This document shows, one piece after another, positions 1 to 64,000 of a stretch of 64,000 nt of DNA. The notes below the pieces were generated by a model. It was not told the origin of the DNA, did not search any database, and saw nothing but the letters and a program-made list of their open reading frames with translations. Within the stretch, counting starts at the first letter, position 1, and every line of letters begins with the position of its first letter. The stretch lies in the sequence record AP018399.1. One strand, given 5' to 3'. The position numbers were made by a program, and so were the translations under genes.

Positions 1-449
1 GCCTTGAGGCGAGCTTCGTCTTCGGCCAGAGGAAGTTCCTTGACCAGCACCAGCTTGTTGGAGACGATGTTCGGGATGAGCTTGTCCGGCCAGTGGTATT
101 CCCACACGCCACGGTAGTAGCGGGCACCACGCGGAATGCGGCATTCGTAGATAGCAATGCGGCTTTCCGGGCGCTCGCCGTAGAAGTATTCGTGGCGACG
201 CTCACGGTTCAGTTCGTTGATGGCATCGGACAGATGGACGAACGAGTGCAGGCCATATGTCACGTCACCGGCATAGTCGGTGTCGATGATTGAATGCTGC
301 ATTTCGCCGATAGTATACGGATGTTCGCGATGAACACTGAAACAAATGTTCGGGTCGCGCTTGGACTTCTTCATGACCTTGTAGACTGTCTTGCCGGTAA
401 TGGACCAACGTGGAATCTTCTGCCACGGGTAAAGGAACTTCATGCACAT
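1..449 (-). CDS. hypothetical phage protein (runs off left edge), same family as 35664..36101
   Basis: Hand translation MCMKFLYPW..VYKV..GLHSF..ECRIPRGARYY..IVSNKL, open to position 1; shared motifs with the 35664 ORF. Confidence 0.75.
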   Translation of the reverse strand, partial: MCMKFLYPWQKIPRWSITGKTVYKVMKKSKRDPNICFSVHREHPYTIGEMQHSIIDTDYAGDVTYGLHSFVHLSDAINELNRERRHEYFYGERPESRIAIYECRIPRGARYYRGVWEYHWPDKLIPNIVSNKLVLVKELPLAEDEARLK

Positions 450-483
450 ATTGAATACCTAAATTATGGAGACAAGTATACTA

Positions 484-990
484 TCAACCGAACAGTTTTT
501 CAAGCAGTCGGAACCACCAACCCTTGATGCCCTTGTACAGTTCGGCCTCTTCGACCTTCTTACGGGCCACGATTTCCGATGGGGTGATATCGCCGACGTG
601 GTAGAACTCAAGTTCTTTCGGGTCGAAGGCAATCTTTTCCTTGCCGGTGGTCATTGCTTGAAGCACGAGGTTCATCAAGGAAATGACCTTTTCCTTTTCC
701 ATGTCTTCATAGTCAACGTATTCGTGCTGGGCCAGATAGTCGAAGATGGCCTTCTGTTCCTTGTTGCCGTAGCTGCGGCCTTCCAAGTCTTCGATGCGGA
801 CGACAACACCAATCAGACGGTCGGAATGGAACCATTCCCATTCATTGATTGTGTTGTTGAGGAAATCAATGTGGTCTTGGATGGCCTTACGTTCTTCCTT
901 GGCCTTCTTTTCAGCAGCCATGCGCTTGGTTTCGTCGCGGAGCAAGTCAACGTCAACGGAACCGTCTTCTTTAAAAATTGGAGTGGTCAT
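484..990 (-). CDS. hypothetical protein
   Basis: 168-aa ORF in a tightly packed minus-strand run. Confidence 0.75.
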   Translation of the reverse strand: MTTPIFKEDGSVDVDLLRDETKRMAAEKKAKEERKAIQDHIDFLNNTINEWEWFHSDRLIGVVVRIEDLEGRSYGNKEQKAIFDYLAQHEYVDYEDMEKEKVISLMNLVLQAMTTGKEKIAFDPKELEFYHVGDITPSEIVARKKVEEAELYKGIKGWWFRLLEKLFG

Positions 991-1001
991 TGGTTTTTAG
1001 G

Positions 1002-1325
1002 TTAGTGAGCAAAGGTTAGAGCGAAATGCGCAGTTAGCGCACCCATGATTACGACATGAAGCATGATTAGATTGAGGCCGATAGTGACCCATCTAACCCA
1101 TTCGATAGTGCGGAGTTTGGTAATGTACCAGAAGAATGCCAGTGCTGCCAGCTTGATGAGTACGAATCCCGCATTACCGGTGTATTCGAAAGCTAGGCGC
1201 ATCAACGGATTGGCTTCTACATCAAGACCACCAACGTTGACGAAAATCAGGGTGAAAATTATATCTAGAATCCAGAGGACAGCCAGTGAAACTCTCAGTC
1301 TGTCCATCGTTAGCCACTTAAACAT
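1002..1325 (-). CDS. DUF5658-like membrane protein
   Basis: Hydrophobic helices with LD..FT and EANPLM motifs. Confidence 0.7.
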   Translation of the reverse strand: MFKWLTMDRLRVSLAVLWILDIIFTLIFVNVGGLDVEANPLMRLAFEYTGNAGFVLIKLAALAFFWYITKLRTIEWVRWVTIGLNLIMLHVVIMGALTAHFALTFAH

Positions 1326-1381
1326 TAAAGCCCTCTATAATTGACACGTAGTATCAACCATAGAGGGCTTATTGTCAAGGC

Positions 1382-1699
1382 TTATTTGCTGCTGTCAAAT
1401 GTTTTGACTTTCTCGCCGTAGAGTTCGTGGAAGATTGGACGAGTATAATTTCGCTCTTCATCCACACTGATAGCACCACGGGCTGCTAGAACACCTTGCA
1501 CGAATCCCAACCAGCGGTGCATCTTGTCGGATGGATAGGTGTGGCCGAACCGGATGGCCTCGCTGCACAGGTCAATGATGCTCTGCCAATCACACTTAGG
1601 TTGTGGATTGGTTTCATCGGGCTGTTCGAAGGCGATTTCCTGATAGCGAGTGAACAATCGTCTTAGGACGGCTGCTTCTTCTGGGGTTGGTAGGTTCAT
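1382..1699 (-). CDS. hypothetical protein
   Basis: Start MNLPT overlaps the upstream stop (ATGA coupling). Confidence 0.7.
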   Translation of the reverse strand: MNLPTPEEAAVLRRLFTRYQEIAFEQPDETNPQPKCDWQSIIDLCSEAIRFGHTYPSDKMHRWLGFVQGVLAARGAISVDEERNYTRPIFHELYGEKVKTFDSSK

Positions 1700-2151
1700 A
1701 GCTCTTCGTCCGTTAGCTTGTGCCACAGCTTGGTTATCCATGAACGTGGCTTTGCATCACGCTCTGCACGTTCGGCAAGCTTGCGCTTACGCTCTTCTGC
1801 CTGTCGGGCGTCTTCTGCGGCCACGGCTTCTCGGTCGTACATGATGAATCGACCGTTCTGATAGACGAGATAGGGAGTTTCTAGGAAGCGAATGACATTC
1901 TTGACGATGGTTTCCTTGGCATCAGGACCGATATAACGCCAATTAATGCAATGGAATTCATTCAATATGTCGTAAGGCTGCTTTAGGTAATCCGAATCAT
2001 CACCCCACAAATCTGCGTGCGCGTCGGTAATGTCGCAAATGCTGAACCAATCATGGAGTTTATCGCTCCACGACTTGTTTAATTCATGTGCAATTTTGCG
2101 TACTCTGACTTTATGCGACGCCAAATGGTGTTGTGGAATAATTCGGGTCAC
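1696..2151 (-). CDS. hypothetical protein
   Basis: 151-aa ORF coupled to neighbours. Confidence 0.7.
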   Translation of the reverse strand: MTRIIPQHHLASHKVRVRKIAHELNKSWSDKLHDWFSICDITDAHADLWGDDSDYLKQPYDILNEFHCINWRYIGPDAKETIVKNVIRFLETPYLVYQNGRFIMYDREAVAAEDARQAEERKRKLAERAERDAKPRSWITKLWHKLTDEEL

Positions 2152-2390
2152 TTTACCATCACCTGATAATAGGTATTTCCAATCTTTTTGCGGACACGAC
2201 CACGCAAACGCCAGCCATTTTTCAGGCGGTCATTGACATAGGTTGAAAGATTATGAAATTCCCCATAAACGATAGCAAATTCCGTAATTTTTCCCGGAAT
2301 TGTAGGGAATGGCTGTGATGTTGGTCGTTCTGATTGTGTCGGTGGTGGATTTCTTCCCGGAGGAAGTGATTTTTCTTCGTACTCAGCCAT
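2148..2390 (-). CDS. DUF1737-like small protein
   Basis: L...VN..L.NGW.L.G pattern. Confidence 0.5.
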   Translation of the reverse strand: MAEYEEKSLPPGRNPPPTQSERPTSQPFPTIPGKITEFAIVYGEFHNLSTYVNDRLKNGWRLRGRVRKKIGNTYYQVMVK

Positions 2391-2392
2391 AA

Positions 2393-2584
2393 TTAATCCT
2401 TTGCGGGAATAATTGTGCTTGGGTCCGGAGCAACCCAACGGGTCATCAGGACCATTAGGTCACCACCAACGGCAACAGGACCGCCCATAGGCTTCCAACC
2501 ATCATCCATATGACGCTGAATATTTTCAGTTAGGTTATAAGCCTCACTATAGTGCTGCTTAAGGTACGTACACTCAAAACTCAT
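2393..2584 (-). CDS. DUF1737-like small protein
   Basis: DGWKPMGGPVAV pattern; tandem with the previous ORF. Confidence 0.5.
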   Translation of the reverse strand: MSFECTYLKQHYSEAYNLTENIQRHMDDGWKPMGGPVAVGGDLMVLMTRWVAPDPSTIIPAKD

Positions 2585-2800
2585 TTAATTATTTCTCTCG
2601 TGATATGCTGGGTCGTAGCTACCATATGCCCAATAAGCAACGGATTCTCCGCACCAGACACAAATTACTTCGTATTCCATGACACCCCATTCGGAAACTA
2701 CACGGTCATTATTGACAAACCATGAGCCACCGCAGCATTGACATGCTTTTGGAGTACCGTCTTCTTCGTAAAATGCTGACATGCTACGATAATAGCACAA
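2585..2800 (-). CDS. small Cys-rich (zinc-ribbon-like) protein
   Basis: CQCCG and CVWCG pairs. Confidence 0.6.
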   Translation of the reverse strand: MCYYRSMSAFYEEDGTPKACQCCGGSWFVNNDRVVSEWGVMEYEVICVWCGESVAYWAYGSYDPAYHERNN

Positions 2801-2805
2801 TTAAC

Positions 2806-3030
2806 TTACGAAGCAAATAGCCTTTTACGCACAGGCCACAAACCAATGCCCAAAAGTGCCAGTGCGCCAAGCACAATTAGGGAATATCCCCACTGTCCAT
2901 GCTCACGCCACATGAGATATGCGTACAAACCATGCAGGAAAAATCCTGCAAATGCCAGCGGAATTGCGAAAAGGAATACGCTGGATGGATTCTTCTTCCA
3001 ATTAAATAGGGTGCTTAGTGCTGATTTCAT
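2806..3030 (-). CDS. small membrane protein
   Basis: Two hydrophobic segments. Confidence 0.6.
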   Translation of the reverse strand: MKSALSTLFNWKKNPSSVFLFAIPLAFAGFFLHGLYAYLMWREHGQWGYSLIVLGALALLGIGLWPVRKRLFAS

Positions 3031-3057
3031 TTTAATTCTCCAAAAGAAACAGCCCGA

Positions 3058-4116
3058 TTACTCAGGCTGTTCCAGTAGCGCGATGCGATGAGCCTTGATG
3101 GCTTCTGCGATGGCCGGACCTTTCAATGTGGCCTGTTGTTCCGGGGTCAGTGATGCAAAACTAACGTGCCGCGTCTTCTCAAACGCATCCACGAAGAACT
3201 GAAAGTATTTCAGTGCATCCGTCTTCCGAAAATCCTCCACCAATTCCTCAAACAAATCGGCTTGGCGGTAGGCGTCGATTGCGTACAGACTATCCACTGC
3301 CGTAGGCTGGGGAACGTCTGGTCGGAACAGGTTGCGGTACATTTTGGCGAACTTCCGCCATTCCGTACTCACATTCAGGCGAGTTTCAAAGGCATCAGCA
3401 TCTTTCATGTGCTTGCTGATGCTGGCGTACTTGAACTTGGCCGATACATGCGGGAATCGAACCAACACGAAATCAACCTTGTCATGAACGGCAGCAACTT
3501 CCGGCAGAACTTCTTCCAGAGCATTGCACAACTTCAAAGTATCGAAGAACAGCTTCGGATGAGGTTCACCCAACGCCTTCTCCAATTCCTTCAAGACACG
3601 CTCGCGAGTCAGATGCTTCAATTCGCCCTCTGCGGCCATCTTACGGGCGAACAGCACCGTGTCGGTATGCACCAACCACTCAGGGCCGAAACGGGCGTGG
3701 AAACGCGCCAGACGCAGCACACGCACCGGGTCATCAGCGAACGCAGGCGACACATGACGCAGCACCTTGTTCTTCATGTCTTCCTGACCACCGAACGGGT
3801 CAACCACGAAGTTGCCGCTCATAGCCATAGCGTTGACAGTCAGGTCACGACGCATCAGGTCGTCCTCCAACTTCACATCAGCACTATGGTCCGTCACGAA
3901 GCCGTTGTAGCCATGACCACTCTTGCGCTCTGTACGAGCCAGAGCATGTTCCACACCGTCCTTGTCCAGAAATACCGGGAAGTCAGCACCAACCTGCTGG
4001 AAACCAGCGGCCAGCATTGCTTCGGGCGTGGAACCAACGACAACGAAGTCCACGTCCTTTGGTTCCAGCCCCATCAATTTGTCTCGGACGGCACCACCGA
4101 CCATGAACTTCTGCAT
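3058..4116 (-). CDS. cca: CCA-adding tRNA nucleotidyltransferase (class II)
   Basis: VGGAVRD, DVDFVV, VGADFPVF, EDDLMRRDLTVNAM, DPFGG, FADDPVRVLRLARF, ERVLKE; GGAG RBS before MQKF. Confidence 0.95.
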   Translation of the reverse strand: MQKFMVGGAVRDKLMGLEPKDVDFVVVGSTPEAMLAAGFQQVGADFPVFLDKDGVEHALARTERKSGHGYNGFVTDHSADVKLEDDLMRRDLTVNAMAMSGNFVVDPFGGQEDMKNKVLRHVSPAFADDPVRVLRLARFHARFGPEWLVHTDTVLFARKMAAEGELKHLTRERVLKELEKALGEPHPKLFFDTLKLCNALEEVLPEVAAVHDKVDFVLVRFPHVSAKFKYASISKHMKDADAFETRLNVSTEWRKFAKMYRNLFRPDVPQPTAVDSLYAIDAYRQADLFEELVEDFRKTDALKYFQFFVDAFEKTRHVSFASLTPEQQATLKGPAIAEAIKAHRIALLEQPE

Positions 4117-4168
4117 TGTCTTACTCCATTTGTTTGAAGCCATTATTATAGCATGGCTTCACCAAATG

Positions 4169-4630
4169 TCAAGCCTTAGATTTGCGGAAACGATTCAACA
4201 ACTTAGCAATTAGCTTGCTTACGATTGAGGGTTCCTTGGTCATCATCTTTTCGGGAGCCGCAACCTCGGTAGTTTTCAGGTCAATGAACTTTTCCGTTTC
4301 GCGGTCGTAACCAATACGCGAGTTATTCAAGTATGCAATGACCACAGCCGCCAAACCTTCACGGCTAATTTCGGTAATCTGCGACCAGTTTTTGCAATGA
4401 AATACACACAGGTAATTATATTCCGTGCCTGAATGGGTCCATGCCTTACCCAATGCGGATGCAACGGACGTTACATCACAAATACTAAAATATCCGCGAT
4501 ATCCATAGCGGGTCTTTTCGCCCCACATATTGTTTAGGCGACGGATTGCTTCACTAATGGCACCCTCATAAGAAACGCGCTTCATTTCGGCGTAATTTAG
4601 AACGCCATTGTCAAAAATATTATGTTTCAC
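4169..4630 (-). CDS. hypothetical protein
   Basis: 153-aa ORF. Confidence 0.7.
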   Translation of the reverse strand: MKHNIFDNGVLNYAEMKRVSYEGAISEAIRRLNNMWGEKTRYGYRGYFSICDVTSVASALGKAWTHSGTEYNYLCVFHCKNWSQITEISREGLAAVVIAYLNNSRIGYDRETEKFIDLKTTEVAAPEKMMTKEPSIVSKLIAKLLNRFRKSKA

Positions 4631-4632
4631 AA

Positions 4633-5169
4633 TTATTTCTTTCCTTCAAATTTTTCTTTGAGTTTTTCGTACAATTCGCGCTCTTCGGCTTCCTTGCGGG
4701 CCTTCCTTTCAGCGGCTTTCTTTCTAGACTTGGCTTTAGCTACTTTGTCCGCTTCCTTTTCCAAAATCTTGGCGTCAGCGAGAGCATCCAACAAATCCCA
4801 TTTGATAACACGAAAAGGAATTATCCAATCAATTTCAGCCGGGTCATCATAATAGCGAGAGCCAACGCTCAAATATGGTTCACCCATTCCATCAAGGGTT
4901 ATGTCGATGCCCAAATCATTGCAAATTTTCACGAAATCATCCCCACTCTCAACAAACTTACTAAGTGGAAATACATCCCCATTTTCTTCAAAACGGAATC
5001 GTATGAAAAATGCATTGTCAGTCGGGTCTTCAATATTGAAGCGTTCGTAACGGATGGTCAACATGCTATAATTAAACATCTGTTTACGAATAATAGCAGT
5101 GTTGAACTGCCGATGCATTTCATTAAGAACTTCCGTCTCGTTTTTGAAAATATTGCTTTTCTTTGCCAT
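4633..5169 (-). CDS. hypothetical protein
   Basis: 178-aa ORF with charged C-terminus. Confidence 0.7.
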   Translation of the reverse strand: MAKKSNIFKNETEVLNEMHRQFNTAIIRKQMFNYSMLTIRYERFNIEDPTDNAFFIRFRFEENGDVFPLSKFVESGDDFVKICNDLGIDITLDGMGEPYLSVGSRYYDDPAEIDWIIPFRVIKWDLLDALADAKILEKEADKVAKAKSRKKAAERKARKEAEERELYEKLKEKFEGKK

Positions 5170-5237
5170 AGTTAAACCTCTAAGGCCACAACTATAGCAT
5201 CTTGACCGCTCATCTGCAACCGTGTACTATAACAACC

Positions 5238-5636
5238 ATGAGTGAACCTACCATCGTAATTCCTGCCGATTTCTCACCAATCGAACCGTTAGACGTATTG
5301 CACGGCACCTTTCCGAAGGAACAAGTCGAGAATGTCTATAATTTCGATGAGAATCCTCTATACATCAGTATGTTAGAGGAAGCGGGGTTTAAAGTCGAGG
5401 TCGGTCACGCAATCACAAAATTATACGGAATACTTCTTCCGCTGTATGAGTTCGAACAGTGGGATTCCACAACGCGAACCGATTACTTGGATAGAATATT
5501 CATCCGACCCATCATCGAAAAGCACCAAGACAAACGTATCTTGCTGCATCGTTTGATTGTCACGAAAGAATATGATTGGAAACAATACCCGATGGTAGAC
5601 AAACACTATGCCTACCTATACATGGAACTGAAATGA
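5238..5636 (+). CDS. hypothetical protein
   Basis: Follows a divergent promoter region; coupled to the next ORF. Confidence 0.7.
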   Translation: MSEPTIVIPADFSPIEPLDVLHGTFPKEQVENVYNFDENPLYISMLEEAGFKVEVGHAITKLYGILLPLYEFEQWDSTTRTDYLDRIFIRPIIEKHQDKRILLHRLIVTKEYDWKQYPMVDKHYAYLYMELK

Positions 5637-6253
5637 GCGAAGAACAAGTACCCAAAGTCCCCAACGTCGTCACAATTGACCTTGACGATATCACCTACAC
5701 CATCAACGACAAAGAATACGTCGATGAAGGTGCTGCTCTAGGCGTTATGCTCGCCAGCAATCAGCTTTTCTACAACCAGAAAATCTACGTCAATTGTAGC
5801 GACGTGTTTGCATGGGGCTGTTCTGACGCCGAAGACTACGTGGATGACCAACTCCTGACGCTATTCAAGATGTTCAACAAGGACCGTTCATGGGGAACCG
5901 CCATGTGGTGCATGATTCAGCGCAAGGAACGTCCACAGAAGCCCGTGGAAGACGCTATCCGTAAGGAAGGCATCTGGGACTTCGACGCTTTCATTGCCGA
6001 ACATGGCCTGCGTGCAAACGTTTACGATGGCACCAGCATGATTGCAGCACGTCGCAAGTTCGAACTTGCCAATGCATGGCTTGTCGAACAGGGACAAGAG
6101 CCTGTCGAATTCGAAGTAGGTTGGTGGAAGCACGCTTGGACACCATTTGAGAAGGCAAATCCGGGCTGGTACAACGACGAATACAAGGAAGAAGTCAAGC
6201 GCCGCTGCAATGAATGGTATCTCGCCAACGGCTGGGAGTTCCTTGCCAAATGA
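5633..6253 (+). CDS. hypothetical protein
   Basis: 206-aa ORF, ATGA overlaps at both ends. Confidence 0.75.
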   Translation: MSEEQVPKVPNVVTIDLDDITYTINDKEYVDEGAALGVMLASNQLFYNQKIYVNCSDVFAWGCSDAEDYVDDQLLTLFKMFNKDRSWGTAMWCMIQRKERPQKPVEDAIRKEGIWDFDAFIAEHGLRANVYDGTSMIAARRKFELANAWLVEQGQEPVEFEVGWWKHAWTPFEKANPGWYNDEYKEEVKRRCNEWYLANGWEFLAK

Positions 6254-6474
6254 GCGACCGCGAAATTTCAATTAAAATCAAGACAATACGAGTTGGTTGG
6301 GTGCGTGAAACCGTCCACCGTCGCGGTAAGAAGTTCGTCTATGGTTACTGGCGTAAGCCTCGCAAGCTAGCGGCTGGTTGGACTATTGAGCCGGTGCAGG
6401 ACATTGAGTGCTATCACAGCATTGATGCCGAACAAGAGCTTGCAGCAATTCTTATGGCGGAAATCCTGAAATGA
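6250..6474 (+). CDS. hypothetical protein
   Basis: ATGA-coupled. Confidence 0.6.
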   Translation: MSDREISIKIKTIRVGWVRETVHRRGKKFVYGYWRKPRKLAAGWTIEPVQDIECYHSIDAEQELAAILMAEILK

Positions 6475-6674
6475 TTCTCCCTGACCCTGCCTTCATCCCG
6501 CCAAAGTGCAAGCGCTGCGACGGGACCGGCTATGAGCCAGACCTAGACCTGTATGCCAATTCTGCCGAACCTGACCCGGTAGCCTGTCACCATTGTCTAG
6601 GCAATGGCGTCTTACACGCAGTAGCAGAATACAGTGACAGCGGCAAGCTAATCGGATACAATTACCCGTCATGA
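6471..6674 (+). CDS. small protein with DnaJ-type CxxCxGxG zinc motifs
   Basis: CKRCDGTG and CHHCLGNG. Confidence 0.6.
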   Translation: MILPDPAFIPPKCKRCDGTGYEPDLDLYANSAEPDPVACHHCLGNGVLHAVAEYSDSGKLIGYNYPS

Positions 6675-6994
6675 GCTTTACTAAATGTCCAATCTGTAGC
6701 AACCCATTCAAGAGCGATGCTTGTCCGCATTCCTATGGACAGGCAGAAGAACGCAAGAAACGCAACGAAGACGACAAGCGACTACAAAAGCTGGTCAAGA
6801 AAATCGTTGAAGAAGCACTCAAGGAACGTGGCCTATGACTAACAGTACCCATATCTTCGCGTGGTTTCCTCGCAAGGTCATCACCGAAACACTCGACAGC
6901 ATTCCTACTAAATTCGAATACCGATGGCTTGAAGTGGTAGAGAAGGTCAAGAACAGCGCAGGCCACACGGTCTACTTCGCATTGGATTGCTTCC

Positions 6995-7330
6995 ATGACT
7001 GAGTTGGTCTGGAAACCGCTATACCCGAATTCCGGGACGTACCTCTATGCCTATGCAGATGTGATGGGCAACAAGGTGGCGTATTATGTACATACATTGT
7101 CTGATACCCACCCTATTGAGGAATACCGCCATCGTTGGACTGCGGATGTAAACGGCTGCACGCTGTTTGAATACCGACCAGCATTGACCCCCATCTTTCA
7201 TGACTCTCTGGAAGATGCCAAGGCCGCGTGTGAACGTGACCTTGTACGCCTGCGTGAACGCTGGCAGGCCATGCTTGAACGTGCCAAGGAAGACCCGAAC
7301 CAGTTTATATCATTCGCCAATCTATCATGA
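6995..7330 (+). CDS. hypothetical protein
   Basis: 111-aa ORF, coupled. Confidence 0.65.
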   Translation: MTELVWKPLYPNSGTYLYAYADVMGNKVAYYVHTLSDTHPIEEYRHRWTADVNGCTLFEYRPALTPIFHDSLEDAKAACERDLVRLRERWQAMLERAKEDPNQFISFANLS

Positions 7331-7528
7331 ACATCAAAGACCTACCCACTGACCAAGAAATCTTCTACGAACTCGGTGAAATCCCCGGAACCACCAACAT
7401 CATCCACTACCAAGGACAAGTCAAGTACATCCATTACAACATTCCAGACGACCATCTGAATGCGTCCGTAGCAGAAATCAGCAGGCTATACTTTAGCTCA
7501 TAGCCAATAGCACTTCCTAAGTAAGAGC

Positions 7529-7870
7529 ATGAACACCACGGCTCTTACCAAGAAAGACTTCAAGCTTCTCTGGTCACAACTCAAAGCCTCCGCAGCAAAA
7601 CGCGGAATCCCATTTGAACTGACCCCAACCGACATTGATGAAATCGGAATCCCCATCACTTGTCCAATCCTAGGCATCCCTCTGTACTTCCACAGGGAAA
7701 AGGTGCAAGACAATTCCATCAGCTTCGACCGCATCGACTCTACCAAGGGTTATTCACTTGATAACGTCATCGTCGTGTCCTATAGAGCCAATAGACTCAA
7801 GTCCGACGCCTCTCTAGACGAACTACGTAGAATCGCTGACTTCTATGACGCCGCTAAACTCAAGCCATAA
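7529..7870 (+). CDS. phage HNH-type endonuclease-like protein
   Basis: CPILGIPL..SFDRIDSTKGY..NVIVVSYRANRLKSD. Confidence 0.7.
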   Translation: MNTTALTKKDFKLLWSQLKASAAKRGIPFELTPTDIDEIGIPITCPILGIPLYFHREKVQDNSISFDRIDSTKGYSLDNVIVVSYRANRLKSDASLDELRRIADFYDAAKLKP

Positions 7871-7906
7871 ACGAAGAATGGAAGGTCCGTCACCAGACCT
7901 TCCATT

Positions 7907-8329
7907 CTAAGGTACGAAGTACCGAATCTTATCTTCTGCCCGCCTCAACCAATCTTGTCGTTCTTCCAACAACATTGTCAGAACAGTGTTACCAGACAGT
8001 ATTTCATGTCTCATCCACTGAATGTCTTCCTTCAAATGTAATATGGTCCGACGATGAGCAATCTGGTCACTCGTCCAACGATACACATACTTCTCATATG
8101 GGTACGTATTCTTAGGACGACTATCAAACATGAAATACTCGCCTTCCTTCAACGACAACAACTTCTGGTCAGCTTTAACACGACAAAGCTTGGTTTCGCT
8201 ACAACGCATATCAGCTAACTCCAACGGATAACTTAATCCCCATTGGTCCCACCGACCACGACGCTTCATCAAAACGCTATAAAGAGCATTCGCTGAACAG
8301 TCAGGTGGCCTAACGACGATTCCTGTCAT
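7907..8329 (-). CDS. hypothetical protein
   Basis: Minus ORF ending at a bidirectional hairpin (about 7873-7905). Confidence 0.6.
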   Translation of the reverse strand: MTGIVVRPPDCSANALYSVLMKRRGRWDQWGLSYPLELADMRCSETKLCRVKADQKLLSLKEGEYFMFDSRPKNTYPYEKYVYRWTSDQIAHRRTILHLKEDIQWMRHEILSGNTVLTMLLEERQDWLRRAEDKIRYFVP

Positions 8330-8726
8330 ACGCTGCATTCAACTCATCAATAATCACTTCATCATCCACCCGCAACTGCTGCCAGATTAAGTCCGGAACG
8401 TAATGACCCTTGTCCGCTTCCGGCTTGGCATCATACTTAATCTCAATTGCAATCTTCACAACCTTGCCATCATCCACACCATCCAAGTACACATTGTAGT
8501 TGACACACCCATTGTCTCCAATGTATGCCTCAAACTTGTTGTAATTGTCTAGGTCAGCCTCATAGCCGTTGTCGTCAAGAAGCCCTTGAGCAAATTGACG
8601 AACCGTAGCTATGATTTCTTTGTTTGGGGGCATAAAAGGTTCCAGAGGATAAAAATTTTGCCAAAAAATTTCTGTGAAGGCAATTATAGAAGATTGTGTT
8701 CCCATTGTCCAGCCATTGTAGGCCAA
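8310..8726 (-). CDS. hypothetical protein
   Basis: 138-aa ORF with TAG stop. Confidence 0.6.
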   Translation of the reverse strand: MAYNGWTMGTQSSIIAFTEIFWQNFYPLEPFMPPNKEIIATVRQFAQGLLDDNGYEADLDNYNKFEAYIGDNGCVNYNVYLDGVDDGKVVKIAIEIKYDAKPEADKGHYVPDLIWQQLRVDDEVIIDELNAAYDRNRR

Positions 8727-8886
8727 ACTTGTTTCAGGGTCAGTAGAATTTTTTTGGAAATTTTTTAAAAAGTCGGTTCGTTAGTTCGTCGCCCGAGCCA
8801 TCGGGGTAGGGTGCTTTTATTTTCAAATAAAAAGTAACTCATTTAATTCCCAAACTTGTTTTGGGTATAGGCTTGTGGTATACTGG

Positions 8887-9120
8887 TCAGTCATCCTCAG
8901 TATCTTCGTCGTCCTCTTCCTCGCTGTCATCCTCTGCATCAGCAGCAGCGTCGAACATACCTTCGATGCGTGCAGTACGCTCGGCATTGATACGCTCACG
9001 CTCTGCATCGCTCAGGGCATCCCATGCCTGTTGTTCCTTGGCAAGCTCAGCCTGTGCCTGTGCAGCACGCTCCTGCTCTACCTCATTGAACATATCGTCA
9101 AGGCTCATGGTCTTACGCAT
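8887..9120 (-). CDS. small acidic protein
   Basis: Own promoter; D/E-rich tail. Confidence 0.7.
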   Translation of the reverse strand: MRKTMSLDDMFNEVEQERAAQAQAELAKEQQAWDALSDAERERINAERTARIEGMFDAAADAEDDSEEEDDEDTEDD

Positions 9121-9175
9121 TGCGTGTATCTCTATTGAGTTAGTGTGTACAGCATAGCACTACTAACTTATAATG

Positions 9176-9544
9176 TCAAGCGGCTTCCCTATCTTCCCAC
9201 GCCTGCCTGTCGTTGTACTCCATCAGGTCATACTCATTGCGGATGCCGTTACGCTCTGCCCATTCGGTGAGGCCGAGGGAGGCGATACGCTCACGGAAGG
9301 CAGCGTCACGGGCCTCGTCTGCTGCGATGGATGCATCCACGTCATAGGCGAGGGAAGAGAACATGCTGACCCACTGCTCAGCGGTGTAGGTGTTGCCATA
9401 GACCCAGCGGGCCTTGATACCGTGGGCATCCTTGTAGTGTTCGCAGTAGGAGTCGAACAGGTCGGCGGTGTCGCCCGAGTTGACGGCGTTGGTGATGTTG
9501 GCGATGACTGCTTCGGTGATGGAGGGGTGCAGGTTCATGGTCAT
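9176..9544 (-). CDS. hypothetical protein
   Basis: Own promoter, GC3-rich codons. Confidence 0.75.
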   Translation of the reverse strand: MTMNLHPSITEAVIANITNAVNSGDTADLFDSYCEHYKDAHGIKARWVYGNTYTAEQWVSMFSSLAYDVDASIAADEARDAAFRERIASLGLTEWAERNGIRNEYDLMEYNDRQAWEDREAA

Positions 9545-9623
9545 CGCCTTGCGTAGTTGGTATGTGTGTAGAATACAAAAGGGGCTGACAAATGTCAACC
9601 CCTAATGTATGTTGGTTGTGGTG

Positions 9624-10013
9624 TTACAGGGTGACCACGATGTAGGGCAGGCCACCGGGGAAGGCTCCCCACATGGGCCGGGGCAGGACGGGCTTGGCGA
9701 GGCCGAGGGCTTGGCCCAGCATGAAGAGGCCATCCGCGTCGCGTTGTTCGCCGTACTGCGTGCCGTCCTTGGTGACGACCATGTTCAGCATGGACATGCC
9801 ACCGCCCTTGTCGTGCATGAAGTCGTCGGCGAGTTGGCCGAGCATGGAGCGAACGTCTTCCCGGTGGGATTCCAGTCGGCCCGGATGGAAACCGACTTGC
9901 ATCATGACGCCTTGGGCGGCGACGTAATCGGTCGGGGGTCCGTTGGCGACTTCCTCGTCCTTGAACAGACAGTCATGGATGACGGACTTGATGTTGGCAG
10001 CGGTGAGTTCCAT
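9624..10013 (-). CDS. conserved-type phage hypothetical protein
   Basis: 129-aa ORF, strong codon bias, GGFHP/GGGMS-like motifs. Confidence 0.75.
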   Translation of the reverse strand: MELTAANIKSVIHDCLFKDEEVANGPPTDYVAAQGVMMQVGFHPGRLESHREDVRSMLGQLADDFMHDKGGGMSMLNMVVTKDGTQYGEQRDADGLFMLGQALGLAKPVLPRPMWGAFPGGLPYIVVTL

Positions 10014-10021
10014 GTGGTTCC

Positions 10022-10204
10022 TTAGTTCGGGAAGATGATGGCCTTGAGTTCCGCCTGCGTGTTGGCGTAGCCCATGAGTTGGTAGCCGTTCGGAATCTTG
10101 TTGTCCTTGCGACGGTTGCGGATGGGGAAGCCGGTATGCGTGGCACCGTTGGAGCGGATGACCATGTACTTGGCCTGACGGTTGGTGTGTGCGGCGAGGG
10201 CCAT
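10022..10204 (-). CDS. hypothetical protein
   Basis: Own promoter at 10233-10260. Confidence 0.65.
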   Translation of the reverse strand: MALAAHTNRQAKYMVIRSNGATHTGFPIRNRRKDNKIPNGYQLMGYANTQAELKAIIFPN

Positions 10205-10263
10205 GCTTGCGCTTCCTTGTGAGTGTGCGTTTATTATAGCGGCTTAACTTGGAATGTCAAGCT

Positions 10264-10647
10264 TTAATCGCTACCATTATCCATGCCGAGTAGTACCATT
10301 GTCAGTCGGGATTCATCGCCGCCATGATGGCGCAGGAATTCCACATGGAATCCGAATACGTTGTCCCGGTCGGGCTGGACGCTCTGCACCATTTCACGGG
10401 TGCCTGCATCTACGGGGAGCTTGCCACGGTTGCGCAGGTAGATGGCATGACCGGCACAACGCGGAGAGGATTCGATTTGCTCTTGCCAATCCGGCTGCTC
10501 ATAGTCGATGAAGATATGGCAGGGCATCCGGGGAGCGAATTCCGCTTGTGAGAGGAATTCCAGCGTTGTGCTGTTGCCGAGGTAGCCCGGAGCGCTTGTG
10601 CGACGCCACGGGCATTGTGCGCAGGGTGTGGTGTGCTGCTTGCACAT
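10264..10647 (-). CDS. DUF6283-like Cys/His protein
   Basis: PCAQCPWRR, MPCH, CAG motifs. Confidence 0.6.
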   Translation of the reverse strand: MCKQHTTPCAQCPWRRTSAPGYLGNSTTLEFLSQAEFAPRMPCHIFIDYEQPDWQEQIESSPRCAGHAIYLRNRGKLPVDAGTREMVQSVQPDRDNVFGFHVEFLRHHGGDESRLTMVLLGMDNGSD

Positions 10648-10649
10648 GG

Positions 10650-10841
10650 TTACAACCCTTCCACTGCTTCACGGGGAATGACGATGGGGTCTTCGGTTCC
10701 GGTGTAGGACAGGACGATGTGGGCATCCGTGACGTATTCGGACACGTCCTCATTACCGATGTACGGAATGAGGATATCGCCGGGATTCAGGCCGAGTTGT
10801 TCGGCGACGGGATGGTCGGTAACGACGTAGCGACGGGCCAT
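10650..10841 (-). CDS. hypothetical protein
   Basis: Small ORF in operon. Confidence 0.55.
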   Translation of the reverse strand: MARRYVVTDHPVAEQLGLNPGDILIPYIGNEDVSEYVTDAHIVLSYTGTEDPIVIPREAVEGL

Positions 10842-10988
10842 TACAGTTCCACCACTTCCAGCACCCACGGGCGCTCATCGGCGGGCAGGGAGTTGATGGC
10901 CTCTTCCTTGGAATTGGCGTTGACGTTGTGCTGACCGCCTGCGACGATGATGAGGTAATTCTTCATTGTCATTCCCTGCTGTTGGTTG

Positions 10989-11273
10989 GTGTGTTTATTA
11001 TAGGCGATTGAGTTGGATTGTCAAGCTTTAGATGATGAGATTTACCAGAGACAGGGAAACGAGGGCCGTATATGCGCAAATCCAGTTGATTCGGCCGTTT
11101 CGTTCCTCTTCGGAAAAATTGCCGGTGATGAGGGTGAGAATACGCTTCATGGTCATGGCCGAGAAGACCACAAACATGATGGTAGAGAAGAGGGTGAAAA
11201 GCCCGGTAATCATGGGTATTATTCGCCGATGTAGTGTGTTTATTATAGGCGATTGAGTTGGATTGTCAAGCTT
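10989..11273. repeat. 40-bp exact direct repeat (promoter) flanking one small gene
   Basis: GTGTGTTTATTATAGGCGATTGAGTTGGATTGTCAAGCTT at 10989-11028 and 11234-11273. Confidence 0.95.
11028..11213 (-). CDS. small membrane protein
   Basis: MITGLF..., two hydrophobic segments, between the repeats. Confidence 0.6.
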   Translation of the reverse strand: MITGLFTLFSTIMFVVFSAMTMKRILTLITGNFSEEERNGRINWICAYTALVSLSLVNLII

Positions 11274-11655
11274 CCAAATCGAAATAGATTTCGTCATCAT
11301 CGCCGCGATAGATGCGACCAGCATAGCGACCGGCGTTGCATCCTTCCTCATATTCCTTCCACCATGCCTCATCCGGATTGCTGGGCATGTCGCATTCCCG
11401 CATGTCACCGGCAATCCATTGCAGGATGAGGGCATCCACCATTGCATCGGTGTAGTCTGCGATTTCTTCCGCCGTGTAGTCGGAAGAATTGATGATGAAA
11501 TGTTCCTTGTCCTGTCGGGCGATTTCGGGCAGCAGGTTGGTCGCATCGGCCACCGCCTGACACCACGTAATCTGACCAGCGCTCAGACCGAGTTCGGCTT
11601 GGCTGGCCGAGTAGGAGCGGGGATTGATGGCAGCGACCAGCTTCGTGATGTTCAT
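11266..11655 (-). CDS. hypothetical protein
   Basis: Own promoter. Confidence 0.7.
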   Translation of the reverse strand: MNITKLVAAINPRSYSASQAELGLSAGQITWCQAVADATNLLPEIARQDKEHFIINSSDYTAEEIADYTDAMVDALILQWIAGDMRECDMPSNPDEAWWKEYEEGCNAGRYAGRIYRGDDDEIYFDLEA

Positions 11656-11693
11656 GGCTTGATGCCCTTGTGTGGTGTGTTTATTATACACAC

Positions 11694-11981
11694 TTAGATG
11701 GCAGATGCAACATGCTTGCGCAGCAGTTCCGCGATTTCCACGGCCATTGCATCCGGCTCTTCGCTGTTCTCTTCGCGAAGGTCATTGATGTGGTCATAGA
11801 AGCTCAGCAGAATGCAGACCATCGTGTGATGCACGTTGACGGTCGCGCCATAGCCATTATTGAAGCCCCGGTACAGGGTATAGATGATATCGCGGGAACG
11901 ATTCGACCAGAACTTGGTGTGCGTATCCTCATAGATGCGCTCGGCCTGCTCATAGGTGAATTCGATGGTGTAGATGTTCAT
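11694..11981 (-). CDS. hypothetical protein
   Basis: Own promoter. Confidence 0.7.
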   Translation of the reverse strand: MNIYTIEFTYEQAERIYEDTHTKFWSNRSRDIIYTLYRGFNNGYGATVNVHHTMVCILLSFYDHINDLREENSEEPDAMAVEIAELLRKHVASAI

Positions 11982-12039
11982 CGTATGGTTCCCTTGTATG
12001 TGGGTGTCATTATACACAAATAAATTAAGCCGTCAAGTG

Positions 12040-12083
12040 TTGACATTATAATTTAGTTGCTGTAAAATGGATGGCAGGCCGGG
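12040..12083 (+). repeat. conserved promoter element copy 1
   Basis: TTGACA-N17-TAAAAT-GGATGGCAGGCCGGG. Confidence 0.85.
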
Positions 12084-12132
12084 ACTACAGCGCGCGGACA
12101 AAAAGAAAGGGAGCCAATCGGCCCCCTTCCTG

Positions 12133-12369
12133 TTACACTGCCCCGATGTACTTGGGGGCGGGTTCCATGTTGTGGAATCCCAGCTTGATGATGGTATGCT
12201 CTTTGTACTTGATGAAGTGGAAGATGAAGAACAGGCGGAAACAGATATCGCCTTCATCATCCACATTCCACTTGAAAAGCATGTGCGGAATGTGGTAGCG
12301 ATTCCACGCCCACCAGTATTGCAGTTTGATGCGGGCCTTGTACCACAGCGCGCGAATCTTCCAGCGCAT
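12133..12369 (-). CDS. hypothetical protein
   Basis: MRWKIRALW..., follows the 12371 ORF. Confidence 0.55.
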   Translation of the reverse strand: MRWKIRALWYKARIKLQYWWAWNRYHIPHMLFKWNVDDEGDICFRLFFIFHFIKYKEHTIIKLGFHNMEPAPKYIGAV

Positions 12370-12370
12370 G

Positions 12371-13045
12371 TTAGACCCCCATCGCTTCGCGGACTTCGGC
12401 GGGCAGCAGGGCGAAGCGTTCGGCGTTGATTGCATTGTAATCGTAACCGTCTTCCTTCGTGTCCATCCAATGCAGCATCCACATGAAGGGAGTTTTCGGC
12501 CACTTCTTGACGAATTCGCCGGTTTCCTTCATCCGGGTCAGCTTGTACACGAACGCTTCGCGGATATCGTAGTCGCCGACGAACGTGTAATCGCCGCGTT
12601 CGCCTTCGCAGCCACCGGAACAGCCGGACGGGTAGACGTTGTTTTGGTCGTTCGCCTTCCATGCGAAATAGACCTTGCCCATGTTCAGCGACGTGGTGCG
12701 GTAGGTTTCCATCGTCAGCAGGGCCGACAGTTCCGGATTCCAGTAGATGCGCTTTTCCTCGTCGCTCGGCTCTTCCGTATCGTCCCACGGATTGCCCTTG
12801 AACGCGACGGTTGCCAGCAGTTGGAAGCCCTGAGCCTCCACGATGGCGACAGCCTCGGCGAAGGTGATGTTGTAGTGCGTATCACGGGCAGCGCTGAGAG
12901 CATTGCGCTTGAGTTCGTTGTGACGCATGGCGAGAGCGAGGCCCAGCAGGTTGCTTTCCTCGGTCCGACGCTCGCCGGTCAGGCGTTCGGCCACGTCGAT
13001 GGGGTCGAAGTCGAGGATGGTTTCCAGCGTGCTATTCTGCGGCAT
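12371..13045 (-). CDS. hypothetical protein
   Basis: 224 aa, own promoter, strong codon bias. Confidence 0.85.
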   Translation of the reverse strand: MPQNSTLETILDFDPIDVAERLTGERRTEESNLLGLALAMRHNELKRNALSAARDTHYNITFAEAVAIVEAQGFQLLATVAFKGNPWDDTEEPSDEEKRIYWNPELSALLTMETYRTTSLNMGKVYFAWKANDQNNVYPSGCSGGCEGERGDYTFVGDYDIREAFVYKLTRMKETGEFVKKWPKTPFMWMLHWMDTKEDGYDYNAINAERFALLPAEVREAMGV

Positions 13046-13097
13046 TTGCCTTGTCCCGTGTGAGTGTGTGATGATTATACCGAATTAACTTGAAATG

Positions 13098-13499
13098 TCA
13101 ATCGGTCAAATCAAAATATTTCGACGTGTTGATGGTGTGCGTCTTCTTGTCGGCGTACACTGCATTGCGCAGGCCGAAATAGTAGTTGTGGAACTTCTCG
13201 TTTTGGTCGTCGCTCATGCGGTCGGTGTACTGGTTCCAATACCAGTTGACCAGCAGACAGGTGAAGGCAGCGGAGACGGTCAGGCGGTCGGCCGTCACGT
13301 CGTTGTAAGCTGCGCTCATGGTCAGTTCATCGCCATCGCACGGCAGCAGCAGGATGGTCAGGCCGTCGATGTTGGCGGTGCCCCACTGTCCACCGTTGAA
13401 GTCGCGGACCTTCTTGCGAGCCACAGCCTGAGCGTAGGCATCGAAGTGGAAGCCCTGAATCGGGTCCAGACCGAATTGCTTGATGAAGTCGATATCCAT
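13098..13499 (-). CDS. ArdB/KlcA-family antirestriction-like protein
   Basis: FNGGQW, LLLP, N..T...LTV.AA, YYFGLRN, terminal D resemble the ArdB/KlcA pattern; 133 aa. Confidence 0.6.
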   Translation of the reverse strand: MDIDFIKQFGLDPIQGFHFDAYAQAVARKKVRDFNGGQWGTANIDGLTILLLPCDGDELTMSAAYNDVTADRLTVSAAFTCLLVNWYWNQYTDRMSDDQNEKFHNYYFGLRNAVYADKKTHTINTSKYFDLTD

Positions 13500-13551
13500 G
13501 ACTGCCTCACTTCGTTGATGTGTGGTTATAATACCACACTTAAATTATATG

Positions 13552-13950
13552 TCAAGCCTCTTCGCGGAAAAGAATTCGCAGCGCGCGGGATAGCCAAAAG
13601 CCACCGACTGCGCTAGCCTTCTCCCGGTTGAACATGACTTGTCCATCCCGGAACGTCACCACGTCGTCATCCTCGCCCGTTTCGTAGGCCACGACGTAGA
13701 AGCCTGCCCGGTCAGCCTCACGGGGAAAGCGGCAGAATGAGGCCATCATTTCAAGCGAATTCCACGCGAAGACGAATTCACGGCACCACAGGCGATTGTT
13801 TACCGTCTGGTAATCGTGCGATGCGTGACCCTTGCGGGCCAATTCGGTGGGTTCCTCATGGGCCATGATGTTGTGCGAAATGCTCGGGCACTTGGAACGG
13901 CCGGTCAGCGGACCCAATCCATCCCTGTCTTCCAGTCGATAAACGAGCAT
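13552..13950 (-). CDS. hypothetical protein
   Basis: VYRLED..GLGP start; own promoter. Confidence 0.7.
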   Translation of the reverse strand: MLVYRLEDRDGLGPLTGRSKCPSISHNIMAHEEPTELARKGHASHDYQTVNNRLWCREFVFAWNSLEMMASFCRFPREADRAGFYVVAYETGEDDDVVTFRDGQVMFNREKASAVGGFWLSRALRILFREEA

Positions 13951-14016
13951 TGCATTTCCCCGTGAGTATGTGTTAAGTATACACGAAAGAAATTGAATGT
14001 CAACAATAATTTAGAC

Positions 14017-14060
14017 TTGACAGGGTTATAATTTAGGTGTAAAATGGATGGCAGGCCGGG
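14017..14060 (+). repeat. conserved promoter element copy 2
   Basis: TTGACA-N17-TAAAAT-GGATGGCAGGCCGGG. Confidence 0.85.
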
Positions 14061-14099
14061 GATGTGTATCCCATGAGAAACATTGTAAACAATAAGCAA

Positions 14100-14130
14100 C
14101 AAAAAGCCCCGACTTTCGCCGGGGCTTTTC
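14100..14130. terminator. bidirectional intrinsic terminator
   Basis: AAAAAGCCCCG-ACTTTCGC-CGGGGCTTTT. Confidence 0.8.
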
Positions 14131-14142
14131 GTGTGGTAGGGT

Positions 14143-14442
14143 TCAGGAAACCGTCTTGAGGGATTCGCGCTTGTCGATGTATCCCTTTTCGACCAGCGTA
14201 TCGAACAGGGCGCAAAGGCCGTTGTTGCGATTCTTGACGGTCATGCGACCGGGGATGTTCTGGCGAACCTGACGGTCTTGGAAGATGATGGTTTCGAAGC
14301 TGCGGACCGAACCGTCTTCACGACGCTCCACCTTGCCTTCCACGGCCATCGCGTAACCCGGACGGCCATCCGGCTTGTGGGTGTAGAGATTCCAGTGGTA
14401 GCCTTCCTGCGTGGACGGAATGTACTGGCTGTCGCTGCTCAT
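14143..14442 (-). CDS. hypothetical protein
   Basis: Own promoter. Confidence 0.7.
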   Translation of the reverse strand: MSSDSQYIPSTQEGYHWNLYTHKPDGRPGYAMAVEGKVERREDGSVRSFETIIFQDRQVRQNIPGRMTVKNRNNGLCALFDTLVEKGYIDKRESLKTVS

Positions 14443-14489
14443 CTTGTGGCCCTTGTTGGTTGGTGTGAGTTGATTATACACCTATTGTT

Positions 14490-14834
14490 TTAATTTGCAA
14501 TAGGCAATTCACCAGCCGCTTCATCCTGTCGCCACTTGGGCACCGGGACATTCTGCATTGCTTCCATGACACCACCTTCCGCACTCTTGGCTGCGGTGAT
14601 AGCATCGTGATACAGACGCTTGCCGAGGAAGTGATAGCCGTTCAGGGCTTCCGGCATGTTCTTGGTGAGTTCGTTCACGGCGAACCACATGCGGGAATTG
14701 AAATTGTCTTCCGTGAATTCGGCCTTGATGCCTTCACCGATTGCGCGGAAGATGGCGTCACGTTCGGCCGCATGGAAATGGCTCATGTGGTTGCGGATGT
14801 AGCGAGCGACCCACCAGCGAATCAGACGACGCAT
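14490..14834 (-). CDS. hypothetical protein
   Basis: MRRLIRWW start after the upstream stop. Confidence 0.65.
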   Translation of the reverse strand: MRRLIRWWVARYIRNHMSHFHAAERDAIFRAIGEGIKAEFTEDNFNSRMWFAVNELTKNMPEALNGYHFLGKRLYHDAITAAKSAEGGVMEAMQNVPVPKWRQDEAAGELPIAN

Positions 14835-14835
14835 G

Positions 14836-15039
14836 TTAGCGGCCCTTGAATGAGTTGTGTTCGGCGACGATGGTTTCCGCCAGTGCCAGCCCGTAGACGG
14901 TTGCCACAACGTCCGCTTCCGTGTCACCGTTGGGCGTGCCGTTGTCGATGCGAATCGTCCAGTTGCCATGTGCATCGGGACATTCGTCCACAATCCACTT
15001 CTTCTTGATGCGGTTGAGTTCGCTGTCGAGCTTGTTCAT
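14836..15039 (-). CDS. hypothetical protein
   Basis: Own promoter. Confidence 0.65.
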   Translation of the reverse strand: MNKLDSELNRIKKKWIVDECPDAHGNWTIRIDNGTPNGDTEADVVATVYGLALAETIVAEHNSFKGR

Positions 15040-15090
15040 GGTGGCGATTCCGTTGAGTGTGTAATAATTATACACACTCAAATGAAATTG

Positions 15091-15309
15091 TCAACCCTTC
15101 TTTTTATTTTCGTCTCGGGCTTGACGGAAGCCGCGCAGCTTGTCAAGCTTGCGCCACACGTCCCGCTGCACCAGCTTGTATTCTGGGGCGTTCAGGGCGT
15201 CGAGGCGCTGGCTCAGGTCTTCGTAGTAGCTCAGCAGTAGATTGAGGTTCGCATCACTCAATGCGTCCCCATTGTCCAGCGCTTCGTTAGCCGCTCGCAG
15301 TTTGTTCAT
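15091..15309 (-). CDS. hypothetical protein
   Basis: 72-aa ORF. Confidence 0.6.
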   Translation of the reverse strand: MNKLRAANEALDNGDALSDANLNLLLSYYEDLSQRLDALNAPEYKLVQRDVWRKLDKLRGFRQARDENKKKG

Positions 15310-15510
15310 GCGATGCGGCCTTCATAGGGATTGCCCGCCTTCCACGATTCCGGCGAACAGGTATCGGAATGGCGGGACGTGTGGTTGGTCCAGTAGACCT
15401 TGCCATCTTCCACCTTGACCAGCGTGTACGTCGAGCCACGCCACTTGACTTCGTTCGGGAGATTTTCGCTCACGGCCTTGCCTCTTTGATGATGTGTTTA
15501 TTATAACACG

Positions 15511-15804
15511 TCAAAAGTATTTGTCAATATCCTGTTGCATCTTGACAATGCCAACGGGATTGGCAGAATGGACACGGACCACAGCCGGAACGGTCGCACC
15601 TTCCAGCTTGCGCATGATGATGTATTGCAGCACGTCCCAGCCCGTCATTTCCTTGTTTCCGTAGAATGACGCGATATCGTGGTCTAGCGAAACTTCATCG
15701 TATTCGCCAGAGTCGAGCATGACGATGGCTTGATGAAAGTTGCGGGCCACGTCCCAGCCTTCGGGGCATGGCCGCAAATCATCCACGTACAGCCTGCGGC
15801 TCAT
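15511..15804 (-). CDS. cyclic-phosphate-processing receiver-domain-like protein
   Basis: LYVDDLRPCP.GW..AR, SLDHDI, VHSANPVG..M. Confidence 0.75.
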   Translation of the reverse strand: MSRRLYVDDLRPCPEGWDVARNFHQAIVMLDSGEYDEVSLDHDIASFYGNKEMTGWDVLQYIIMRKLEGATVPAVVRVHSANPVGIVKMQQDIDKYF

Positions 15805-15998
15805 TCGACTTTGCCCGTGCCGTGGCAGTAGGTGCAACGCTCTTCGTAGTTTTCCACTTTGGTAGACGGGAAATAACCCATCCCCAGCGCGGCACCCATG
15901 ATGACGCCCATCGCCATATCCGGGACAACACGGGTTTGCGTGCGGGTGCCCTTGCCGTAGCAGAAACTACAATTGCGCTTCTCTTTCTTGTCGCTCAT
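15801..15998 (-). CDS. small protein with CxxCxGxG zinc motifs
   Basis: CSFCYGKG, CTYCHGTG. Confidence 0.6.
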   Translation of the reverse strand: MSDKKEKRNCSFCYGKGTRTQTRVVPDMAMGVIMGAALGMGYFPSTKVENYEERCTYCHGTGKVE

Positions 15999-16324
15999 TA
16001 CAGCTTTTCCTTGAGTTGACGCATGATTTCCAGCGAATCATTGCGGTACAGCTTCATCGTGTGGTGAATGTCTTCCACGTCCAGCACGATGTAAAATGAA
16101 TCATCGTTGTGGTCTTCATCCCAATCAGCCACAGCGAAGTTTTCACGCGGGAAGATGATGATTGAATCATTGTCTTCACCGACGTAGAAAATGATTTGGT
16201 CGGTTGCGTCGGAATAGCCAACGCTCTCCACCAGCGTTGCACCGTTGACGATGATGGTCACGGAAGCGAGTAGCAGGGCAATCGCTCGGCCGGATTCGAT
16301 GGGGTTTGCAGGCTGGAAAGGCAT
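15998..16324 (-). CDS. hypothetical protein
   Basis: 108-aa ORF. Confidence 0.65.
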   Translation of the reverse strand: MPFQPANPIESGRAIALLLASVTIIVNGATLVESVGYSDATDQIIFYVGEDNDSIIIFPRENFAVADWDEDHNDDSFYIVLDVEDIHHTMKLYRNDSLEIMRQLKEKL

Positions 16325-16354
16325 TGTATGTTCCTTAGTTGAGAAAGGCCGGGA

Positions 16355-16468
16355 TTACTCCCAGCCCTTCTTTGCGTGCTTCTCTTTGCGCTTGTAGTCG
16401 TTCTTACGGTCGCGATGGGTAGCGGCCTTGTTGAACTTGTGGGCGTTCTTGGCGACCGGGTTGTTCAT
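16355..16468 (-). CDS. small basic DUF7230-like protein
   Basis: MNNPVAKNAHKFNKAATHRDRK..Y.RK.KH. Confidence 0.6.
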   Translation of the reverse strand: MNNPVAKNAHKFNKAATHRDRKNDYKRKEKHAKKGWE

Positions 16469-16527
16469 AGCACTAGCTCCGTAGTTGATGTGTGCTAGTA
16501 TACTTATAATTTTCCCGGTGTCAAGCG

Positions 16528-16922
16528 TTATTTGTTCGCTTCGATGATTTTTTCTGCGAACTCCACGACTTCCCACATGGCATTGCGAACTTCACCGTAT
16601 CCGGCAGAATGCCCATCATCGTATGCCTTGGAATAGCAGGCATTGAACGTGGCATCATTCAGATGGGAATGCTCGCCGCGCAGCTTTTCCTTCCAGATGC
16701 CTTCCAGCACGGAACGCTGATGGCGGTAGATGCGTTCGGCGTCCGCGTAGGCCACCATATCGCGCTCATGGGCTTCCAGTGCATCGGCATGGGCACGGAA
16801 GTCGGCCGGGTCTTGTCGCGGCCCAGCGTGGAAATGCTCGGCTTCTGCGGACGGCTCGGGTAGGGCAGTTCACGCAGGGCGGTTTCGATTTCGGCGAACG
16901 TGTTGTCGGTCGTGATGTTCAT
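16528..16922 (-). pseudogene. frameshifted hypothetical gene (about 131 aa if joined)
   Basis: Frame switches near 16806-16811 from ..GRDKT to ADFRAHADALEAHERDMVAY.. Confidence 0.6.
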
Positions 16923-16952
16923 GTGTTTATTATAGTCCCTTATCTTGAAATG

Positions 16953-17183
16953 TCAAGTGGGTTGACGTTCTTTCATGCGCTGTTGGATGATGCGCAAGCG
17001 CTGCTCTTCGGCCGTGGTCGGCGGCAGATGGTCGCGGTAGCTCTTGACCACTTCGTCAACGTGCCACGACGAAATCATGCCCTTGTCGTCCAGCTTATCG
17101 CCGTGTGCGAACTGCACGAAAGCTTCGAAGCTTTCCGGTTCCAGCAGACGGGATTCCGCGACTTTCTTGAGGTCGTGCCACAT
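16953..17183 (-). CDS. hypothetical protein
   Basis: MWHDLKK start. Confidence 0.6.
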   Translation of the reverse strand: MWHDLKKVAESRLLEPESFEAFVQFAHGDKLDDKGMISSWHVDEVVKSYRDHLPPTTAEEQRLRIIQQRMKERQPT

Positions 17184-17415
17184 GATTACTTCCCTCCGAT
17201 GAGGAACAGGGCCAGCGAACCGAGGAACCACAGCGCGGCGATGGTGGCGATGCTGTTGAACTTCGGACGGTACCAGTTGTTCTTGTAGGCTTCGACCAGC
17301 GTCAGGATGATGAGGACGATGCTGATGAGGTTCCAGAGAATCATGCGGGCCGTTCCGTAGTGGGTATGTGTGTAGAATATAGGGGTTAACTTCTCTTGTC
17401 AACCCCTATTTTCAA

Positions 17416-17681
17416 TTAAAATCCCTTCGACCAATCCTCAACGCCCAAGATTTCGAACAGGCGTTCGCGGGTGACCACTTCGATAGCCTTCATATCGCGT
17501 TCGGCCATGATTCGATTGGCCTGCCGGACCGCACCATGCATGGTCGTGTAGGCAAAGTTTTTGCGCAGGTAGGCCGCATCGAAGTCACGGGTGAAGTATC
17601 CCGGCTTATGTGATTCGCGGGCTTGCGCATCCACACATTGAACATGGGGGCATTCGGGTCAATGATGTAGAACGTGTCCAT
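17416..17681 (-). pseudogene. probably frameshifted hypothetical gene
   Basis: MDTFYIIDP..RKPANH switches near 17605-17612 to KPGYFTRDF.. Confidence 0.5.
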
Positions 17682-18201
17682 TTCGGCACCGAGTTGGAGT
17701 ATGTGTGTAAGCATACGCCATCCAATCCCGGTTGTCAAGTGCTTTACACAAATAAAAACGCCGACTAGGATTGCGCTAGTCGGCGGTGAATCTCTCAAAA
17801 CCCCTATTTCGGCAACAATCGGGGGCCGGGGTGTGCATCCCCTCTCAAATCCCTTCACGTTGAATGTATGCACCATTCAACCTATAGAAGCGCCGTCCGC
17901 TCTTCCGGGTTCACTGTCACGGCTCCGCAACGTCCCGACTTCTCTAGGGATACATTCCCTACTGTTTCGACATGCAATAAGGTCATAACTCCCTATCGTC
18001 TCACATGCCAGCGTCAGGCTTGAACAGTTGTCAATCTTTTAAATTAGTCAAAAGTTTAAGCGTCTCAAGATGAAATTAGGTCATGGTATTAGAAGGCACT
18101 ACCCTCCTTTTCACTATTTAATTTATCAGTTCACTTAGGGCCGGACTGGTTACCGGGAGAGATTGCAGGTTATCATACCTGCATCATTTGTCAAGCGGTT
18201 T

Positions 18202-18435
18202 TTACTGCTTGAAACCGTAAGCAATGAAACCGCCACGGGTGTCGCCGTCAATCTTGTCCGTGCCCACCTTGTAGGAGCGGCCAAAGATATCGAACAGTTC
18301 CGTTTCCGGGGCCAGCGTGGCAAGCTCTTCCGGAGTGATGAGGGACAGTTCGGTCCCTTCGGCCAGCACCGGTTCCCGGTCTTCGTTACCCCACTTGAAC
18401 GTCGGGTGGTTGACAGTCCACTTTGCGCGATTCAT
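18202..18435 (-). CDS. hypothetical protein
   Basis: Own promoter. Confidence 0.7.
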   Translation of the reverse strand: MNRAKWTVNHPTFKWGNEDREPVLAEGTELSLITPEELATLAPETELFDIFGRSYKVGTDKIDGDTRGGFIAYGFKQ

Positions 18436-18483
18436 TGCATATCCTTGTGTTGGTGGTTTATTATACCACGTCGAAACGGATTG

Positions 18484-18804
18484 TCAACGTCGTCCGGCAA
18501 ATGCCATTGCACGCATTGACCGCTCATCGCTCGCCCGGTTCCAATACCGGTCCTTGCAGTTGTTCCGCCCCTTGTTCGAACAGAACGCTTGCTGATACGA
18601 TTTCTTCTTGAACGTGTTGCCACAGCCCGGACACTTGCATTCGCTGCCGGTCTTGGTTGCCTTGGCGACTTCGTACAGGTTCAGGCTTCGCAGCTTGGCG
18701 ATTTCACGGGCTTTGCGTTCCCGCTCTTCCTCTTCGGCTGTCCACCCGTCTTCCAGTAGGTCAGACAGGTATTCACCTTCGCTGATTTCGTTCGGGTCAT
18801 GCAT
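18484..18804 (-). CDS. hypothetical protein with Cys cluster
   Basis: CKCPGCG..F.KK..QQAFCS..CKD.YWN. Confidence 0.7.
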   Translation of the reverse strand: MHDPNEISEGEYLSDLLEDGWTAEEEERERKAREIAKLRSLNLYEVAKATKTGSECKCPGCGNTFKKKSYQQAFCSNKGRNNCKDRYWNRASDERSMRAMAFAGRR

Positions 18805-18982
18805 TAGCGGTACTGCCTCCGGCGTAGTTCCTCGTCCAGTGCCGCCCGCCATTCCCAGCCGTAGAAGTCGCCGGTTTCGTCGCCACGGGAGAATGCGTCT
18901 TCCTTTGCCAGCTTGGCATCGGTCCATCGCCGCATGTTCTTTGCAACGCGACGGCGGTACTGCTTGCGGTCTTCGTGTGCCA

Positions 18983-19219
18983 TTAGTCGGTTTCTTCGTT
19001 GGGGTAATCGAAAAACGTACCATCATTTCCGATGGCAATAAGTTCGCTTTTCAGCGATTCATCGGGGACAAGTTCCGACAATACGGTGTCCACCGACCCA
19101 CGAATCATGTTCCCCGTGTCACACTCATCCAGAATATCCAAGAGAGTGTAATTTTCCAGCTTGTCGTCGTCGGTATGATACACGACGAATTGCAGAACGC
19201 TCTTACGCACATTACTCAT
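18983..19219 (-). CDS. hypothetical protein
   Basis: MSNVRKSV start. Confidence 0.6.
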   Translation of the reverse strand: MSNVRKSVLQFVVYHTDDDKLENYTLLDILDECDTGNMIRGSVDTVLSELVPDESLKSELIAIGNDGTFFDYPNEETD

Positions 19220-19410
19220 ACTTCTTCCTCCATTTCTTCCAGTTCTTCGGAGTCCATGTGGCAGTCGAGGCCGCACGCACGGCAACGCAGATGGGTGGTG
19301 TTGCCCAGAGTGCCCAGCAGGGTGAAGTTGTAGCTGCCGCAACCGTCGCACTGCATCGTCTTGACTCCTGATTGATTGTGTGTGAATTATAGCTCAGGTC
19401 TGGGTGGCTG

Positions 19411-20019
19411 TCAAGTCCAGCCCATCGACTTGATGAACTCGGCTTGGCGTGCTTCCGCTTCCTTACGCTTCTTGCGTTGCGCATTGAGGAAACGATTATA
19501 CTTCTGTTTCATACCCTTGACGATAGCAGCAGCATCGTGGCGAATGCTGACAGCCGTTTCCACGTCGTTGATGGTGTTGGCATAGTCGCAGCGGTGGTCC
19601 AGAGACAACGCATAGCGAACGGAATGGAACGGGATTTCGATTTTGAAAAACGCCGTGATTGCCTTGAGAACTTCCAGCGCAGTTGTACCGGACGAAATGA
19701 AGTCGTCGCAGATAATCCACACGGGCTTACGGTCGCCGAGGATGATGCGGGAATGTTCGATAGAGCTACCGTGGCTCTTTTCGTTCTTCTTGCGAACGTA
19801 CACCGTGCCAAAATCCACGGTATCGGTCTTGGTGATGAACATGCTGATAGCAGTCGCAGCAGTCGTGCCCGACATGCCACGATAAACGAGAATGGGGAAC
19901 TTGCCGTCTGCAATGAGAGCGTCAACTTCCTTGGCGATTGTCCGGCCCCATTCCGCCATGTAGTGCGGATTCATGGAGCTACCATAGTGACTCTTGCGGT
20001 TTTCGTTCAGTCGGCTCAT
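19411..20019 (-). CDS. phosphoribosyltransferase-like protein
   Basis: PRPP-loop motif WIICDDFISSGTT; RGMSG; VYVRKKNEKSHG. Confidence 0.75.
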   Translation of the reverse strand: MSRLNENRKSHYGSSMNPHYMAEWGRTIAKEVDALIADGKFPILVYRGMSGTTAATAISMFITKTDTVDFGTVYVRKKNEKSHGSSIEHSRIILGDRKPVWIICDDFISSGTTALEVLKAITAFFKIEIPFHSVRYALSLDHRCDYANTINDVETAVSIRHDAAAIVKGMKQKYNRFLNAQRKKRKEAEARQAEFIKSMGWT

Positions 20020-20119
20020 GTGTGTAGCATACCACTATAATTTACAATGTCAACACTTATTTTCTAGCTTTTTGCACTATGGACATTTCGCAAATAGCCG
20101 ATTTTTCGTCGCGTGGTTC

Positions 20120-20163
20120 CCCGGCCTCCCAGCCATTTTATTATAATTAAGTTCTCTTGTCAA
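20120..20163 (-). repeat. conserved promoter element copy 3 (variant GGCTGGGAGGCCGGG)
   Basis: TTGACA-N17-TAAAAT-GGCTGGGAGGCCGGG on minus strand. Confidence 0.8.
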
Positions 20164-20164
20164 C

Positions 20165-20206
20165 TATTGCAGACAAAGAAAAGCCCGGATATGCTCCGGG
20201 CTTTCC
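20165..20206. terminator. terminator block, 42-bp identical copy at 26200-26241
   Basis: TATTGCAGACAAAGAAAAGCCCGGATATGCTCCGGGCTTTCC. Confidence 0.85.
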
Positions 20207-20230
20207 GCATTCCCCGTTGTGGGGGTTGGG

Positions 20231-20506
20231 TTACTTGCGGGCGATGGAGAAGGCGAACCCGCCCACGTTGCCCGACACGTCCCCGGCCGTCTTCGGCAGC
20301 TTGACGCCACCGGCCAGCTTGGCAGCGCTGCGCACGCGGTCGGCGTTGATGCGGGCGGTGGTCTTCGGCGAGCGGTACAGGCCAGCACGGACCGGCTTGG
20401 CGATGCTGTCGGCGAAGGCGGCGACGCCAGCCTTGACGATGTTCTTGGCGGCTTCGAAGCTCGTGGTGTCGGTGGACTGGCCGTTGACGGTGACGTTGTA
20501 GGACAT
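20231..20506 (-). CDS. small Ala/Lys-rich basic protein
   Basis: Strong codon bias. Confidence 0.7.
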   Translation of the reverse strand: MSYNVTVNGQSTDTTSFEAAKNIVKAGVAAFADSIAKPVRAGLYRSPKTTARINADRVRSAAKLAGGVKLPKTAGDVSGNVGGFAFSIARK

Positions 20507-20686
20507 TGGCTTGATTCCTTGTGTTTGGAGTTGGTTTTGGTGGTGTGGGTTGTGCGTTACAGCACTTCGAAATCGTCGTCGTTGCCGTACATCACGGCGT
20601 CGAGGTCCGCCATGTCTTCGGCGTAGCGTTGGGCGTCGTAAGCGGAGAAATCGAACTCGTCCATTTGTTGCCTCGGTGTTGTTGGT

Positions 20687-21064
20687 TGGTATGGGTGCTA
20701 CTATACACCCTTAAATTATATTGTCAACACTTTTTTCAAATTATTTTTCTGCTTGCATGTCGCACCAGCTACCGTCAAGCGTTTTCGACGGCTTCCAGCT
20801 TCACCGTTACACCATCCTTGGTAAACACCATCGGACGGCCCGCCATCACGTTGAGTAGAATCAGGTCAACGCGGGAATCTTCCATGCCACGGCGCAGCAG
20901 CTTTTCCGCTTCATCCTTGGGGAGAACGACAACCGGCTTGCCGTAAGTGGAAAACTTGATATTCATGATGATTCCCTGTGGTATGGGTGCTACTATACCC
21001 CCTTAAATTATATTGTCAACACCTTTTTTCAAATTATTTTTCCGCTTGCATGTCGCACCAGCTA
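20687..21064. repeat. about 85-bp near-identical direct repeat flanking one gene
   Basis: 20687-20771 vs 20979-21064; contains promoter plus the 3' end of gene 21034..21258. Confidence 0.9.
20775..20966 (-). CDS. hypothetical protein
   Basis: Between the repeats, own promoter. Confidence 0.65.
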   Translation of the reverse strand: MNIKFSTYGKPVVVLPKDEAEKLLRRGMEDSRVDLILLNVMAGRPMVFTKDGVTVKLEAVENA

Positions 21065-21258
21065 ATGGCATCTTCCACGCTGGCAGCGTCATAGACCACG
21101 TTAGCCGGTTCACCAGCGAACACGACCACGCTGGGGCTGGAATAGATGGCGGTCATGCTGATGATGTAGCCGCGATACTGGAAGCCTGCACCAGCGGCCA
21201 CATGGTTGCCTTGTGCATCCATGATGCCAAAGCGCTTGGAATTGAGGTTGTCGCTCAT
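21034..21258 (-). CDS. hypothetical protein
   Basis: MSDNLNS start. Confidence 0.6.
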   Translation of the reverse strand: MSDNLNSKRFGIMDAQGNHVAAGAGFQYRGYIISMTAIYSSPSVVVFAGEPANVVYDAASVEDAISWCDMQAEK

Positions 21259-21265
21259 GGGCATA

Positions 21266-21550
21266 TCAGTAGTCTCCCGAATCGTACATGCCGTAATCTT
21301 CATCGGTTCCGAAGCCAGCGGACGCCAGTGCATAGCCGTCATCGGAATCGTCGCAGTCGATATCGTCGCAGTCGATATCTTCCTCACCTTCATCCTCATC
21401 GGACTCCGGATGCGGGACCGGCTCGCCAGTGTAAAACGGATTGGCGACCCACGTATCGGAATCATGCAACAGCCACGCCAGATGCGGGCACTCGCGGCCA
21501 ACGTTGCGGGCGAACTCGTTCAGAGCATCATTGTTGGTTGCGTAGGTCAT
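21266..21550 (-). CDS. acidic protein
   Basis: NPFY.G.P.PHPE and ALASAGFGTDEDYG motifs. Confidence 0.75.
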   Translation of the reverse strand: MTYATNNDALNEFARNVGRECPHLAWLLHDSDTWVANPFYTGEPVPHPESDEDEGEEDIDCDDIDCDDSDDGYALASAGFGTDEDYGMYDSGDY

Positions 21551-21609
21551 CGTTATGCTCCGTTGATTTGTGTGGTCATTATACACAAACAAATTCAACA
21601 TGCAAGGGG

Positions 21610-21653
21610 TTGACGTGACCTAAATTATAGTGTAAAATGGATGGCAGGCCGGG
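21610..21653 (+). repeat. conserved promoter element copy 4
   Basis: TTGACG-N17-TAAAAT-GGATGGCAGGCCGGG. Confidence 0.85.
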
Positions 21654-21711
21654 ACAGTATGCGGGGCCAACAAAAAGCCCGGATTGCTCCGGGCTTTCGA
21701 TTCTGCTAGGG

Positions 21712-22218
21712 TCAGCGGTATTCGTTGGGGTACTTGGCGAGGATGGCGTACAGGCTGGCGAATTGGGCCGGAATCAGCACGGAATTGATGCGTTCCCATT
21801 CGGCCGGATTCTTGAGCAATTCCGCATCCGGGTTGGTGGTGAAGTGCGAGCCGCCCAGATGGTACAGGTCGGCAGTCTTGCGCAGCGTGTAGATGGTCTG
21901 CACAATCTCGCAGAACTTCCACAGGTCGCGGTCGTCGGTGATGGTCAGCGTATCGCCGAAATGCAGTTTGAGTTGGTCATACAGATTCTTATTCTGCATT
22001 TCCTTATTCTGCCAGTCCATGACGTGCAGGCTGTCCAGATGGTAATGGCAATCGCGATTGCCGAGGTAGCCGAAGCCCCAATACCAGTTGCAATCGAACG
22101 ACGGGCGACGGAACAGGATGCCACGGCCATGCACGGAACCGAGACGGAAGTTTGCCGGGAACGCCGCAACCTTGGCATTCAGGTCATTGGAGAAGGCGTT
22201 AGGCTGGGTCCGCATCAT
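21712..22218 (-). CDS. phage hypothetical protein
   Basis: FDCNWYWGFGYL motif. Confidence 0.75.
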   Translation of the reverse strand: MMRTQPNAFSNDLNAKVAAFPANFRLGSVHGRGILFRRPSFDCNWYWGFGYLGNRDCHYHLDSLHVMDWQNKEMQNKNLYDQLKLHFGDTLTITDDRDLWKFCEIVQTIYTLRKTADLYHLGGSHFTTNPDAELLKNPAEWERINSVLIPAQFASLYAILAKYPNEYR

Positions 22219-22274
22219 CTTAATCCGTTGTGGTGTGTGGTCATTATACACACTTAAAAGAAATACGCAACTAC

Positions 22275-22318
22275 TTGCGCAAAAGAAAATTATAGTGTAA
22301 AATGGATGGCAGGCCGGG
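22275..22318 (+). repeat. conserved promoter element copy 5
   Basis: TTGCGC-N17-TAAAAT-GGATGGCAGGCCGGG. Confidence 0.8.
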
Positions 22319-22369
22319 AGAGTATGCGGGGCCAAAGAAAAGGAGCCTTGCGGCCCCTTCGCTTTTTAG

Positions 22370-22585
22370 TTAGATTGCCCATTCCAGTGCGGCATGGAGG
22401 CATTCTTTCGGCGTCCCGCACTTGATGGTGCGAATGCAGCGATTGGTGATGCTGCTGTATTCGTCCAGACCGGTGTAACCGTTGCGGCCTTGGGCTTCCA
22501 GATAGGTGACCTTCCCGCGTTCCTTGGCGACTTCGTTGATGCCCTTGAGGTCATTCCGGAGGTCTTCGCGCATGTAACGGGCCAT
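22370..22585 (-). CDS. hypothetical protein
   Basis: Own promoter. Confidence 0.7.
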   Translation of the reverse strand: MARYMREDLRNDLKGINEVAKERGKVTYLEAQGRNGYTGLDEYSSITNRCIRTIKCGTPKECLHAALEWAI

Positions 22586-22705
22586 TTCGTTCTCGCCTAT
22601 CGTGTTGGTGTGTGGGTCATTATACACACTTAAAAGAAATGTGCAATACCCAAATACAAAAAAATCCCCCTATTTCTAGGGGGATTCTTGTGGTACCCTT
22701 GGCGG

Positions 22706-23449
22706 TTAGCCGTTCAGGATATCGGCCGGGATGCTCGCCACGTCTTCCGGCAGGTAGGACTTGCGGGCGACGATGAGGCGTTCGAAGTTGCCTTCCTTGA
22801 GGCTCAGAAACTTGAGGCCCACGGAGCGCTTGTTCAGCGCCTTGGAAATGGCGTTCGACATGAGGACCGGAGCGCCCGACTTGACGACCTTGTATTCGCC
22901 CGGTTCGCGCACGTTGCGGTTCAGTTCCAGACAGGCGACCATGATGCTCGCCACGGTCGGCAGGCCATCGGTCAGCACCGGCTGCATGATGCCTTCGACC
23001 TTTTCCGTCACGAAATGGACCTTGATGCCATCGGCGACGCGGGCATAGCAGCGGTCATGGCCCTGACGGTGGGCGTCGCTGCGGTCGCCGGTCAGCGTGG
23101 TATTCATGCTGTCCACTTCCTTCGCCTTGCGGGTGTTGAAGATGGTCAGCAGTTCGGTTTCCGGGAGCTTCGACAGAACCGGGTCGGCGTCGATGAATTC
23201 CTTCACGTCGCTGAAACGCAGGTCCGACAGAGCGGCCATCTTGCGCTTGTACAGGTTTTCGACGCTGAAACGGGTGATGAGTTGCGCATCGTACACGGTC
23301 GGCTTCACGCGGTCGCTGGTGGCGACGTAGCCGTACACGGTGGCGATACCGCCCTGACGGGCAACGCTCAGGCTTTCCAGCGCTTCGGCCTGTTCGGCAG
23401 TGGCGCGGAACTTCTGGCCGTTCAGGTCGGTGAGAATCAGGTGGGTCAT
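22706..23449 (-). CDS. hypothetical protein
   Basis: 247 aa, own promoter, strong codon bias. Confidence 0.85.
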   Translation of the reverse strand: MTHLILTDLNGQKFRATAEQAEALESLSVARQGGIATVYGYVATSDRVKPTVYDAQLITRFSVENLYKRKMAALSDLRFSDVKEFIDADPVLSKLPETELLTIFNTRKAKEVDSMNTTLTGDRSDAHRQGHDRCYARVADGIKVHFVTEKVEGIMQPVLTDGLPTVASIMVACLELNRNVREPGEYKVVKSGAPVLMSNAISKALNKRSVGLKFLSLKEGNFERLIVARKSYLPEDVASIPADILNG

Positions 23450-23525
23450 TGCCGTTCCTTGTTGGTTGGTATGGGTGAATTATACACGACCCGTCGAGGT
23501 TGTCAACAGGTTTTTTCAATTTATT

Positions 23526-23726
23526 TTAGTGGAAGTGTGCCCGGATTTGCTTTTCGGCCTGATACAATGTCCAGCACAGACGGCCGTTCACTTCGACATA
23601 GTTGCAGTCGCTACGGGCGAAATGACGTTCACACATACGCATCGCGTAGTCCGGGCCAATCATGTTGGCGGGGTCATACGAACGGGTGCGGGTGTGGCGG
23701 ACGATGGTGACGGGTTGCGTAGCCAT
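23526..23726 (-). CDS. hypothetical protein
   Basis: Own promoter. Confidence 0.6.
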   Translation of the reverse strand: MATQPVTIVRHTRTRSYDPANMIGPDYAMRMCERHFARSDCNYVEVNGRLCWTLYQAEKQIRAHFH

Positions 23727-23787
23727 TTCATTTCCTCGCCTTAACTTATGTGTCCATTATACACACTTAAATTATTTGTGCAAGGGG

Positions 23788-23830
23788 TTGACAAAAGAAA
23801 ATTATAGTGTAAAATGGATGGCAGGCCGGG
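23788..23830 (+). repeat. conserved promoter element copy 6
   Basis: TTGACA-N16-TAAAAT-GGATGGCAGGCCGGG. Confidence 0.85.
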
Positions 23831-23966
23831 ACTATAGCCCGGACAGAATGAAACCCCAGCCTTGCGACCGGGGTTTCGGAAAGGATTCGCCGTCTGTCCA
23901 GTTATTTCGCTGGCGGGTTCAACCTGTAGACATAATGCCACAGGTTGTTATACTTGTCAAGCGATT

Positions 23967-24299
23967 TTAGCGCTTGATGTACAGGCCGGAACCGTACAGG
24001 TCGCACGGCTTGCCATTGCCCACGTCGAGGCCATCATTCCAGATGGAACCGCGCTTGCCCTTGGCGGGCTTCTTCCAGCCATCGGCCTTGAGAATGTCGC
24101 CATTGCTCAGGTCGATGAAGCAATAGACCATGCGCTGCGAATCCTGATTCACGATGCGAGCGAATTTCTGGCCGTATTCCACTTCGAACGTGCCCTTGAA
24201 CGGCAGGTAGCCGCGATTCGGCAGTTCCAGCATGTAATACTTTTGCAGTTCCCCCACGAACAGGGTAATGCGGTCTTCGATGCCAGCTTGACGTGCCAT
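23967..24299 (-). CDS. conserved T4-superfamily-type small protein
   Basis: G.K.ARIV..MVYCFID..NGDILKA..WKKPAK..RG.I. Confidence 0.75.
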   Translation of the reverse strand: MARQAGIEDRITLFVGELQKYYMLELPNRGYLPFKGTFEVEYGQKFARIVNQDSQRMVYCFIDLSNGDILKADGWKKPAKGKRGSIWNDGLDVGNGKPCDLYGSGLYIKR

Positions 24300-24360
24300 T
24301 GCGTAGCTCCCTTGTGTATGCGACTAGTATACTGACTTAAATTGCAATGTCAAGTATAAT

Positions 24361-24726
24361 TTAGTCGATTCGCGTTTCCACGTTGCAGGGGATGCCACGT
24401 TCCCGCAGTTCAGCAGCGAAGGCATTGAGGCAACGGGCACGATAGTCCATGCTCTGCCACATGCCATCGGCCTTGACCATATCGGCCGACATGCTGAAAT
24501 AGTAATGCTTCCGGTAGTCATCCCAGCGCCAGTTATGCGCTTTCAGCACGTTGGCGAGGCGATGATTCTTGCGAATCTTGATGCAGGCCCACGCGAAGCC
24601 GCAGGGATACCAATGCGGCTCGGCAATCAGCGATTGCTCATTGAGCTTCACCATGCCCGCGCTGATTGCCAGCAGCAGGGCTTCATTGGTAACGGTAACG
24701 TACTGGTCGGGCTTCTTGCCGGTCAT
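24361..24726 (-). CDS. hypothetical protein
   Basis: CGFAW..AFA..L...GI...V.TRID pattern. Confidence 0.7.
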   Translation of the reverse strand: MTGKKPDQYVTVTNEALLLAISAGMVKLNEQSLIAEPHWYPCGFAWACIKIRKNHRLANVLKAHNWRWDDYRKHYYFSMSADMVKADGMWQSMDYRARCLNAFAAELRERGIPCNVETRID

Positions 24727-24790
24727 GTTGGCGATTCCGCTTGAGTGTGTGGTCATTATACACACTTAAAAGAAATGTGCAAGCTTTATT

Positions 24791-25306
24791 TTAGCCAATC
24801 GTGCGACGCTGGCCCGTCCAGTCATTGCGATTGAATACCTGTCCCGAACGGTTGCGGATGCCCGCGATGCTGCAACGTTGCATGGCCGCATGATGCTTCG
24901 GACCGGCCCACGTTTCGGCCCCGTTCGCATTGCGGTACAGATATTCATTCTTGACACGGCCACGCTTGACCGTGATACCGTATTGCGAACAACGGGTGCC
25001 GGTGCCGCCCAGCGAGCGATGAATCGCCTTCCAGATGCGGTCATGGCCCGAACGCCCACGCAACGCATAGTCAACCATGTGCGCAATTTCATGCGACACA
25101 GTATTGCGGAATTCTTCCGGAACCTGCGAAGCGTTATGGGTATTGAACTGTACTTCCCAGCTACCTTGCTTCGCCCAGCCATTCATGCGGCCCTTCGCGA
25201 AGAATGACACCTTCGGAACGGGACGGGCAGCGTAAGCCGGATACAGGGCACGGGCCTTCGCATCGTACTCGTGGAAATAACCCATGATGGTGGCTTCGAT
25301 GCTCAT
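24791..25306 (-). CDS. SprT-like zinc metalloprotein
   Basis: TVSHEIAH..H..IWK..H..LGG...RC. Confidence 0.85.
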   Translation of the reverse strand: MSIEATIMGYFHEYDAKARALYPAYAARPVPKVSFFAKGRMNGWAKQGSWEVQFNTHNASQVPEEFRNTVSHEIAHMVDYALRGRSGHDRIWKAIHRSLGGTGTRCSQYGITVKRGRVKNEYLYRNANGAETWAGPKHHAAMQRCSIAGIRNRSGQVFNRNDWTGQRRTIG

Positions 25307-25366
25307 TGTCTGTTTCCTGTTTGTGTGTGCCCATTATACACACTTAAATTATTAGTGCAACCCCTT

Positions 25367-25618
25367 TTACCAATCTTTTTCATTGATGATAATGGGACGG
25401 CTGTCGGAAAACTCCGGAAGGCGGGACAGGCTGATTTTCAGCGTTTCATGGTCCACGCTACCGGCTTCCCATGTGACCACGCGGGGCTGATTCGCCCAAC
25501 CCATGTAACGGGATTCGCGGATGCGCTTTGCGCCAAGCTGGCGCAGCATGGATTTGTACATTTCCGCGTCATACGGGAATGCATCGAATTGGGAAGACTG
25601 GTGCAGGTATTCACGCAT
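25367..25618 (-). CDS. hypothetical protein
   Basis: Own promoter. Confidence 0.6.
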   Translation of the reverse strand: MREYLHQSSQFDAFPYDAEMYKSMLRQLGAKRIRESRYMGWANQPRVVTWEAGSVDHETLKISLSRLPEFSDSRPIIINEKDW

Positions 25619-25697
25619 GACGGTATTCCCTTGGGGTGTGTGACCATTATACACAAACAAATGAGGGTGTCAACTACAAATTTCAATCTTTTTAGGC

Positions 25698-25740
25698 TTG
25701 ACATTCCTATAATTTAGTGTAAAATGGATGGCAGGCCGGG
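25698..25740 (+). repeat. conserved promoter element copy 7
   Basis: TTGACA-N16-TAAAAT-GGATGGCAGGCCGGG. Confidence 0.85.
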
Positions 25741-25782
25741 GATATAGCGAGGCAAAAAGAAAGGGGCCGTAGCCCCTTTCCC

Positions 25783-26049
25783 TTAGCGGATGATGGTGGA
25801 CTCACAGGTCGGGGAGTTGGTAGCATCCGGGGCCGGCTGCACCACGTCCGGATTGGCCCGGACCATCCAACCCATGCGGCCCATCTTGAGGCCACGGGCG
25901 ACCACTTCGCCGCAGTCGCGGACGATGACGGTATCACCATCGGCCTCGACCGAGTAACCGGCCTTCTTCATGCTCTTCTTGAAGCCGGTCATCCACGTAT
26001 TCGGGGCGAAGCGGGCGACGGTCTTGAAGTGGGCTTCGTTCTGGCGCAT
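25783..26049 (-). CDS. hypothetical protein
   Basis: Own promoter. Confidence 0.7.
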   Translation of the reverse strand: MRQNEAHFKTVARFAPNTWMTGFKKSMKKAGYSVEADGDTVIVRDCGEVVARGLKMGRMGWMVRANPDVVQPAPDATNSPTCESTIIR

Positions 26050-26155
26050 CGGTGTGTCTCCGTGGTTGATGTGTGTACTATACTCCCTTAAATTTATTTG
26101 TCAACACCTTTTTTCAAATATTTTTAGGGGTTGACAGGATTCGGTGGGCTAGTCT

Positions 26156-26198
26156 CCCGGCCTGCCATCCATTTTACACTTATAATTTAGAAAGTCAA
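26156..26198 (-). repeat. conserved promoter element copy 8
   Basis: TTGACT-N16-TAAAAT-GGATGGCAGGCCGGG on minus strand. Confidence 0.85.
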
Positions 26199-26244
26199 GT
26201 ATTGCAGACAAAGAAAAGCCCGGATATGCTCCGGGCTTTCCTGT

Positions 26245-26496
26245 TTACATTGCTCGGCGGCTGATTGCATCGCCGGTGAAGGCTTCCCACACGTCATACG
26301 GCATGGAAAGGCGGATAACCCCTTCACCATCGAAAACGTGTACCTGTCCGTCATCGTCCATTTCGGCGATGAATTCGTCAGCTTGGGCGAGGATGGTCAC
26401 CCCATCGGACCGACTGCAATCGCATTCGGCCATCGGGTGTATACGGCGAGAACAGCCGTCGTCGCAGGCACGGTCAGGGCGTTCGGGCATTGGCAT
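26245..26496 (-). CDS. hypothetical protein
   Basis: 83-aa ORF. Confidence 0.55.
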   Translation of the reverse strand: MPMPERPDRACDDGCSRRIHPMAECDCSRSDGVTILAQADEFIAEMDDDGQVHVFDGEGVIRLSMPYDVWEAFTGDAISRRAM

Positions 26497-26502
26497 TCTC
26501 CA

Positions 26503-26667
26503 TTAGGTTCGGGTCCACGTCATGTACTGGCGTTCGGTGATTTCGCCATTCTTGTGGAGGGAATCGGTCCAGTCATTGAACGCGGTGTCCAGCGTCGCAC
26601 GACCTTGGTCCGGGAGCTTCGGGGCGATTTCGTCTTTGAAGAACTTGCGGGCTTCACGAAGGGTCAT
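26503..26667 (-). CDS. small phage protein
   Basis: AFNDWTDSLHKNGEITERQY..W. Confidence 0.7.
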   Translation of the reverse strand: MTLREARKFFKDEIAPKLPDQGRATLDTAFNDWTDSLHKNGEITERQYMTWTRT

Positions 26668-26726
26668 GGCGGCGTTCCGTTGTGGTATGGGTGCCATTAT
26701 ACTCAATTAAATTGAGTTGTCAACAC

Positions 26727-27134
26727 CTAGTTTTTGTTCGGTGGGAAGGTATAATGCCGCTTTGACACAGGCGAACCGCAATGCTTGCAGCGCCCGTGCA
26801 TGATGTAGTAGCGTTCGGTTAGTTGATTCGTGAAACGGTTTGTGCTTTCCCAGCCGTCACCCTGTACCCAGCGGTCAACCTCATGCACGTCGCTTTTGCA
26901 ACGCATGGTGATGGCCTCGACCTTGGCCCGTGCGATGGTCACTTCACGTTGCGTTTCCGCTTCGATTGCCTTCGCATTGGCCTCGGCGGCTTTCGTCTGA
27001 GCCGCTAGGATTTGGATATCTTGACGGCGTGCGATGTAGCAATGCACGATGGTCCAGAGAGGGCCGAAAATGCCCTTGAATTGACGTGTGGCGCTCACAT
27101 GGGTGAACACCACGTCGATTGGTTCCTGACTCAT
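26727..27134 (-). CDS. hypothetical protein
   Basis: MSQEPID start; TAG stop. Confidence 0.65.
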   Translation of the reverse strand: MSQEPIDVVFTHVSATRQFKGIFGPLWTIVHCYIARRQDIQILAAQTKAAEANAKAIEAETQREVTIARAKVEAITMRCKSDVHEVDRWVQGDGWESTNRFTNQLTERYYIMHGRCKHCGSPVSKRHYTFPPNKN

Positions 27135-27361
27135 GCCGCAGCCTTTTCCTCGCTGTAGAAGTCTTCCGGGCTGTAATCGCTGGTAACGCCATCGGTCCAG
27201 AACAGGCCAACATAGTTGGGATTCCGCGACCACGGCTGCCACGCGATGTACCACTGGCCGTACAGGTCAACCCCGACGACATAGCCCGCATTCTTCCAAT
27301 GCACCTTGCGGCCAGCCTTCACGGCTTCCTGAATCTCGGCGAGGGTATTGAACTGAGCCAT
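27131..27361 (-). CDS. hypothetical protein
   Basis: EI..AV..G.KVHWKN.GY.V motif. Confidence 0.7.
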   Translation of the reverse strand: MAQFNTLAEIQEAVKAGRKVHWKNAGYVVGVDLYGQWYIAWQPWSRNPNYVGLFWTDGVTSDYSPEDFYSEEKAAA

Positions 27362-27531
27362 TTGCGTGTCCCGTGTTGGTATGGGTGTAGAATATCACAC
27401 TTGAATTATATGTCAACCCCTTGCCTTAAAATAATTCATGGGTATAATGCTTGGCGCAAAAGAAAAGCCCCCAGCATTGCTAGGGGCTTTTCACACCACG
27501 GGTTAGGGCACCACCCCTAACCCCACCATGC

Positions 27532-27789
27532 TTAGCGGCGGTTGACGACCATCGCCGGGTTGTGCAGCGGGATGCGGTAGATGACCGGAGCCGGACCGCG
27601 CTTGCCTTCCGGACGCTCGGCGACACCGACTTCCGTCGCGAGGCCGAGACGGGCCAGCGTGGACAGGTCGGGCTGCTTGACGCGCTTGCCGTTGATGCTC
27701 AGACGCGAGTCCTTGCCACGGCCGATGATATCGGCGACGGTACCCTCGATGTAGTCCGGGGTCTGGTTGAAAGTGGTCTTGTTTGCCAT
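27532..27789 (-). CDS. small basic, possibly DNA-binding protein
   Basis: GKRGPAPVIYRI; own promoter. Confidence 0.7.
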   Translation of the reverse strand: MANKTTFNQTPDYIEGTVADIIGRGKDSRLSINGKRVKQPDLSTLARLGLATEVGVAERPEGKRGPAPVIYRIPLHNPAMVVNRR

Positions 27790-27885
27790 GTTCGTTTTCC
27801 TCAGAGTGGATTTGATTTGAAGGGTTTGTTTCTACAACGTGGATAGTCTATCTAACTTATAACAGCTTGTCAACTACTTTCTTGA

Positions 27886-27908
27886 AATAAGTCCTAACGC
27901 AAGCGTTA
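27886..27908 (+). repeat. AATAAGTCC-TAACGC-NN-GCGTTA dyad motif, copy 1 of 3
   Basis: Also at 31746-31768 and 35605-35627. Confidence 0.8.
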
Positions 27909-28092
27909 AGACAGGTACGGCAGGACGGCACCCACGAAAGCGGTAGCGTCCGGGGTAGCGGTGAAGTGGTTCACCAGCTTGATGACAGCCCATGCCAGCA
28001 GCGCAAGGCCACCGATGGACACCAGCAGGCCGACGATGAAGGCCAGCAGCCACAGCTTGCCGAAATGCTTGAAGATGAATTCCATGTTTGCC

Positions 28093-28434
28093 TCAGTAGA
28101 GAGTGGTATACTGCTTGTCGGACTTGGGGAACATCACAACGGACAGGATGGGGAAGTCCAGCTTGTCATTGGGCTTCACAACCTTGCCATTGAAACGAAT
28201 TGCACCCTGCTCAATGAAACGTCGCAGAGTCGAATTGGATGCGGCCTTCTTCTCGGCCACGTCCCAGAAACCTTCCTTGCCCAGCCCCAGAAGCCATTCA
28301 TAGGCCGTCTTGTTGGGGATGAAGGCATCGGATACACGACACCAGTTGCGGACCAGCTTGAACTTCACGAGGGGCAAATCCTCATGGATTTCAAGGACTT
28401 CGATGGTATGGCCGTTGAGTTCGATGCTTTCCAT
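28093..28434 (-). CDS. S4-like RNA-binding domain protein
   Basis: SNSTLRRFIEQGAIRFNGKVVKPNDKL matches the S4 pattern. Confidence 0.6.
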   Translation of the reverse strand: MESIELNGHTIEVLEIHEDLPLVKFKLVRNWCRVSDAFIPNKTAYEWLLGLGKEGFWDVAEKKAASNSTLRRFIEQGAIRFNGKVVKPNDKLDFPILSVVMFPKSDKQYTTLY

Positions 28435-28658
28435 GTGCTAAATTATACACACTTAAGTTGTGGTGTCAACTACTTCCGTATAAAGCCAGTTCTTCGGGTC
28501 CATACGATTCCAGCGCGCGAGTTCGGCGAGGAAGATGCCCCGATGGGCGCATTCGATTTCACGAATCCATGAACGATTCGTGGGGATATGCTTGGCCCTA
28601 TACTTGTACTTGGTCGGGATGACCGGAGGATTCTTCCACCATGCGTCCATTGAAACCC

Positions 28659-28967
28659 TCAGACATTGGTCATCTTCACGAATGTTGCGACGGCCGCGAT
28701 TGCACCCGCATACAGGCACAGGTATTGGCCGAAATGGTTGCGAAGGTCGCTCCACATGCGAGCCAGAGGACCACGCTTCTCCGCATTGTAGGAGCGGTAG
28801 ACGGAGCGGACGAAGTTGCCGGTGAAATACGACTGCACCTTGGCGACCAGCACGACCACCACGACGGCGACCACAGCCGACACCATGATGGGGAACAGCA
28901 CGTTGCTGTTGTACAACTGGTATTCCAGCGGGTTGCGGTAGACGATGAATTCCTGCGGCTGGCTCAC
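28659..28967 (-). CDS. membrane protein
   Basis: Two hydrophobic segments. Confidence 0.65.
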   Translation of the reverse strand: MSQPQEFIVYRNPLEYQLYNSNVLFPIMVSAVVAVVVVVLVAKVQSYFTGNFVRSVYRSYNAEKRGPLARMWSDLRNHFGQYLCLYAGAIAAVATFVKMTNV

Positions 28968-29033
28968 GTTGTCAGTCTCAGTTAGTGGAATGAGATATAA
29001 TTTACCTCATTCCACATAGGTTGTCAAGCGGTT

Positions 29034-29246
29034 TTATCGCTTGGATTTGCGCTTTGCAATGCGGGCCTTTGCACGCTGGGCACGGGCTGCGTTATGCTTG
29101 CCGGTACGGGTCCGCGACCACTGGCTGAATAGCTGCTGCATACGCAACTGGTTCAGGTAGTCATCCGCTGCCTTCTGTAGCTCAGCGCTGTCGATTTCTT
29201 TGCCTTCGGCGGTCAGGTCGGTTACGAGTTCGTCACTGGTTTGCAT
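29034..29246 (-). CDS. small protein with basic tail
   Basis: 70-aa ORF. Confidence 0.6.
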   Translation of the reverse strand: MQTSDELVTDLTAEGKEIDSAELQKAADDYLNQLRMQQLFSQWSRTRTGKHNAARAQRAKARIAKRKSKR

Positions 29247-29354
29247 TTGTTATCCTAAGTTAGACGGCTAGGATAGCAAATAGATGACTCAAGTTCAATA
29301 CTTGACTTTGAGTGTAGAAGATGAGATAAATACGGTATATCCCGGAATCTCATC

Positions 29355-29762
29355 ATGCTACTAGAAGACCTACGCCCACAAGTAAGACGCGACCAGTCCG
29401 CAGAACGCCTATACCATCGTGAAAAGGGCTTCCCGCAGGACGTGAACCTACCTCGCGGCTTCTCCCCGGTTGTTCGCCTACGCTACGGCGGACACGCTCG
29501 ACAGGAAGCAATGGCTGACCGCTATGGCAATTTGAAGCTGCCTGATGCAATCGACGTGCGTAAGGGTGATATCTTTGAGATTGGTGTCACCGGGAACACC
29601 GTCACCAAGATGGCAGTTCGTATGCCATACAATGACAAAATCGACTTGGTTGTGGTCTTCATGCCCGCTGATGGCTTCGTAAAGACCGTGTGGGCGAACA
29701 CCAAGGGCGACACCCACAAGACCCTAGACCTATCGAAGTACGCTGACCCGAAGCGCCATTAA
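29355..29762 (+). CDS. hypothetical protein, possible BECR-fold RNase-like
   Basis: Lone plus-strand gene; GHARQEAMADRY and VKTVWAN..D.HKTLD.SKY. Confidence 0.65.
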   Translation: MLLEDLRPQVRRDQSAERLYHREKGFPQDVNLPRGFSPVVRLRYGGHARQEAMADRYGNLKLPDAIDVRKGDIFEIGVTGNTVTKMAVRMPYNDKIDLVVVFMPADGFVKTVWANTKGDTHKTLDLSKYADPKRH

Positions 29763-30061
29763 ACCTCTTTGTTGGCGATTCGGGCCAACTGACCCGCATA
29801 CTTGACCATCTTCTTGCGGATGAGCGCAATCTGACGCGGCGACAGGAAGCCGTTGGTGCGCTTGTACTGGTTGACCAAATCGGTCAGGATGTTGGCGTCA
29901 ACGCCATTGAAACCGATACCATTCTGCTCTTTCGTGGTTTCGGTTGCCTTCTCTTCTTCCGTCTGGCGAGCATGGATTGCCAGCAGGCCACGGACCAGCC
30001 ACTTGTCGTCCGATTCCAGCTTGGCCTTGACTTCTTCCTTCGTCCACTTCTTGTCGGTCAT
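29759..30061 (-). CDS. conserved-type phage hypothetical protein
   Basis: RQT.EE.....T...NGIGF...DA..L....Q..LSP.Q. Confidence 0.8.
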   Translation of the reverse strand: MTDKKWTKEEVKAKLESDDKWLVRGLLAIHARQTEEEKATETTKEQNGIGFNGVDANILTDLVNQYKRTNGFLSPRQIALIRKKMVKYAGQLARIANKEV

Positions 30062-30538
30062 GGCTTTGACTCCCGGTGTGTGGGAGTCATTATACACTTA
30101 TAATTTCGACCGTCAAGCCCTTATTGCTTGAATTTTCGCAATTCGGGCAGAAGTTTTTCCAGATATTCGGCCACGGCTTTGGCTTCGTAGTAGTCTTCAC
30201 GATAGCTCGGGCCACAGTCATCATAGTGGCCGAACATGGATAGACTACTCTGGGCAGACTTGAGGTTTTGCCTCGCCTTGCCCAATTCGTCTTCCATCAC
30301 GCGGATGACGCTACCGTTTCGCGCCCGCTGCTCCTTGTCGCTCACAGTAGCGCCAGCCAGCCCAGCGACTTGACCGCGTGATAGGTCAGCAGGCTTCCGA
30401 GAATGAAGGGGATGGCCTTGAAGAACACGGCGCTCTTGAAGTTCGACGTGTGCATCAGACACAGGCTCAGCAGGTACAGACCCGCAATCAGGATGATGTA
30501 GGGCATTACGTTGCTCCGTTGAATGAGCCGTCAATGTA

Positions 30539-30922
30539 CTAAATTATATTACGTCTGTCAACAGGTGGACCGACTAATTTACACAAATAGTCGATAAGTC
30601 TTTGAGTGTAAAAGAATTCCGTCAAATCTATTGACGTGCCGCCCTTGATGTGCGACCATAGTTCAGCGAATCGGTGTACTTCTTCACGGGTAGGAAGGTC
30701 GCTGTCCTTCTTCCGGTTGCATTTGGCACATGATAGAACCATGTTGCCGGTTAGCGTGTTACCCCATGAACGGGGGAAGAAATGGTCACGGGTGTAACCG
30801 TGTGGATTCTTCTTGTCGTGGCCTACGGGGTCCAGCTTCTTGCTGCAATAGAAACATGCGTATTGTTGCAAGTTCAGCATAAGGGAATATGAGAACTGCG
30901 GTCGTGTATTGGGAGTCATCAC
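30539..30922 (-). CDS. HNH endonuclease-like protein
   Basis: CFYC..TRDHFFPRSWG..N.VLSCAKCNRKK. Confidence 0.85.
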   Translation of the reverse strand: MMTPNTRPQFSYSLMLNLQQYACFYCSKKLDPVGHDKKNPHGYTRDHFFPRSWGNTLTGNMVLSCAKCNRKKDSDLPTREEVHRFAELWSHIKGGTSIDLTEFFYTQRLIDYLCKLVGPPVDRRNII

Positions 30923-30929
30923 CCAATAT

Positions 30930-31217
30930 TTATTTGACTTTTCCCAGCCCTTGCAATGCCAGCCACGACGTATAGAAATAGCCGTAAACGTCCGGAACAG
31001 CGAGGCTTCCCACGAAATACTGAACCAATGGAAGCTTGCCGTTGCTGTCCTTGTATAGCTCTTTACACCACGTTGACCATTCCTGCATTACCTCGACAGG
31101 CAATTGCTCAGTCAGCGGCTTGAACTGAATGAATAGATGGTATGGGATTTGTACTGGAATAACAAGTACGGGCTGCATCTTCGTTCCTTTGATGATGCCA
31201 CTATATCCAATGGACAA
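30930..31217 (-). CDS. hypothetical protein
   Basis: Downstream of promoter element copy 9. Confidence 0.5.
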   Translation of the reverse strand: MSIGYSGIIKGTKMQPVLVIPVQIPYHLFIQFKPLTEQLPVEVMQEWSTWCKELYKDSNGKLPLVQYFVGSLAVPDVYGYFYTSWLALQGLGKVK

Positions 31218-31252
31218 CCTCGTGTCAAGCGTGTATTGTGGCCGCTCAGTTC

Positions 31253-31296
31253 CCCGGCCTCCCAGCCATTTTACACTATAATTTAGAAGCTGTCAA
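31253..31296 (-). repeat. conserved promoter element copy 9 (variant)
   Basis: TTGACA-N17-TAAAAT-GGCTGGGAGGCCGGG on minus strand. Confidence 0.8.
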
Positions 31297-31353
31297 CACT
31301 TGCAATTAAATTAATTCGTGATATGATGGCGTTATCTTCACTGGTCAAAACGT

Positions 31354-31803
31354 ATGGCTATCACCATCGTTTCATATCAGCGGTTCGCCGACATGCCACG
31401 CGCATTGCATAGTGCGTGCTGTATCATGGGCGACCATAGCGGGCACATGCGCAGGCTCGCGGAGAACCTGTATCTACGGAACGGGGAGCCACACTTCACC
31501 CTGCGGGAAGCGCTGGTGATGTACGACGGTGGCGAGGTAGTCGGCTGGGCTGCACTGTACGATGAATGGGGACTAGACCACCCGTGTGCCAGCGTGTGGA
31601 TATGGCCTCACATGAGGGGACAGGGCTACGGCTCTCGACTCATGAAGGACATGCACGAACGTTGGCACAAAGCCAAGCCGGAAGTATTCAATTCAGTTGT
31701 GAAGGTATGGCGTGAACTGGATGAGGGCAGGGCCACCCCTACTCAAATAAGTCCTAACGCAAGCGTTACTATGGTACCCCTATATACAGGGTATGCTAGT
31801 TAA
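31354..31803 (+). CDS. GNAT-family acetyltransferase-like protein
   Basis: VWIWPHMRGQGYGSRLM acetyl-CoA motif. Confidence 0.75.
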   Translation: MAITIVSYQRFADMPRALHSACCIMGDHSGHMRRLAENLYLRNGEPHFTLREALVMYDGGEVVGWAALYDEWGLDHPCASVWIWPHMRGQGYGSRLMKDMHERWHKAKPEVFNSVVKVWRELDEGRATPTQISPNASVTMVPLYTGYAS

Positions 31804-32044
31804 AGTCGCCATCATCCCACCCAACAAAGATTACATTGTACTGCGTCAACAGGACGGACAAGAAGGTCGGTTCCCTCGTCAGTTCGCAAGGCATGTTTCA
31901 ACTAACGATATCTGTTTGATGACAGAGTATCGCGGTCGTCCTCAACTCAAATTGTTGACAGATGACGATGAAGTCGTTATAATGAATACCACGCAACGGT
32001 TCGGGCCACCGCCTAAACCACCTGAACCGATTCCAACTCCTTGA
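31793..32044 (+). CDS. hypothetical protein
   Basis: Overlaps upstream stop. Confidence 0.55.
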   Translation: MLVKVAIIPPNKDYIVLRQQDGQEGRFPRQFARHVSTNDICLMTEYRGRPQLKLLTDDDEVVIMNTTQRFGPPPKPPEPIPTP

Positions 32045-32051
32045 GGGATAT

Positions 32052-32573
32052 ATGAAAAAGCTTCTCCTGTTCACCTTGCTGACCCTGTTCAGCTTCGCAG
32101 CCTCGGCTCAGTCCTATTCAGGCCGTGGCGTCACCACGTCTACCTACCCCGTCTTCGACCGCGTGTACGAGCCTGCAACGCAGGTATGCCGCGAGGTCGT
32201 GGTGGACTCGGGCTACAACGCTGGTGGCGCTGCTGTCGGTGCTGTGGTCGGCTACGTGCTGGGCCGTGAAATCGACCGCGACTCCCGCAGCTACTACGGT
32301 GGCTATTACGGTGGGCGTGGCTACGGCCATCGTGGCGGCTACTACAATGACCGCCGTGGGTATTACGGTGGCGTGTACGAAAGCCGTGTGGGCCGCTACG
32401 GCGGTGCTGTGGCCGGTGCTGTCATCGGTGGCAATGCTGGCCGCTCGGCTGGTGTGACGACGGTGTGTGAGGAACAGCGCAACGGCTATGCCCGTGAAGT
32501 GCTGGTCGGCTACCGCATCGTGACCCGCTATCCGGATGGCACCACCCGCGAACGCTTCGAACCGACCCGTTGA
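32052..32573 (+). CDS. exported glycine-zipper (YcfJ-like) protein
   Basis: Signal peptide; GAAVGAVVG and GAVAGAVIG; GYRIVTRY. Confidence 0.75.
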   Translation: MKKLLLFTLLTLFSFAASAQSYSGRGVTTSTYPVFDRVYEPATQVCREVVVDSGYNAGGAAVGAVVGYVLGREIDRDSRSYYGGYYGGRGYGHRGGYYNDRRGYYGGVYESRVGRYGGAVAGAVIGGNAGRSAGVTTVCEEQRNGYAREVLVGYRIVTRYPDGTTRERFEPTR

Positions 32574-32621
32574 CAGATTAAAGTTCAATAGCTATACTAA
32601 TCTCTCAACACTAGGAATCCC

Positions 32622-32870
32622 ATGAAGCGTATCCTCCTGCTCGCCGTTCTGGCCCTGTCCCTCACTGGCTGCTACAACGGCAACGATGCCCGCAAGGCGC
32701 TGGAAGCCCAAGGCTTTACCGATATCGAAATCACCGGCCATTCGTGGTTCGCGTGCAGCGAAGACGACACGTATTCTACGGGATTCGTCGCTACCAATCC
32801 GCAGGGCAAGCGAGTCAAGGGCACTGTCTGCTCTGGCTTCCTGTTCAAGAACGCTACCATTCGCTGGTAA
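32622..32870 (+). CDS. small lipoprotein
   Basis: Lipobox LTGC; GF..I..TG..WF.CS.DD...GF.A..G.VCSG. Confidence 0.8.
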   Translation: MKRILLLAVLALSLTGCYNGNDARKALEAQGFTDIEITGHSWFACSEDDTYSTGFVATNPQGKRVKGTVCSGFLFKNATIRW

Positions 32871-33106
32871 TGGCCTGCGACTGCGAGACGTGCAAGTATT
32901 TGGCCGAGTTTCAGACTCGGCTTAATGCTATTCCGGAAGAACACCGGGCATTCTTCGATGACCTGATGCAGCGTTATGAAGGCGCTTGCACTGACCGGGA
33001 TGTGAATGCGTCCATTCTAGACGGGTCATGGCCGTCCGCAAAAGGCTACATTGAACATGCCGCACAAACTTTAGGGTTCAAGTTGGTCCCTATTGACAAG
33101 GCGTGA
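32870..33106 (+). CDS. hypothetical protein
   Basis: TAATG-coupled; LDGSWP motif. Confidence 0.6.
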   Translation: MACDCETCKYLAEFQTRLNAIPEEHRAFFDDLMQRYEGACTDRDVNASILDGSWPSAKGYIEHAAQTLGFKLVPIDKA

Positions 33107-33145
33107 AGATGTGTTAACATATTGGTCTAAACATTTAGGCCCAAT

Positions 33146-33499
33146 ATGACACCGCAAGAAGCCGCACAAGAAGAAGTCCCGAGCAATGTGATTTACATGG
33201 CCGAATTCCTCATGAGACGCAGGAATCAGGCTGTCACCGAAGCCAATGCCATGTTCGCAAAGGCTCAAAAGCTCTCCAAGAACCCCGACCCACGTCAAGA
33301 CCCGTTCGCTGGCGTCCTGATGAAGAAGGTTGATGCACTCGCCGAAAAGGCGGAAGCCCTTGAGAAACATATCAAGTTCATCGTTCGCGGTGGACGTGGG
33401 TCCATGATTCCGTCTCCGGGTTACAGCACGGCATACGGCCAGCCTTCGCCGCCCCCTCCGGTGAACATTAGCGTGACATTTCCCGCCCCTATCAAGTAA
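33146..33499 (+). CDS. hypothetical protein
   Basis: Own promoter. Confidence 0.65.
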   Translation: MTPQEAAQEEVPSNVIYMAEFLMRRRNQAVTEANAMFAKAQKLSKNPDPRQDPFAGVLMKKVDALAEKAEALEKHIKFIVRGGRGSMIPSPGYSTAYGQPSPPPPVNISVTFPAPIK

Positions 33500-33616
33500 A
33501 AAACTTACTCATTCAGCCAGAAATTTGACGTTTCTGGCTGAATTTGTTATTGACAAGCTTTAAAGAACTGGTATATACTTTGTCTGTAGTACCACAAAAC
33601 CACTGAGGACACTCCG

Positions 33617-33982
33617 ATGAATGAAACTGATTTGGTCAATGCTGACCTGCACGACGAAGCCGATGGAATTGGCGAAAGTGCGGCAGTAGTGGCCGCTGCT
33701 CCGGTGGCTCCCGCTGCCGATGAAGTACAGACCCCGGCCGCTGCTGTCGTGACCGATGCCGTTACCAAGGCTCGCTCTGGCGCTGGTCGCAAGGTTGACA
33801 CCACTGGCACCACGGCTCTGGGAACCGCTCGCATCCTGTATGCAGCGAATCCGGGCTTGGGCACCAAGGAACTCCGCGCTCTGTTCGTGGAAAAGCTCGG
33901 CCCGAAGTTCGGCACCACCGAATCGGTTGCCCAGACCTACGTCAGTCTGGTGCGCAAGCCGAAGGCGAAGAAGGCCGCGTAA
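33617..33982 (+). CDS. Ala/Lys-rich protein
   Basis: Own promoter, biased codons. Confidence 0.7.
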   Translation: MNETDLVNADLHDEADGIGESAAVVAAAPVAPAADEVQTPAAAVVTDAVTKARSGAGRKVDTTGTTALGTARILYAANPGLGTKELRALFVEKLGPKFGTTESVAQTYVSLVRKPKAKKAA

Positions 33983-34109
33983 GCAATACAGCTTAAAGCA
34001 AATAAGATTGCGTGTCAATGACAAATTGGCACGCAATCTTTAAAAATTGTTGTTGACAATCCGTGATGATGTCTTATAATTAACGCATCGAATCACTAGG
34101 GAGTCACCA

Positions 34110-34862
34110 ATGAACAAGTCGCCGAAGCTTCTCTCTGTCGCCGCCGATGCAAAGACGGTGAAGGGTCAGAAGATGGGGTACCTCACTGGCGTTCTGTACC
34201 TCGCTCCCCATACCATTTCCGGCTATCAGGTGTGCCCGAAGGCGTCGGAAGGTTGCCGTCTGGCCTGCCTGTATACCGCTGGCCGTGGCATCTATACCAA
34301 TACGCAAAATGCCCGCATCGCCAAAACCAAGCGCTTCCATGAGGACCGCGACGGTTTCATGGCGCAGCTTGTCGATGAAGTGGAAGCGCTGATTCGCAAG
34401 GCAAAGCGTGAAAGCCTGATTCCCGTGGTCCGTCTCAATGGCACGTCTGATTTGCCGTGGGAGAAAATCAAGTGCAATCGTAACGGCGTCGCCTATGCGT
34501 CCATCATGGAAGCGTTCGCGGACGTGCAATTCTACGATTACACTAAGGTTCTGGGGCGTTCTAAGGCGCTTTCTCTGCCTAACTACTCGCTCACTTTCTC
34601 TCTGGCGGAAGACAATGACGCTGCTGCAATGAAGGCATTGCAGGAGGGTTTCAACGTCGCCGTTGTGATGAAGGTAGGCCGCAAAGAAGACAAGCCCGCG
34701 AATTGGGGCGGCTTTCCGGTAGTCAATGGCGATGAAACCGACTTGCGCTTTCTGGACCCGCAGGGCGGTCACATTGTCGGCCTGTTCCCCAAGGGCAAGG
34801 CCGGTAAGGATACGCTGGGATTCGTCCGGGCAAAGGATAGCGGCTTCGCAAGAGCCGCTTGA
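34110..34862 (+). CDS. Gp88-family protein
   Basis: NAKT.KG-like start, VCPKASEGCRLACL..AGRG, VRLNGTSD, FYDYTK, GDETDLRFLDP. Confidence 0.8.
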   Translation: MNKSPKLLSVAADAKTVKGQKMGYLTGVLYLAPHTISGYQVCPKASEGCRLACLYTAGRGIYTNTQNARIAKTKRFHEDRDGFMAQLVDEVEALIRKAKRESLIPVVRLNGTSDLPWEKIKCNRNGVAYASIMEAFADVQFYDYTKVLGRSKALSLPNYSLTFSLAEDNDAAAMKALQEGFNVAVVMKVGRKEDKPANWGGFPVVNGDETDLRFLDPQGGHIVGLFPKGKAGKDTLGFVRAKDSGFARAA

Positions 34863-34910
34863 TAATTACAAGTAGATAAGCTAAAGTCATCCTAGTAGAT
34901 ACATACTAGG

Positions 34911-35417
34911 ATGACCAGCAAGAATGTAAGCCGCCATACGATTGACGTAAAGACTTTCCGGGACAGACGCAAAAGCGACGTTCCGACTTTGCTCAATGCG
35001 GTTGAATTTTTTCTTGACGAATTACTAAAACGCTGTACAATAGCGTACAAGTTAAACATTAAAGTCACGCTCAAGAACGGACCCGTTAAGGGTGACGACA
35101 AGAGCCTGAATGATGGACTAGCTTGGGAACACGAATCCGGGACAGGGGTCAAGTGGTTTCATATCCACTTGAATGATAACGTTCCGTTCCTAGAACTGCT
35201 CTCCACTTTGGCTCATGAGACAGTCCATGTCGTGCAATTTGCGACTGGCAGACTTCGAATCGAAGATGAGGATTGGATTTGGGAAGGCAAGAACTACGGA
35301 CCAAAGCCCTATATTGGGAAAGAAGTTGACAATCAACTTCCGTGGGAGTATGATGCGTACTCCAAGGAACCTGAACTCGCTCGGAAATTCGTTAAACAAT
35401 ACTATTCCATCTGGTAA
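34911..35417 (+). CDS. HEXXH zinc-peptidase-like protein
   Basis: TLAHETVHVVQF..G.L; LPWEYDAY. Confidence 0.75.
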   Translation: MTSKNVSRHTIDVKTFRDRRKSDVPTLLNAVEFFLDELLKRCTIAYKLNIKVTLKNGPVKGDDKSLNDGLAWEHESGTGVKWFHIHLNDNVPFLELLSTLAHETVHVVQFATGRLRIEDEDWIWEGKNYGPKPYIGKEVDNQLPWEYDAYSKEPELARKFVKQYYSIW

Positions 35418-35426
35418 ACCCATCAA

Positions 35427-35606
35427 ATGAGCAACATTGCAAACCTTTCTCGTCAGATTGCCAAGCTCAGCGCCCAGCTTACGGACGCCAAGGCAAAGGG
35501 TGATATCGACCTCGCTGAACAGCTTGAGGACGAACTGAACGACCTTGAAGACCAGTTGGAAGACGAGGAAGAGGCCAACCGCGATGGCGGCTTTGGCTGG
35601 TCCTAA
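35427..35606 (+). CDS. small acidic coiled-coil protein
   Basis: Hand-translated 59 aa. Confidence 0.55.
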   Translation: MSNIANLSRQIAKLSAQLTDAKAKGDIDLAEQLEDELNDLEDQLEDEEEANRDGGFGWS

Positions 35607-35663
35607 TAAGTCCTAACGCTCGCGTTAACCCCTCCATTTCTCCTTTACAAACAAGGATTTACA

Positions 35664-36101
35664 ATGTGTCTTGATATTGACGTGCGGTATCACCCGAACT
35701 ACGGCAAGAAGGGTTCGGCGTTCATCGCCCAGCAGCCCATCCTCGTCTACAAGCGCCTGAACTGCGCTGACAAGACCGGTGGCAAGGCTCCCTATCAGGG
35801 AACCCGCTGGGACTTCGGTGTCGAGCAGCGTGTCCCCCGGTTCGGCTATTGGGGTCAGAACCGCCGCGAAATCGACGTGGGCCTCCATGCGTTCTTCACC
35901 AAGGACGCCAACCGTTGCTACGGTGACGTGTTCCCGGCTGTGATTCCGGCCGGTGCCCGCTTCTTCCTCGGCACGAATGGTGAAGTGGTTTCCACGGCTC
36001 TGACCGTGTACCGTACCCAGAAGGAAATGCTGGCCGCATTCGGTGCAAAGGCTGTCGGTCCGGCCATCAAGCGCCATACCCTGACCAAGCGGGCACGCTA
36101 A
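35664..36101 (+). CDS. hypothetical protein, paralogous family to the 1..449 ORF
   Basis: VYKR, GLHAF, AVIPAGARFFLG, VVS. Confidence 0.75.
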   Translation: MCLDIDVRYHPNYGKKGSAFIAQQPILVYKRLNCADKTGGKAPYQGTRWDFGVEQRVPRFGYWGQNRREIDVGLHAFFTKDANRCYGDVFPAVIPAGARFFLGTNGEVVSTALTVYRTQKEMLAAFGAKAVGPAIKRHTLTKRAR

Positions 36102-36682
36102 TGTTCGGTCCGGCCGTCTCCCCAACTCCGCTGCGCACCTTCAACACCGATGACGCTCTGGCCTTCGTGGAAGGCCGGGGTGTGGATGCCGCTGGTCGCA
36201 CCATCGAAGACTATTTCAAGTTCGATGCGGACAAGTGGGAAGAGTGCCACAACCATGTGCAGTGGGCGTTCCCCAGCCACATCATGTCGCGCTTCAATCT
36301 GGAAGCGCCCGTGGTGGACATGGAAGACTTCGCCAACCGGCTGACCGCACAGGGCCACATCAATATCAAGCGATTGATGGGCAACTACCTGACCTCGCTT
36401 GGCTGGTTCGAAGACAAGGGCGGCTGGCACGCTGACCTCAAGCACGAGCGTGCGGGACTGTGGCTGTCGCCGTACAACCACAACTATCAGCGCATTTCGC
36501 GACTGCTGAACCTGCTGTCGTGGATTGATTCCAATCTGGCAATCGAACTGCTGAACGAATTCCTGACCGTCGCACAGGAAGCTTCGAAGTGGGTGATGGA
36601 AGACCATTTCAAGCGTCCTATGGCTGTCATCAATGCCGAGACTGTGGTATACTGGTCTAAAGCCGCCATCGGAAAACTTTAA
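36101..36682 (+). CDS. OGFr (opioid growth factor receptor) conserved-domain protein
   Basis: WEECHNHVQWAFP, SRFN..AP, NHNYQRISRLL..L. Confidence 0.75.
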   Translation: MFGPAVSPTPLRTFNTDDALAFVEGRGVDAAGRTIEDYFKFDADKWEECHNHVQWAFPSHIMSRFNLEAPVVDMEDFANRLTAQGHINIKRLMGNYLTSLGWFEDKGGWHADLKHERAGLWLSPYNHNYQRISRLLNLLSWIDSNLAIELLNEFLTVAQEASKWVMEDHFKRPMAVINAETVVYWSKAAIGKL

Positions 36683-36683
36683 A

Positions 36684-36983
36684 ATGTTGCAGAAGACTAT
36701 CTCCGCTCTGTTCTCTGGCATGGAAACCCAACCGGTTGCCTTCAAGCCGTCCGAAGTGAATGATGCCTACCGCAAGGTGGACCGCATTCTGGACACGGCA
36801 TTCCTGCCGGAGCATGTGGACACTGCCGAACGCATGTTCACCAACCTGCTGAACCGCTTTGCGTTCAGTGCGGAACATCGCACGTCTCCGCTGGTGGTCG
36901 GAATGCAGGACCGTATCAATACCCGACGTGCGGAAGTCATCGCACAGTGGGAAGCAATGAATGGAACACGGGTGGCGGCATAA
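36684..36983 (+). CDS. hypothetical protein
   Basis: Operon-coupled. Confidence 0.6.
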   Translation: MLQKTISALFSGMETQPVAFKPSEVNDAYRKVDRILDTAFLPEHVDTAERMFTNLLNRFAFSAEHRTSPLVVGMQDRINTRRAEVIAQWEAMNGTRVAA

Positions 36984-37017
36984 GCCACCCAGCTTTACGT
37001 TGTACTAGGAAAATTAC

Positions 37018-37422
37018 TTGAATACCGAAATCAGTCTGGCCGACCGCAAGACGGCCCTAAATGAAAAGCTTGCGGGATTGCAGAACATCGCCATTGATGA
37101 GTCTGCCAACTTCAAGTTCATGAATCTGTTGCGCTCGCGGTTGACGGAAGAAGGTATCCCGTTGGAAGCTGCAACCCAAATCGTCGCCAATATCGACTAT
37201 GATATGTCGGCCGTCAATGAAGACGACGACTACATCGGTGACGTGGCTCTGGCCTATGCGGAGTTTGCAGCGCGCGTATACGACAAGCTCAAGGCTGGCA
37301 ACTGGCATCGTAACATGACGGACTCTGTTGTCCGCAAGTATTTCGCTCATTTCAAGATTACTCTTGATGTTCCGGAACGAAATCGTCAGTTGGCTCTTGA
37401 CTTTAACGGTCAAGGTGCTTAA
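37018..37422 (+). CDS. hypothetical protein
   Basis: 134-aa ORF. Confidence 0.65.
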   Translation: MNTEISLADRKTALNEKLAGLQNIAIDESANFKFMNLLRSRLTEEGIPLEAATQIVANIDYDMSAVNEDDDYIGDVALAYAEFAARVYDKLKAGNWHRNMTDSVVRKYFAHFKITLDVPERNRQLALDFNGQGA

Positions 37423-37431
37423 ACTATAAGC

Positions 37432-38070
37432 ATGAACCTCATTCCTGCCACTGTCACCGTTCCGGACTTCATCCTCAACAACGACCTGTTCCTGCGTGCG
37501 GCGAACTTCGCCCACAAGCACCATGATGCGGTCGGACAGAAGCGGGAAGGCTCTGGCGAACCCTACATCGTCCATCCGCTGGAAGTGGCCGGTCTGGCTC
37601 ACGCGATGGGCCATGAGTTCGACTATCCGAGCGAATGGATTGAAGTGGCTGTCGTCGCGGCGCTGCTGCACGACACCATCGAAGACACCAAATGCACCTA
37701 CAACGAAATCGAAGCTGAGTTCGGGGCTGTCGTTCGCGACACCGTGTTCTGGCTGACGGACGTGGTGGAGAAGGCCAAGGGCAATCGCCGGGTGCGCAAG
37801 GAACTGGAACGTGTGCGTCTCATGGCTGCACCGGGCCGGGTCAAGTTCATCAAGTGCTGCGATATCATCGCCAATGCCCGCTGCATCCTCAAGGACAAGC
37901 CGGGTTCGGCTCAGTTGTTCCTCACCGAGAAGATGAGCGTGCTGGATACGTTCGTCCACTACAACCGGATGCACAAGGGCACCGATAACATCGGCAAGTT
38001 GGATAAACAAATGCTTGCCAAGTGCCGTGCGGTTCTGGTAGAATTCATGGACACTATCAGCAAGCCCTAA
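37432..38070 (+). CDS. stand-alone HD-domain hydrolase, RelA/SpoT (Mesh1-like) type
   Basis: AANFAHKHH..Q.R..SGEPYIVHP.EVA; AALLHDTIEDT; IKCCDII.N. Confidence 0.85.
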   Translation: MNLIPATVTVPDFILNNDLFLRAANFAHKHHDAVGQKREGSGEPYIVHPLEVAGLAHAMGHEFDYPSEWIEVAVVAALLHDTIEDTKCTYNEIEAEFGAVVRDTVFWLTDVVEKAKGNRRVRKELERVRLMAAPGRVKFIKCCDIIANARCILKDKPGSAQLFLTEKMSVLDTFVHYNRMHKGTDNIGKLDKQMLAKCRAVLVEFMDTISKP

Positions 38071-38075
38071 AGGCC

Positions 38076-38729
38076 ATGACCAACATTCCGCTGTCTCAGG
38101 AACTTCTCGACTCGCAGACCGCATTGGATGCACTGCGGGCCGAGTACCGAATCATCCATGACAAGCTGATTCCGGCTGCTACGGCTCATCGGGAACTGTT
38201 TGCCAAGTTCGCTCTGGAAGCCTTCGAAGCTGCCGAGGACAAGCTGGCACACATCCTGTCGCCGCAGTTCTATGACGTGAGCGTGGACCATCTACGGGCT
38301 ACCGATGCGTTCCTGTGGGACCGCTACGGGGCACGTACCAGCGGTCACAACTCGCTGACCTATCAGCGTCTTCCGCAGTTGACGTTCTACAAGAACAGCG
38401 ACGGGGCACACAACGCGAAGATGGTGCGTCTGATTGAAGATGCACTGCCGCACATGCTGCCGTTCACTGCGGACATGAAGGACCACTACGGCCGGGAAAT
38501 CGACTCGCAGTTGCACGGCTTCTGCCTGTTCGGGACTCTGGAAAGTGGCCTGTCGGAACATGCCCGCATCAGTCTGTACGTTTCGCACGAGAAGAAGGTT
38601 CTGGTGTCGGCCACTCGCTATTCGCGTACTACGTACACGAAGGTGATGGAATTCGATGAAGGTATTGACTACTTCATTGAAAACCACTACTATGAGGACT
38701 TGTCGCAGCACGAACGCGACGATGACTAA
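38076..38729 (+). CDS. hypothetical protein
   Basis: 217-aa ORF. Confidence 0.75.
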   Translation: MTNIPLSQELLDSQTALDALRAEYRIIHDKLIPAATAHRELFAKFALEAFEAAEDKLAHILSPQFYDVSVDHLRATDAFLWDRYGARTSGHNSLTYQRLPQLTFYKNSDGAHNAKMVRLIEDALPHMLPFTADMKDHYGREIDSQLHGFCLFGTLESGLSEHARISLYVSHEKKVLVSATRYSRTTYTKVMEFDEGIDYFIENHYYEDLSQHERDDD

Positions 38730-38742
38730 ATAAAGACCTAAT

Positions 38743-38832
38743 GGAAGCGTGGCCGAGTGGTTTAAGGCAACGGTCTTGAAAACCGTCGGCCCCGGAAGGG
38801 GTCCGTGAGTTCGAATCTCACCGCTTCCGCCA
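38743..38832 (+). tRNA. tRNA-Ser(TGA)
   Basis: Class II cloverleaf, CCA encoded. Confidence 0.95.
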
Positions 38833-38839
38833 AATTCAA

Positions 38840-39064
38840 ATGAGCAAACGACTACAAAAGAAGATTGCCAAGAAGGGTACCGAGAATATCAAGCATCTTG
38901 GTAAGCGGTACAAAGAAATGCGTGCAATGTTCTTCGCAATGGAAGAACACCGCAATGAACTGGTTGGGAAAGAATGGGTAGCCCTCAAGCGAGCCATGAA
39001 GGCCGAGAAACAAGTAGAGAAATTGAAGAAACAACTACTTGACAACGGCATCCAACCAGAGTAA
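38840..39064 (+). CDS. hypothetical protein
   Basis: 74-aa basic ORF between tRNAs. Confidence 0.6.
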   Translation: MSKRLQKKIAKKGTENIKHLGKRYKEMRAMFFAMEEHRNELVGKEWVALKRAMKAEKQVEKLKKQLLDNGIQPE

Positions 39065-39076
39065 TATACACAAATC

Positions 39077-39185
39077 GGGAATGTAGCTCAGAGGACAGAG
39101 CGCAGGGCGAGGAAGGGACTGGTTTTCCACCAGTAAACCCATCCAATCTCAGAAGTCAGTGGTTCGAATCCATTCATTCCCACCA
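39077..39185 (+). ncRNA. tRNA-like RNA with about 33-nt expansion of the anticodon arm
   Basis: GGGAATG/CATTCCC-A-CCA, normal D and T arms, 40-nt hairpin in place of the loop. Confidence 0.8.
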
Positions 39186-39357
39186 TTTTCGCAACACAAT
39201 TGCACAGACACTAAATACCGTTATGAACAAACCATATTACAAACGATATTACGCCAAAGCCTAACAGGGCCGTATACGTTTGTGTGCGGTTCTGCAACGG
39301 AACCGTAGTACAGTGGTTATCTGATTCATAAATTCCCCTTAGTTTTACAAACAATTT

Positions 39358-39446
39358 GGACTCGTTCCCATAGCTGGCCGAATGGAGCGGACTCTTAATC
39401 CGACAGCGAAAGCTCATCGTAGGTTCGAATCCTACCGGGTCCACCA
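39358..39446 (+). tRNA. tRNA-Lys(CTT) with long variable arm
   Basis: Loop CTCTTAA; V-arm AGC-GAAA-GCT-CATC. Confidence 0.85.
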
Positions 39447-39486
39447 AATTTTACGCACTGGCGCTTGCGCCGTGTGACACGTCTAA

Positions 39487-39563
39487 GGGACGGTAGCTCA
39501 ACGGTCTAGAGCAATCGGCTTTTAACCGATAGGTTGTGGGTTCGAATCCCACCCGTCTCACCA
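39487..39563 (+). tRNA. tRNA-Lys(TTT)
   Basis: Canonical cloverleaf. Confidence 0.95.
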
Positions 39564-39568
39564 ACAAC

Positions 39569-39655
39569 GGATAGGTATGCAAGCGGTCAACGCAATCGGA
39601 TTGTAAATCCGCCGCCTTAAGGGCTTCGAAGGTTCGAATCCTTCTCTATCCACCA
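39569..39655 (+). tRNA. tRNA-Tyr(GTA)
   Basis: Class II cloverleaf. Confidence 0.95.
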
Positions 39656-39659
39656 ATTT

Positions 39660-39731
39660 GGGCTTCACAATCTATAGTGAGAACGCCGTAACTCGGCGCA
39701 GTCGGCGACTAGGTATCGCCAAAGTCCACCA
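39660..39731 (+). ncRNA. tRNA-like RNA with G3:U70/A73 acceptor and 5-nt anticodon loop
   Basis: Four stems plus ACCA; non-canonical T loop. Confidence 0.6.
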
Positions 39732-39736
39732 TCTTC

Positions 39737-39836
39737 GTCAACTAGTAGCTTAATAGGAAAGCGGCCGGGAGCGCCCGGTAATAGCACGAAACCCTTGTGG
39801 GTTAGCGATGTGGGCTGCGATACCCACCTAGTTGAC
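39737..39836 (+). ncRNA. tRNA-shaped RNA without CCA
   Basis: GTCAACTAG/CTAGTTGAC closing stem with four internal hairpins. Confidence 0.55.
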
Positions 39837-39909
39837 AATCTCTTCATCTTCCCCTACAATTTGCCTCGTTGTTTTAACCCTTTCATTTTAACCAACCAAG
39901 GAAATTACT

Positions 39910-40821
39910 TTGAAGAAGATTTTTACCCTGCTGTTTGCGTCCATCATGGCCCTGAGCCTGTCGGCCTGTCGTGGTGAACTGGTGGAAGTCCCGCCTGCCC
40001 ACGTCGGCAAAATCATGACCAAGGACGGCTACCGCGAAGGCGTCATCGGTACCTCCAAGTTCCGCCTCGACGTGTGCTACAACTACTGCGACAAGCTGGT
40101 TCTGCTGCCGGTCGCTGACCAAGCGAACATCGAAACCCTCGACATTTTCATGCCGCAGGACAAGCTCAAGCTCAAGGTCACCATCCGCACCAACCTGACC
40201 ATCACCGACAAGAAGCAGATGGACTCGCTGTTCAACAGCGTTGCTCCTACCGAGTCGGAAGAGAGCCAGAAGGTTGCCCGCATCGGCCGCGATATCGTCT
40301 ACAAGACCTATGCGCAGCAGATTATCCAGACCGAAGCTCGCGAATACCTGAGCCAGTTCACCATCGCCGAAGTCGCAAGTTCGATGGAGAAGGTGAATGC
40401 TGACCTGTCGGCCCGTCTGTCGAAGGCCATCAAGGAACGCACCCCGTTCAACGTTCGCTACGTCGGCATCACTGGTATCGAATACCCGGCCATCATCACC
40501 GAAGCGCAGGAAAATGCTGCGAAGCGTCGTGAAATGATTGAGCAGGAAAATGCGCAGAAGCAGGTTGACCAAGTGAAGCTGGAACGCCAGTTGAACGAAG
40601 CTCAGTTGCAGCGCAAGATTGACGTGGAAAAGGCGGAAGCCGATGCCGAAGCTGACCGCATTCGTGCCGTCGCTGCCAACAACCCGGCCGTCATCAAGCT
40701 GCGTGAACTGGAAAATGAGCGTGCATGGATTGACGCTTGGAAGGCTGGTGGTTCGCAAGTCCCAAGCGTCGTGACCGGTGAGCAGGGCAGTAACTTCCTG
40801 ATGCAGATGCCGAAGAAGTAA
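39910..40821 (+). CDS. SPFH/band-7 domain lipoprotein
   Basis: Lipobox LSAC; VPPAHVGKIM; coiled-coil; typical SPFH layout. Confidence 0.85.
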   Translation: MKKIFTLLFASIMALSLSACRGELVEVPPAHVGKIMTKDGYREGVIGTSKFRLDVCYNYCDKLVLLPVADQANIETLDIFMPQDKLKLKVTIRTNLTITDKKQMDSLFNSVAPTESEESQKVARIGRDIVYKTYAQQIIQTEAREYLSQFTIAEVASSMEKVNADLSARLSKAIKERTPFNVRYVGITGIEYPAIITEAQENAAKRREMIEQENAQKQVDQVKLERQLNEAQLQRKIDVEKAEADAEADRIRAVAANNPAVIKLRELENERAWIDAWKAGGSQVPSVVTGEQGSNFLMQMPKK

Positions 40822-40825
40822 TCCC

Positions 40826-40870
40826 GCACAGGGGAATGCAGAAAAGGGAGCCGAAAGGTTCCCTTTTTTG
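40826..40870 (+). terminator. intrinsic terminator
   Basis: AAAAGGGAGCC-GAAA-GGTTCCCTTTTTT. Confidence 0.75.
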
Positions 40871-40928
40871 TTGACACAAGTTCTACATCTGGTATAATTC
40901 CCTCATCATCAACGGAGAAGTTCAACAC

Positions 40929-41348
40929 ATGGTTCTGTTCCTCAATTACCTGCCGTACCTCATCATCGCTCTGGGTCTGTTCCTCTGCTACCGTGCCAGC
41001 GTCAAGCACAAGGGCACCGACAAGGTTGGCAAGAGAATCGTCCTCTGGCTGGCCCTGACCATCGTCGCTCTCATCGCCCTGCGTGCAGTGAGCAATGGAT
41101 ATCTCGGCAAGGCTGTCGGTGCGAAGCTGGAAACCCCGACCGTGGAAGAACTGGCTACCGAAGCCGAAGAAGCCGCCCCCATCAAGGACGTGCTGCGCAA
41201 GCCTGACCGAACGGCCGAAGAGTCCGACAAGCACTTCGCTGCTCTGACCGACTGGCGAGCCGACAAGGCAGCGCGGGAGAACCCGCCGAAGCCGGAACCG
41301 GAAGCCACTACGGAAACGCAGGAACTTCCACTCCCCGCCAAGCAGTAA
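40929..41348 (+). CDS. membrane protein
   Basis: Two N-terminal TM segments. Confidence 0.7.
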   Translation: MVLFLNYLPYLIIALGLFLCYRASVKHKGTDKVGKRIVLWLALTIVALIALRAVSNGYLGKAVGAKLETPTVEELATEAEEAAPIKDVLRKPDRTAEESDKHFAALTDWRADKAARENPPKPEPEATTETQELPLPAKQ

Positions 41349-41432
41349 AAATGAAGAGTCAAGTATCGAAAGGTACTTGACTCTTTCATTATGAACGGTT
41401 ATAATTTCGGCCTACTCCAACGGAACACCGAA

Positions 41433-43094
41433 ATGACCGACCAGATTGACGACACCGCCGAACGCATCAAGAAGCTGCTGATTTCGTTGGTGGAAAGGCT
41501 CGGCCCGGATGCTGACCCGGATATGGTCGCCGAGATTCAGATGATGCGTGCGGCCGACATTATCAAGTCGCACCTGACCGATATCACCAAGGCCCGTACC
41601 ATCGTGCTGACTGGCGATACGTCGCACCTGTCGGTTCGCAGCATCATCCAGCGCCTTGCGGATATCGACAAGCCGAAGCGGTACGACTTCCAAGACGACA
41701 ACGTTCACGAACAGGAATTCCTGCGTGGCCTGCTGCATTGCGTCCCCAGCTACATCATGCGTGGCGACGTGACCAAGGAACAGGTCATGAATGCCATCGA
41801 CGGCAAGGAATGGCTGGAACTGCCGGAAGGTCGTGAGTACAAGTGCTACGACTGTGCCCAGCCGCTCAAGGTGGCGTTCAAGGGCAATGAAGTCCGTATC
41901 ACTGCCGAGAAGGTGTGCGAACACAATCACACGTTCACCATCGAAGTGGATTTCCCCACGGGTGAAGTCGTGTTCGATGACTGGCCGGCTCGTTTCTCGG
42001 AAGCCCGTGATGCTGGTTTCATCACCGAAACCGATGATGGCGAATCCATCAACTACCTCAAGGGCCAGCGTCAGAGTACGGACAACTATGCCAGTCAGCA
42101 GATTGTCCATCACAGCGTCGGCAACACCTGTCCCACGTTCTTTGTGAACAAGGAAACGGGTGCCATCCAGATTGGTAGCCGCTGGGATGATGAGCAGGAC
42201 GAACACGTCACTCCGGAAGGCATGGAGGATGTTGGTTCCTTCTGCACGGACCTGTGGTGGGTGACCATGCTCGACCGCAAGTTCTACGACACCATCGTGG
42301 GCAAGCTGCCGCAGCAGAAGTCGAAGAAGTATTACGACAAGGAACTGCACATCGCGCACATTCCTCCGGGCCGCTATCGCTTTACCTGCTATGGCCGCAC
42401 GGAAGAAGACATGGATATGTTCATGACCGGTGAACGTATCGGCGATGCCAGCGATTTCATGCCGCCGTTCGACGTGCTGGCTTCGAAGCGTCTCATGACT
42501 CTGGACGAAGCCACGTTCAAGTACCTGTCGATGTGGGGTAAGCCGCGAGGCAATCCGCTGTCCGCTCGTTTCCGCTTCCTCGACTACGTGTTCAACACCA
42601 TCGGCAATGGCCTGCGTTCGAAGGGCGAACTGTTCAACGCTTACAGCATCGCCAATGATGCCGTGGGTGATGTGATTCCGCCTTCGGATGACCCGCTGGA
42701 CAAGAAGAATCCCTATCCGAATTTCAAGAAAGAATACAGCACCATCTACAGCGTACCGCTGAAAGACATGCCTACGGATTGGCTGGAAGGCGTCTTGTGG
42801 TATTACGAAGAATGCAAGACCTACTTCGAAAATGGTGCGGAGGGCTATAGCTATGCCTACCCGTCAAAGCAAAACCGGGACGACGAACTCGCCAAGCACT
42901 TCGAAAAGTATCGCAAGGACGGACAAAGCGAAGAAGAATACTTCGCTGCGGTGTCCAAAGCATACGAATGTGAATTCCGGGGTGACATTCCGGATTTCCA
43001 AACCCGACGCTGGGAAAAGGAAAAGGCTCGCATCCTTGCTTTCATCAGCGACACCATGAAGTACATCAAGGAAGAGCTTGACACGCGAGGTTGA
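41433..43094 (+). CDS. large hypothetical protein (553 aa)
   Basis: Long ORF, strong codon bias; CYDC, VGNTCP, CTDLWW. Confidence 0.85.
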   Translation: MTDQIDDTAERIKKLLISLVERLGPDADPDMVAEIQMMRAADIIKSHLTDITKARTIVLTGDTSHLSVRSIIQRLADIDKPKRYDFQDDNVHEQEFLRGLLHCVPSYIMRGDVTKEQVMNAIDGKEWLELPEGREYKCYDCAQPLKVAFKGNEVRITAEKVCEHNHTFTIEVDFPTGEVVFDDWPARFSEARDAGFITETDDGESINYLKGQRQSTDNYASQQIVHHSVGNTCPTFFVNKETGAIQIGSRWDDEQDEHVTPEGMEDVGSFCTDLWWVTMLDRKFYDTIVGKLPQQKSKKYYDKELHIAHIPPGRYRFTCYGRTEEDMDMFMTGERIGDASDFMPPFDVLASKRLMTLDEATFKYLSMWGKPRGNPLSARFRFLDYVFNTIGNGLRSKGELFNAYSIANDAVGDVIPPSDDPLDKKNPYPNFKKEYSTIYSVPLKDMPTDWLEGVLWYYEECKTYFENGAEGYSYAYPSKQNRDDELAKHFEKYRKDGQSEEEYFAAVSKAYECEFRGDIPDFQTRRWEKEKARILAFISDTMKYIKEELDTRG

Positions 43095-43111
43095 TGGGTT
43101 ATAATAAACCC

Positions 43112-43468
43112 ATGACCTACACCGTCCAATACGCAGACAAGAGTCGGCTTCCGACTCTTGTCGCTGCCTACCAACTGGTTGACCAAGCTCTCAAGGGCTT
43201 GGCAATCACGAAGGATTGCGCGGTTACGCTCAATCGCTTCTACTACGACAATGAATTCTTCCTCTTCAACTTCTCCGTGACGTTGAAGGGGACCAAGCCC
43301 TGCATGTACCTGCTTTCCATCCCCAATGACAGTGCGATGGGCATGATGGGCTGGACTATCCGCAGCAACAAGTGGAATGGTCAGCGGGAGCCAATCGACT
43401 CGCCTGCGTTGTCATTCGGCCACTTCATCCGCAAGACGGACCACGACAAGAACAAGAAGAAGAAATGA
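43112..43468 (+). CDS. hypothetical protein
   Basis: Own promoter. Confidence 0.65.
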   Translation: MTYTVQYADKSRLPTLVAAYQLVDQALKGLAITKDCAVTLNRFYYDNEFFLFNFSVTLKGTKPCMYLLSIPNDSAMGMMGWTIRSNKWNGQREPIDSPALSFGHFIRKTDHDKNKKKK

Positions 43469-43707
43469 ACATCAACGAATACAAGAAGCGCAAGTTCCGT
43501 GAACTCAAGGCCAAGAAGAAGGCATTCGGCTTCGAACTATCGGTGCATGACCCGGCTTCCATCATCGCTGCCGCCAAGGCAATCGAAATGGCCGAATGGA
43601 TGGACAAGGGCGTTCTGGTCGAATTCAAGACCGATTACAACGCGCGTGAACTGAAAATCTATACCGATAACCCGGCTTTGGCTGGTGAAATGCGTCTTCT
43701 GTGTTGA
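43465..43707 (+). CDS. hypothetical protein
   Basis: ATGA-coupled. Confidence 0.6.
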   Translation: MNINEYKKRKFRELKAKKKAFGFELSVHDPASIIAAAKAIEMAEWMDKGVLVEFKTDYNARELKIYTDNPALAGEMRLLC

Positions 43708-43739
43708 CAAATCATTGCCAGTATGATTAAATACTGGTA

Positions 43740-43934
43740 ATGACAAACGAAAAAGACATAGCTACAAGGGTAGCTGAAAAAGAAGCTGAGATTGAACGTT
43801 ACAAAGAAATCCTCCACCGGTACCTAACCGGACCCTCACGAACCACTCGCTGGTACAACAACGGCAAGGTTCATCTGGAAGAGCTAGAAGCAGAACTAGC
43901 TGAACTCAAAAAAGAACTTGACTCTCCAAGTTAA
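43740..43934 (+). CDS. small coiled-coil protein
   Basis: 64 aa. Confidence 0.55.
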   Translation: MTNEKDIATRVAEKEAEIERYKEILHRYLTGPSRTTRWYNNGKVHLEELEAELAELKKELDSPS

Positions 43935-43974
43935 TCTGCTATAATTACCCAATCTTCCCAACAGGAACACTTCA

Positions 43975-44286
43975 ATGCCTTGCAGTGATGGTGGTGTGGC
44001 GTATCCCCCGAGCAAAGAAGAACTGGCCGAGCGCGCTTTCATCAAGCGTGCCCCCGGTATGCTCTGCTCGGCCTGTCGTGCGCTGGAATCGTTCGGCTAC
44101 GACTTCGACCTGAACCCGGAACTCGCCGACTGGTGGGCCAAGCACAAGGCCGAAGATGCCGAGCGTGAGCGCAAGGAACACGCCAAGCGACTGGAACTGG
44201 AACAGGTGAACGAAATCATCAAGAAGCCGTTCAAGAACCTGACGGCCGAAGAAAAGCGTCTGCTCAAGAAGCACAACTACCTCTAA
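43975..44286 (+). CDS. phage hypothetical protein
   Basis: MPCSDGG..LCSAC..WW..HK..D.R. Confidence 0.8.
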   Translation: MPCSDGGVAYPPSKEELAERAFIKRAPGMLCSACRALESFGYDFDLNPELADWWAKHKAEDAERERKEHAKRLELEQVNEIIKKPFKNLTAEEKRLLKKHNYL

Positions 44287-44295
44287 GGAACCAAC

Positions 44296-44835
44296 ATGAA
44301 ATACATTCTCCTGATTCTCGCTCTGATGTTCTCGGCTCCGGTCTTCGCACAGCAGACCGAACAGCGCACTCCGAGCGAACAACTGAACGCTGAAATCGCT
44401 CAGATGAGCGATGCACAGAAGGCCGAAGCTCTCAAGGCCATCCATGCCGGTCAGTCCGATACTGCGGCCAAGGCTCGCGAGTGGATTGATATCGGCAATG
44501 GCCTCGGTGCTGGTCTGGCCGCTACCGCTGAAAAGCTGGGCGTGGTTGCCAACGACTTCGCCAAGTCTCCGGTCGGCAAGCTGGCAATGGTTCTCATCAT
44601 CTGGAATTACATGGGTGATGACCTGTTGGGCGTCATCATCGGCTTCCCGATGCTGTTCCTCGGTGGCCTGATGTTCGTCTACCAGATGCGCAAGACCTAT
44701 GGCATCTACAACGAAAAGGGCAAGTTCATTCAGTACGACGTGGTTGCTCTGAATGACAGCCGTTGTGGCCCCGGTGTGTTCATGAGCATCGTGTTCGTCA
44801 TCTACACCATTGTGTCGATTGTCGTCATCTGCTAA
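44296..44835 (+). CDS. membrane protein with signal peptide
   Basis: SP plus multiple TM segments. Confidence 0.8.
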   Translation: MKYILLILALMFSAPVFAQQTEQRTPSEQLNAEIAQMSDAQKAEALKAIHAGQSDTAAKAREWIDIGNGLGAGLAATAEKLGVVANDFAKSPVGKLAMVLIIWNYMGDDLLGVIIGFPMLFLGGLMFVYQMRKTYGIYNEKGKFIQYDVVALNDSRCGPGVFMSIVFVIYTIVSIVVIC

Positions 44836-44841
44836 GATAAC

Positions 44842-44917
44842 GGCCCGTTAGCTCAGCGGTCAGAGCAAGAGCCTCTAAAACTCCGGGTCGTGGGTTCGAA
44901 TCCCACACGGGCCACCA
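44842..44917 (+). tRNA. tRNA with CTA anticodon (amber suppressor), copy 1
   Basis: Loop CT-CTA-AA; acceptor GGCCCGT/ACGGGCC, A73. Confidence 0.85.
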
Positions 44918-44924
44918 ATCAAAT

Positions 44925-45000
44925 GCTTTCGTAGCTCAGCGGTCAGAGCAAGAGCCTCTAAAACTCCGGGTCGTGGGTTCGAATCCCACCGAAAGCGCCA
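44925..45000 (+). tRNA. tRNA with CTA anticodon (amber suppressor), copy 2
   Basis: Same body; acceptor GCTTTCG/CGAAAGC, G73. Confidence 0.85.
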
Positions 45001-45040
45001 AGTTGTTGACAAACTCCCATCACTAAATTATACTTGTGCC

Positions 45041-45355
45041 ATGAACGAAATCATCCAGAAGATGTTCCCCACTGGCACTCTCAATGGCCGTGGTGGTACC
45101 GAAGTGAACGGTCTGACCAAGGGCACGGTTCCGGCTGGTACCATTCTCAAGAGTGGACAGGACAAGTTCGACAACAAGGGCCGTCGTGAATTCTACGCGG
45201 TCGAACTGGATGGGCATGTCGCGTACCTGCGAGTGTGCGAAGCATATCCGGGTAGTGGCTATGACGAATTCGCGGTTATACATCGCGTCGTCAAAGCCGA
45301 AGAGACGGAAGAAGTGAATGAAATTCTCAACACCGTTTCTCGTATGACCAGCTAA
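45041..45355 (+). CDS. hypothetical protein
   Basis: Own promoter. Confidence 0.7.
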   Translation: MNEIIQKMFPTGTLNGRGGTEVNGLTKGTVPAGTILKSGQDKFDNKGRREFYAVELDGHVAYLRVCEAYPGSGYDEFAVIHRVVKAEETEEVNEILNTVSRMTS

Positions 45356-45362
45356 AAAGTAG

Positions 45363-45452
45363 TTGACAAGTTCGATTTTTGTAGTAAAGTATCAATCTCG
45401 GTGACGGCATAGAGGCCACTCACTGGTTCTTTAACAACTTGAGCGGAAACAA
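45363..45452 (+). promoter_or_regulatory. promoter plus rrn-like boxA leader
   Basis: TTGACA-N16-TAAAGT; hairpin; CACTGGTTCTTTAACAACTT. Confidence 0.6.
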
Positions 45453-45453
45453 G

Positions 45454-45646
45454 TTCATAGACTGAACATGCCTCGGTAGGTCAGTATGGTGGCAACACCA
45501 TCTGGGGATGAGGACATGCTAGGAACCAATATGCTTTGGATACGCAGTGGTCGTTCACTAGCCACGACTACGGTATACGCTATCAGCACACAATATGCAT
45601 TGAATGTGCGGCGATTTGAAAGCTAGAGGCGTGTTCAATCTATGAA
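45454..45646 (+). ncRNA. 193-nt structured ncRNA candidate
   Basis: 19-bp terminal helix TTCATAGA-C-TGAACATGCC / GGCGTGTTCA-A-TCTATGAA; GCAA tetraloop hairpin inside. Confidence 0.6.
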
Positions 45647-45650
45647 TTTT

Positions 45651-45775
45651 TGGTAGGTAAGCAAGTGGGCAACGTAAGACGGCAATGGTGTAGGTATCCG
45701 TGAGGTATCAGAGTACGGTTGAGTCTCCCAGAAACCGTTTCAACTTCGTGAGTTCGAATCTCACCCTACCAGCCA
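45651..45775 (+). ncRNA. 125-nt tRNA-like RNA with expanded core
   Basis: TGGTAGG/CCTACCA-G-CCA; T arm GTGAG-TTCGAAT-CTCAC. Confidence 0.75.
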
Positions 45776-45782
45776 ATTCTAT

Positions 45783-45847
45783 GCACAGGTTACTTGGAAG
45801 CATCCGGTTGCGCACCGTGATGGGTGGTTCGATACCACTTCTGTGCC
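45783..45847 (+). ncRNA. truncated tRNA-like RNA
   Basis: GCACAGG/TCTGTGC, T arm with TTCGATA, reduced D arm, no CCA. Confidence 0.5.
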
Positions 45848-45861
45848 GCGATTCGTATAGT

Positions 45862-46008
45862 ATTCTGATGGCGAAATAGGTAGACGCGGGGGTCTAGGCC
45901 AATATGGAGAAGGGAGCTAAACATTCCCTCTGCTGCTCATGGTCGGAAACTGCTGTGAAAGCGTTGCAGCAAAACGCTGACCGTGTGGGTTCGACTCCCA
46001 CTCAGAAA
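45862..46008 (+). ncRNA. Leu-type tRNA scaffold with large insertion
   Basis: D arm TGGCGAAATAGGTAGACGC, T arm GTGGG-TTCGACT-CCCAC, TTCTGA/TCAGAA. Confidence 0.6.
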
Positions 46009-46009
46009 T

Positions 46010-46430
46010 TACTATATAACAGTATGGTCGTAATCCCTTTAAAATGAAGGGCGTTCGGACGCGGGTTCGATTCCCGCCACGTCCACCACATGCATCTTAT
46101 AGCCAGAACTGAATCTGGTAAGAGGTAGTCAGCCACATTGAACCTTTCAGTAGAGCGCTGACCTAAGTCGCATGTAGTAACCCGCTTTAGGGTGCAAGTG
46201 ATGGGCGTGCCAAGGTTTCGACGGGCGAAGATAGTGGAGAAGGCGACTAGCCAGAGTAGGCTCTAAAACTAAAACCTAAAGTAACTGCCAACGCAAATAC
46301 TTTCGATTACGCACTAGCTGCCTAATCCCAAGCACATCCAGCACTTGGTCACCGAACGCTGGGCAATAGCAGTCCTTGGACTGTCTATTGTGAAACATCT
46401 TCTGGTTCAGCCAGCCTAGGCAAAAGACGC
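46010..46430 (+). ncRNA. ssrA: tmRNA, two-piece circularly permuted; tag (A)ANANTFDYALAA
   Basis: 3' acceptor piece ends CACGTCC-A-CCA at 46088; 5' piece GGGCGTG..TTTCGACGGG starts 46203; G3:U70; tag ORF 46287-46325; outer ends approximate. Confidence 0.9.
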
Positions 46431-46989
46431 ATGGCGGTATGGCACTCCGCATACAGAGGGTGTATTCACAATATGCAGTTCGTTATTGAGAGGAAATGTA
46501 GGTTCGATTCCTACGGTCGCCGCAGACCCCACTATGCTGGTCTGTGAAAAACAGTCGATATGGGTTAATATGGAAAACGCCTCTCATCTTTCAAATAGGA
46601 GTTGACAATGAGCATTGTTTTTGCTACTATGTCGGCTTCTGTAACAAGCTACGCCCTTGAGTAAGACAGTCAGGGAGTAAGCTCTTAATGTGAGCATGGT
46701 CGCCCCCACCTTTTGATAGGCTAGCCGGGGAGAGGTTCGAATCCTCTAAGCACCGTTAGGCTGAGACGAAAGGACTACGTTGCGAAGCATTGCACGCCAA
46801 TTCCGGAAACGGCTGGTAGTGTTAGCATCCGACTACAAGGGCACCAAATTAGGTGTTGACAAACGAAGAAAGTATGGTAATATGTACTTCTTCACCGGTA
46901 ACCACTGACGATTGGCCCACCGCAAAAGGGCCGAAACAGAGAGACACAAGCGAGTTTACCTCCTTCCTCGCCGTCTCCTGTCTGGTTTG

Positions 46990-47785
46990 ACAACTTGAGT
47001 GCGGAAACAATCTCAAGGTGGAATAGCGTACAGTGATGTGCGTAAAGTGTGGCCCGCTCAGGCTGCGCACCATGCAAATGGCTCCATCAAACAAGCACCG
47101 ACTCCGGGGCACGCCAAAAGTGTGTCACGGCCCTTGTGAAGAACCACGAGGGAACTTGGAAAAGGTGCCCGACAAGCTAGTCTTGGGACAACTGAGACAG
47201 TTTCCACCCGCAAAGTGGATTAGGGATGCAACACGGATACCAAGCACTAGTCAAGGTGTAGAACATAAGCATGAGGCTGCAACCAAGTGCGATGTTCAGT
47301 GAAGTGGGACTGTTTAACAGGCAGAACCGCATATACAATCCGAGTAGCCGCAAGCGAAAGGATACAGGGGCGTGTTGTATTTGGTACTTCAAAAGGGTAT
47401 CGAGCAACGGCAACACACGTCCTGAGCAACAAAACAACTTCATAGGTTAATGAAATTAATTAAACGCAAAGTTGTTGCCGGTGCATGATGAAAGTGACGT
47501 AATGCTTGACACGCAAGTGAATCAAGCCATTCCGAGGCTCGCAAGGCAGAGGGGTGTTGTGGGAAAGTCGCACGTTTGGGGTCGAACCCTTTACTGCTCG
47601 CAAGGCAGGCGGTAGACAGAACCATGAATAGTCATGCACGACAGTGGAAATGCCACCACTTTAATCTAGGCCGTCATGGTTGCTACTCACATGAGTGAGT
47701 GGATAACGGTAGAAACTTCGCTCGCAAGCGGAGTATAATGACCGGAAAGGTAACCAATCAATGCTGTAATCTCAGGCAGGCTTTT
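46990..47785 (+). ncRNA. about 800-nt giant structured ncRNA, GOLLD-like candidate
   Basis: No credible ORF; many GCAA/GAAA-capped hairpins; own promoter; embedded in the tRNA cluster. Confidence 0.55.
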
Positions 47786-47847
47786 CCAATAAATTCAAGA
47801 CCTTGCAGCTTTAAGCGCAATCACACTAAATAGATTTACATTTCTAT

Positions 47848-47933
47848 GCGGGTGTGGCCGAGTGGTCGATGGCACTAGTCTTCCAAACTAGACTCAGAAA
47901 TGGGCGCGAGTTCGAATCTCGCCACCCGCTCCA
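47848..47933 (+). tRNA. tRNA-Gly(TCC) with long variable arm
   Basis: GCG/CGC-U73 acceptor; V-arm CTCA-GAAA-TGGG. Confidence 0.85.
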
Positions 47934-48058
47934 AATTCAAAGAATTCAAGACAGATGTACACTGGACTGAATCGTCATTAGCGCCCAAGGGTGCAGAGAG
48001 TTCCGCTAGTATCTCGCTGCAACGACGTTAATGAATGTTCGACTAGCTCCAAATTTGA

Positions 48059-48137
48059 CGCGCGGTACAATCAATATCGGCAGATGGGCACCCTCATAAG
48101 GTGTCGGTTGGGAGTTCAAGTCTCCCCTGCGCTACCA
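48059..48137 (+). tRNA. tRNA-Met(CAT), initiator-like acceptor
   Basis: C1xU72 mismatch; anticodon stem GCACC/GGTGT. Confidence 0.75.
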
Positions 48138-48238
48138 AACCCGGATAGGGTAGCTCCCTATCCTTCGTAGGTGTGACCGGCTCTCATGAGGCTTGTCGGT
48201 TCTTGACTGAGCAACCTACAACCAATTCGTAGTACAAT

Positions 48239-48323
48239 GGGCGTGTGGCGGAATTGGCAGACGCACTAGATTTAGGTTCTAGCGCCGCAAGGCGTGTGGG
48301 TTCGACTCCCACCTAGCCCACCA
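48239..48323 (+). tRNA. tRNA-Leu(TAG)
   Basis: Class II cloverleaf; two acceptor mismatches. Confidence 0.9.
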
Positions 48324-48499
48324 AACGTCGGTCGGTACCTTAAGCAAGTACCGCCAAGTTATCAGTGATTTGCCTAGTTTAAGCTGATGGCTCGCCGTGA
48401 AACAGTCGGATATTAAAACGGGTAGGGTGTCGCCGATAGACTAGTGAATCAGCTTGCTAAGGGCTGGGAATCGAAACTGCTACTTAGCTTCCATTCTAT

Positions 48500-48574
48500 G
48501 GAGCATTCGTCTATCGGTTAGGACGCTAGACTTTCACTCTGGAAAGAGGGGTTCGACTCCCCTATGCTCTACCA
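48500..48574 (+). tRNA. tRNA-Glu(TTC)
   Basis: Canonical cloverleaf. Confidence 0.95.
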
Positions 48575-48578
48575 ACAC

Positions 48579-48609
48579 AGAAGCCCGCCTAGTGCGGGCT
48601 TTTCTTTTT
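48579..48609 (+). terminator. intrinsic terminator
   Basis: AGAAGCCCGC-CTAGT-GCGGGCTTTTCTTTTT. Confidence 0.85.
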
Positions 48610-48640
48610 GCTATATAATAATTGGAACATAGGATTTCAA

Positions 48641-49006
48641 ATGGAATTATCCCCAATCCACCAATTATTGATTCTGGGAACGCTGACGCTCATCGCCGTA
48701 GTCTCGGTGGTTTCGCTCGCCTATCAGATGTACTTCCTGCCCAAGAAGCGCAAAGCCTTCCTCATTAAAGAAATGGGACATTGCTTGCTGACTCGTGAGC
48801 AAATTTACGGTGCGGAACTCATCAACCACTGCCGAACCATCCTGCATAATATCGACATACATTGCAGTATGAGAGAAGGATTCAAGATGGTCTACACATA
48901 CGGCAAGTATGAGATAGGCGTCAACTGGTATCCTGTCAATGGATTGTTTGAGTTCACCTTCCCGGTCAAGTACGAAACGATTGCGAAAATTTACTATCCG
49001 ACTTGA
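48641..49006 (+). CDS. membrane-anchored hypothetical protein
   Basis: N-terminal TM. Confidence 0.65.
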   Translation: MELSPIHQLLILGTLTLIAVVSVVSLAYQMYFLPKKRKAFLIKEMGHCLLTREQIYGAELINHCRTILHNIDIHCSMREGFKMVYTYGKYEIGVNWYPVNGLFEFTFPVKYETIAKIYYPT

Positions 49007-49056
49007 CAAACGAAGTTGATGGGTCTATAATTCTCATCATCAAGTCAGGACACACA

Positions 49057-49335
49057 ATGACCACTTACAACGAAGAGTCGAGAGCGAAGATTTACGAGCA
49101 GTATCCGCAGAAGCCCCGTGAGCAGAAGCGCATCGGTGGCCTCATCGAAAACTGGTCGCTGGTTCCGTTCAATGGCGATGACAAGAAGCTGGTCATCGTG
49201 GGGTCGCTGAGTGGCGACAACTATTGGGACAAAGGCCCAATCCGTACTTCGCTCATCATGAGCATCAATGAAGATGAGACTGAGGCCGAAACCCTCAATA
49301 CCATCTACAAGCTGGGCGTCAAGGCTTCGGCCTAA
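49057..49335 (+). CDS. conserved-type phage hypothetical protein
   Basis: IENW..G..G.D..IRTS.I..ETLNTIYKLG. Confidence 0.75.
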   Translation: MTTYNEESRAKIYEQYPQKPREQKRIGGLIENWSLVPFNGDDKKLVIVGSLSGDNYWDKGPIRTSLIMSINEDETEAETLNTIYKLGVKASA

Positions 49336-49403
49336 CGCCTAGGGTGGGGAGAGTCACTTTTCGCAGGTTATGGCTCCCCACAAGAATGAAATCTGCCAGT
49401 TTA

Positions 49404-49625
49404 CCGCCCCAAGCTCGTGCTGTGGCATGGTCACCGTATTTGACCGGTCTACCACTACAGCCGGACCGACACACTAGGACAACTCTCACTAATCCTAGGT
49501 AAAGCGGTCGCCCTGTGAGAAGGGAAAGGATGTACCGACAAGTAGCGGCTCCCTCGTGGAGTTTCATGGTTGCGAAGCCATGATACTAATGAAGCGCGAA
49601 ATCAGGTACAGCCCGAGCTAGGTGG
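49404..49625 (+). ncRNA. about 220-nt structured ncRNA candidate
   Basis: Closing helices CCGCC..AGCTCG-T-GCTGT / ACAGC-C-CGAGCT..GGTGG with several internal hairpins. Confidence 0.45.
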
Positions 49626-49679
49626 CTTGCATTTGACCTTCTGGTTTGTTATAATCAAGACCAATCCAGAGGTACCGAC

Positions 49680-50408
49680 ATGAAAATCACATCAACGTGG
49701 CTCCTTACATCCGCTGCCCAAGTCGTCATCACGATTGCTGTGGGCGCGTTCATGCTGGTCAATGCCGCAGTGATTGGCTTCTATGTCATTGAAGGATATG
49801 GGAATTATCAGAAGAAGGAATCTGCGGACGTAATCCTCACCGGTCGCGTTCACACGTTCTCGTCTCTGGAATTCACCACGAATCCGGCCGGTACCATGCG
49901 TACCTGCGTCGGGGTGACCGCTAGCAACGGTCGGATGGTGGTTCGCGAACTCGGTGATTGGGAAGGAAACCTTCCGGCCGGTGACTTCTGTGGGCAGCTT
50001 TTCAGCGCCAGCAACCTCACCAACTGGAAGCATATGGCACCAACATCCAACGGCACCAGTGTGCTTGAGAAGGTGTTGTGGTCCATTGCTTTCTTCGTCG
50101 TGTTCATGAGTGGTGCGTATCTGGTGGCGTCGATTCCTGCCAATCTGGTGGCTATCGCATTGCCGGGACTGGCTCCGATTGCCAAGTTGATGGCGTTGGC
50201 GTTCACGCTTCCTGTGCTGCTGTTCTGGGCAGTGTTCGTCACCAGTGCATGGCAGTACCATCCGTCGTATTGGAAGTCGCCTGACGGCTATGTGGTCGAG
50301 ACTGAGAAGGTCTTCATCACGCGAGACAAGCGAGTGTTCACCGCTCCGGAAACGTTGTTCGGATGGACCTCAAGCAATACGATGCAAGAACGAAAGGTGT
50401 TCGAATGA
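49680..50408 (+). CDS. multi-pass membrane protein
   Basis: Three TM segments. Confidence 0.75.
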   Translation: MKITSTWLLTSAAQVVITIAVGAFMLVNAAVIGFYVIEGYGNYQKKESADVILTGRVHTFSSLEFTTNPAGTMRTCVGVTASNGRMVVRELGDWEGNLPAGDFCGQLFSASNLTNWKHMAPTSNGTSVLEKVLWSIAFFVVFMSGAYLVASIPANLVAIALPGLAPIAKLMALAFTLPVLLFWAVFVTSAWQYHPSYWKSPDGYVVETEKVFITRDKRVFTAPETLFGWTSSNTMQERKVFE

Positions 50409-50608
50409 GTTTCTTCAAGTGGTATGACCGGCATCCGAAGAATCGGTTCTGGTTCACCATCGGTGTCATCGCATTCGTCCTGATTCCTCCTGTAGTGACA
50501 TGGACGGCTCCGAAATCACTGACGTGGATTGCGATTCTGCTGAATGCTGGCATTGCAGTGCTGCATATGCATAACTGGATGAAGTTGAAGCGTGGTTCCA
50601 AGTCGTAG
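50405..50608 (+). CDS. small membrane protein
   Basis: Two TM segments; TAG stop. Confidence 0.65.
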   Translation: MSFFKWYDRHPKNRFWFTIGVIAFVLIPPVVTWTAPKSLTWIAILLNAGIAVLHMHNWMKLKRGSKS

Positions 50609-50993
50609 AGAACAGCGCTTCTACAAGAAGGCCAGAGAAGCAAGCAGTCGTTCAAATCACTACAAGGCCAAGATTGGTGCGGTAATTGTCACAGGGAACT
50701 ATGTCCTTTCAGAAGGGTGCAGCCGTGAGAAGAGCCATACAAGACAACACCGGTACGACCGTAGGATGAAGTACCACGGTGGTCAGTCGAAGCTTCATGC
50801 TGAGATTGACGCCCTTGTGTCATCTGGCCGTGTCGATTTGACTGGTGCCGAAATCTACATCTACAGGGAAGACAAGAAGGGTAATCTTGCCAACTGTAGA
50901 CCTTGCGTTAGTTGTACACAGGCGTTGAAGGACGCTGGTGTGCGTCACATCTACTACACCCACAAAGAGGGGTTTGCTTATGAGCAGTTCTGA
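50592..50993 (+). CDS. cytidine/dCMP deaminase-family protein
   Basis: KIGAVIV, LHAEIDAL, CRPCVSC..AL...G.R.IYY. Confidence 0.85.
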   Translation: MVPSRREQRFYKKAREASSRSNHYKAKIGAVIVTGNYVLSEGCSREKSHTRQHRYDRRMKYHGGQSKLHAEIDALVSSGRVDLTGAEIYIYREDKKGNLANCRPCVSCTQALKDAGVRHIYYTHKEGFAYEQF

Positions 50994-51155
50994 TGCAGCG
51001 TTCCGTGAGAAGTTCATGAAGTTGATGCAATCACGGAAAGAAATGTCGCCGGAACAGTTGACAAGCGAAGATGAGTTCGATAATATGGTCGAACTTGGTG
51101 ATGCAACTGAGTGATTTCACTCTAATTGCAACCACACTAAATAGTTTTACAATAT

Positions 51156-51232
51156 CCGGGTGTAGCGCAGTCTGGTAGCGCACTTGCTTTGGGAGCATGG
51201 GGTCGCAGGTTCGAATCCTGCCGTCCGGACCA
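51156..51232 (+). tRNA. tRNA-Pro(TGG)
   Basis: Canonical cloverleaf. Confidence 0.95.
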
Positions 51233-51243
51233 AATTCATAGTT

Positions 51244-51320
51244 CAGGGTGTAGCGCAGTCTGGTAGCGTGGCCGGTTTGGAGCCGGGCGGTCGTAGGTTC
51301 AAATCCTACCATCCTGACCA
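51244..51320 (+). tRNA. tRNA-Pro(TGG), second copy
   Basis: Canonical cloverleaf, different stems. Confidence 0.9.
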
Positions 51321-51363
51321 AAATTAAGGTATGTGTACCGGAACTACACATATGACGAACAAT

Positions 51364-51454
51364 GCCACTTTGCCTGAGTCCGGTCGATAGGAACTGCCTT
51401 GTAAGCAGTCGGGATAATACCCCATCGCAGGTTCAAATCCTGTGGGTGGCACCA
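51364..51454 (+). tRNA. tRNA-Thr(TGT) with long variable arm
   Basis: Loop CT-TGT-AA; V-arm GGG-ATAATA-CCC-CATC. Confidence 0.85.
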
Positions 51455-51462
51455 AATTCTAC

Positions 51463-51539
51463 AGGTCGGTAGTTCCAACGGCTAGAACGATGGACTCCAA
51501 ATCCATGCGATGGGGGTTCGAATCCCTCCCGGCCTGCCA
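51463..51539 (+). tRNA. tRNA-Trp(CCA)
   Basis: Canonical, G73. Confidence 0.95.
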
Positions 51540-51546
51540 ATTTCTC

Positions 51547-51747
51547 ATGACGCTAAAGTTCTGGTTCAAATGGAATGCACAGAAGGTCGCTGACCAACTG
51601 AACGAGCAATATCGTCAGTATGAGGACAACTGCTTTCCGTGGGAAGTACAGCGACAAGGTATTCGGTACTTGATTTTAAAGAAGTACCATGCTAATGTAT
51701 CTGGAACGTACACAATAGCAGCATCAAAACGACATATAGGGGCGTAG
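51547..51747 (+). CDS. hypothetical protein
   Basis: Small ORF between tRNAs. Confidence 0.45.
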   Translation: MTLKFWFKWNAQKVADQLNEQYRQYEDNCFPWEVQRQGIRYLILKKYHANVSGTYTIAASKRHIGA

Positions 51748-51812
51748 TACAGCGGTTAGTGCGCTTGACTCTGACTCATGAAACGGTGGTTCGAATCCAT
51801 CCGCCCCTGCCA
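51738..51812 (+). tRNA. tRNA-Gln(CTG)
   Basis: Cloverleaf, G73. Confidence 0.9.
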
Positions 51813-51827
51813 ATTCGGATGACTACA

Positions 51828-52094
51828 ATGAAATTTGAAGTTTCCAAGCGTTTCACTATCTACGGTCTGAATGCACATGAACGAGAATTCATGTGTAATC
51901 TTCTCACCAAAGGCCAATACAACTGGTCCAATTGGGATAATGATACGTTCGCGGTCATCTTCCATGAAGGTTCGTTGCATACCATCCCCGAAGATGATGT
52001 GGTGAAGTTCCTGAACATTCTTGACCATCGTCGGAAGGTTCATATATACTTCGAATACACTGGCGACGGACGCTTCAACATCATCGTCAAGTAA
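51828..52094 (+). CDS. hypothetical protein
   Basis: 88-aa ORF. Confidence 0.6.
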   Translation: MKFEVSKRFTIYGLNAHEREFMCNLLTKGQYNWSNWDNDTFAVIFHEGSLHTIPEDDVVKFLNILDHRRKVHIYFEYTGDGRFNIIVK

Positions 52095-52098
52095 CAAT

Positions 52099-52174
52099 AG
52101 GGGTTTAGCCAAGTGGTTAAGGCATGGGCCTTTGACTCCCAGACCGGTAGGTTCGATTCCTCCAACCCCTGCCA
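52099..52174 (+). tRNA. tRNA-Gln(TTG)
   Basis: Cloverleaf, G73. Confidence 0.9.
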
Positions 52175-52214
52175 AACCAGTTGACAAATGAACTTGATGG
52201 GTTATAATTAATCC

Positions 52215-52421
52215 ATGAACATACATTCGTTGACCCATGCAGTATCGGTGACCAGCACCAAGGCGGATTGTCTGGACTTCCTTGGCCTTGACCACTCCAC
52301 GCGGAACTTCCGGCTCATGTCGGATGCCATCAAGAAGCACGGCATCGACACCAGCCACTTCGTAGGAATCAAGGCTTCGGAGTACGTGGCACGCTTCAAA
52401 CCAGTTGACAATCAGTTTTAA
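52215..52421 (+). CDS. hypothetical protein
   Basis: Resembles the N-terminal part of phage HNH proteins (IKKHGIDTSHF); own promoter. Confidence 0.55.
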   Translation: MNIHSLTHAVSVTSTKADCLDFLGLDHSTRNFRLMSDAIKKHGIDTSHFVGIKASEYVARFKPVDNQF

Positions 52422-52650
52422 TCTGGTAAGATAACATCATCACATCGGGTAAGCCCTTCACTGACCAGTGAGTCCGAGGAAGGGAGAGAAAGCAGGCCGG
52501 GTTGTTGGGGGCGCTGCCGAAAAGAGGGAGAGACAGTGGCACGAATGAAGCAAATGCATCTGGATATCATCGAAAGCCAAGAGGCTGACGAGGAAGGTAT
52601 CATCAATGCGGTGCCAACTCCGGTTCCGTCTCCCGCACGGGAGGTCGCAA

Positions 52651-52899
52651 ATGCCGAAGTATCTCCTGATTGATTCCACTTCGGTTTTCATTCCGGGCGA
52701 CGAGCGTTCACGCACGAATCCCGGTCACGGATACCCCGAGCGGACGGAAACGTACCCGGTGTTGAAGTGGTTCGATACCGAGCAGCAAGTGCTGGAATAT
52801 CTGGAAACGTGGGGTCGTAACATCAAAGACCCGCAGATATGGGAACTCGCTGGTAAAGTCAAACTGGAAGTGAAGACTACCTTGTCACTTTCCAAGTAA
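52651..52899 (+). CDS. hypothetical protein
   Basis: IPGDERSRTNPGHGYP motif. Confidence 0.75.
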   Translation: MPKYLLIDSTSVFIPGDERSRTNPGHGYPERTETYPVLKWFDTEQQVLEYLETWGRNIKDPQIWELAGKVKLEVKTTLSLSK

Positions 52900-52905
52900 T
52901 ATTCC

Positions 52906-52992
52906 GGGCATGTGGCGGAATTGGTAGACGCGGCAGACTCAAAATCTGTTGGTAGAAATACCGTGTCGGTTCGATTCCGACCTTGCCCACCA
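52906..52992 (+). tRNA. tRNA-Leu(CAA)
   Basis: Class II cloverleaf. Confidence 0.95.
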
Positions 52993-53006
52993 AACAAGAG
53001 AACGCA

Positions 53007-53396
53007 ATGAAGATTTCCTTCCGTACTGCTGTCATGATTGCCATCGCTGTTGGTGTCGCGGGAAGCCTGCTTCTCCCCGTCAATGCGAAGGCTCAGGATG
53101 TTATCAGCCAGACCAACGCCACCATGATGGCGTTCCAGCCTGCGATGACTGCCGACACCAGTTCCAGCAAGCCCACAACGCCGCCTCCGGCCAAGCTGTA
53201 CCGTGAGCGCGTACCGGGTAAGCCGGAAGAAGGATTCGTTCCTGTGACGGCTCCGGTGAAGAAGAACTACCAGTACACGAGGGTGGACTATCCCTACGGT
53301 GAAGTTCTCATCTTCGAAGACTTCGTTCGTCGCAATGTGTGCTACATCACCATCAATAACGGTCGAATCTCGGAATCCTGTGTTCCCATGAAGTAA
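53007..53396 (+). CDS. exported hypothetical protein
   Basis: Signal peptide; C-terminal CY....ISC. Confidence 0.7.
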   Translation: MKISFRTAVMIAIAVGVAGSLLLPVNAKAQDVISQTNATMMAFQPAMTADTSSSKPTTPPPAKLYRERVPGKPEEGFVPVTAPVKKNYQYTRVDYPYGEVLIFEDFVRRNVCYITINNGRISESCVPMK

Positions 53397-53405
53397 GGAA
53401 AACAA

Positions 53406-53777
53406 ATGAAAACTGCACTAAAGGTTCTGGGTATTCTGGCTCTGGTTTTCTTCTTGCTGGTCGGCGGCTGCACTATGCTGGTCATGATGACACCAAAAAA
53501 GCCGGTTGTAGCCGAAGTAAAGAAGGATGCCATCGACCAAACTCGTGATATCGTGAATTTCACGTACAGTGCTGCCAAGCAGTGTGAAAAATACGGCGAT
53601 GGGTCTAGCTCATGTAGTCTGTTTAAGAACCAAACACGTAATCGGGTAATTCGTGATATCATCTATGCTCCGGCTGTTCCGGGTGAAGTGATGGCTGAAT
53701 TCAATAAGCGCGGATACTTCACCGAATATACCGAACAAATGTTGTATATTGAAGCTGTCGATAAACATCTTCGATAA
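53406..53777 (+). CDS. membrane-anchored protein
   Basis: N-terminal TM, LVGGC. Confidence 0.7.
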   Translation: MKTALKVLGILALVFFLLVGGCTMLVMMTPKKPVVAEVKKDAIDQTRDIVNFTYSAAKQCEKYGDGSSSCSLFKNQTRNRVIRDIIYAPAVPGEVMAEFNKRGYFTEYTEQMLYIEAVDKHLR

Positions 53778-53778
53778 C

Positions 53779-53853
53779 GGGCCGGTAGCATATGGGTAAA
53801 TGCGTCCGACTCATAATCGGTTGAGCAAGGTTCGATTCCTTGACGGCCCACCA
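53779..53853 (+). tRNA. tRNA(CAT), probably Ile2
   Basis: GGGCC acceptor, A73. Confidence 0.85.
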
Positions 53854-53871
53854 AACTAAATAGGTTTACAC

Positions 53872-53948
53872 GGTAATATAACTCAGCCCGGTAGAGTAGC
53901 GCCCTCATAAGGCGTTTGTCGCAGGTTCGAATCCCGCTATTACCACCA
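53872..53948 (+). tRNA. tRNA-Met(CAT), elongator-like
   Basis: Canonical cloverleaf. Confidence 0.9.
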
Positions 53949-53996
53949 AGATTTATCTTGACAGCCTCAAATGAGGCTGTTATAGTTTTAGAACAT

Positions 53997-54085
53997 GACG
54001 CGGTGCCGGAGTCTGGTTGAACGGGATGGACTGCAAATCCATAAGCGAAAGCTCATCACAGGTTCAAATCCTGTTCGCGTCTCCA
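53997..54085 (+). tRNA. tRNA-Cys(GCA) with long variable arm
   Basis: U73; V-arm AGC-GAAA-GCT-CATC. Confidence 0.85.
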
Positions 54086-54090
54086 AATAC

Positions 54091-54240
54091 GGGGTGTTAG
54101 GGAATTGGAAAACTCGCCGGAAGTAATCCGGTAGCTTGTGATAAGGTTGCAACCACCGAAATCGACTGCATTCTAGAACGTAGTCACTAGTAGGTATCAT
54201 GATAGCTTGACTTTGGTTCGAATCCAGAGACACCCCACCA
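54091..54240 (+). ncRNA. 150-nt tRNA-like RNA with giant branched variable region
   Basis: GGGGTGT/ACACCCC-A-CCA; 5-nt anticodon loop; about 80-nt insertion. Confidence 0.8.
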
Positions 54241-54261
54241 ATTCACAACAAAGGAAGTAAG

Positions 54262-54531
54262 ATGTTCGCTCTACTGAGAAAGAAGTTCGGCACTGCTGCT
54301 TTCGTGTTCCCGCTGATGGCGCTCATGGGCATCGTCTTCCATGTGGAGCCGAAGGATATCCTGCTGGGTTCCGTCCTGATGTACATCGTTACGCTCGCTC
54401 TGCTGATGCTGGACGACGTGTTCGTGTTTGAATTCGCGGACAATGGCGCGCTTCTGAGCGAGGAAGAGCTTGTCGAATTTGACAAGCTGGTTTCACCTGT
54501 ACAAGTTACAGTGGAAGTGCAATACAACTAA
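54262..54531 (+). CDS. membrane protein
   Basis: Two TM segments. Confidence 0.65.
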   Translation: MFALLRKKFGTAAFVFPLMALMGIVFHVEPKDILLGSVLMYIVTLALLMLDDVFVFEFADNGALLSEEELVEFDKLVSPVQVTVEVQYN

Positions 54532-54551
54532 ATAGCTTTACAAGGTGGGAT

Positions 54552-54761
54552 ATGAAGAAAATCAAGGGGTTGTTCGGGAAGTATCCCGTCGCTGCTAACT
54601 CTTCATCGTATTTCGCCGCAACATTCGTTGGAACCGGTGCAGTAGCTACCGTATTCAATCGACCGATAGAAGAAGCAATCTTCATATCAGTCATCATGGC
54701 CGTAACGGGCGGTGTAATTGGATGGGTAAAAACTGTTGACAAAGACGGTGAAAGCGAATAA
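54552..54761 (+). CDS. small membrane protein
   Basis: Two TM segments. Confidence 0.55.
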   Translation: MKKIKGLFGKYPVAANSSSYFAATFVGTGAVATVFNRPIEEAIFISVIMAVTGGVIGWVKTVDKDGESE

Positions 54762-54773
54762 GATACAAACTTC

Positions 54774-54862
54774 GGGTCGGTCGCATAGTGGCCGAGTGCA
54801 ACGGGCTGTTAACCCGTCGAGTTAATACTCCATCGCTGGTTCGAATCCAGCCCGGTCCGCCA
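54774..54862 (+). tRNA. tRNA-Asn(GTT) with long variable arm
   Basis: G73; V-arm GAGT-TAAT-ACTC-CATC; G3:U70. Confidence 0.85.
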
Positions 54863-55056
54863 AATTCACAAACGTTACAACCATACTAAATAGTTTTTAT
54901 GAACGCTATCCATATTGACAACCGAGCCGACCGATTTATCAGCATTATTGCTGATGATAGCGTCAGCGCGCGTGTGGATAGTTTTAGTGTTGTAGCAGTA
55001 GATTCAAGTAACAAGCAAGAGTAAGGCCAAGGAATCATTCTCGGTCTTACAGACAC

Positions 55057-55135
55057 GGGAATGTAGCTCAGTTTTTGGTAGAGCAGTAGCCTGAAAAGCT
55101 TCGTGTCGTAGGTTCGATTCCTATCATTCCCACCA
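55057..55135 (+). tRNA. tRNA-Phe(GAA)
   Basis: Canonical cloverleaf. Confidence 0.95.
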
Positions 55136-55168
55136 AATTTCGATGTGCGCAGCAATGCGTTCGTCAAC

Positions 55169-55242
55169 GGTGAGTTCGTTTAACGGTTAGGATTCCGGCC
55201 TGTCACGCCGGGGACACGGGTTCGATTCCCGTACTCACCGCC
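55169..55242 (+). tRNA. tRNA-Asp(GTC)
   Basis: Canonical, G73. Confidence 0.95.
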
Positions 55243-55248
55243 AATCTT

Positions 55249-55333
55249 TGGGGTCATGGTGTAAAAAAGCATTGCGCCCTGTCTGGGCGTAGATGATGGA
55301 GAGGTAGCGCTGCCTGCCCATCTGGCCCCGCCA
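55249..55333 (+). ncRNA. Asp(GTC) tRNA-like RNA with replaced T arm
   Basis: GGGGTCA/TGGCCCC-G-CCA; loop CT-GTC-TG; no TTCRA. Confidence 0.7.
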
Positions 55334-55403
55334 ATTTGAAGTAGGTGACAGCGGAAGGTTTTACTTGCCAAGGATGGCAATAGGTGTTAAGATTTACAAA
55401 TGA

Positions 55404-55479
55404 TGGACCGTAGCTCAGTTGGTAGAGCAAACGACCGATAATCGTTTGGTCGCTGGTTCAAATCCAGCCGGTCCAACCA
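55404..55479 (+). tRNA. tRNA-Ile(GAT)
   Basis: Cloverleaf; C at position 33. Confidence 0.9.
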
Positions 55480-55499
55480 AACAACCAGAAAGGACTTAA

Positions 55500-55910
55500 A
55501 TGAAAAAGATTCTTGCAGTTGCAGTGATGTTCATGGTAGCATTCAGCGCCGCAGCCGGTGACTTCGATACGAAGACCATCCAGCGCGATGACGGAAGCGT
55601 CCAGCATGTGATTCCAGTCACCGAGCAGACGTGCGACTTGCAGAACAAGTCCAATCTGGGCAATGCAGCCATCGGTGCTGGTGTCGGTTACGCAACCGGA
55701 CGTGTCATCAGTGGTCGCAGTCGCAACAGTGGCATGTGGGGTCTGGCAGGTGCAGCCGCAGGCGCACTCATCGGTGCCAACACGCAGAAGTCGCAGGAGT
55801 GCCGTTACAAGACGGTGTTGAAGGGCCACAAGGTCATCACCATCAGCAAGGACGGCAAGATGAAGGAAGATTTCGTTCCTTACGTCGGACCTGAGAAGGT
55901 TAAGCTGTAA
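55500..55910 (+). CDS. exported glycine-zipper protein
   Basis: Signal peptide; GAAIGAGVG, GLAGAAAGALIG. Confidence 0.75.
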   Translation: MKKILAVAVMFMVAFSAAAGDFDTKTIQRDDGSVQHVIPVTEQTCDLQNKSNLGNAAIGAGVGYATGRVISGRSRNSGMWGLAGAAAGALIGANTQKSQECRYKTVLKGHKVITISKDGKMKEDFVPYVGPEKVKL

Positions 55911-56191
55911 TGCGCAAGTTCGAAGTGATTACGAAGCCGACCAACACGGTCAAGCTCACTATCGCGAAAGACCGCGTTACCGTGAAGCTCCCGGAGTCAA
56001 TCACTCTGGTGAATGCCGAACGAATCGTGAAGTTCTTCAAGAAGGTGGCTGACAAGAATCCTTCGCCGGAATTCACGTTGCGCGGTAATGGTACACCGGA
56101 GAATGTCATGCGACACGGCATTGCGATGTACTCTGGGATTCGTCCCGGTCGTAAGCCGGTCAACGAAGGTTCGTACAAGTTTGAAGAGTAA
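55910..56191 (+). CDS. hypothetical protein
   Basis: TAATG-coupled. Confidence 0.65.
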   Translation: MRKFEVITKPTNTVKLTIAKDRVTVKLPESITLVNAERIVKFFKKVADKNPSPEFTLRGNGTPENVMRHGIAMYSGIRPGRKPVNEGSYKFEE

Positions 56192-56347
56192 GACGTTCTC
56201 GGACGTAAACCGAGTGGTGGAGGGCCGGGAAGCCGACCCCTAAAAGCAAGACGGCAACGACTAGACTGACCGCCGAAATATGCATAGAAGAGTCAAACTA
56301 GTGACAGCAAGAGAGAATGCACAGAATTCAATTGATTAGAGAGAACG

Positions 56348-56575
56348 ATGAAGATTTTTGCACGACCCAAGGCTTCAACCGCAGAGCGTAACAGCAAGAT
56401 GGGATTTTCCCAGCGTATGAGTCCGAGGTATGCGTATGAAATTGAGCGCGTCTTCGAAGATAAGGATGGAGTGAAGCGTGTTGCGCTGTCTGGTTACAGC
56501 AAGGCGCATACGATGAACTACACCGCCGAGGACTACACGTTCGAAGATGCCATCAAGCGTCCTGTCGTCGTCTAA
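56348..56575 (+). CDS. hypothetical protein
   Basis: 75-aa ORF. Confidence 0.6.
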   Translation: MKIFARPKASTAERNSKMGFSQRMSPRYAYEIERVFEDKDGVKRVALSGYSKAHTMNYTAEDYTFEDAIKRPVVV

Positions 56576-56584
56576 GCAATATAT

Positions 56585-56664
56585 ACGGGTGTAACCACCG
56601 TGCCTACGAAGCACGAGTAAGGTAATGGATGAAAATGCAGGTTCGACCCCTGTCGCCCGTGCCA
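56585..56664 (+). ncRNA. D-armless Arg(ACG) tRNA-like RNA
   Basis: ACGGGTG/CGCCCGT-G-CCA; 7-nt linker; CGTGC-CTACGAA-GCACG; 21-nt segment; T arm. Confidence 0.75.
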
Positions 56665-56738
56665 ACTTAAGAGGTAACTAAAATGAAAATGTATCAGGAG
56701 GCCAATCATGCTTTAGGTTAAAATAGGAGAACCTAATC

Positions 56739-57425
56739 ATGAAAGGCAAGACTGTAGAGACTGTTCCGTTCGCATTTCGTTTCTTTCTGGTGAATCGCTT
56801 CACCAAGGAACGTTTCGGACCCTTCGACAGCATTGAGGAAGCGAAGAGCTTCCGTTACGAGAAGTACCGCTGGCACTATTGGGCCACTGAACTCTACTCG
56901 GATGCGCTGCCGCTGGACCGTCGCGAACGTGAAAAGGTTTGGCTTGACAGCCTGCGCAGCAATGCAGAACGTCGCTACGAGCGTCCGTTTTGCATCGTGA
57001 CTCATCTGGGTGATGTTGTTCACCCGGACGAAATCAAAGCTGCCAGCGGTGGATACGTCTACCGTAACAACGGCTGGGAAGCACGCAACAAGAAGCGCAA
57101 CACCATCGAAGTTGGATTGGTGAAGCGCAAGGGTGATGGCAACAAGATTAAGAGCGATTGGGCGTACCGGCAATACTGGAACAACTACTCGCAGGAAATC
57201 GACTTCACCAACGATTCGTTCGGATACTTCCGTCGAATCAGTACCACGGCTGAGCATCGTGCTAACGCGGGATGCGATGCTGATTACGGCCAAGGCTTCG
57301 TTCGCGGTGCCCGTCGCGGTCACAATCTCCCGACCTCATGGGATGACGTGAACTGCGGTGCATACGGACTGAGTGCTTGTTGGAAGCATAACAGCAAGCG
57401 TCGTAAGCAGTGGAAGCCTAAGTAA
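56739..57425 (+). CDS. phage hypothetical protein
   Basis: FRRISTT.E..R..R...LPTSWDD..WK..SKRRKQWK. Confidence 0.8.
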   Translation: MKGKTVETVPFAFRFFLVNRFTKERFGPFDSIEEAKSFRYEKYRWHYWATELYSDALPLDRREREKVWLDSLRSNAERRYERPFCIVTHLGDVVHPDEIKAASGGYVYRNNGWEARNKKRNTIEVGLVKRKGDGNKIKSDWAYRQYWNNYSQEIDFTNDSFGYFRRISTTAEHRANAGCDADYGQGFVRGARRGHNLPTSWDDVNCGAYGLSACWKHNSKRRKQWKPK

Positions 57426-57430
57426 GATAC

Positions 57431-57506
57431 GGGGCCAAGGTGTTGACGGGTGGCATACTAGCTTTGCAAGCTTGGGGACTGGGTTCAATTCCCAGTGGCT
57501 CCACCA
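57431..57506 (+). tRNA. tRNA-Ala(TGC)
   Basis: G3:U70, A73. Confidence 0.95.
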
Positions 57507-57525
57507 AATTAAAACAAGTAGATAT

Positions 57526-57600
57526 GGGAAGTTAGCTCAGGGGTAGAGCGGCTCCCTTACAAGGAGCGGGTCGGGGGTTCGAAACCCTCACTTCCTACCA
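57526..57600 (+). tRNA. tRNA-Val(TAC)
   Basis: Canonical cloverleaf. Confidence 0.95.
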
Positions 57601-57612
57601 TATTACTACGAT

Positions 57613-57689
57613 GGGGACGGTAGCTCAACGGTTAGAGTGCTGCACTGTGAATGCGGTGATAGCGGGTTCGATTCCCCTCCGTCCCCCCA
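57613..57689 (+). tRNA. tRNA-His(GTG)
   Basis: G-1:C73. Confidence 0.95.
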
Positions 57690-57692
57690 AAC

Positions 57693-57784
57693 GGAAGCGT
57701 GTCCGAGTGGCTTATGGTAGCTCTTTGCTAAAGAGCCGACCCCTTAAACGGGGTCCGCAGGTTCGAATCCTGCCGCTTCCGCCA
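57693..57784 (+). tRNA. tRNA-Ser(GCT)
   Basis: Class II cloverleaf. Confidence 0.95.
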
Positions 57785-57842
57785 TATTCAGCATCATCAC
57801 CATCTTTACACGTCATCTTCATTGGTGTATAGTGACCTCATT

Positions 57843-58055
57843 ATGAAGGACTACCGAATCAAGATGGTGACCAAGGACGGGTGCCTAGTCCAGAACAGGG
57901 TAGGCAAACGCGACTTCTGGCTGCGCCCTGACGGCAAGCTTGACGAGCATTTCGCCCATATCAGCCTGACCTCTGATGCCCGTGAAAAGGGCGTGCGGCT
58001 TCTCTCTTACACCCATGACCAAGACGGCGTTCAGGCCGTAGTCGAGTGGCTTTGA
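57843..58055 (+). CDS. hypothetical protein
   Basis: 70-aa ORF. Confidence 0.55.
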   Translation: MKDYRIKMVTKDGCLVQNRVGKRDFWLRPDGKLDEHFAHISLTSDAREKGVRLLSYTHDQDGVQAVVEWL

Positions 58056-58116
58056 TACACTCCCGGCTGGTGCATTGTAGCACGACCGGCGTCAAGGTTC
58101 CATAAACAAATCATTC

Positions 58117-58193
58117 CCGTCTATAGCTCAACTGGACAGAGCAGTGGTGTTCTAGGCCATTGGTTGGGGGTTCGAATCCCTCTGGGCGGGCCA
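58117..58193 (+). tRNA. tRNA-Arg(TCT)
   Basis: Cloverleaf with several G:U pairs. Confidence 0.9.
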
Positions 58194-58380
58194 ATTTTGC
58201 CCATTCACGTCACTATACGGGCACGTATCTGACCTTCCGCGTCACCCTGAACGATAGCTAAACGTTACCTGTCCGATACCAGCCCCGATGTAAAAAACCT
58301 GTGGACGCCCCGTGGAGGATGTGTCAATATTGATACACGGTCGCAGCAGCACAACAGGCCGTATCACTCAGGGGTTATAA

Positions 58381-58623
58381 ATGGACGCGGGCGTCAGAGA
58401 ATTCGCAGTAGCACTACAGGAAGTCATCAAGCAAAACCGAGCGGCAACAGAAGTAGATACCGGGGACGAAGTAGCAGACGAAGCATTCGCTCATGGGGTC
58501 CAGACAGTTCTTTGCGACCTTGAACAAATGCTGAACGACTTGGGGCAAGGGTTCGACGTGTACCGTTCAGAGCGACCGTTCATCCCGTTGGGCTTCAAGA
58601 TACACGCTGTCGTAACTCATTGA
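58381..58623 (+). CDS. hypothetical protein
   Basis: 80-aa ORF. Confidence 0.55.
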   Translation: MDAGVREFAVALQEVIKQNRAATEVDTGDEVADEAFAHGVQTVLCDLEQMLNDLGQGFDVYRSERPFIPLGFKIHAVVTH

Positions 58624-58834
58624 TTCGGCAGTAGATTTTTCCTTAACTCCAAAACTATAAAGCACTTTCTTCGTGATTGAAGAAAGTGCTTGACTTCGTG
58701 TGTTCGTTTGCCTATAGTATTTCCAACGCGGCGGGAAATTGACGGCTGACCCCGACAACCGACCTAAGCGTTATCTCATCGGAGAGACTTAGACAACAAC
58801 TCACACACAACAGCAACTTTTGGAGTAACGCAAC

Positions 58835-59215
58835 ATGACACAGTATCAGTTCTCGGACCTCAACACGGACCGTACCGTCAGCAACATCCCGCCCAAGACC
58901 CGCACGGTCAAGAAGTCGCCGCTGGCGGCTCGGATGGAGAAGCTGAAAATCAATGAAGCCTTCGTCATCAACGACGCCCAGATGGCTTCTGTCGCCGCCA
59001 ATGTCTACGCAACCGCCAAGCGCATCGGCGTGAAGGTCACCCTTCGCCAGTTGCCGGAAGGCGTGGGCGTGTGGCGTGTCCGCAATACCAACGCCTCGCA
59101 GACCGACACCGAACGCAAGAACGAAACGCAGAACGGCGCACCCGCCAAGAAGCGTCTCGTGAAGGCCAACGCTGCACAGTCGCAGGGGCGAGGCCGTGGT
59201 CGTAAAGCGGCTTAA
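58835..59215 (+). CDS. small basic putative DNA-binding protein
   Basis: L.I.EAF..G.KV..R....GVGVWRV; GGAG RBS. Confidence 0.7.
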   Translation: MTQYQFSDLNTDRTVSNIPPKTRTVKKSPLAARMEKLKINEAFVINDAQMASVAANVYATAKRIGVKVTLRQLPEGVGVWRVRNTNASQTDTERKNETQNGAPAKKRLVKANAAQSQGRGRGRKAA

Positions 59216-59395
59216 CTCACAGACCAGCATCGCACCTTGCGATAGAAGAGTGGCCCGGTCTGACCACCGGGCTAACTCTAGGGTTACTACTTTTGGAGTG
59301 CGCCCATAGTACAGGTATGTGATGAGTCTGTCAAGGGGTAGTGCGAAGAAATTTCACTCTTGACAGTTATAGATGACGGCACTATAATTAGTGCC

Positions 59396-60010
59396 ATGAC
59401 CATCCATGACGAAATCATCAAGCTTCGGGACTCGGCCAGCAACAGCCTGCGTCGGGTGGAAAACTTCCCCAAGCTGACACCATACGGGTCCATATACACC
59501 GCCACGCTAGTCGCTGGCGGTATTGCCCTGTCCGAAGTCTTCAAGTTCAACCCGCACACCTACGCGGGTGAAGACATGGATGGCATCATCAAGCGTCTGG
59601 TCGAGCGGGCCGGACTGGTGGAAGGGACGCTGGGCTACGTCGAATGCACCGAAGGCGTGCTGGACTATCTGCTGGTCCCGTCTGAGGATGAGTCCTACCA
59701 GAAGAAGTTCTACAATGGCGTGTCCGCATCCCGCGACCGCAAGAACGTCACCATCCCCGGCACTGGCATTCGCTACACCGTGAAGAAGCCGGAAGCGAAG
59801 CGCAACGTCTACAGCGATTGGAAGACTCTGGACGCATCCGTCCTAGTGGTCATCAATGCCGTGGGCGAATGGAAAGACGAAAAGGCCGACGAAGAGAACA
59901 AGAAGAAGGTCGAAGACTGGCTTGTTTCTACGGCCGGTGACGTGACCAAGGCGCTGGAATATCTCACTGCACTGGACAAGTTGGTCGGGAAGGCTATGAC
60001 TCATAAATAA
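59396..60010 (+). CDS. hypothetical protein
   Basis: 204 aa, own promoter. Confidence 0.75.
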   Translation: MTIHDEIIKLRDSASNSLRRVENFPKLTPYGSIYTATLVAGGIALSEVFKFNPHTYAGEDMDGIIKRLVERAGLVEGTLGYVECTEGVLDYLLVPSEDESYQKKFYNGVSASRDRKNVTIPGTGIRYTVKKPEAKRNVYSDWKTLDASVLVVINAVGEWKDEKADEENKKKVEDWLVSTAGDVTKALEYLTALDKLVGKAMTHK

Positions 60011-60034
60011 GTTCATCAACCGAGCTTATTTGCA

Positions 60035-60397
60035 ATGAGACTAGACCTTTTCAACCCGTGGCGTGACCTAACAACTTGGTCAGGCTTGACTCTACAGTAC
60101 CAGACTTCCAAGAAGGGCGACACTTGGACTACCTACATTCGTGAGAAGGATAGCAAGCAGCCTATCACGTTTGGTATCTCACGCAATTCTAAGGAAGAGT
60201 CCCTACAGCGCGCGGACCAGAATCTTAAGCGAATTGGCATCGAAGGCGTTCAGAAGGCGATGGCTACCGGCCAGATGATTCGCCCTAACGAAGCGCTCCC
60301 CCAGCAGGAACCACGCAAGGAAATCGAATGGCGTGATGGAGCTAACCACCGCTTCAAGGCCCAGCGTGATATCGTTGACGGCAAACCTCAACGCTAA
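60035..60397 (+). CDS. hypothetical protein
   Basis: 120-aa ORF. Confidence 0.6.
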   Translation: MRLDLFNPWRDLTTWSGLTLQYQTSKKGDTWTTYIREKDSKQPITFGISRNSKEESLQRADQNLKRIGIEGVQKAMATGQMIRPNEALPQQEPRKEIEWRDGANHRFKAQRDIVDGKPQR

Positions 60398-60485
60398 TCT
60401 TCAAAAATAATCTTCTCAATCTATTGACAACGCCAAATGATGGGCTTATAATTTAGCCCATCCTATCCACTCATGGAGAAACAAT

Positions 60486-61085
60486 ATGACCCTCACCGGT
60501 CGTCTTGCTACCCTGATTGCTGCACTAGGCGTGTCAATCGTCGCTTTCAACCACTTCAACAAGCCCGAAGTCGTTGATATCTCTCACATCCAGCCTGTCG
60601 AAGTCCTTCCGGACCCCATTCCGGAAGCTGAAAGCGTGCTGGTTCAGCTTGACCAAGCCGAATTCGAATGTATGCGTGCCAATATGTACTATGAGGCCCG
60701 CAATCAGCGTTCGGATGAAGCCTACATCGCAGTTGGCTACACCGTTCTCAATCGCGTCGCTTCCAAGCGCTACCCTGACTCCATCTGCGGTGTCATTTCG
60801 CAGGCACGTCGCGATTCGAAGGGCAATCCCATCCGCCACAAGTGTCAGTTTTCGTGGTACTGCGATGGCAAGCCGGACGTTCCGAATCTGAACAATGTTT
60901 TGGAACGTCGTGCTTGGGAGCGTGCAACCGAACTTGCCGCACAAGTGATGCGGAATGAAGTTGACAATCCGATTGGAAACGCTACAATGTACCACGCTAC
61001 TTACGTCAACCCGCACTGGAAGCGTGCCTATCACAAGGTCGCGACCATCGAAACCCACATCTTCTACTCCCAAACCAAGGCTTAA
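60486..61085 (+). CDS. cell wall hydrolase (SleB / Hydrolase_2)
   Basis: CMRANMYYEARNQ, V.NRV....YP.SICGV, CQFSWYCDG, ATMYHATYV.P.W. Confidence 0.92.
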   Translation: MTLTGRLATLIAALGVSIVAFNHFNKPEVVDISHIQPVEVLPDPIPEAESVLVQLDQAEFECMRANMYYEARNQRSDEAYIAVGYTVLNRVASKRYPDSICGVISQARRDSKGNPIRHKCQFSWYCDGKPDVPNLNNVLERRAWERATELAAQVMRNEVDNPIGNATMYHATYVNPHWKRAYHKVATIETHIFYSQTKA

Positions 61086-61089
61086 TCAA

Positions 61090-61704
61090 ATGCTGACTCT
61101 GAATTTCGATACGTGGTTCATGCGCAAGTTCCTCAACTACAGCGGTCGCTACGCTGAACCGCCGAAGACCATCTGTGAACTCGGTCGCGTCATCCTCGGC
61201 ATGACCTTCCTGTGGCTGGTCGGTATCACTGTCGTGCTGGCTGTCGTGTCCCTGTACCTCACTGGCCTGTTCGGCGTGTTCTACGTGATGTTCACCGATA
61301 CCACGCTGGCCGAATTCTTCGACTTCGCCACGAAGGAAGCAACGTGGACCGGCATGGCTTGGCTGTTCTTCATTCTGGGCAACATCGCTCTGGCTGTGGC
61401 CGCTGGCATCTTCGGCTTCAAGTTCGCCAAGGAATACCGGGACGAAAAGCAACATGAACGTGCCCGCCTGAACTTCGAAAAGACTGGCGTGTGGGAAGTG
61501 CCGAAGGCTGCACCGTCGCCCATCAAGGAATTCTTCAAGGGTGTCTGGGCGCGATTCCACGACAAGACTTGCACGATGATTCAGTGGGAGAACGACCCGG
61601 CCACCCTGCGCCAGCGCGAGCGTGAAAAGGAAGAGCGCGAGTGGGAAGAGCGTCGTGCAAAGCTCATCGCTGAAACAATCTCTGATTCAGAAAACAACGC
61701 TTGA
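61090..61704 (+). CDS. membrane protein
   Basis: TIC.L motif plus TM segments. Confidence 0.75.
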   Translation: MLTLNFDTWFMRKFLNYSGRYAEPPKTICELGRVILGMTFLWLVGITVVLAVVSLYLTGLFGVFYVMFTDTTLAEFFDFATKEATWTGMAWLFFILGNIALAVAAGIFGFKFAKEYRDEKQHERARLNFEKTGVWEVPKAAPSPIKEFFKGVWARFHDKTCTMIQWENDPATLRQREREKEEREWEERRAKLIAETISDSENNA

Positions 61705-61768
61705 CATAGTAATCACATCGCTGTAATCTAACCTCACTTTCCAACCACTACCTCAAAGGTAAGCAATA

Positions 61769-62194
61769 ATGTCCCAGCCGGTTCGTTTCACCCACAACAC
61801 CCGCAACCCGCGTCTGCGCTACACCGTGGCGTACTCGTTCGAAAAGAATGCCGATGGCACCCTCGACGTGACCTACGGCATCGCACAGTGCCGCAAGGGC
61901 GACTCGTTCTCCCGTTCGGAAGGCCGCAAGATGGCCGAAGCCCGTCTCAACAAGGCTCGCAAGGGCAAGCAGGCTGCGGTGGTCGATGCCGAGTCCGGCG
62001 AAGCTCTGGTCCCGCTGTACGGCGTCCTGTCGGTGCAGGACCATGCTGGCCTGAGCGTCGGCAAGTTCGTCTCCGAGACGTTCGAAGCTGACCGCCAGAA
62101 GACGCTGGCCTACAACTCGCAGAACTCGCTGGGCGCAATCGCCGCTCAGGTGTTCGGCCCGTCGCTGTCGAAGGCTCTGGGTTTCAGCTTCTAA
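61769..62194 (+). CDS. phage hypothetical protein
   Basis: YGIAQC..GDSFSRSEGR..A..R. Confidence 0.75.
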   Translation: MSQPVRFTHNTRNPRLRYTVAYSFEKNADGTLDVTYGIAQCRKGDSFSRSEGRKMAEARLNKARKGKQAAVVDAESGEALVPLYGVLSVQDHAGLSVGKFVSETFEADRQKTLAYNSQNSLGAIAAQVFGPSLSKALGFSF

Positions 62195-62205
62195 GTAAAA
62201 AAGAA

Positions 62206-62250
62206 CCCGCGTTAGGTGTTTCGCCTCCTTGGCATCTAACGCGGGTTTCT
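62206..62250. terminator. terminator-like hairpin
   Basis: AAGAACCCGCGTTAG..CTAACGCGGGTTTCTT. Confidence 0.7.
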
Positions 62251-62290
62251 TCTTCTCAAGGGGTATTTGGTAACAAAACTGGAAACACAA

Positions 62291-62488
62291 ATGATTAACA
62301 AGAAGACCCTTTTCTTCACCCTCGTCTCTGACGGTACCCCGCACCAGTTCGAAGCTTTCAAGAGCATCATCTGCCCTTACGAAAAGAAGAAGAGATACCA
62401 GCTTGACGTGTATCGCGACATGGTGGCATTCCGCAACTCTCCCCGCGTCTACATCCTCGACAACACAGGCAATATCCTCCCGGTCTAA
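62291..62488 (+). CDS. hypothetical protein
   Basis: 65-aa ORF. Confidence 0.5.
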   Translation: MINKKTLFFTLVSDGTPHQFEAFKSIICPYEKKKRYQLDVYRDMVAFRNSPRVYILDNTGNILPV

Positions 62489-62519
62489 ATAAGACCACAC
62501 CGAATCTTAAGGGGGATAC

Positions 62520-62720
62520 ATGCTTTCGTTTCGTAACCAACTGCTACAGACCTTCGGCATCGAACGTGACTTCGCTGCCATCGTCAACTCTGACATTCAG
62601 ATTCAGCATTCCGACGAATGTGAACCGTTTGCAGAAATCGTGACTGATAAGGCCGGACACACAACCCTTAGAGTCGGGAGACTCCAACCTAACAGGGTGC
62701 CGGTCATCAAGATTCGGTAA
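62520..62720 (+). CDS. hypothetical protein
   Basis: GGGGA RBS; 66 aa. Confidence 0.5.
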   Translation: MLSFRNQLLQTFGIERDFAAIVNSDIQIQHSDECEPFAEIVTDKAGHTTLRVGRLQPNRVPVIKIR

Positions 62721-62721
62721 G

Positions 62722-63549
62722 TCAAATCTGGGATTGAACTAGGCGGTGGAATTCCTTCACCGCCTTTTTCCATTTCTGGGGATTCTTCTTAAAAACTGAC
62801 GCAAAGAACGGATAAGCCCCAGCGTTACGTCGCGGGTCAACTGCATCATAGAATGCCGATTGAATCTTCTCACGGTCTTTCACTCCACGAATCGAATTGA
62901 TAAAATCTGAGGCCGCTGTGGTAATCTGTGGTCCGAATTCTTCCTGACTGTTGTAGTACAGGTCTGAGTCTTCCTGACCAGCTAGACGTGCTGCGTTGGT
63001 ACCCGTCTGTGATGGGTGTAGCTTCCCTAGCGCAACGTCCTGAACCATGTGCTGCAACTCGTGGTCAACAATACCTTCAAGCGAGTGAAGCTGTTGTGGA
63101 ATCAAGTTAGGATTATAAACGGCTCGGTCAGGTTTCACCGACGCCACGTTGACATTGATAGCTGACGGGTCACCCTTCGACTTCTGGAAGTATTCGCCAT
63201 CGTTCGTATTACCTGCTGCTCGTGGACCAGCATAGAGCTTGAGTACGAAATCTTTTGTACGTATATTCTTTCTGTAGCGTTCCGGTAGCTCACTGGTACG
63301 GAATGCCACCTTGCCGCGTAGAGCCGGGTTGTTGCGGTCTAGGTTATGCAATTCAAAATCGCCGTACTTGGCTCGTGCATCCTGTAGAGCCTTTTCGAAC
63401 TCTGGACCCGGTTCCTCTCCGTCCACACGATACAAACGTGCTAGATGACTGAAATAGGCCGCTGCAACAATGCTCATGGCCTGTTGATACGTGGTAGGCG
63501 GAATCTGAATCTTGGACTCGGCTAGGAATTGGCGGAATGAAGTCTTCAT
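62722..63549 (-). CDS. HEXXH-containing protein, possibly virion-associated
   Basis: IVDHELQHMVQ; YYNS..EF; N-terminus MKTSFRQFLAE. Confidence 0.7.
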   Translation of the reverse strand: MKTSFRQFLAESKIQIPPTTYQQAMSIVAAAYFSHLARLYRVDGEEPGPEFEKALQDARAKYGDFELHNLDRNNPALRGKVAFRTSELPERYRKNIRTKDFVLKLYAGPRAAGNTNDGEYFQKSKGDPSAINVNVASVKPDRAVYNPNLIPQQLHSLEGIVDHELQHMVQDVALGKLHPSQTGTNAARLAGQEDSDLYYNSQEEFGPQITTAASDFINSIRGVKDREKIQSAFYDAVDPRRNAGAYPFFASVFKKNPQKWKKAVKEFHRLVQSQI

Positions 63550-63562
63550 CCCCATATTTATT

Positions 63563-63606
63563 CCCGGCCTGCCATCCATTTTACACTATAAATTATAAAG
63601 TGTCAA
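63563..63606 (-). repeat. conserved promoter element copy 10
   Basis: TTGACA-N17-TAAAAT-GGATGGCAGGCCGGG on minus strand, 14 nt before the 63549 start. Confidence 0.85.
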
Positions 63607-63660
63607 CAAAAAAATACCCCTTGCATTGAGGGATGCAAGGGGCTATAATTTACTTTCTTC

Positions 63661-64000
63661 TTACTTTGAAGCGATTGCAGTGAAGTAGCGGATTGGGTTC
63701 AGTAGCTTTCCGTCTCGTCTGATTTCGACGTGGACGTGAACGCCAGTGCTGATTCCCGTTCTACCAGCTTTTGCAATTTCCATACCTGCTGTCACAATGT
63801 CACCGGCCTTGACAAGCAAGCGTGAGTTGTGAGCTAGTAGCGTCGTATAACCATTCTCATGGTCAATCTCAACTACATTCCCGTATCCGTTTCGGACGCC
63901 TGAGAAGACGACACGACCGGCTGCGGGGGCCAGAACAGGTGTACCTAGCTTGGCGGCTAGGTCGATTCCGTCGTGATGACGAACTCGTCCCCTGACTGGA
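63661..64000 (-). CDS. M23-family peptidase (5' end outside window)
   Basis: Hand translation: HHDGIDLAA..GTPV.A.AAG.V..GYGN.V.IDH..L.AH..STGVHVHVE. Confidence 0.92.
   Translation of the reverse strand, partial: PVRGRVRHHDGIDLAAKLGTPVLAPAAGRVVFSGVRNGYGNVVEIDHENGYTTLLAHNSRLLVKAGDIVTAGMEIAKAGRTGISTGVHVHVEIRRDGKLLNPIRYFTAIASK

Follow-up and report, generated by a model that had tools for sequence, protein, structure and literature searches.

Among the tRNA genes of Xanthomonas phage XacN1, a jumbo myovirus with a 384,670-bp genome, lies a stretch in which GenBank record AP018399.1 has no feature between ORF088 and a tRNA-Gly gene. A preliminary description placed a structured RNA of about 800 nt there, at 46990-47785, and called it GOLLD or a new giant RNA. 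Which of the two is it, where does the RNA begin and end, and what might it do? The window in which these questions are addressed is the whole 64,000-nt stretch of DNA analyzed, equivalent to record positions 310001-374000; coordinates are those of the window unless record positions are specified. XacN1 bears 65,875-bp direct terminal repeats at record positions 1-65,875 and 318,796-384,670 (PMC5852040), and the locus is situated in the right-hand one. Because the gene lies inside this ~66-kb terminal repeat, each XacN1 genome holds two copies, the identical second one near record position 38,572.

GOLLD RNAs are among the largest and most elaborate noncoding RNAs of bacteria and phages. The preliminary description had given their function as unknown; since 2025, however, it has been established how they assemble in three dimensions, namely as homo-oligomeric nanocages. 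The env-38 GOLLD from a marine metagenome forms by cryo-EM (PDB 9MEE) a D7 14-mer that is 380 Å across and stable down to ~10 nM; residues 1-420 make up its less conserved 5′ domain and residues 421-833 its 3′ region (Kretsch et al., 2025; PMC12286853). The 700-nt Streptococcus agalactiae GOLLD forms a cryo-EM 12-mer (PDB 9L0R), its 3′ domain alone mostly a 10-mer (9LMF), and the oligomer number among GOLLDs varies with the helices present, including the 5′ cap (2026 review). The variable 5′ domain of GOLLD spans ~400 nt (PMC12286853; 2026 review). ROOL resembles GOLLD in being a large phage or prophage RNA that adjoins tRNA genes and forms an RNA-only cage, but the two are unrelated in sequence and fold.

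Family identity and genomic setting

The whole window was scanned against the 4227 families of Rfam 15. GOLLD (RF02032) matched 47365-47778 on the + strand across its entire model (1-416 of 416), with 227.3 bits (E 4.1e-63) against a gathering score of 150 bits, so that the Infernal comparison with the Rfam GOLLD model, set beforehand in the preliminary description, came out positive. At gathering score the window matched solely GOLLD, tmRNA and tRNA; there was no match at that score to ROOL, OLE, group II introns, RNase P or other large RNAs, and a permissive Rfam scan of 46380-47420 returned additional matches at chance level only. That the stretch belongs to the GOLLD family is practically certain. 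The first half of the earlier alternative thus stands on the Rfam match, while the second, a new RNA, falls because the 3′ domain is present in a published alignment. The call is correct but not new, and the instance is already catalogued: Supplementary File 3 of Kretsch et al. (Nature 2025) contains AP018399.1:38572-38983 and 357367-357778 as rows of a GOLLD 3′-domain alignment, in which the phages CM1, BUDD and X1 are likewise rows (PMC12286853). Among the papers searched, none mentions XacN1 as well as GOLLD. The additions made here beyond the published alignment are the 5′ boundary, the 5′-domain helices, a 5′ extension, the promoter and the synteny.

The other properties first ascribed to the locus were borne out. 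The longest open reading frames in any frame are 87-89 aa, and none of the four longest reached any Pfam threshold or matched a PHROG family, in keeping with the reported lack of a credible one. Richness in GNRA-capped hairpins was also confirmed, with six compared to 2.0 ± 1.4 in shuffled sequences (17 of 1000 shuffles reach six); within the window such hairpins are most numerous at GOLLD and in the flank upstream of it. The individual motifs lie about where they had been placed, with CCGCAAAG at 47208, GCCGCAAGC at 47347, GCTCGCAAGC at 47720, CCGGAAAGG at 47742, GTAACCAATC at 47750 and GCTGTAATCTCAGGC at 47763, and GCTCGCAAGGC, reported twice, was found at 47537 and 47596.

The tRNA-cluster setting is equally clear. 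The window holds 28 tRNA genes and a tmRNA, all on the strand of GOLLD (Rfam scan and ARAGORN); the Rfam scan by itself yielded 30 tRNA hits and a permuted tmRNA, again on that strand. The tRNA-Gly gene starts 70 nt 3′ of the GOLLD end, and the phage tmRNA is adjacent to the GOLLD region both in XacN1 and in the metagenome contig L136. Both GOLLD and the tmRNA are unannotated in the GenBank record, and the paper describing XacN1 mentions neither a tmRNA nor noncoding RNAs beyond tRNAs (PMC5852040).

The nearest relatives of the XacN1 GOLLD are found in Stenotrophomonas phages CM1/RAS14, Xanthomonas phages BUDD/X1, and three contigs, L136 and L143 from metagenomes and L006 from IMG/VR (which also appears as L148 and L181). 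Their GOLLD scores range from 172 to 232 bits, all above threshold; all are in tRNA islands, and every one is unannotated. Identity to XacN1 over the 5′ half extends from 43% (L006) to 84% (L136). The relatives share with XacN1 a hairpin bearing an AGUGAU loop and, except for the truncated contig L143, the 5′ extension. When collections of metagenomes and genomes were scanned for the AGUGAU hairpin pattern, about 97 of 102 matches had no GOLLD context; only L136, L143, L148 and L181 were confirmed as GOLLD, whereas the IMG/VR match L007 was a chance match with no GOLLD, and L177 and L194 were not confirmed.

Architecture of the conserved 3′ domain

The RF02032 model spans the conserved 3′ domain only, for which the following elements were delineated.

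47365-47778, + strand: GOLLD 3′ domain, the full RF02032 match and universally conserved part
47365-47424, + strand: first hairpin, with a conserved CAAAA loop at 47390-47394 (RF02032 and alignment of relatives)
47409-47415 with 47473-47479, + strand: pseudoknot 1 helix, between a bulge of the first hairpin and the segment before the central helix
47425-47472, + strand: A-rich linker of 48 nt, enclosed by pseudoknot 1
47481-47639, + strand: central multi-helix block, closed by helix 47481-47489 with 47631-47639
47504-47527 and 47528-47556, + strand: central hairpins inside this block
47578-47590, + strand: pentaloop hairpin, loop UCGAA (47582-86) with a self-complementary CG core
47594-47608, + strand: pentaloop hairpin, loop CGCAA (47599-603), invariant among relatives
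47652-47671, within 47640-47671, + strand: hairpin with pseudoknot 2, its loop pairing with the preceding linker
47656-47660 (CCACU) with 47643-47647 (AGUGG), + strand: pseudoknot 2, with four further compensatory variants
47672-47778, + strand: 3′ terminal block, with hairpins 47684-47701 and 47707-47744
47763-47777, + strand: terminal hairpin, conserved loop GUAAUCUCA at 47766-74

RNAalifold across six lineages gave 99 pairs for this domain, 51 of them compensatory, and recovered most of the Rfam helices independently. The closing helix of the central block forms 54 of 54 standard pairs, with up to four pair types per position. Pseudoknot 1 is similarly robust, with 35 of 35 standard pairs across XacN1, L136, L143, CM1 and BUDD (seven each); in BUDD six of the seven positions differ on both sides and pairing is kept. 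We infer that this pseudoknot is a published GOLLD helix. The linker that it encloses bears no embedded tRNA by ARAGORN; in env-38 the linker is disordered and inside the cage (PMC12286853). A candidate linker hairpin, 47433-40 with 47469-76, overlaps the covarying pseudoknot strand and was dropped, while a 5-bp version, 47436-40 with 47469-73, is compatible with pseudoknot 1 and barely varies.

Pseudoknot 2 varies in concert on its two sides, reading AGAGG/CCUCU in BUDD/X1, AUGAG/CUCAU in L006, GGUC/GACC in L009 and ACCGC/GCGGU in L099; the L006 variant was read from the sequence itself, as that contig is misaligned there in the multiple alignment. A loop-linker pseudoknot of this type has been reported in the cryo-EM structure (PMC12286853).

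In the loop of hairpin 47578-47590, the CG core occurs in XacN1 alone, the close relatives all being of UAGC type with a GC core, and both cores are self-complementary. From such a GC/CG switch Kretsch et al. argued that a loop kisses the identical loop of a second chain (PMC12286853). By this analogy the hairpin may tentatively be equated with the published self-kissing loop; the published L20-J13/15 kissing loop was not identified in the XacN1 sequence. In the solved structures, the A-run of the first-hairpin loop makes an inter-chain A-minor contact (PMC12286853; 2026 review). With their role taken from published structures, the CAAAA, UCGAA, CGCAA and GUAAUCUCA loops would all serve contacts between chains.

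Does the XacN1 copy retain the fold in full? Standard pairs occupy 92 of the 98 pairs of the RF02032 model, and the six non-standard ones, taken with at least one degenerate tRNA-like sequence in the same island, could be read as marks of a decaying, nonfunctional GOLLD relic within the terminal repeat. Yet three of the six fall in hairpin 47652-47671, whose loop pairs as a pseudoknot instead, such that the hairpin forms three of its six model pairs and the pseudoknot accounts for the rest. Furthermore, the model match is full-length and scores above most relatives, the substitutions that set it apart from L136, L143, CM1 and BUDD are in their great majority compensatory, in the two domains as in the two pseudoknots, and the promoter is conserved. 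Decay is therefore extremely improbable; the locus is very probably best explained as the GOLLD RNA gene of XacN1, lodged in the terminal-repeat tRNA island.

The 5′ domain

Upstream of the Rfam match, comparison with five related lineages, from phages or metagenomes, reveals compensatory changes that support a second structured region, which lies outside the model. Its elements are given below; the hairpins from 46994 to 47336 are those that the comparison supports.

46979-47346, + strand: GOLLD 5′ domain, 368 nt, with a covarying closing helix
46979-46989 with 47336-47346, + strand: closing helix, changed on both sides in BUDD/X1 and L006 with pairing kept
46994-47017, + strand: hairpin, GAAA loop
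47026-47043, + strand: hairpin, AGUGAU loop
47047-47068, + strand: hairpin
47070-47081, + strand: hairpin, GCAA loop
47104-47130, + strand: hairpin, CAAAAG loop
47131-47152, + strand: hairpin
47204-47218, + strand: hairpin
47261-47297, + strand: hairpin
47299-47336, + strand: hairpin
47347-47364, + strand: interdomain junction, hairpin GCCGCAAGC (47347-47355) followed by GAAAGGAUA

RNAalifold on XacN1, L136, L143 and CM1 gave 86 pairs, 39 of them compensatory. The stem of the GAAA hairpin, for example, changes from CUUGAG/CUCAAG in XacN1 to CAUGUA/UACAUG in L136, hairpin 47047-47068 shows two-sided changes at four positions in L136, and hairpin 47131-47152 reads CCCUUGUG/CACGAGGG in XacN1 compared to CUAUUACGG/CCGUGAUAG in L143. 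The folding energy of the 5′ half (−162.8 kcal/mol) is well below that of shuffled sequences (−144.0 ± 6.3; z = −3.0, 0 of 100 as good). An alternative closure of the domain, 46977-81 with 47364-68, is invariant and incompatible with the helix that opens the Rfam model, and was rejected.

Could the 5′ half (46890-47346) instead be an independent RNA or a small-protein gene, with GOLLD confined to 47365-47778? The extent of the Rfam model and the 87-89-aa open reading frames there would allow it, as would the outcome of sequence-only searches, which recover close relatives only: nhmmer with the 5′ half against 123 IMG/VR GOLLD candidates found CM1/RAS14 only. That failure is attributable to the divergence of the family, and a structural search succeeded in its place. 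A covariance model named R1, built from 46978-47048 (71 nt) and comprising the closing strand, the GAAA hairpin and the AGUGAU-loop hairpin, was searched against 100 IMG/VR loci bearing the GOLLD 3′-end motif. Sixteen of its 20 best hits had the right orientation and lay 776-1055 nt before the 3′ ends, compared to 800 nt in XacN1. Their scores are weak (E 0.02-0.5), and it is the consistent position alone that makes them convincing. In sequence these hits are similar to the env-38 5′ end, as in ...UAUGGUC...CGAAAG...AAAGUGGAAUAG.

That the XacN1 5′ start recurs in further GOLLDs, at a matching distance from the 3′ end, weighs directly against an independent gene, as does the variable ~400-nt 5′ domain already known for GOLLD. 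In addition, the open reading frames have no family match, the differences among relatives include paired substitutions and indels whose length is not divisible by three, and no promoter-like or terminator-like site separates the halves on the + strand. An independent 5′ gene is thus barely credible. Rather, these sequence comparisons show the 5′ half to be a separate structured domain of the same RNA, starting like other GOLLD 5′ domains, so that the core RNA runs from 46979 to 47778, 800 nt in all, just the size first proposed. As for the boundaries proposed with it, the 3′ end at 47785 holds well, being 7 nt from the model end at 47778, but the start at 46990 does not, since it falls 11 nt inside the closing helix that begins at 46979; transcription, moreover, likely starts ~100 nt before it (~46890).

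Promoter, 5′ extension and transcription unit

The RNA appears to begin still further upstream than its core, behind a promoter shared with relatives.

46850-46883, + strand: sigma-70-type promoter (promoter scan), conserved in relatives
46850-46862, + strand: extended −35 TAGGTGTTGACAA, spacer 16 nt
46878-46883, + strand: −10 TAATAT (promoter scan)
46890-46978, + strand: clade-specific 5′ extension of ~90 nt, conserved in relatives
46900-46908, + strand: extension motif AACCACTGA, invariant in XacN1, L136, CM1/RAS14 and BUDD/X1
46932-46937, + strand: extension motif CGAAAC, invariant in the same set
46914-46932 and 46937-46980, + strand: extension hairpins, the last bases of the second overlapping the 5′ domain

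The TTGACA-N16-TAATAT promoter reported at 46856-46883 is indeed present. It is TG-extended, with 10 of 12 consensus matches in the promoter scan; in alignment it is identical in L136 and becomes a perfect TTGACA-N16-TATAAT (12/12) in Stenotrophomonas phages CM1/RAS14. The extended −35 motif, (T/A)AGGNGTTGACAA, occurs 24 times in the window compared to 4.5 expected, which suggests that it is a regular promoter type of XacN1. Transcription presumably starts near 46890, and a discrete RNA made from its own promoter is likely.

Between that start and the core lies the 5′ extension. The motifs AACCACUGA and CGAAAC and the two hairpins are common to XacN1, L136, CM1/RAS14 and BUDD/X1, and L006 has two hairpins at the corresponding position; the folding energy of the extension is again low (z = −2.9). 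The env-38 cryo-EM construct forms cages with only 6 nt where XacN1 has its extension (PMC12286853). By analogy with that construct, the extension is probably a peripheral clade feature that assembly would not need.

Downstream, GOLLD is followed by tRNA genes before any terminator-like site.

47848-47933, + strand: tRNA-Gly(UCC)
48060-48132, + strand: tRNA-like Rfam match
48239-48323, + strand: tRNA-Leu
48500-48574, + strand: tRNA-Glu
48579-48613, + strand: first terminator-like site, after tRNA-Glu

The terminator scan found no such site between 47778 and 48579 on the + strand, and GOLLD may possibly be co-transcribed with tRNA-Gly, tRNA-Leu and tRNA-Glu. This arrangement lends itself to a different interpretation, in which the RNA is a long structured leader of the tRNA operon, acting in cis, for example as a platform for processing or folding, and having no role as a free particle. 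GOLLD and ROOL adjoin tRNAs in many genomes, co-transcription has been proposed in the literature as the reason, and in BUDD, X1 and L006 GOLLD directly follows a tRNA. However, the downstream neighbor is not constant among relatives: protein genes follow in RAS14, and the nearest downstream tRNA of L136 lies at a distance of 500 nt. Moreover, GOLLDs alone form defined cages in vitro at nanomolar concentration, through conserved contacts between chains (PMC12286853). These cages and contacts favor a role as a free particle, and a leader function is quite improbable.

Upstream of GOLLD the order of genes is partly conserved. L136 has the same succession as XacN1 of tmRNA, tRNA, an unclassified element and GOLLD, and like CM1/RAS14 it shares the upstream promoter; in BUDD, X1 and L006, in contrast, with GOLLD placed directly after the tRNA, the XacN1-type promoter is absent.

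A conserved element between tmRNA and GOLLD

The element just mentioned merits description in its own right. Situated at 46652-46848, between the tmRNA and the GOLLD promoter, it is RNA-like and conserved in XacN1, L136 and CM1/RAS14. It has its own promoter-like site in the promoter scan.

46602-46630: promoter-like site of the upstream element

A 7-bp, acceptor-like helix, GCCCUUG with CAAGGGC, closes the element and is followed by ACCA; the CM1 counterpart of this helix is UCUGAGU with ACUCAGA. A covarying T-arm-like hairpin lies within. Neither ARAGORN (intron and tmRNA modes) nor the permissive Rfam scan assigned a class to 46640-46850, and no further copies turned up in phage BLAST or an IMG/VR pattern scan. 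The element is a more novel item than the GOLLD copy itself. One may picture GOLLD as part of a conserved noncoding RNA block, in the order permuted tmRNA, tRNA or tRNA-like gene, ~200-nt element, GOLLD with its 5′ extension, and tRNAs, in which the element would be a new class of stable RNA acting together with GOLLD and the translation RNAs; this is a doubtful, if conceivable, proposal.

Comparison with other GOLLDs

XacN1 and env-38 have in common the Rfam family, a two-domain plan, a linker of tens of nucleotides, the CAAAA and terminal GUAWUCUCA loops, a pair of adjacent pentaloop hairpins, a loop-linker pseudoknot following the central block, and a neighborhood of tRNA genes. The core lengths are 800 and 833 nt, respectively. 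Within the 5′ domain, the two share GUGGAAUAG and a GAAA hairpin at the start and GGAUAC at the end, the last of which in env-38 precedes the first 3′-domain hairpin. Outside the 3′ domain the primary sequences are otherwise unalignable, and the 5′ domains were compared through the short motifs that they share and through the R1 hits; the IMG/VR loci compared include no close env-38 relative. The two RNAs differ in the ~90 extra conserved nucleotides at the 5′ end of XacN1, in the length of the linker (48 nt compared to ~70 in env-38), and in the AGUGAU-loop hairpin of the XacN1 5′ domain, which was not found in env-38.

The S. agalactiae GOLLD shares the family and the 3′-domain core with XacN1. 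Several helices are missing from it, one of the two paired pentaloop hairpins among them, and its cage is smaller, whereas XacN1 has both hairpins and in that respect is closer to env-38 than to the S. agalactiae RNA. The mycobacterial GOLLDs of Morgado et al. (2020), as related in papers that cite that study, likewise belong to the family and accompany tRNA arrays; some of them, by these accounts, carry a tRNA inside the linker, in contrast to the linker of XacN1.

Predicted assembly and function

Taken together with the solved structures, the XacN1 elements suggest the following course of events. Host RNA polymerase would initiate near 46890 and produce an RNA of ~890 nt; where read-through into tRNA-Gly, tRNA-Leu and tRNA-Glu occurs, tRNA processing could free the GOLLD 3′ end. 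The RNA would then fold into a 5′ "cap" and a 3′ "ring" domain, joined by the 48-nt linker that the pseudoknot holds. As in env-38 and S. agalactiae, 12-14 copies would self-assemble, unaided by protein, as a hollow, closed shell that encloses the linkers. The CAAAA loop would contribute A-minor contacts, and the self-complementary UCGAA and the CGCAA pentaloops would kiss, joining the half-shells. By analogy with these relatives, assembly of the XacN1 GOLLD into a cage is quite likely.

What such a cage does is a separate matter. For another GOLLD, a stable RNA whose level increases as the phage grows lytically has been reported (PMC12286853), and roles proposed in the literature include encapsulating tRNAs, ribosomes or other cargo and storing embedded tRNAs (PMC12286853; 2026 review). 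In XacN1 the cage might act during lytic growth on the translation kit of the phage, enclosing or scaffolding tRNAs or factors associated with the ribosome. This translation-linked role is a low-confidence guess, prompted by the constant placement of GOLLD among tRNA genes and by the adjacent tmRNA in XacN1 and L136.

Implications

Since it is already in the published alignment, the XacN1 copy by itself adds little on the role of GOLLD. Its value is practical. The newly delineated 5′ boundary, 5′-domain helices and promoter can be used to annotate XacN1, CM1, RAS14, BUDD and X1. Further, this jumbo phage is strictly lytic and in culture, its genome and several relatives have been sequenced, and its GOLLD promoter is clear; these traits make deletion and pull-down experiments on a GOLLD RNA feasible.

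Structured and candidate RNAs upstream of GOLLD

In XacN1, the region upstream of GOLLD carries a conserved element of about 200 nts, possibly encoding a stable phage RNA that resembles a tRNA, together with a phage-encoded tmRNA and a degenerate tRNA-like sequence.

Window 46652-46848: unclassified non-coding element, with a promoter-like site at 46602-46630
Window 45972-46416: two-piece, circularly permuted tmRNA
Window 46410-46523: degenerate tRNA-like sequence whose T arm reads GTAGGTTCGATTCCTAC and whose acceptor stem is imperfect

The unclassified element is conserved across XacN1, the metagenome contig L136 and the Stenotrophomonas phages CM1 and RAS14. Its ends pair in a 7-bp acceptor-like helix (GCCCUUG with CAAGGGC), followed by ACCA; the CM1 counterpart of this closing helix, UCUGAGU with ACUCAGA, is compensatory relative to that of XacN1. 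An internal T-arm-like hairpin at 46726-46742 also covaries, and a strongly conserved block reads GAAAGGACUACGUUGC..AGCAUU. Neither Rfam (E up to 10) nor ARAGORN, its intron and tmRNA modes included, assigned the element.

The tmRNA was detected by the Rfam models tmRNA_permuted (123 bits) and beta_tmRNA (108 bits) as well as by ARAGORN, and encodes the tag peptide ANANTFDYALAA. It carries no annotation in the GenBank record of XacN1, and the word “tmRNA” is absent from the paper describing the phage (PMC5852040). The same gene order is found in L136, where a permuted tmRNA is followed by a tRNA, the unclassified element and GOLLD. The tRNA-like sequence at 46410-46523 was called by ARAGORN in intron mode only, the call being “tRNA-Asn(att)” interrupted by a 19-nt intron. 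It scores only 16.7 bits with the Rfam tRNA-Sec model. The syntenic place in L136 holds a better tRNA. The XacN1 paper mentions a tRNA pseudogene, to which the sequence at 46410-46523 may correspond (PMC5852040).

Additional and suppressor tRNAs

Window 39077-39185: Rfam tRNA match of 106 nts, 45.6 bits
Window 48060-48132: Rfam tRNA match, 31.3 bits
Window 44842-45000: tandem pair of amber-suppressor tRNAs, both with a CUA anticodon

The match at 39077-39185 was missed by ARAGORN in default mode; with introns allowed, it is called as tRNA-Trp(CCA) with a 33-nt insertion. That at 48060-48132 received no ARAGORN tRNA call, although its T arm and its acceptor stem are both good. The tandem pair, labeled tRNA-Pyl by ARAGORN, is annotated as tRNA-Sup in the XacN1 record; the XacN1 paper discusses this pair and found no target genes (PMC5852040). 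In the CM1 locus (L002), ARAGORN called a tRNA with anticodon UUA, of the ochre-suppressor type, at 2101-2175.

Neighbors of GOLLD in related loci

L148 412-494 and L181 5392-5474 (minus strand): skipping-rope RNA (RF02924), 58 bits
L003 1378-2089: HNH homing endonuclease gene, annotated “Phage intron”

The skipping-rope RNA, situated about 900 nts downstream of GOLLD on a contig from an uncultured phage (L148/L181), shares a tRNA island with it and is another structured RNA traveling with GOLLD. The HNH gene of RAS14 (L003) sits between “tRNA-OTHER” and tRNA-Gly, about 450 nts upstream of the GOLLD promoter.

A recurrent, probable promoter motif

Window 17396, 26717, 46596 and 46850: example sites of the extended −35 motif (T/A)AGGNGTTGACAA

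Allowing up to two mismatches, this motif occurs 24 times in the whole window, compared with 4.5 occurrences expected, a count reached in none of 100 shuffles. It is probably the standard promoter type of XacN1, read by the host RNA polymerase.
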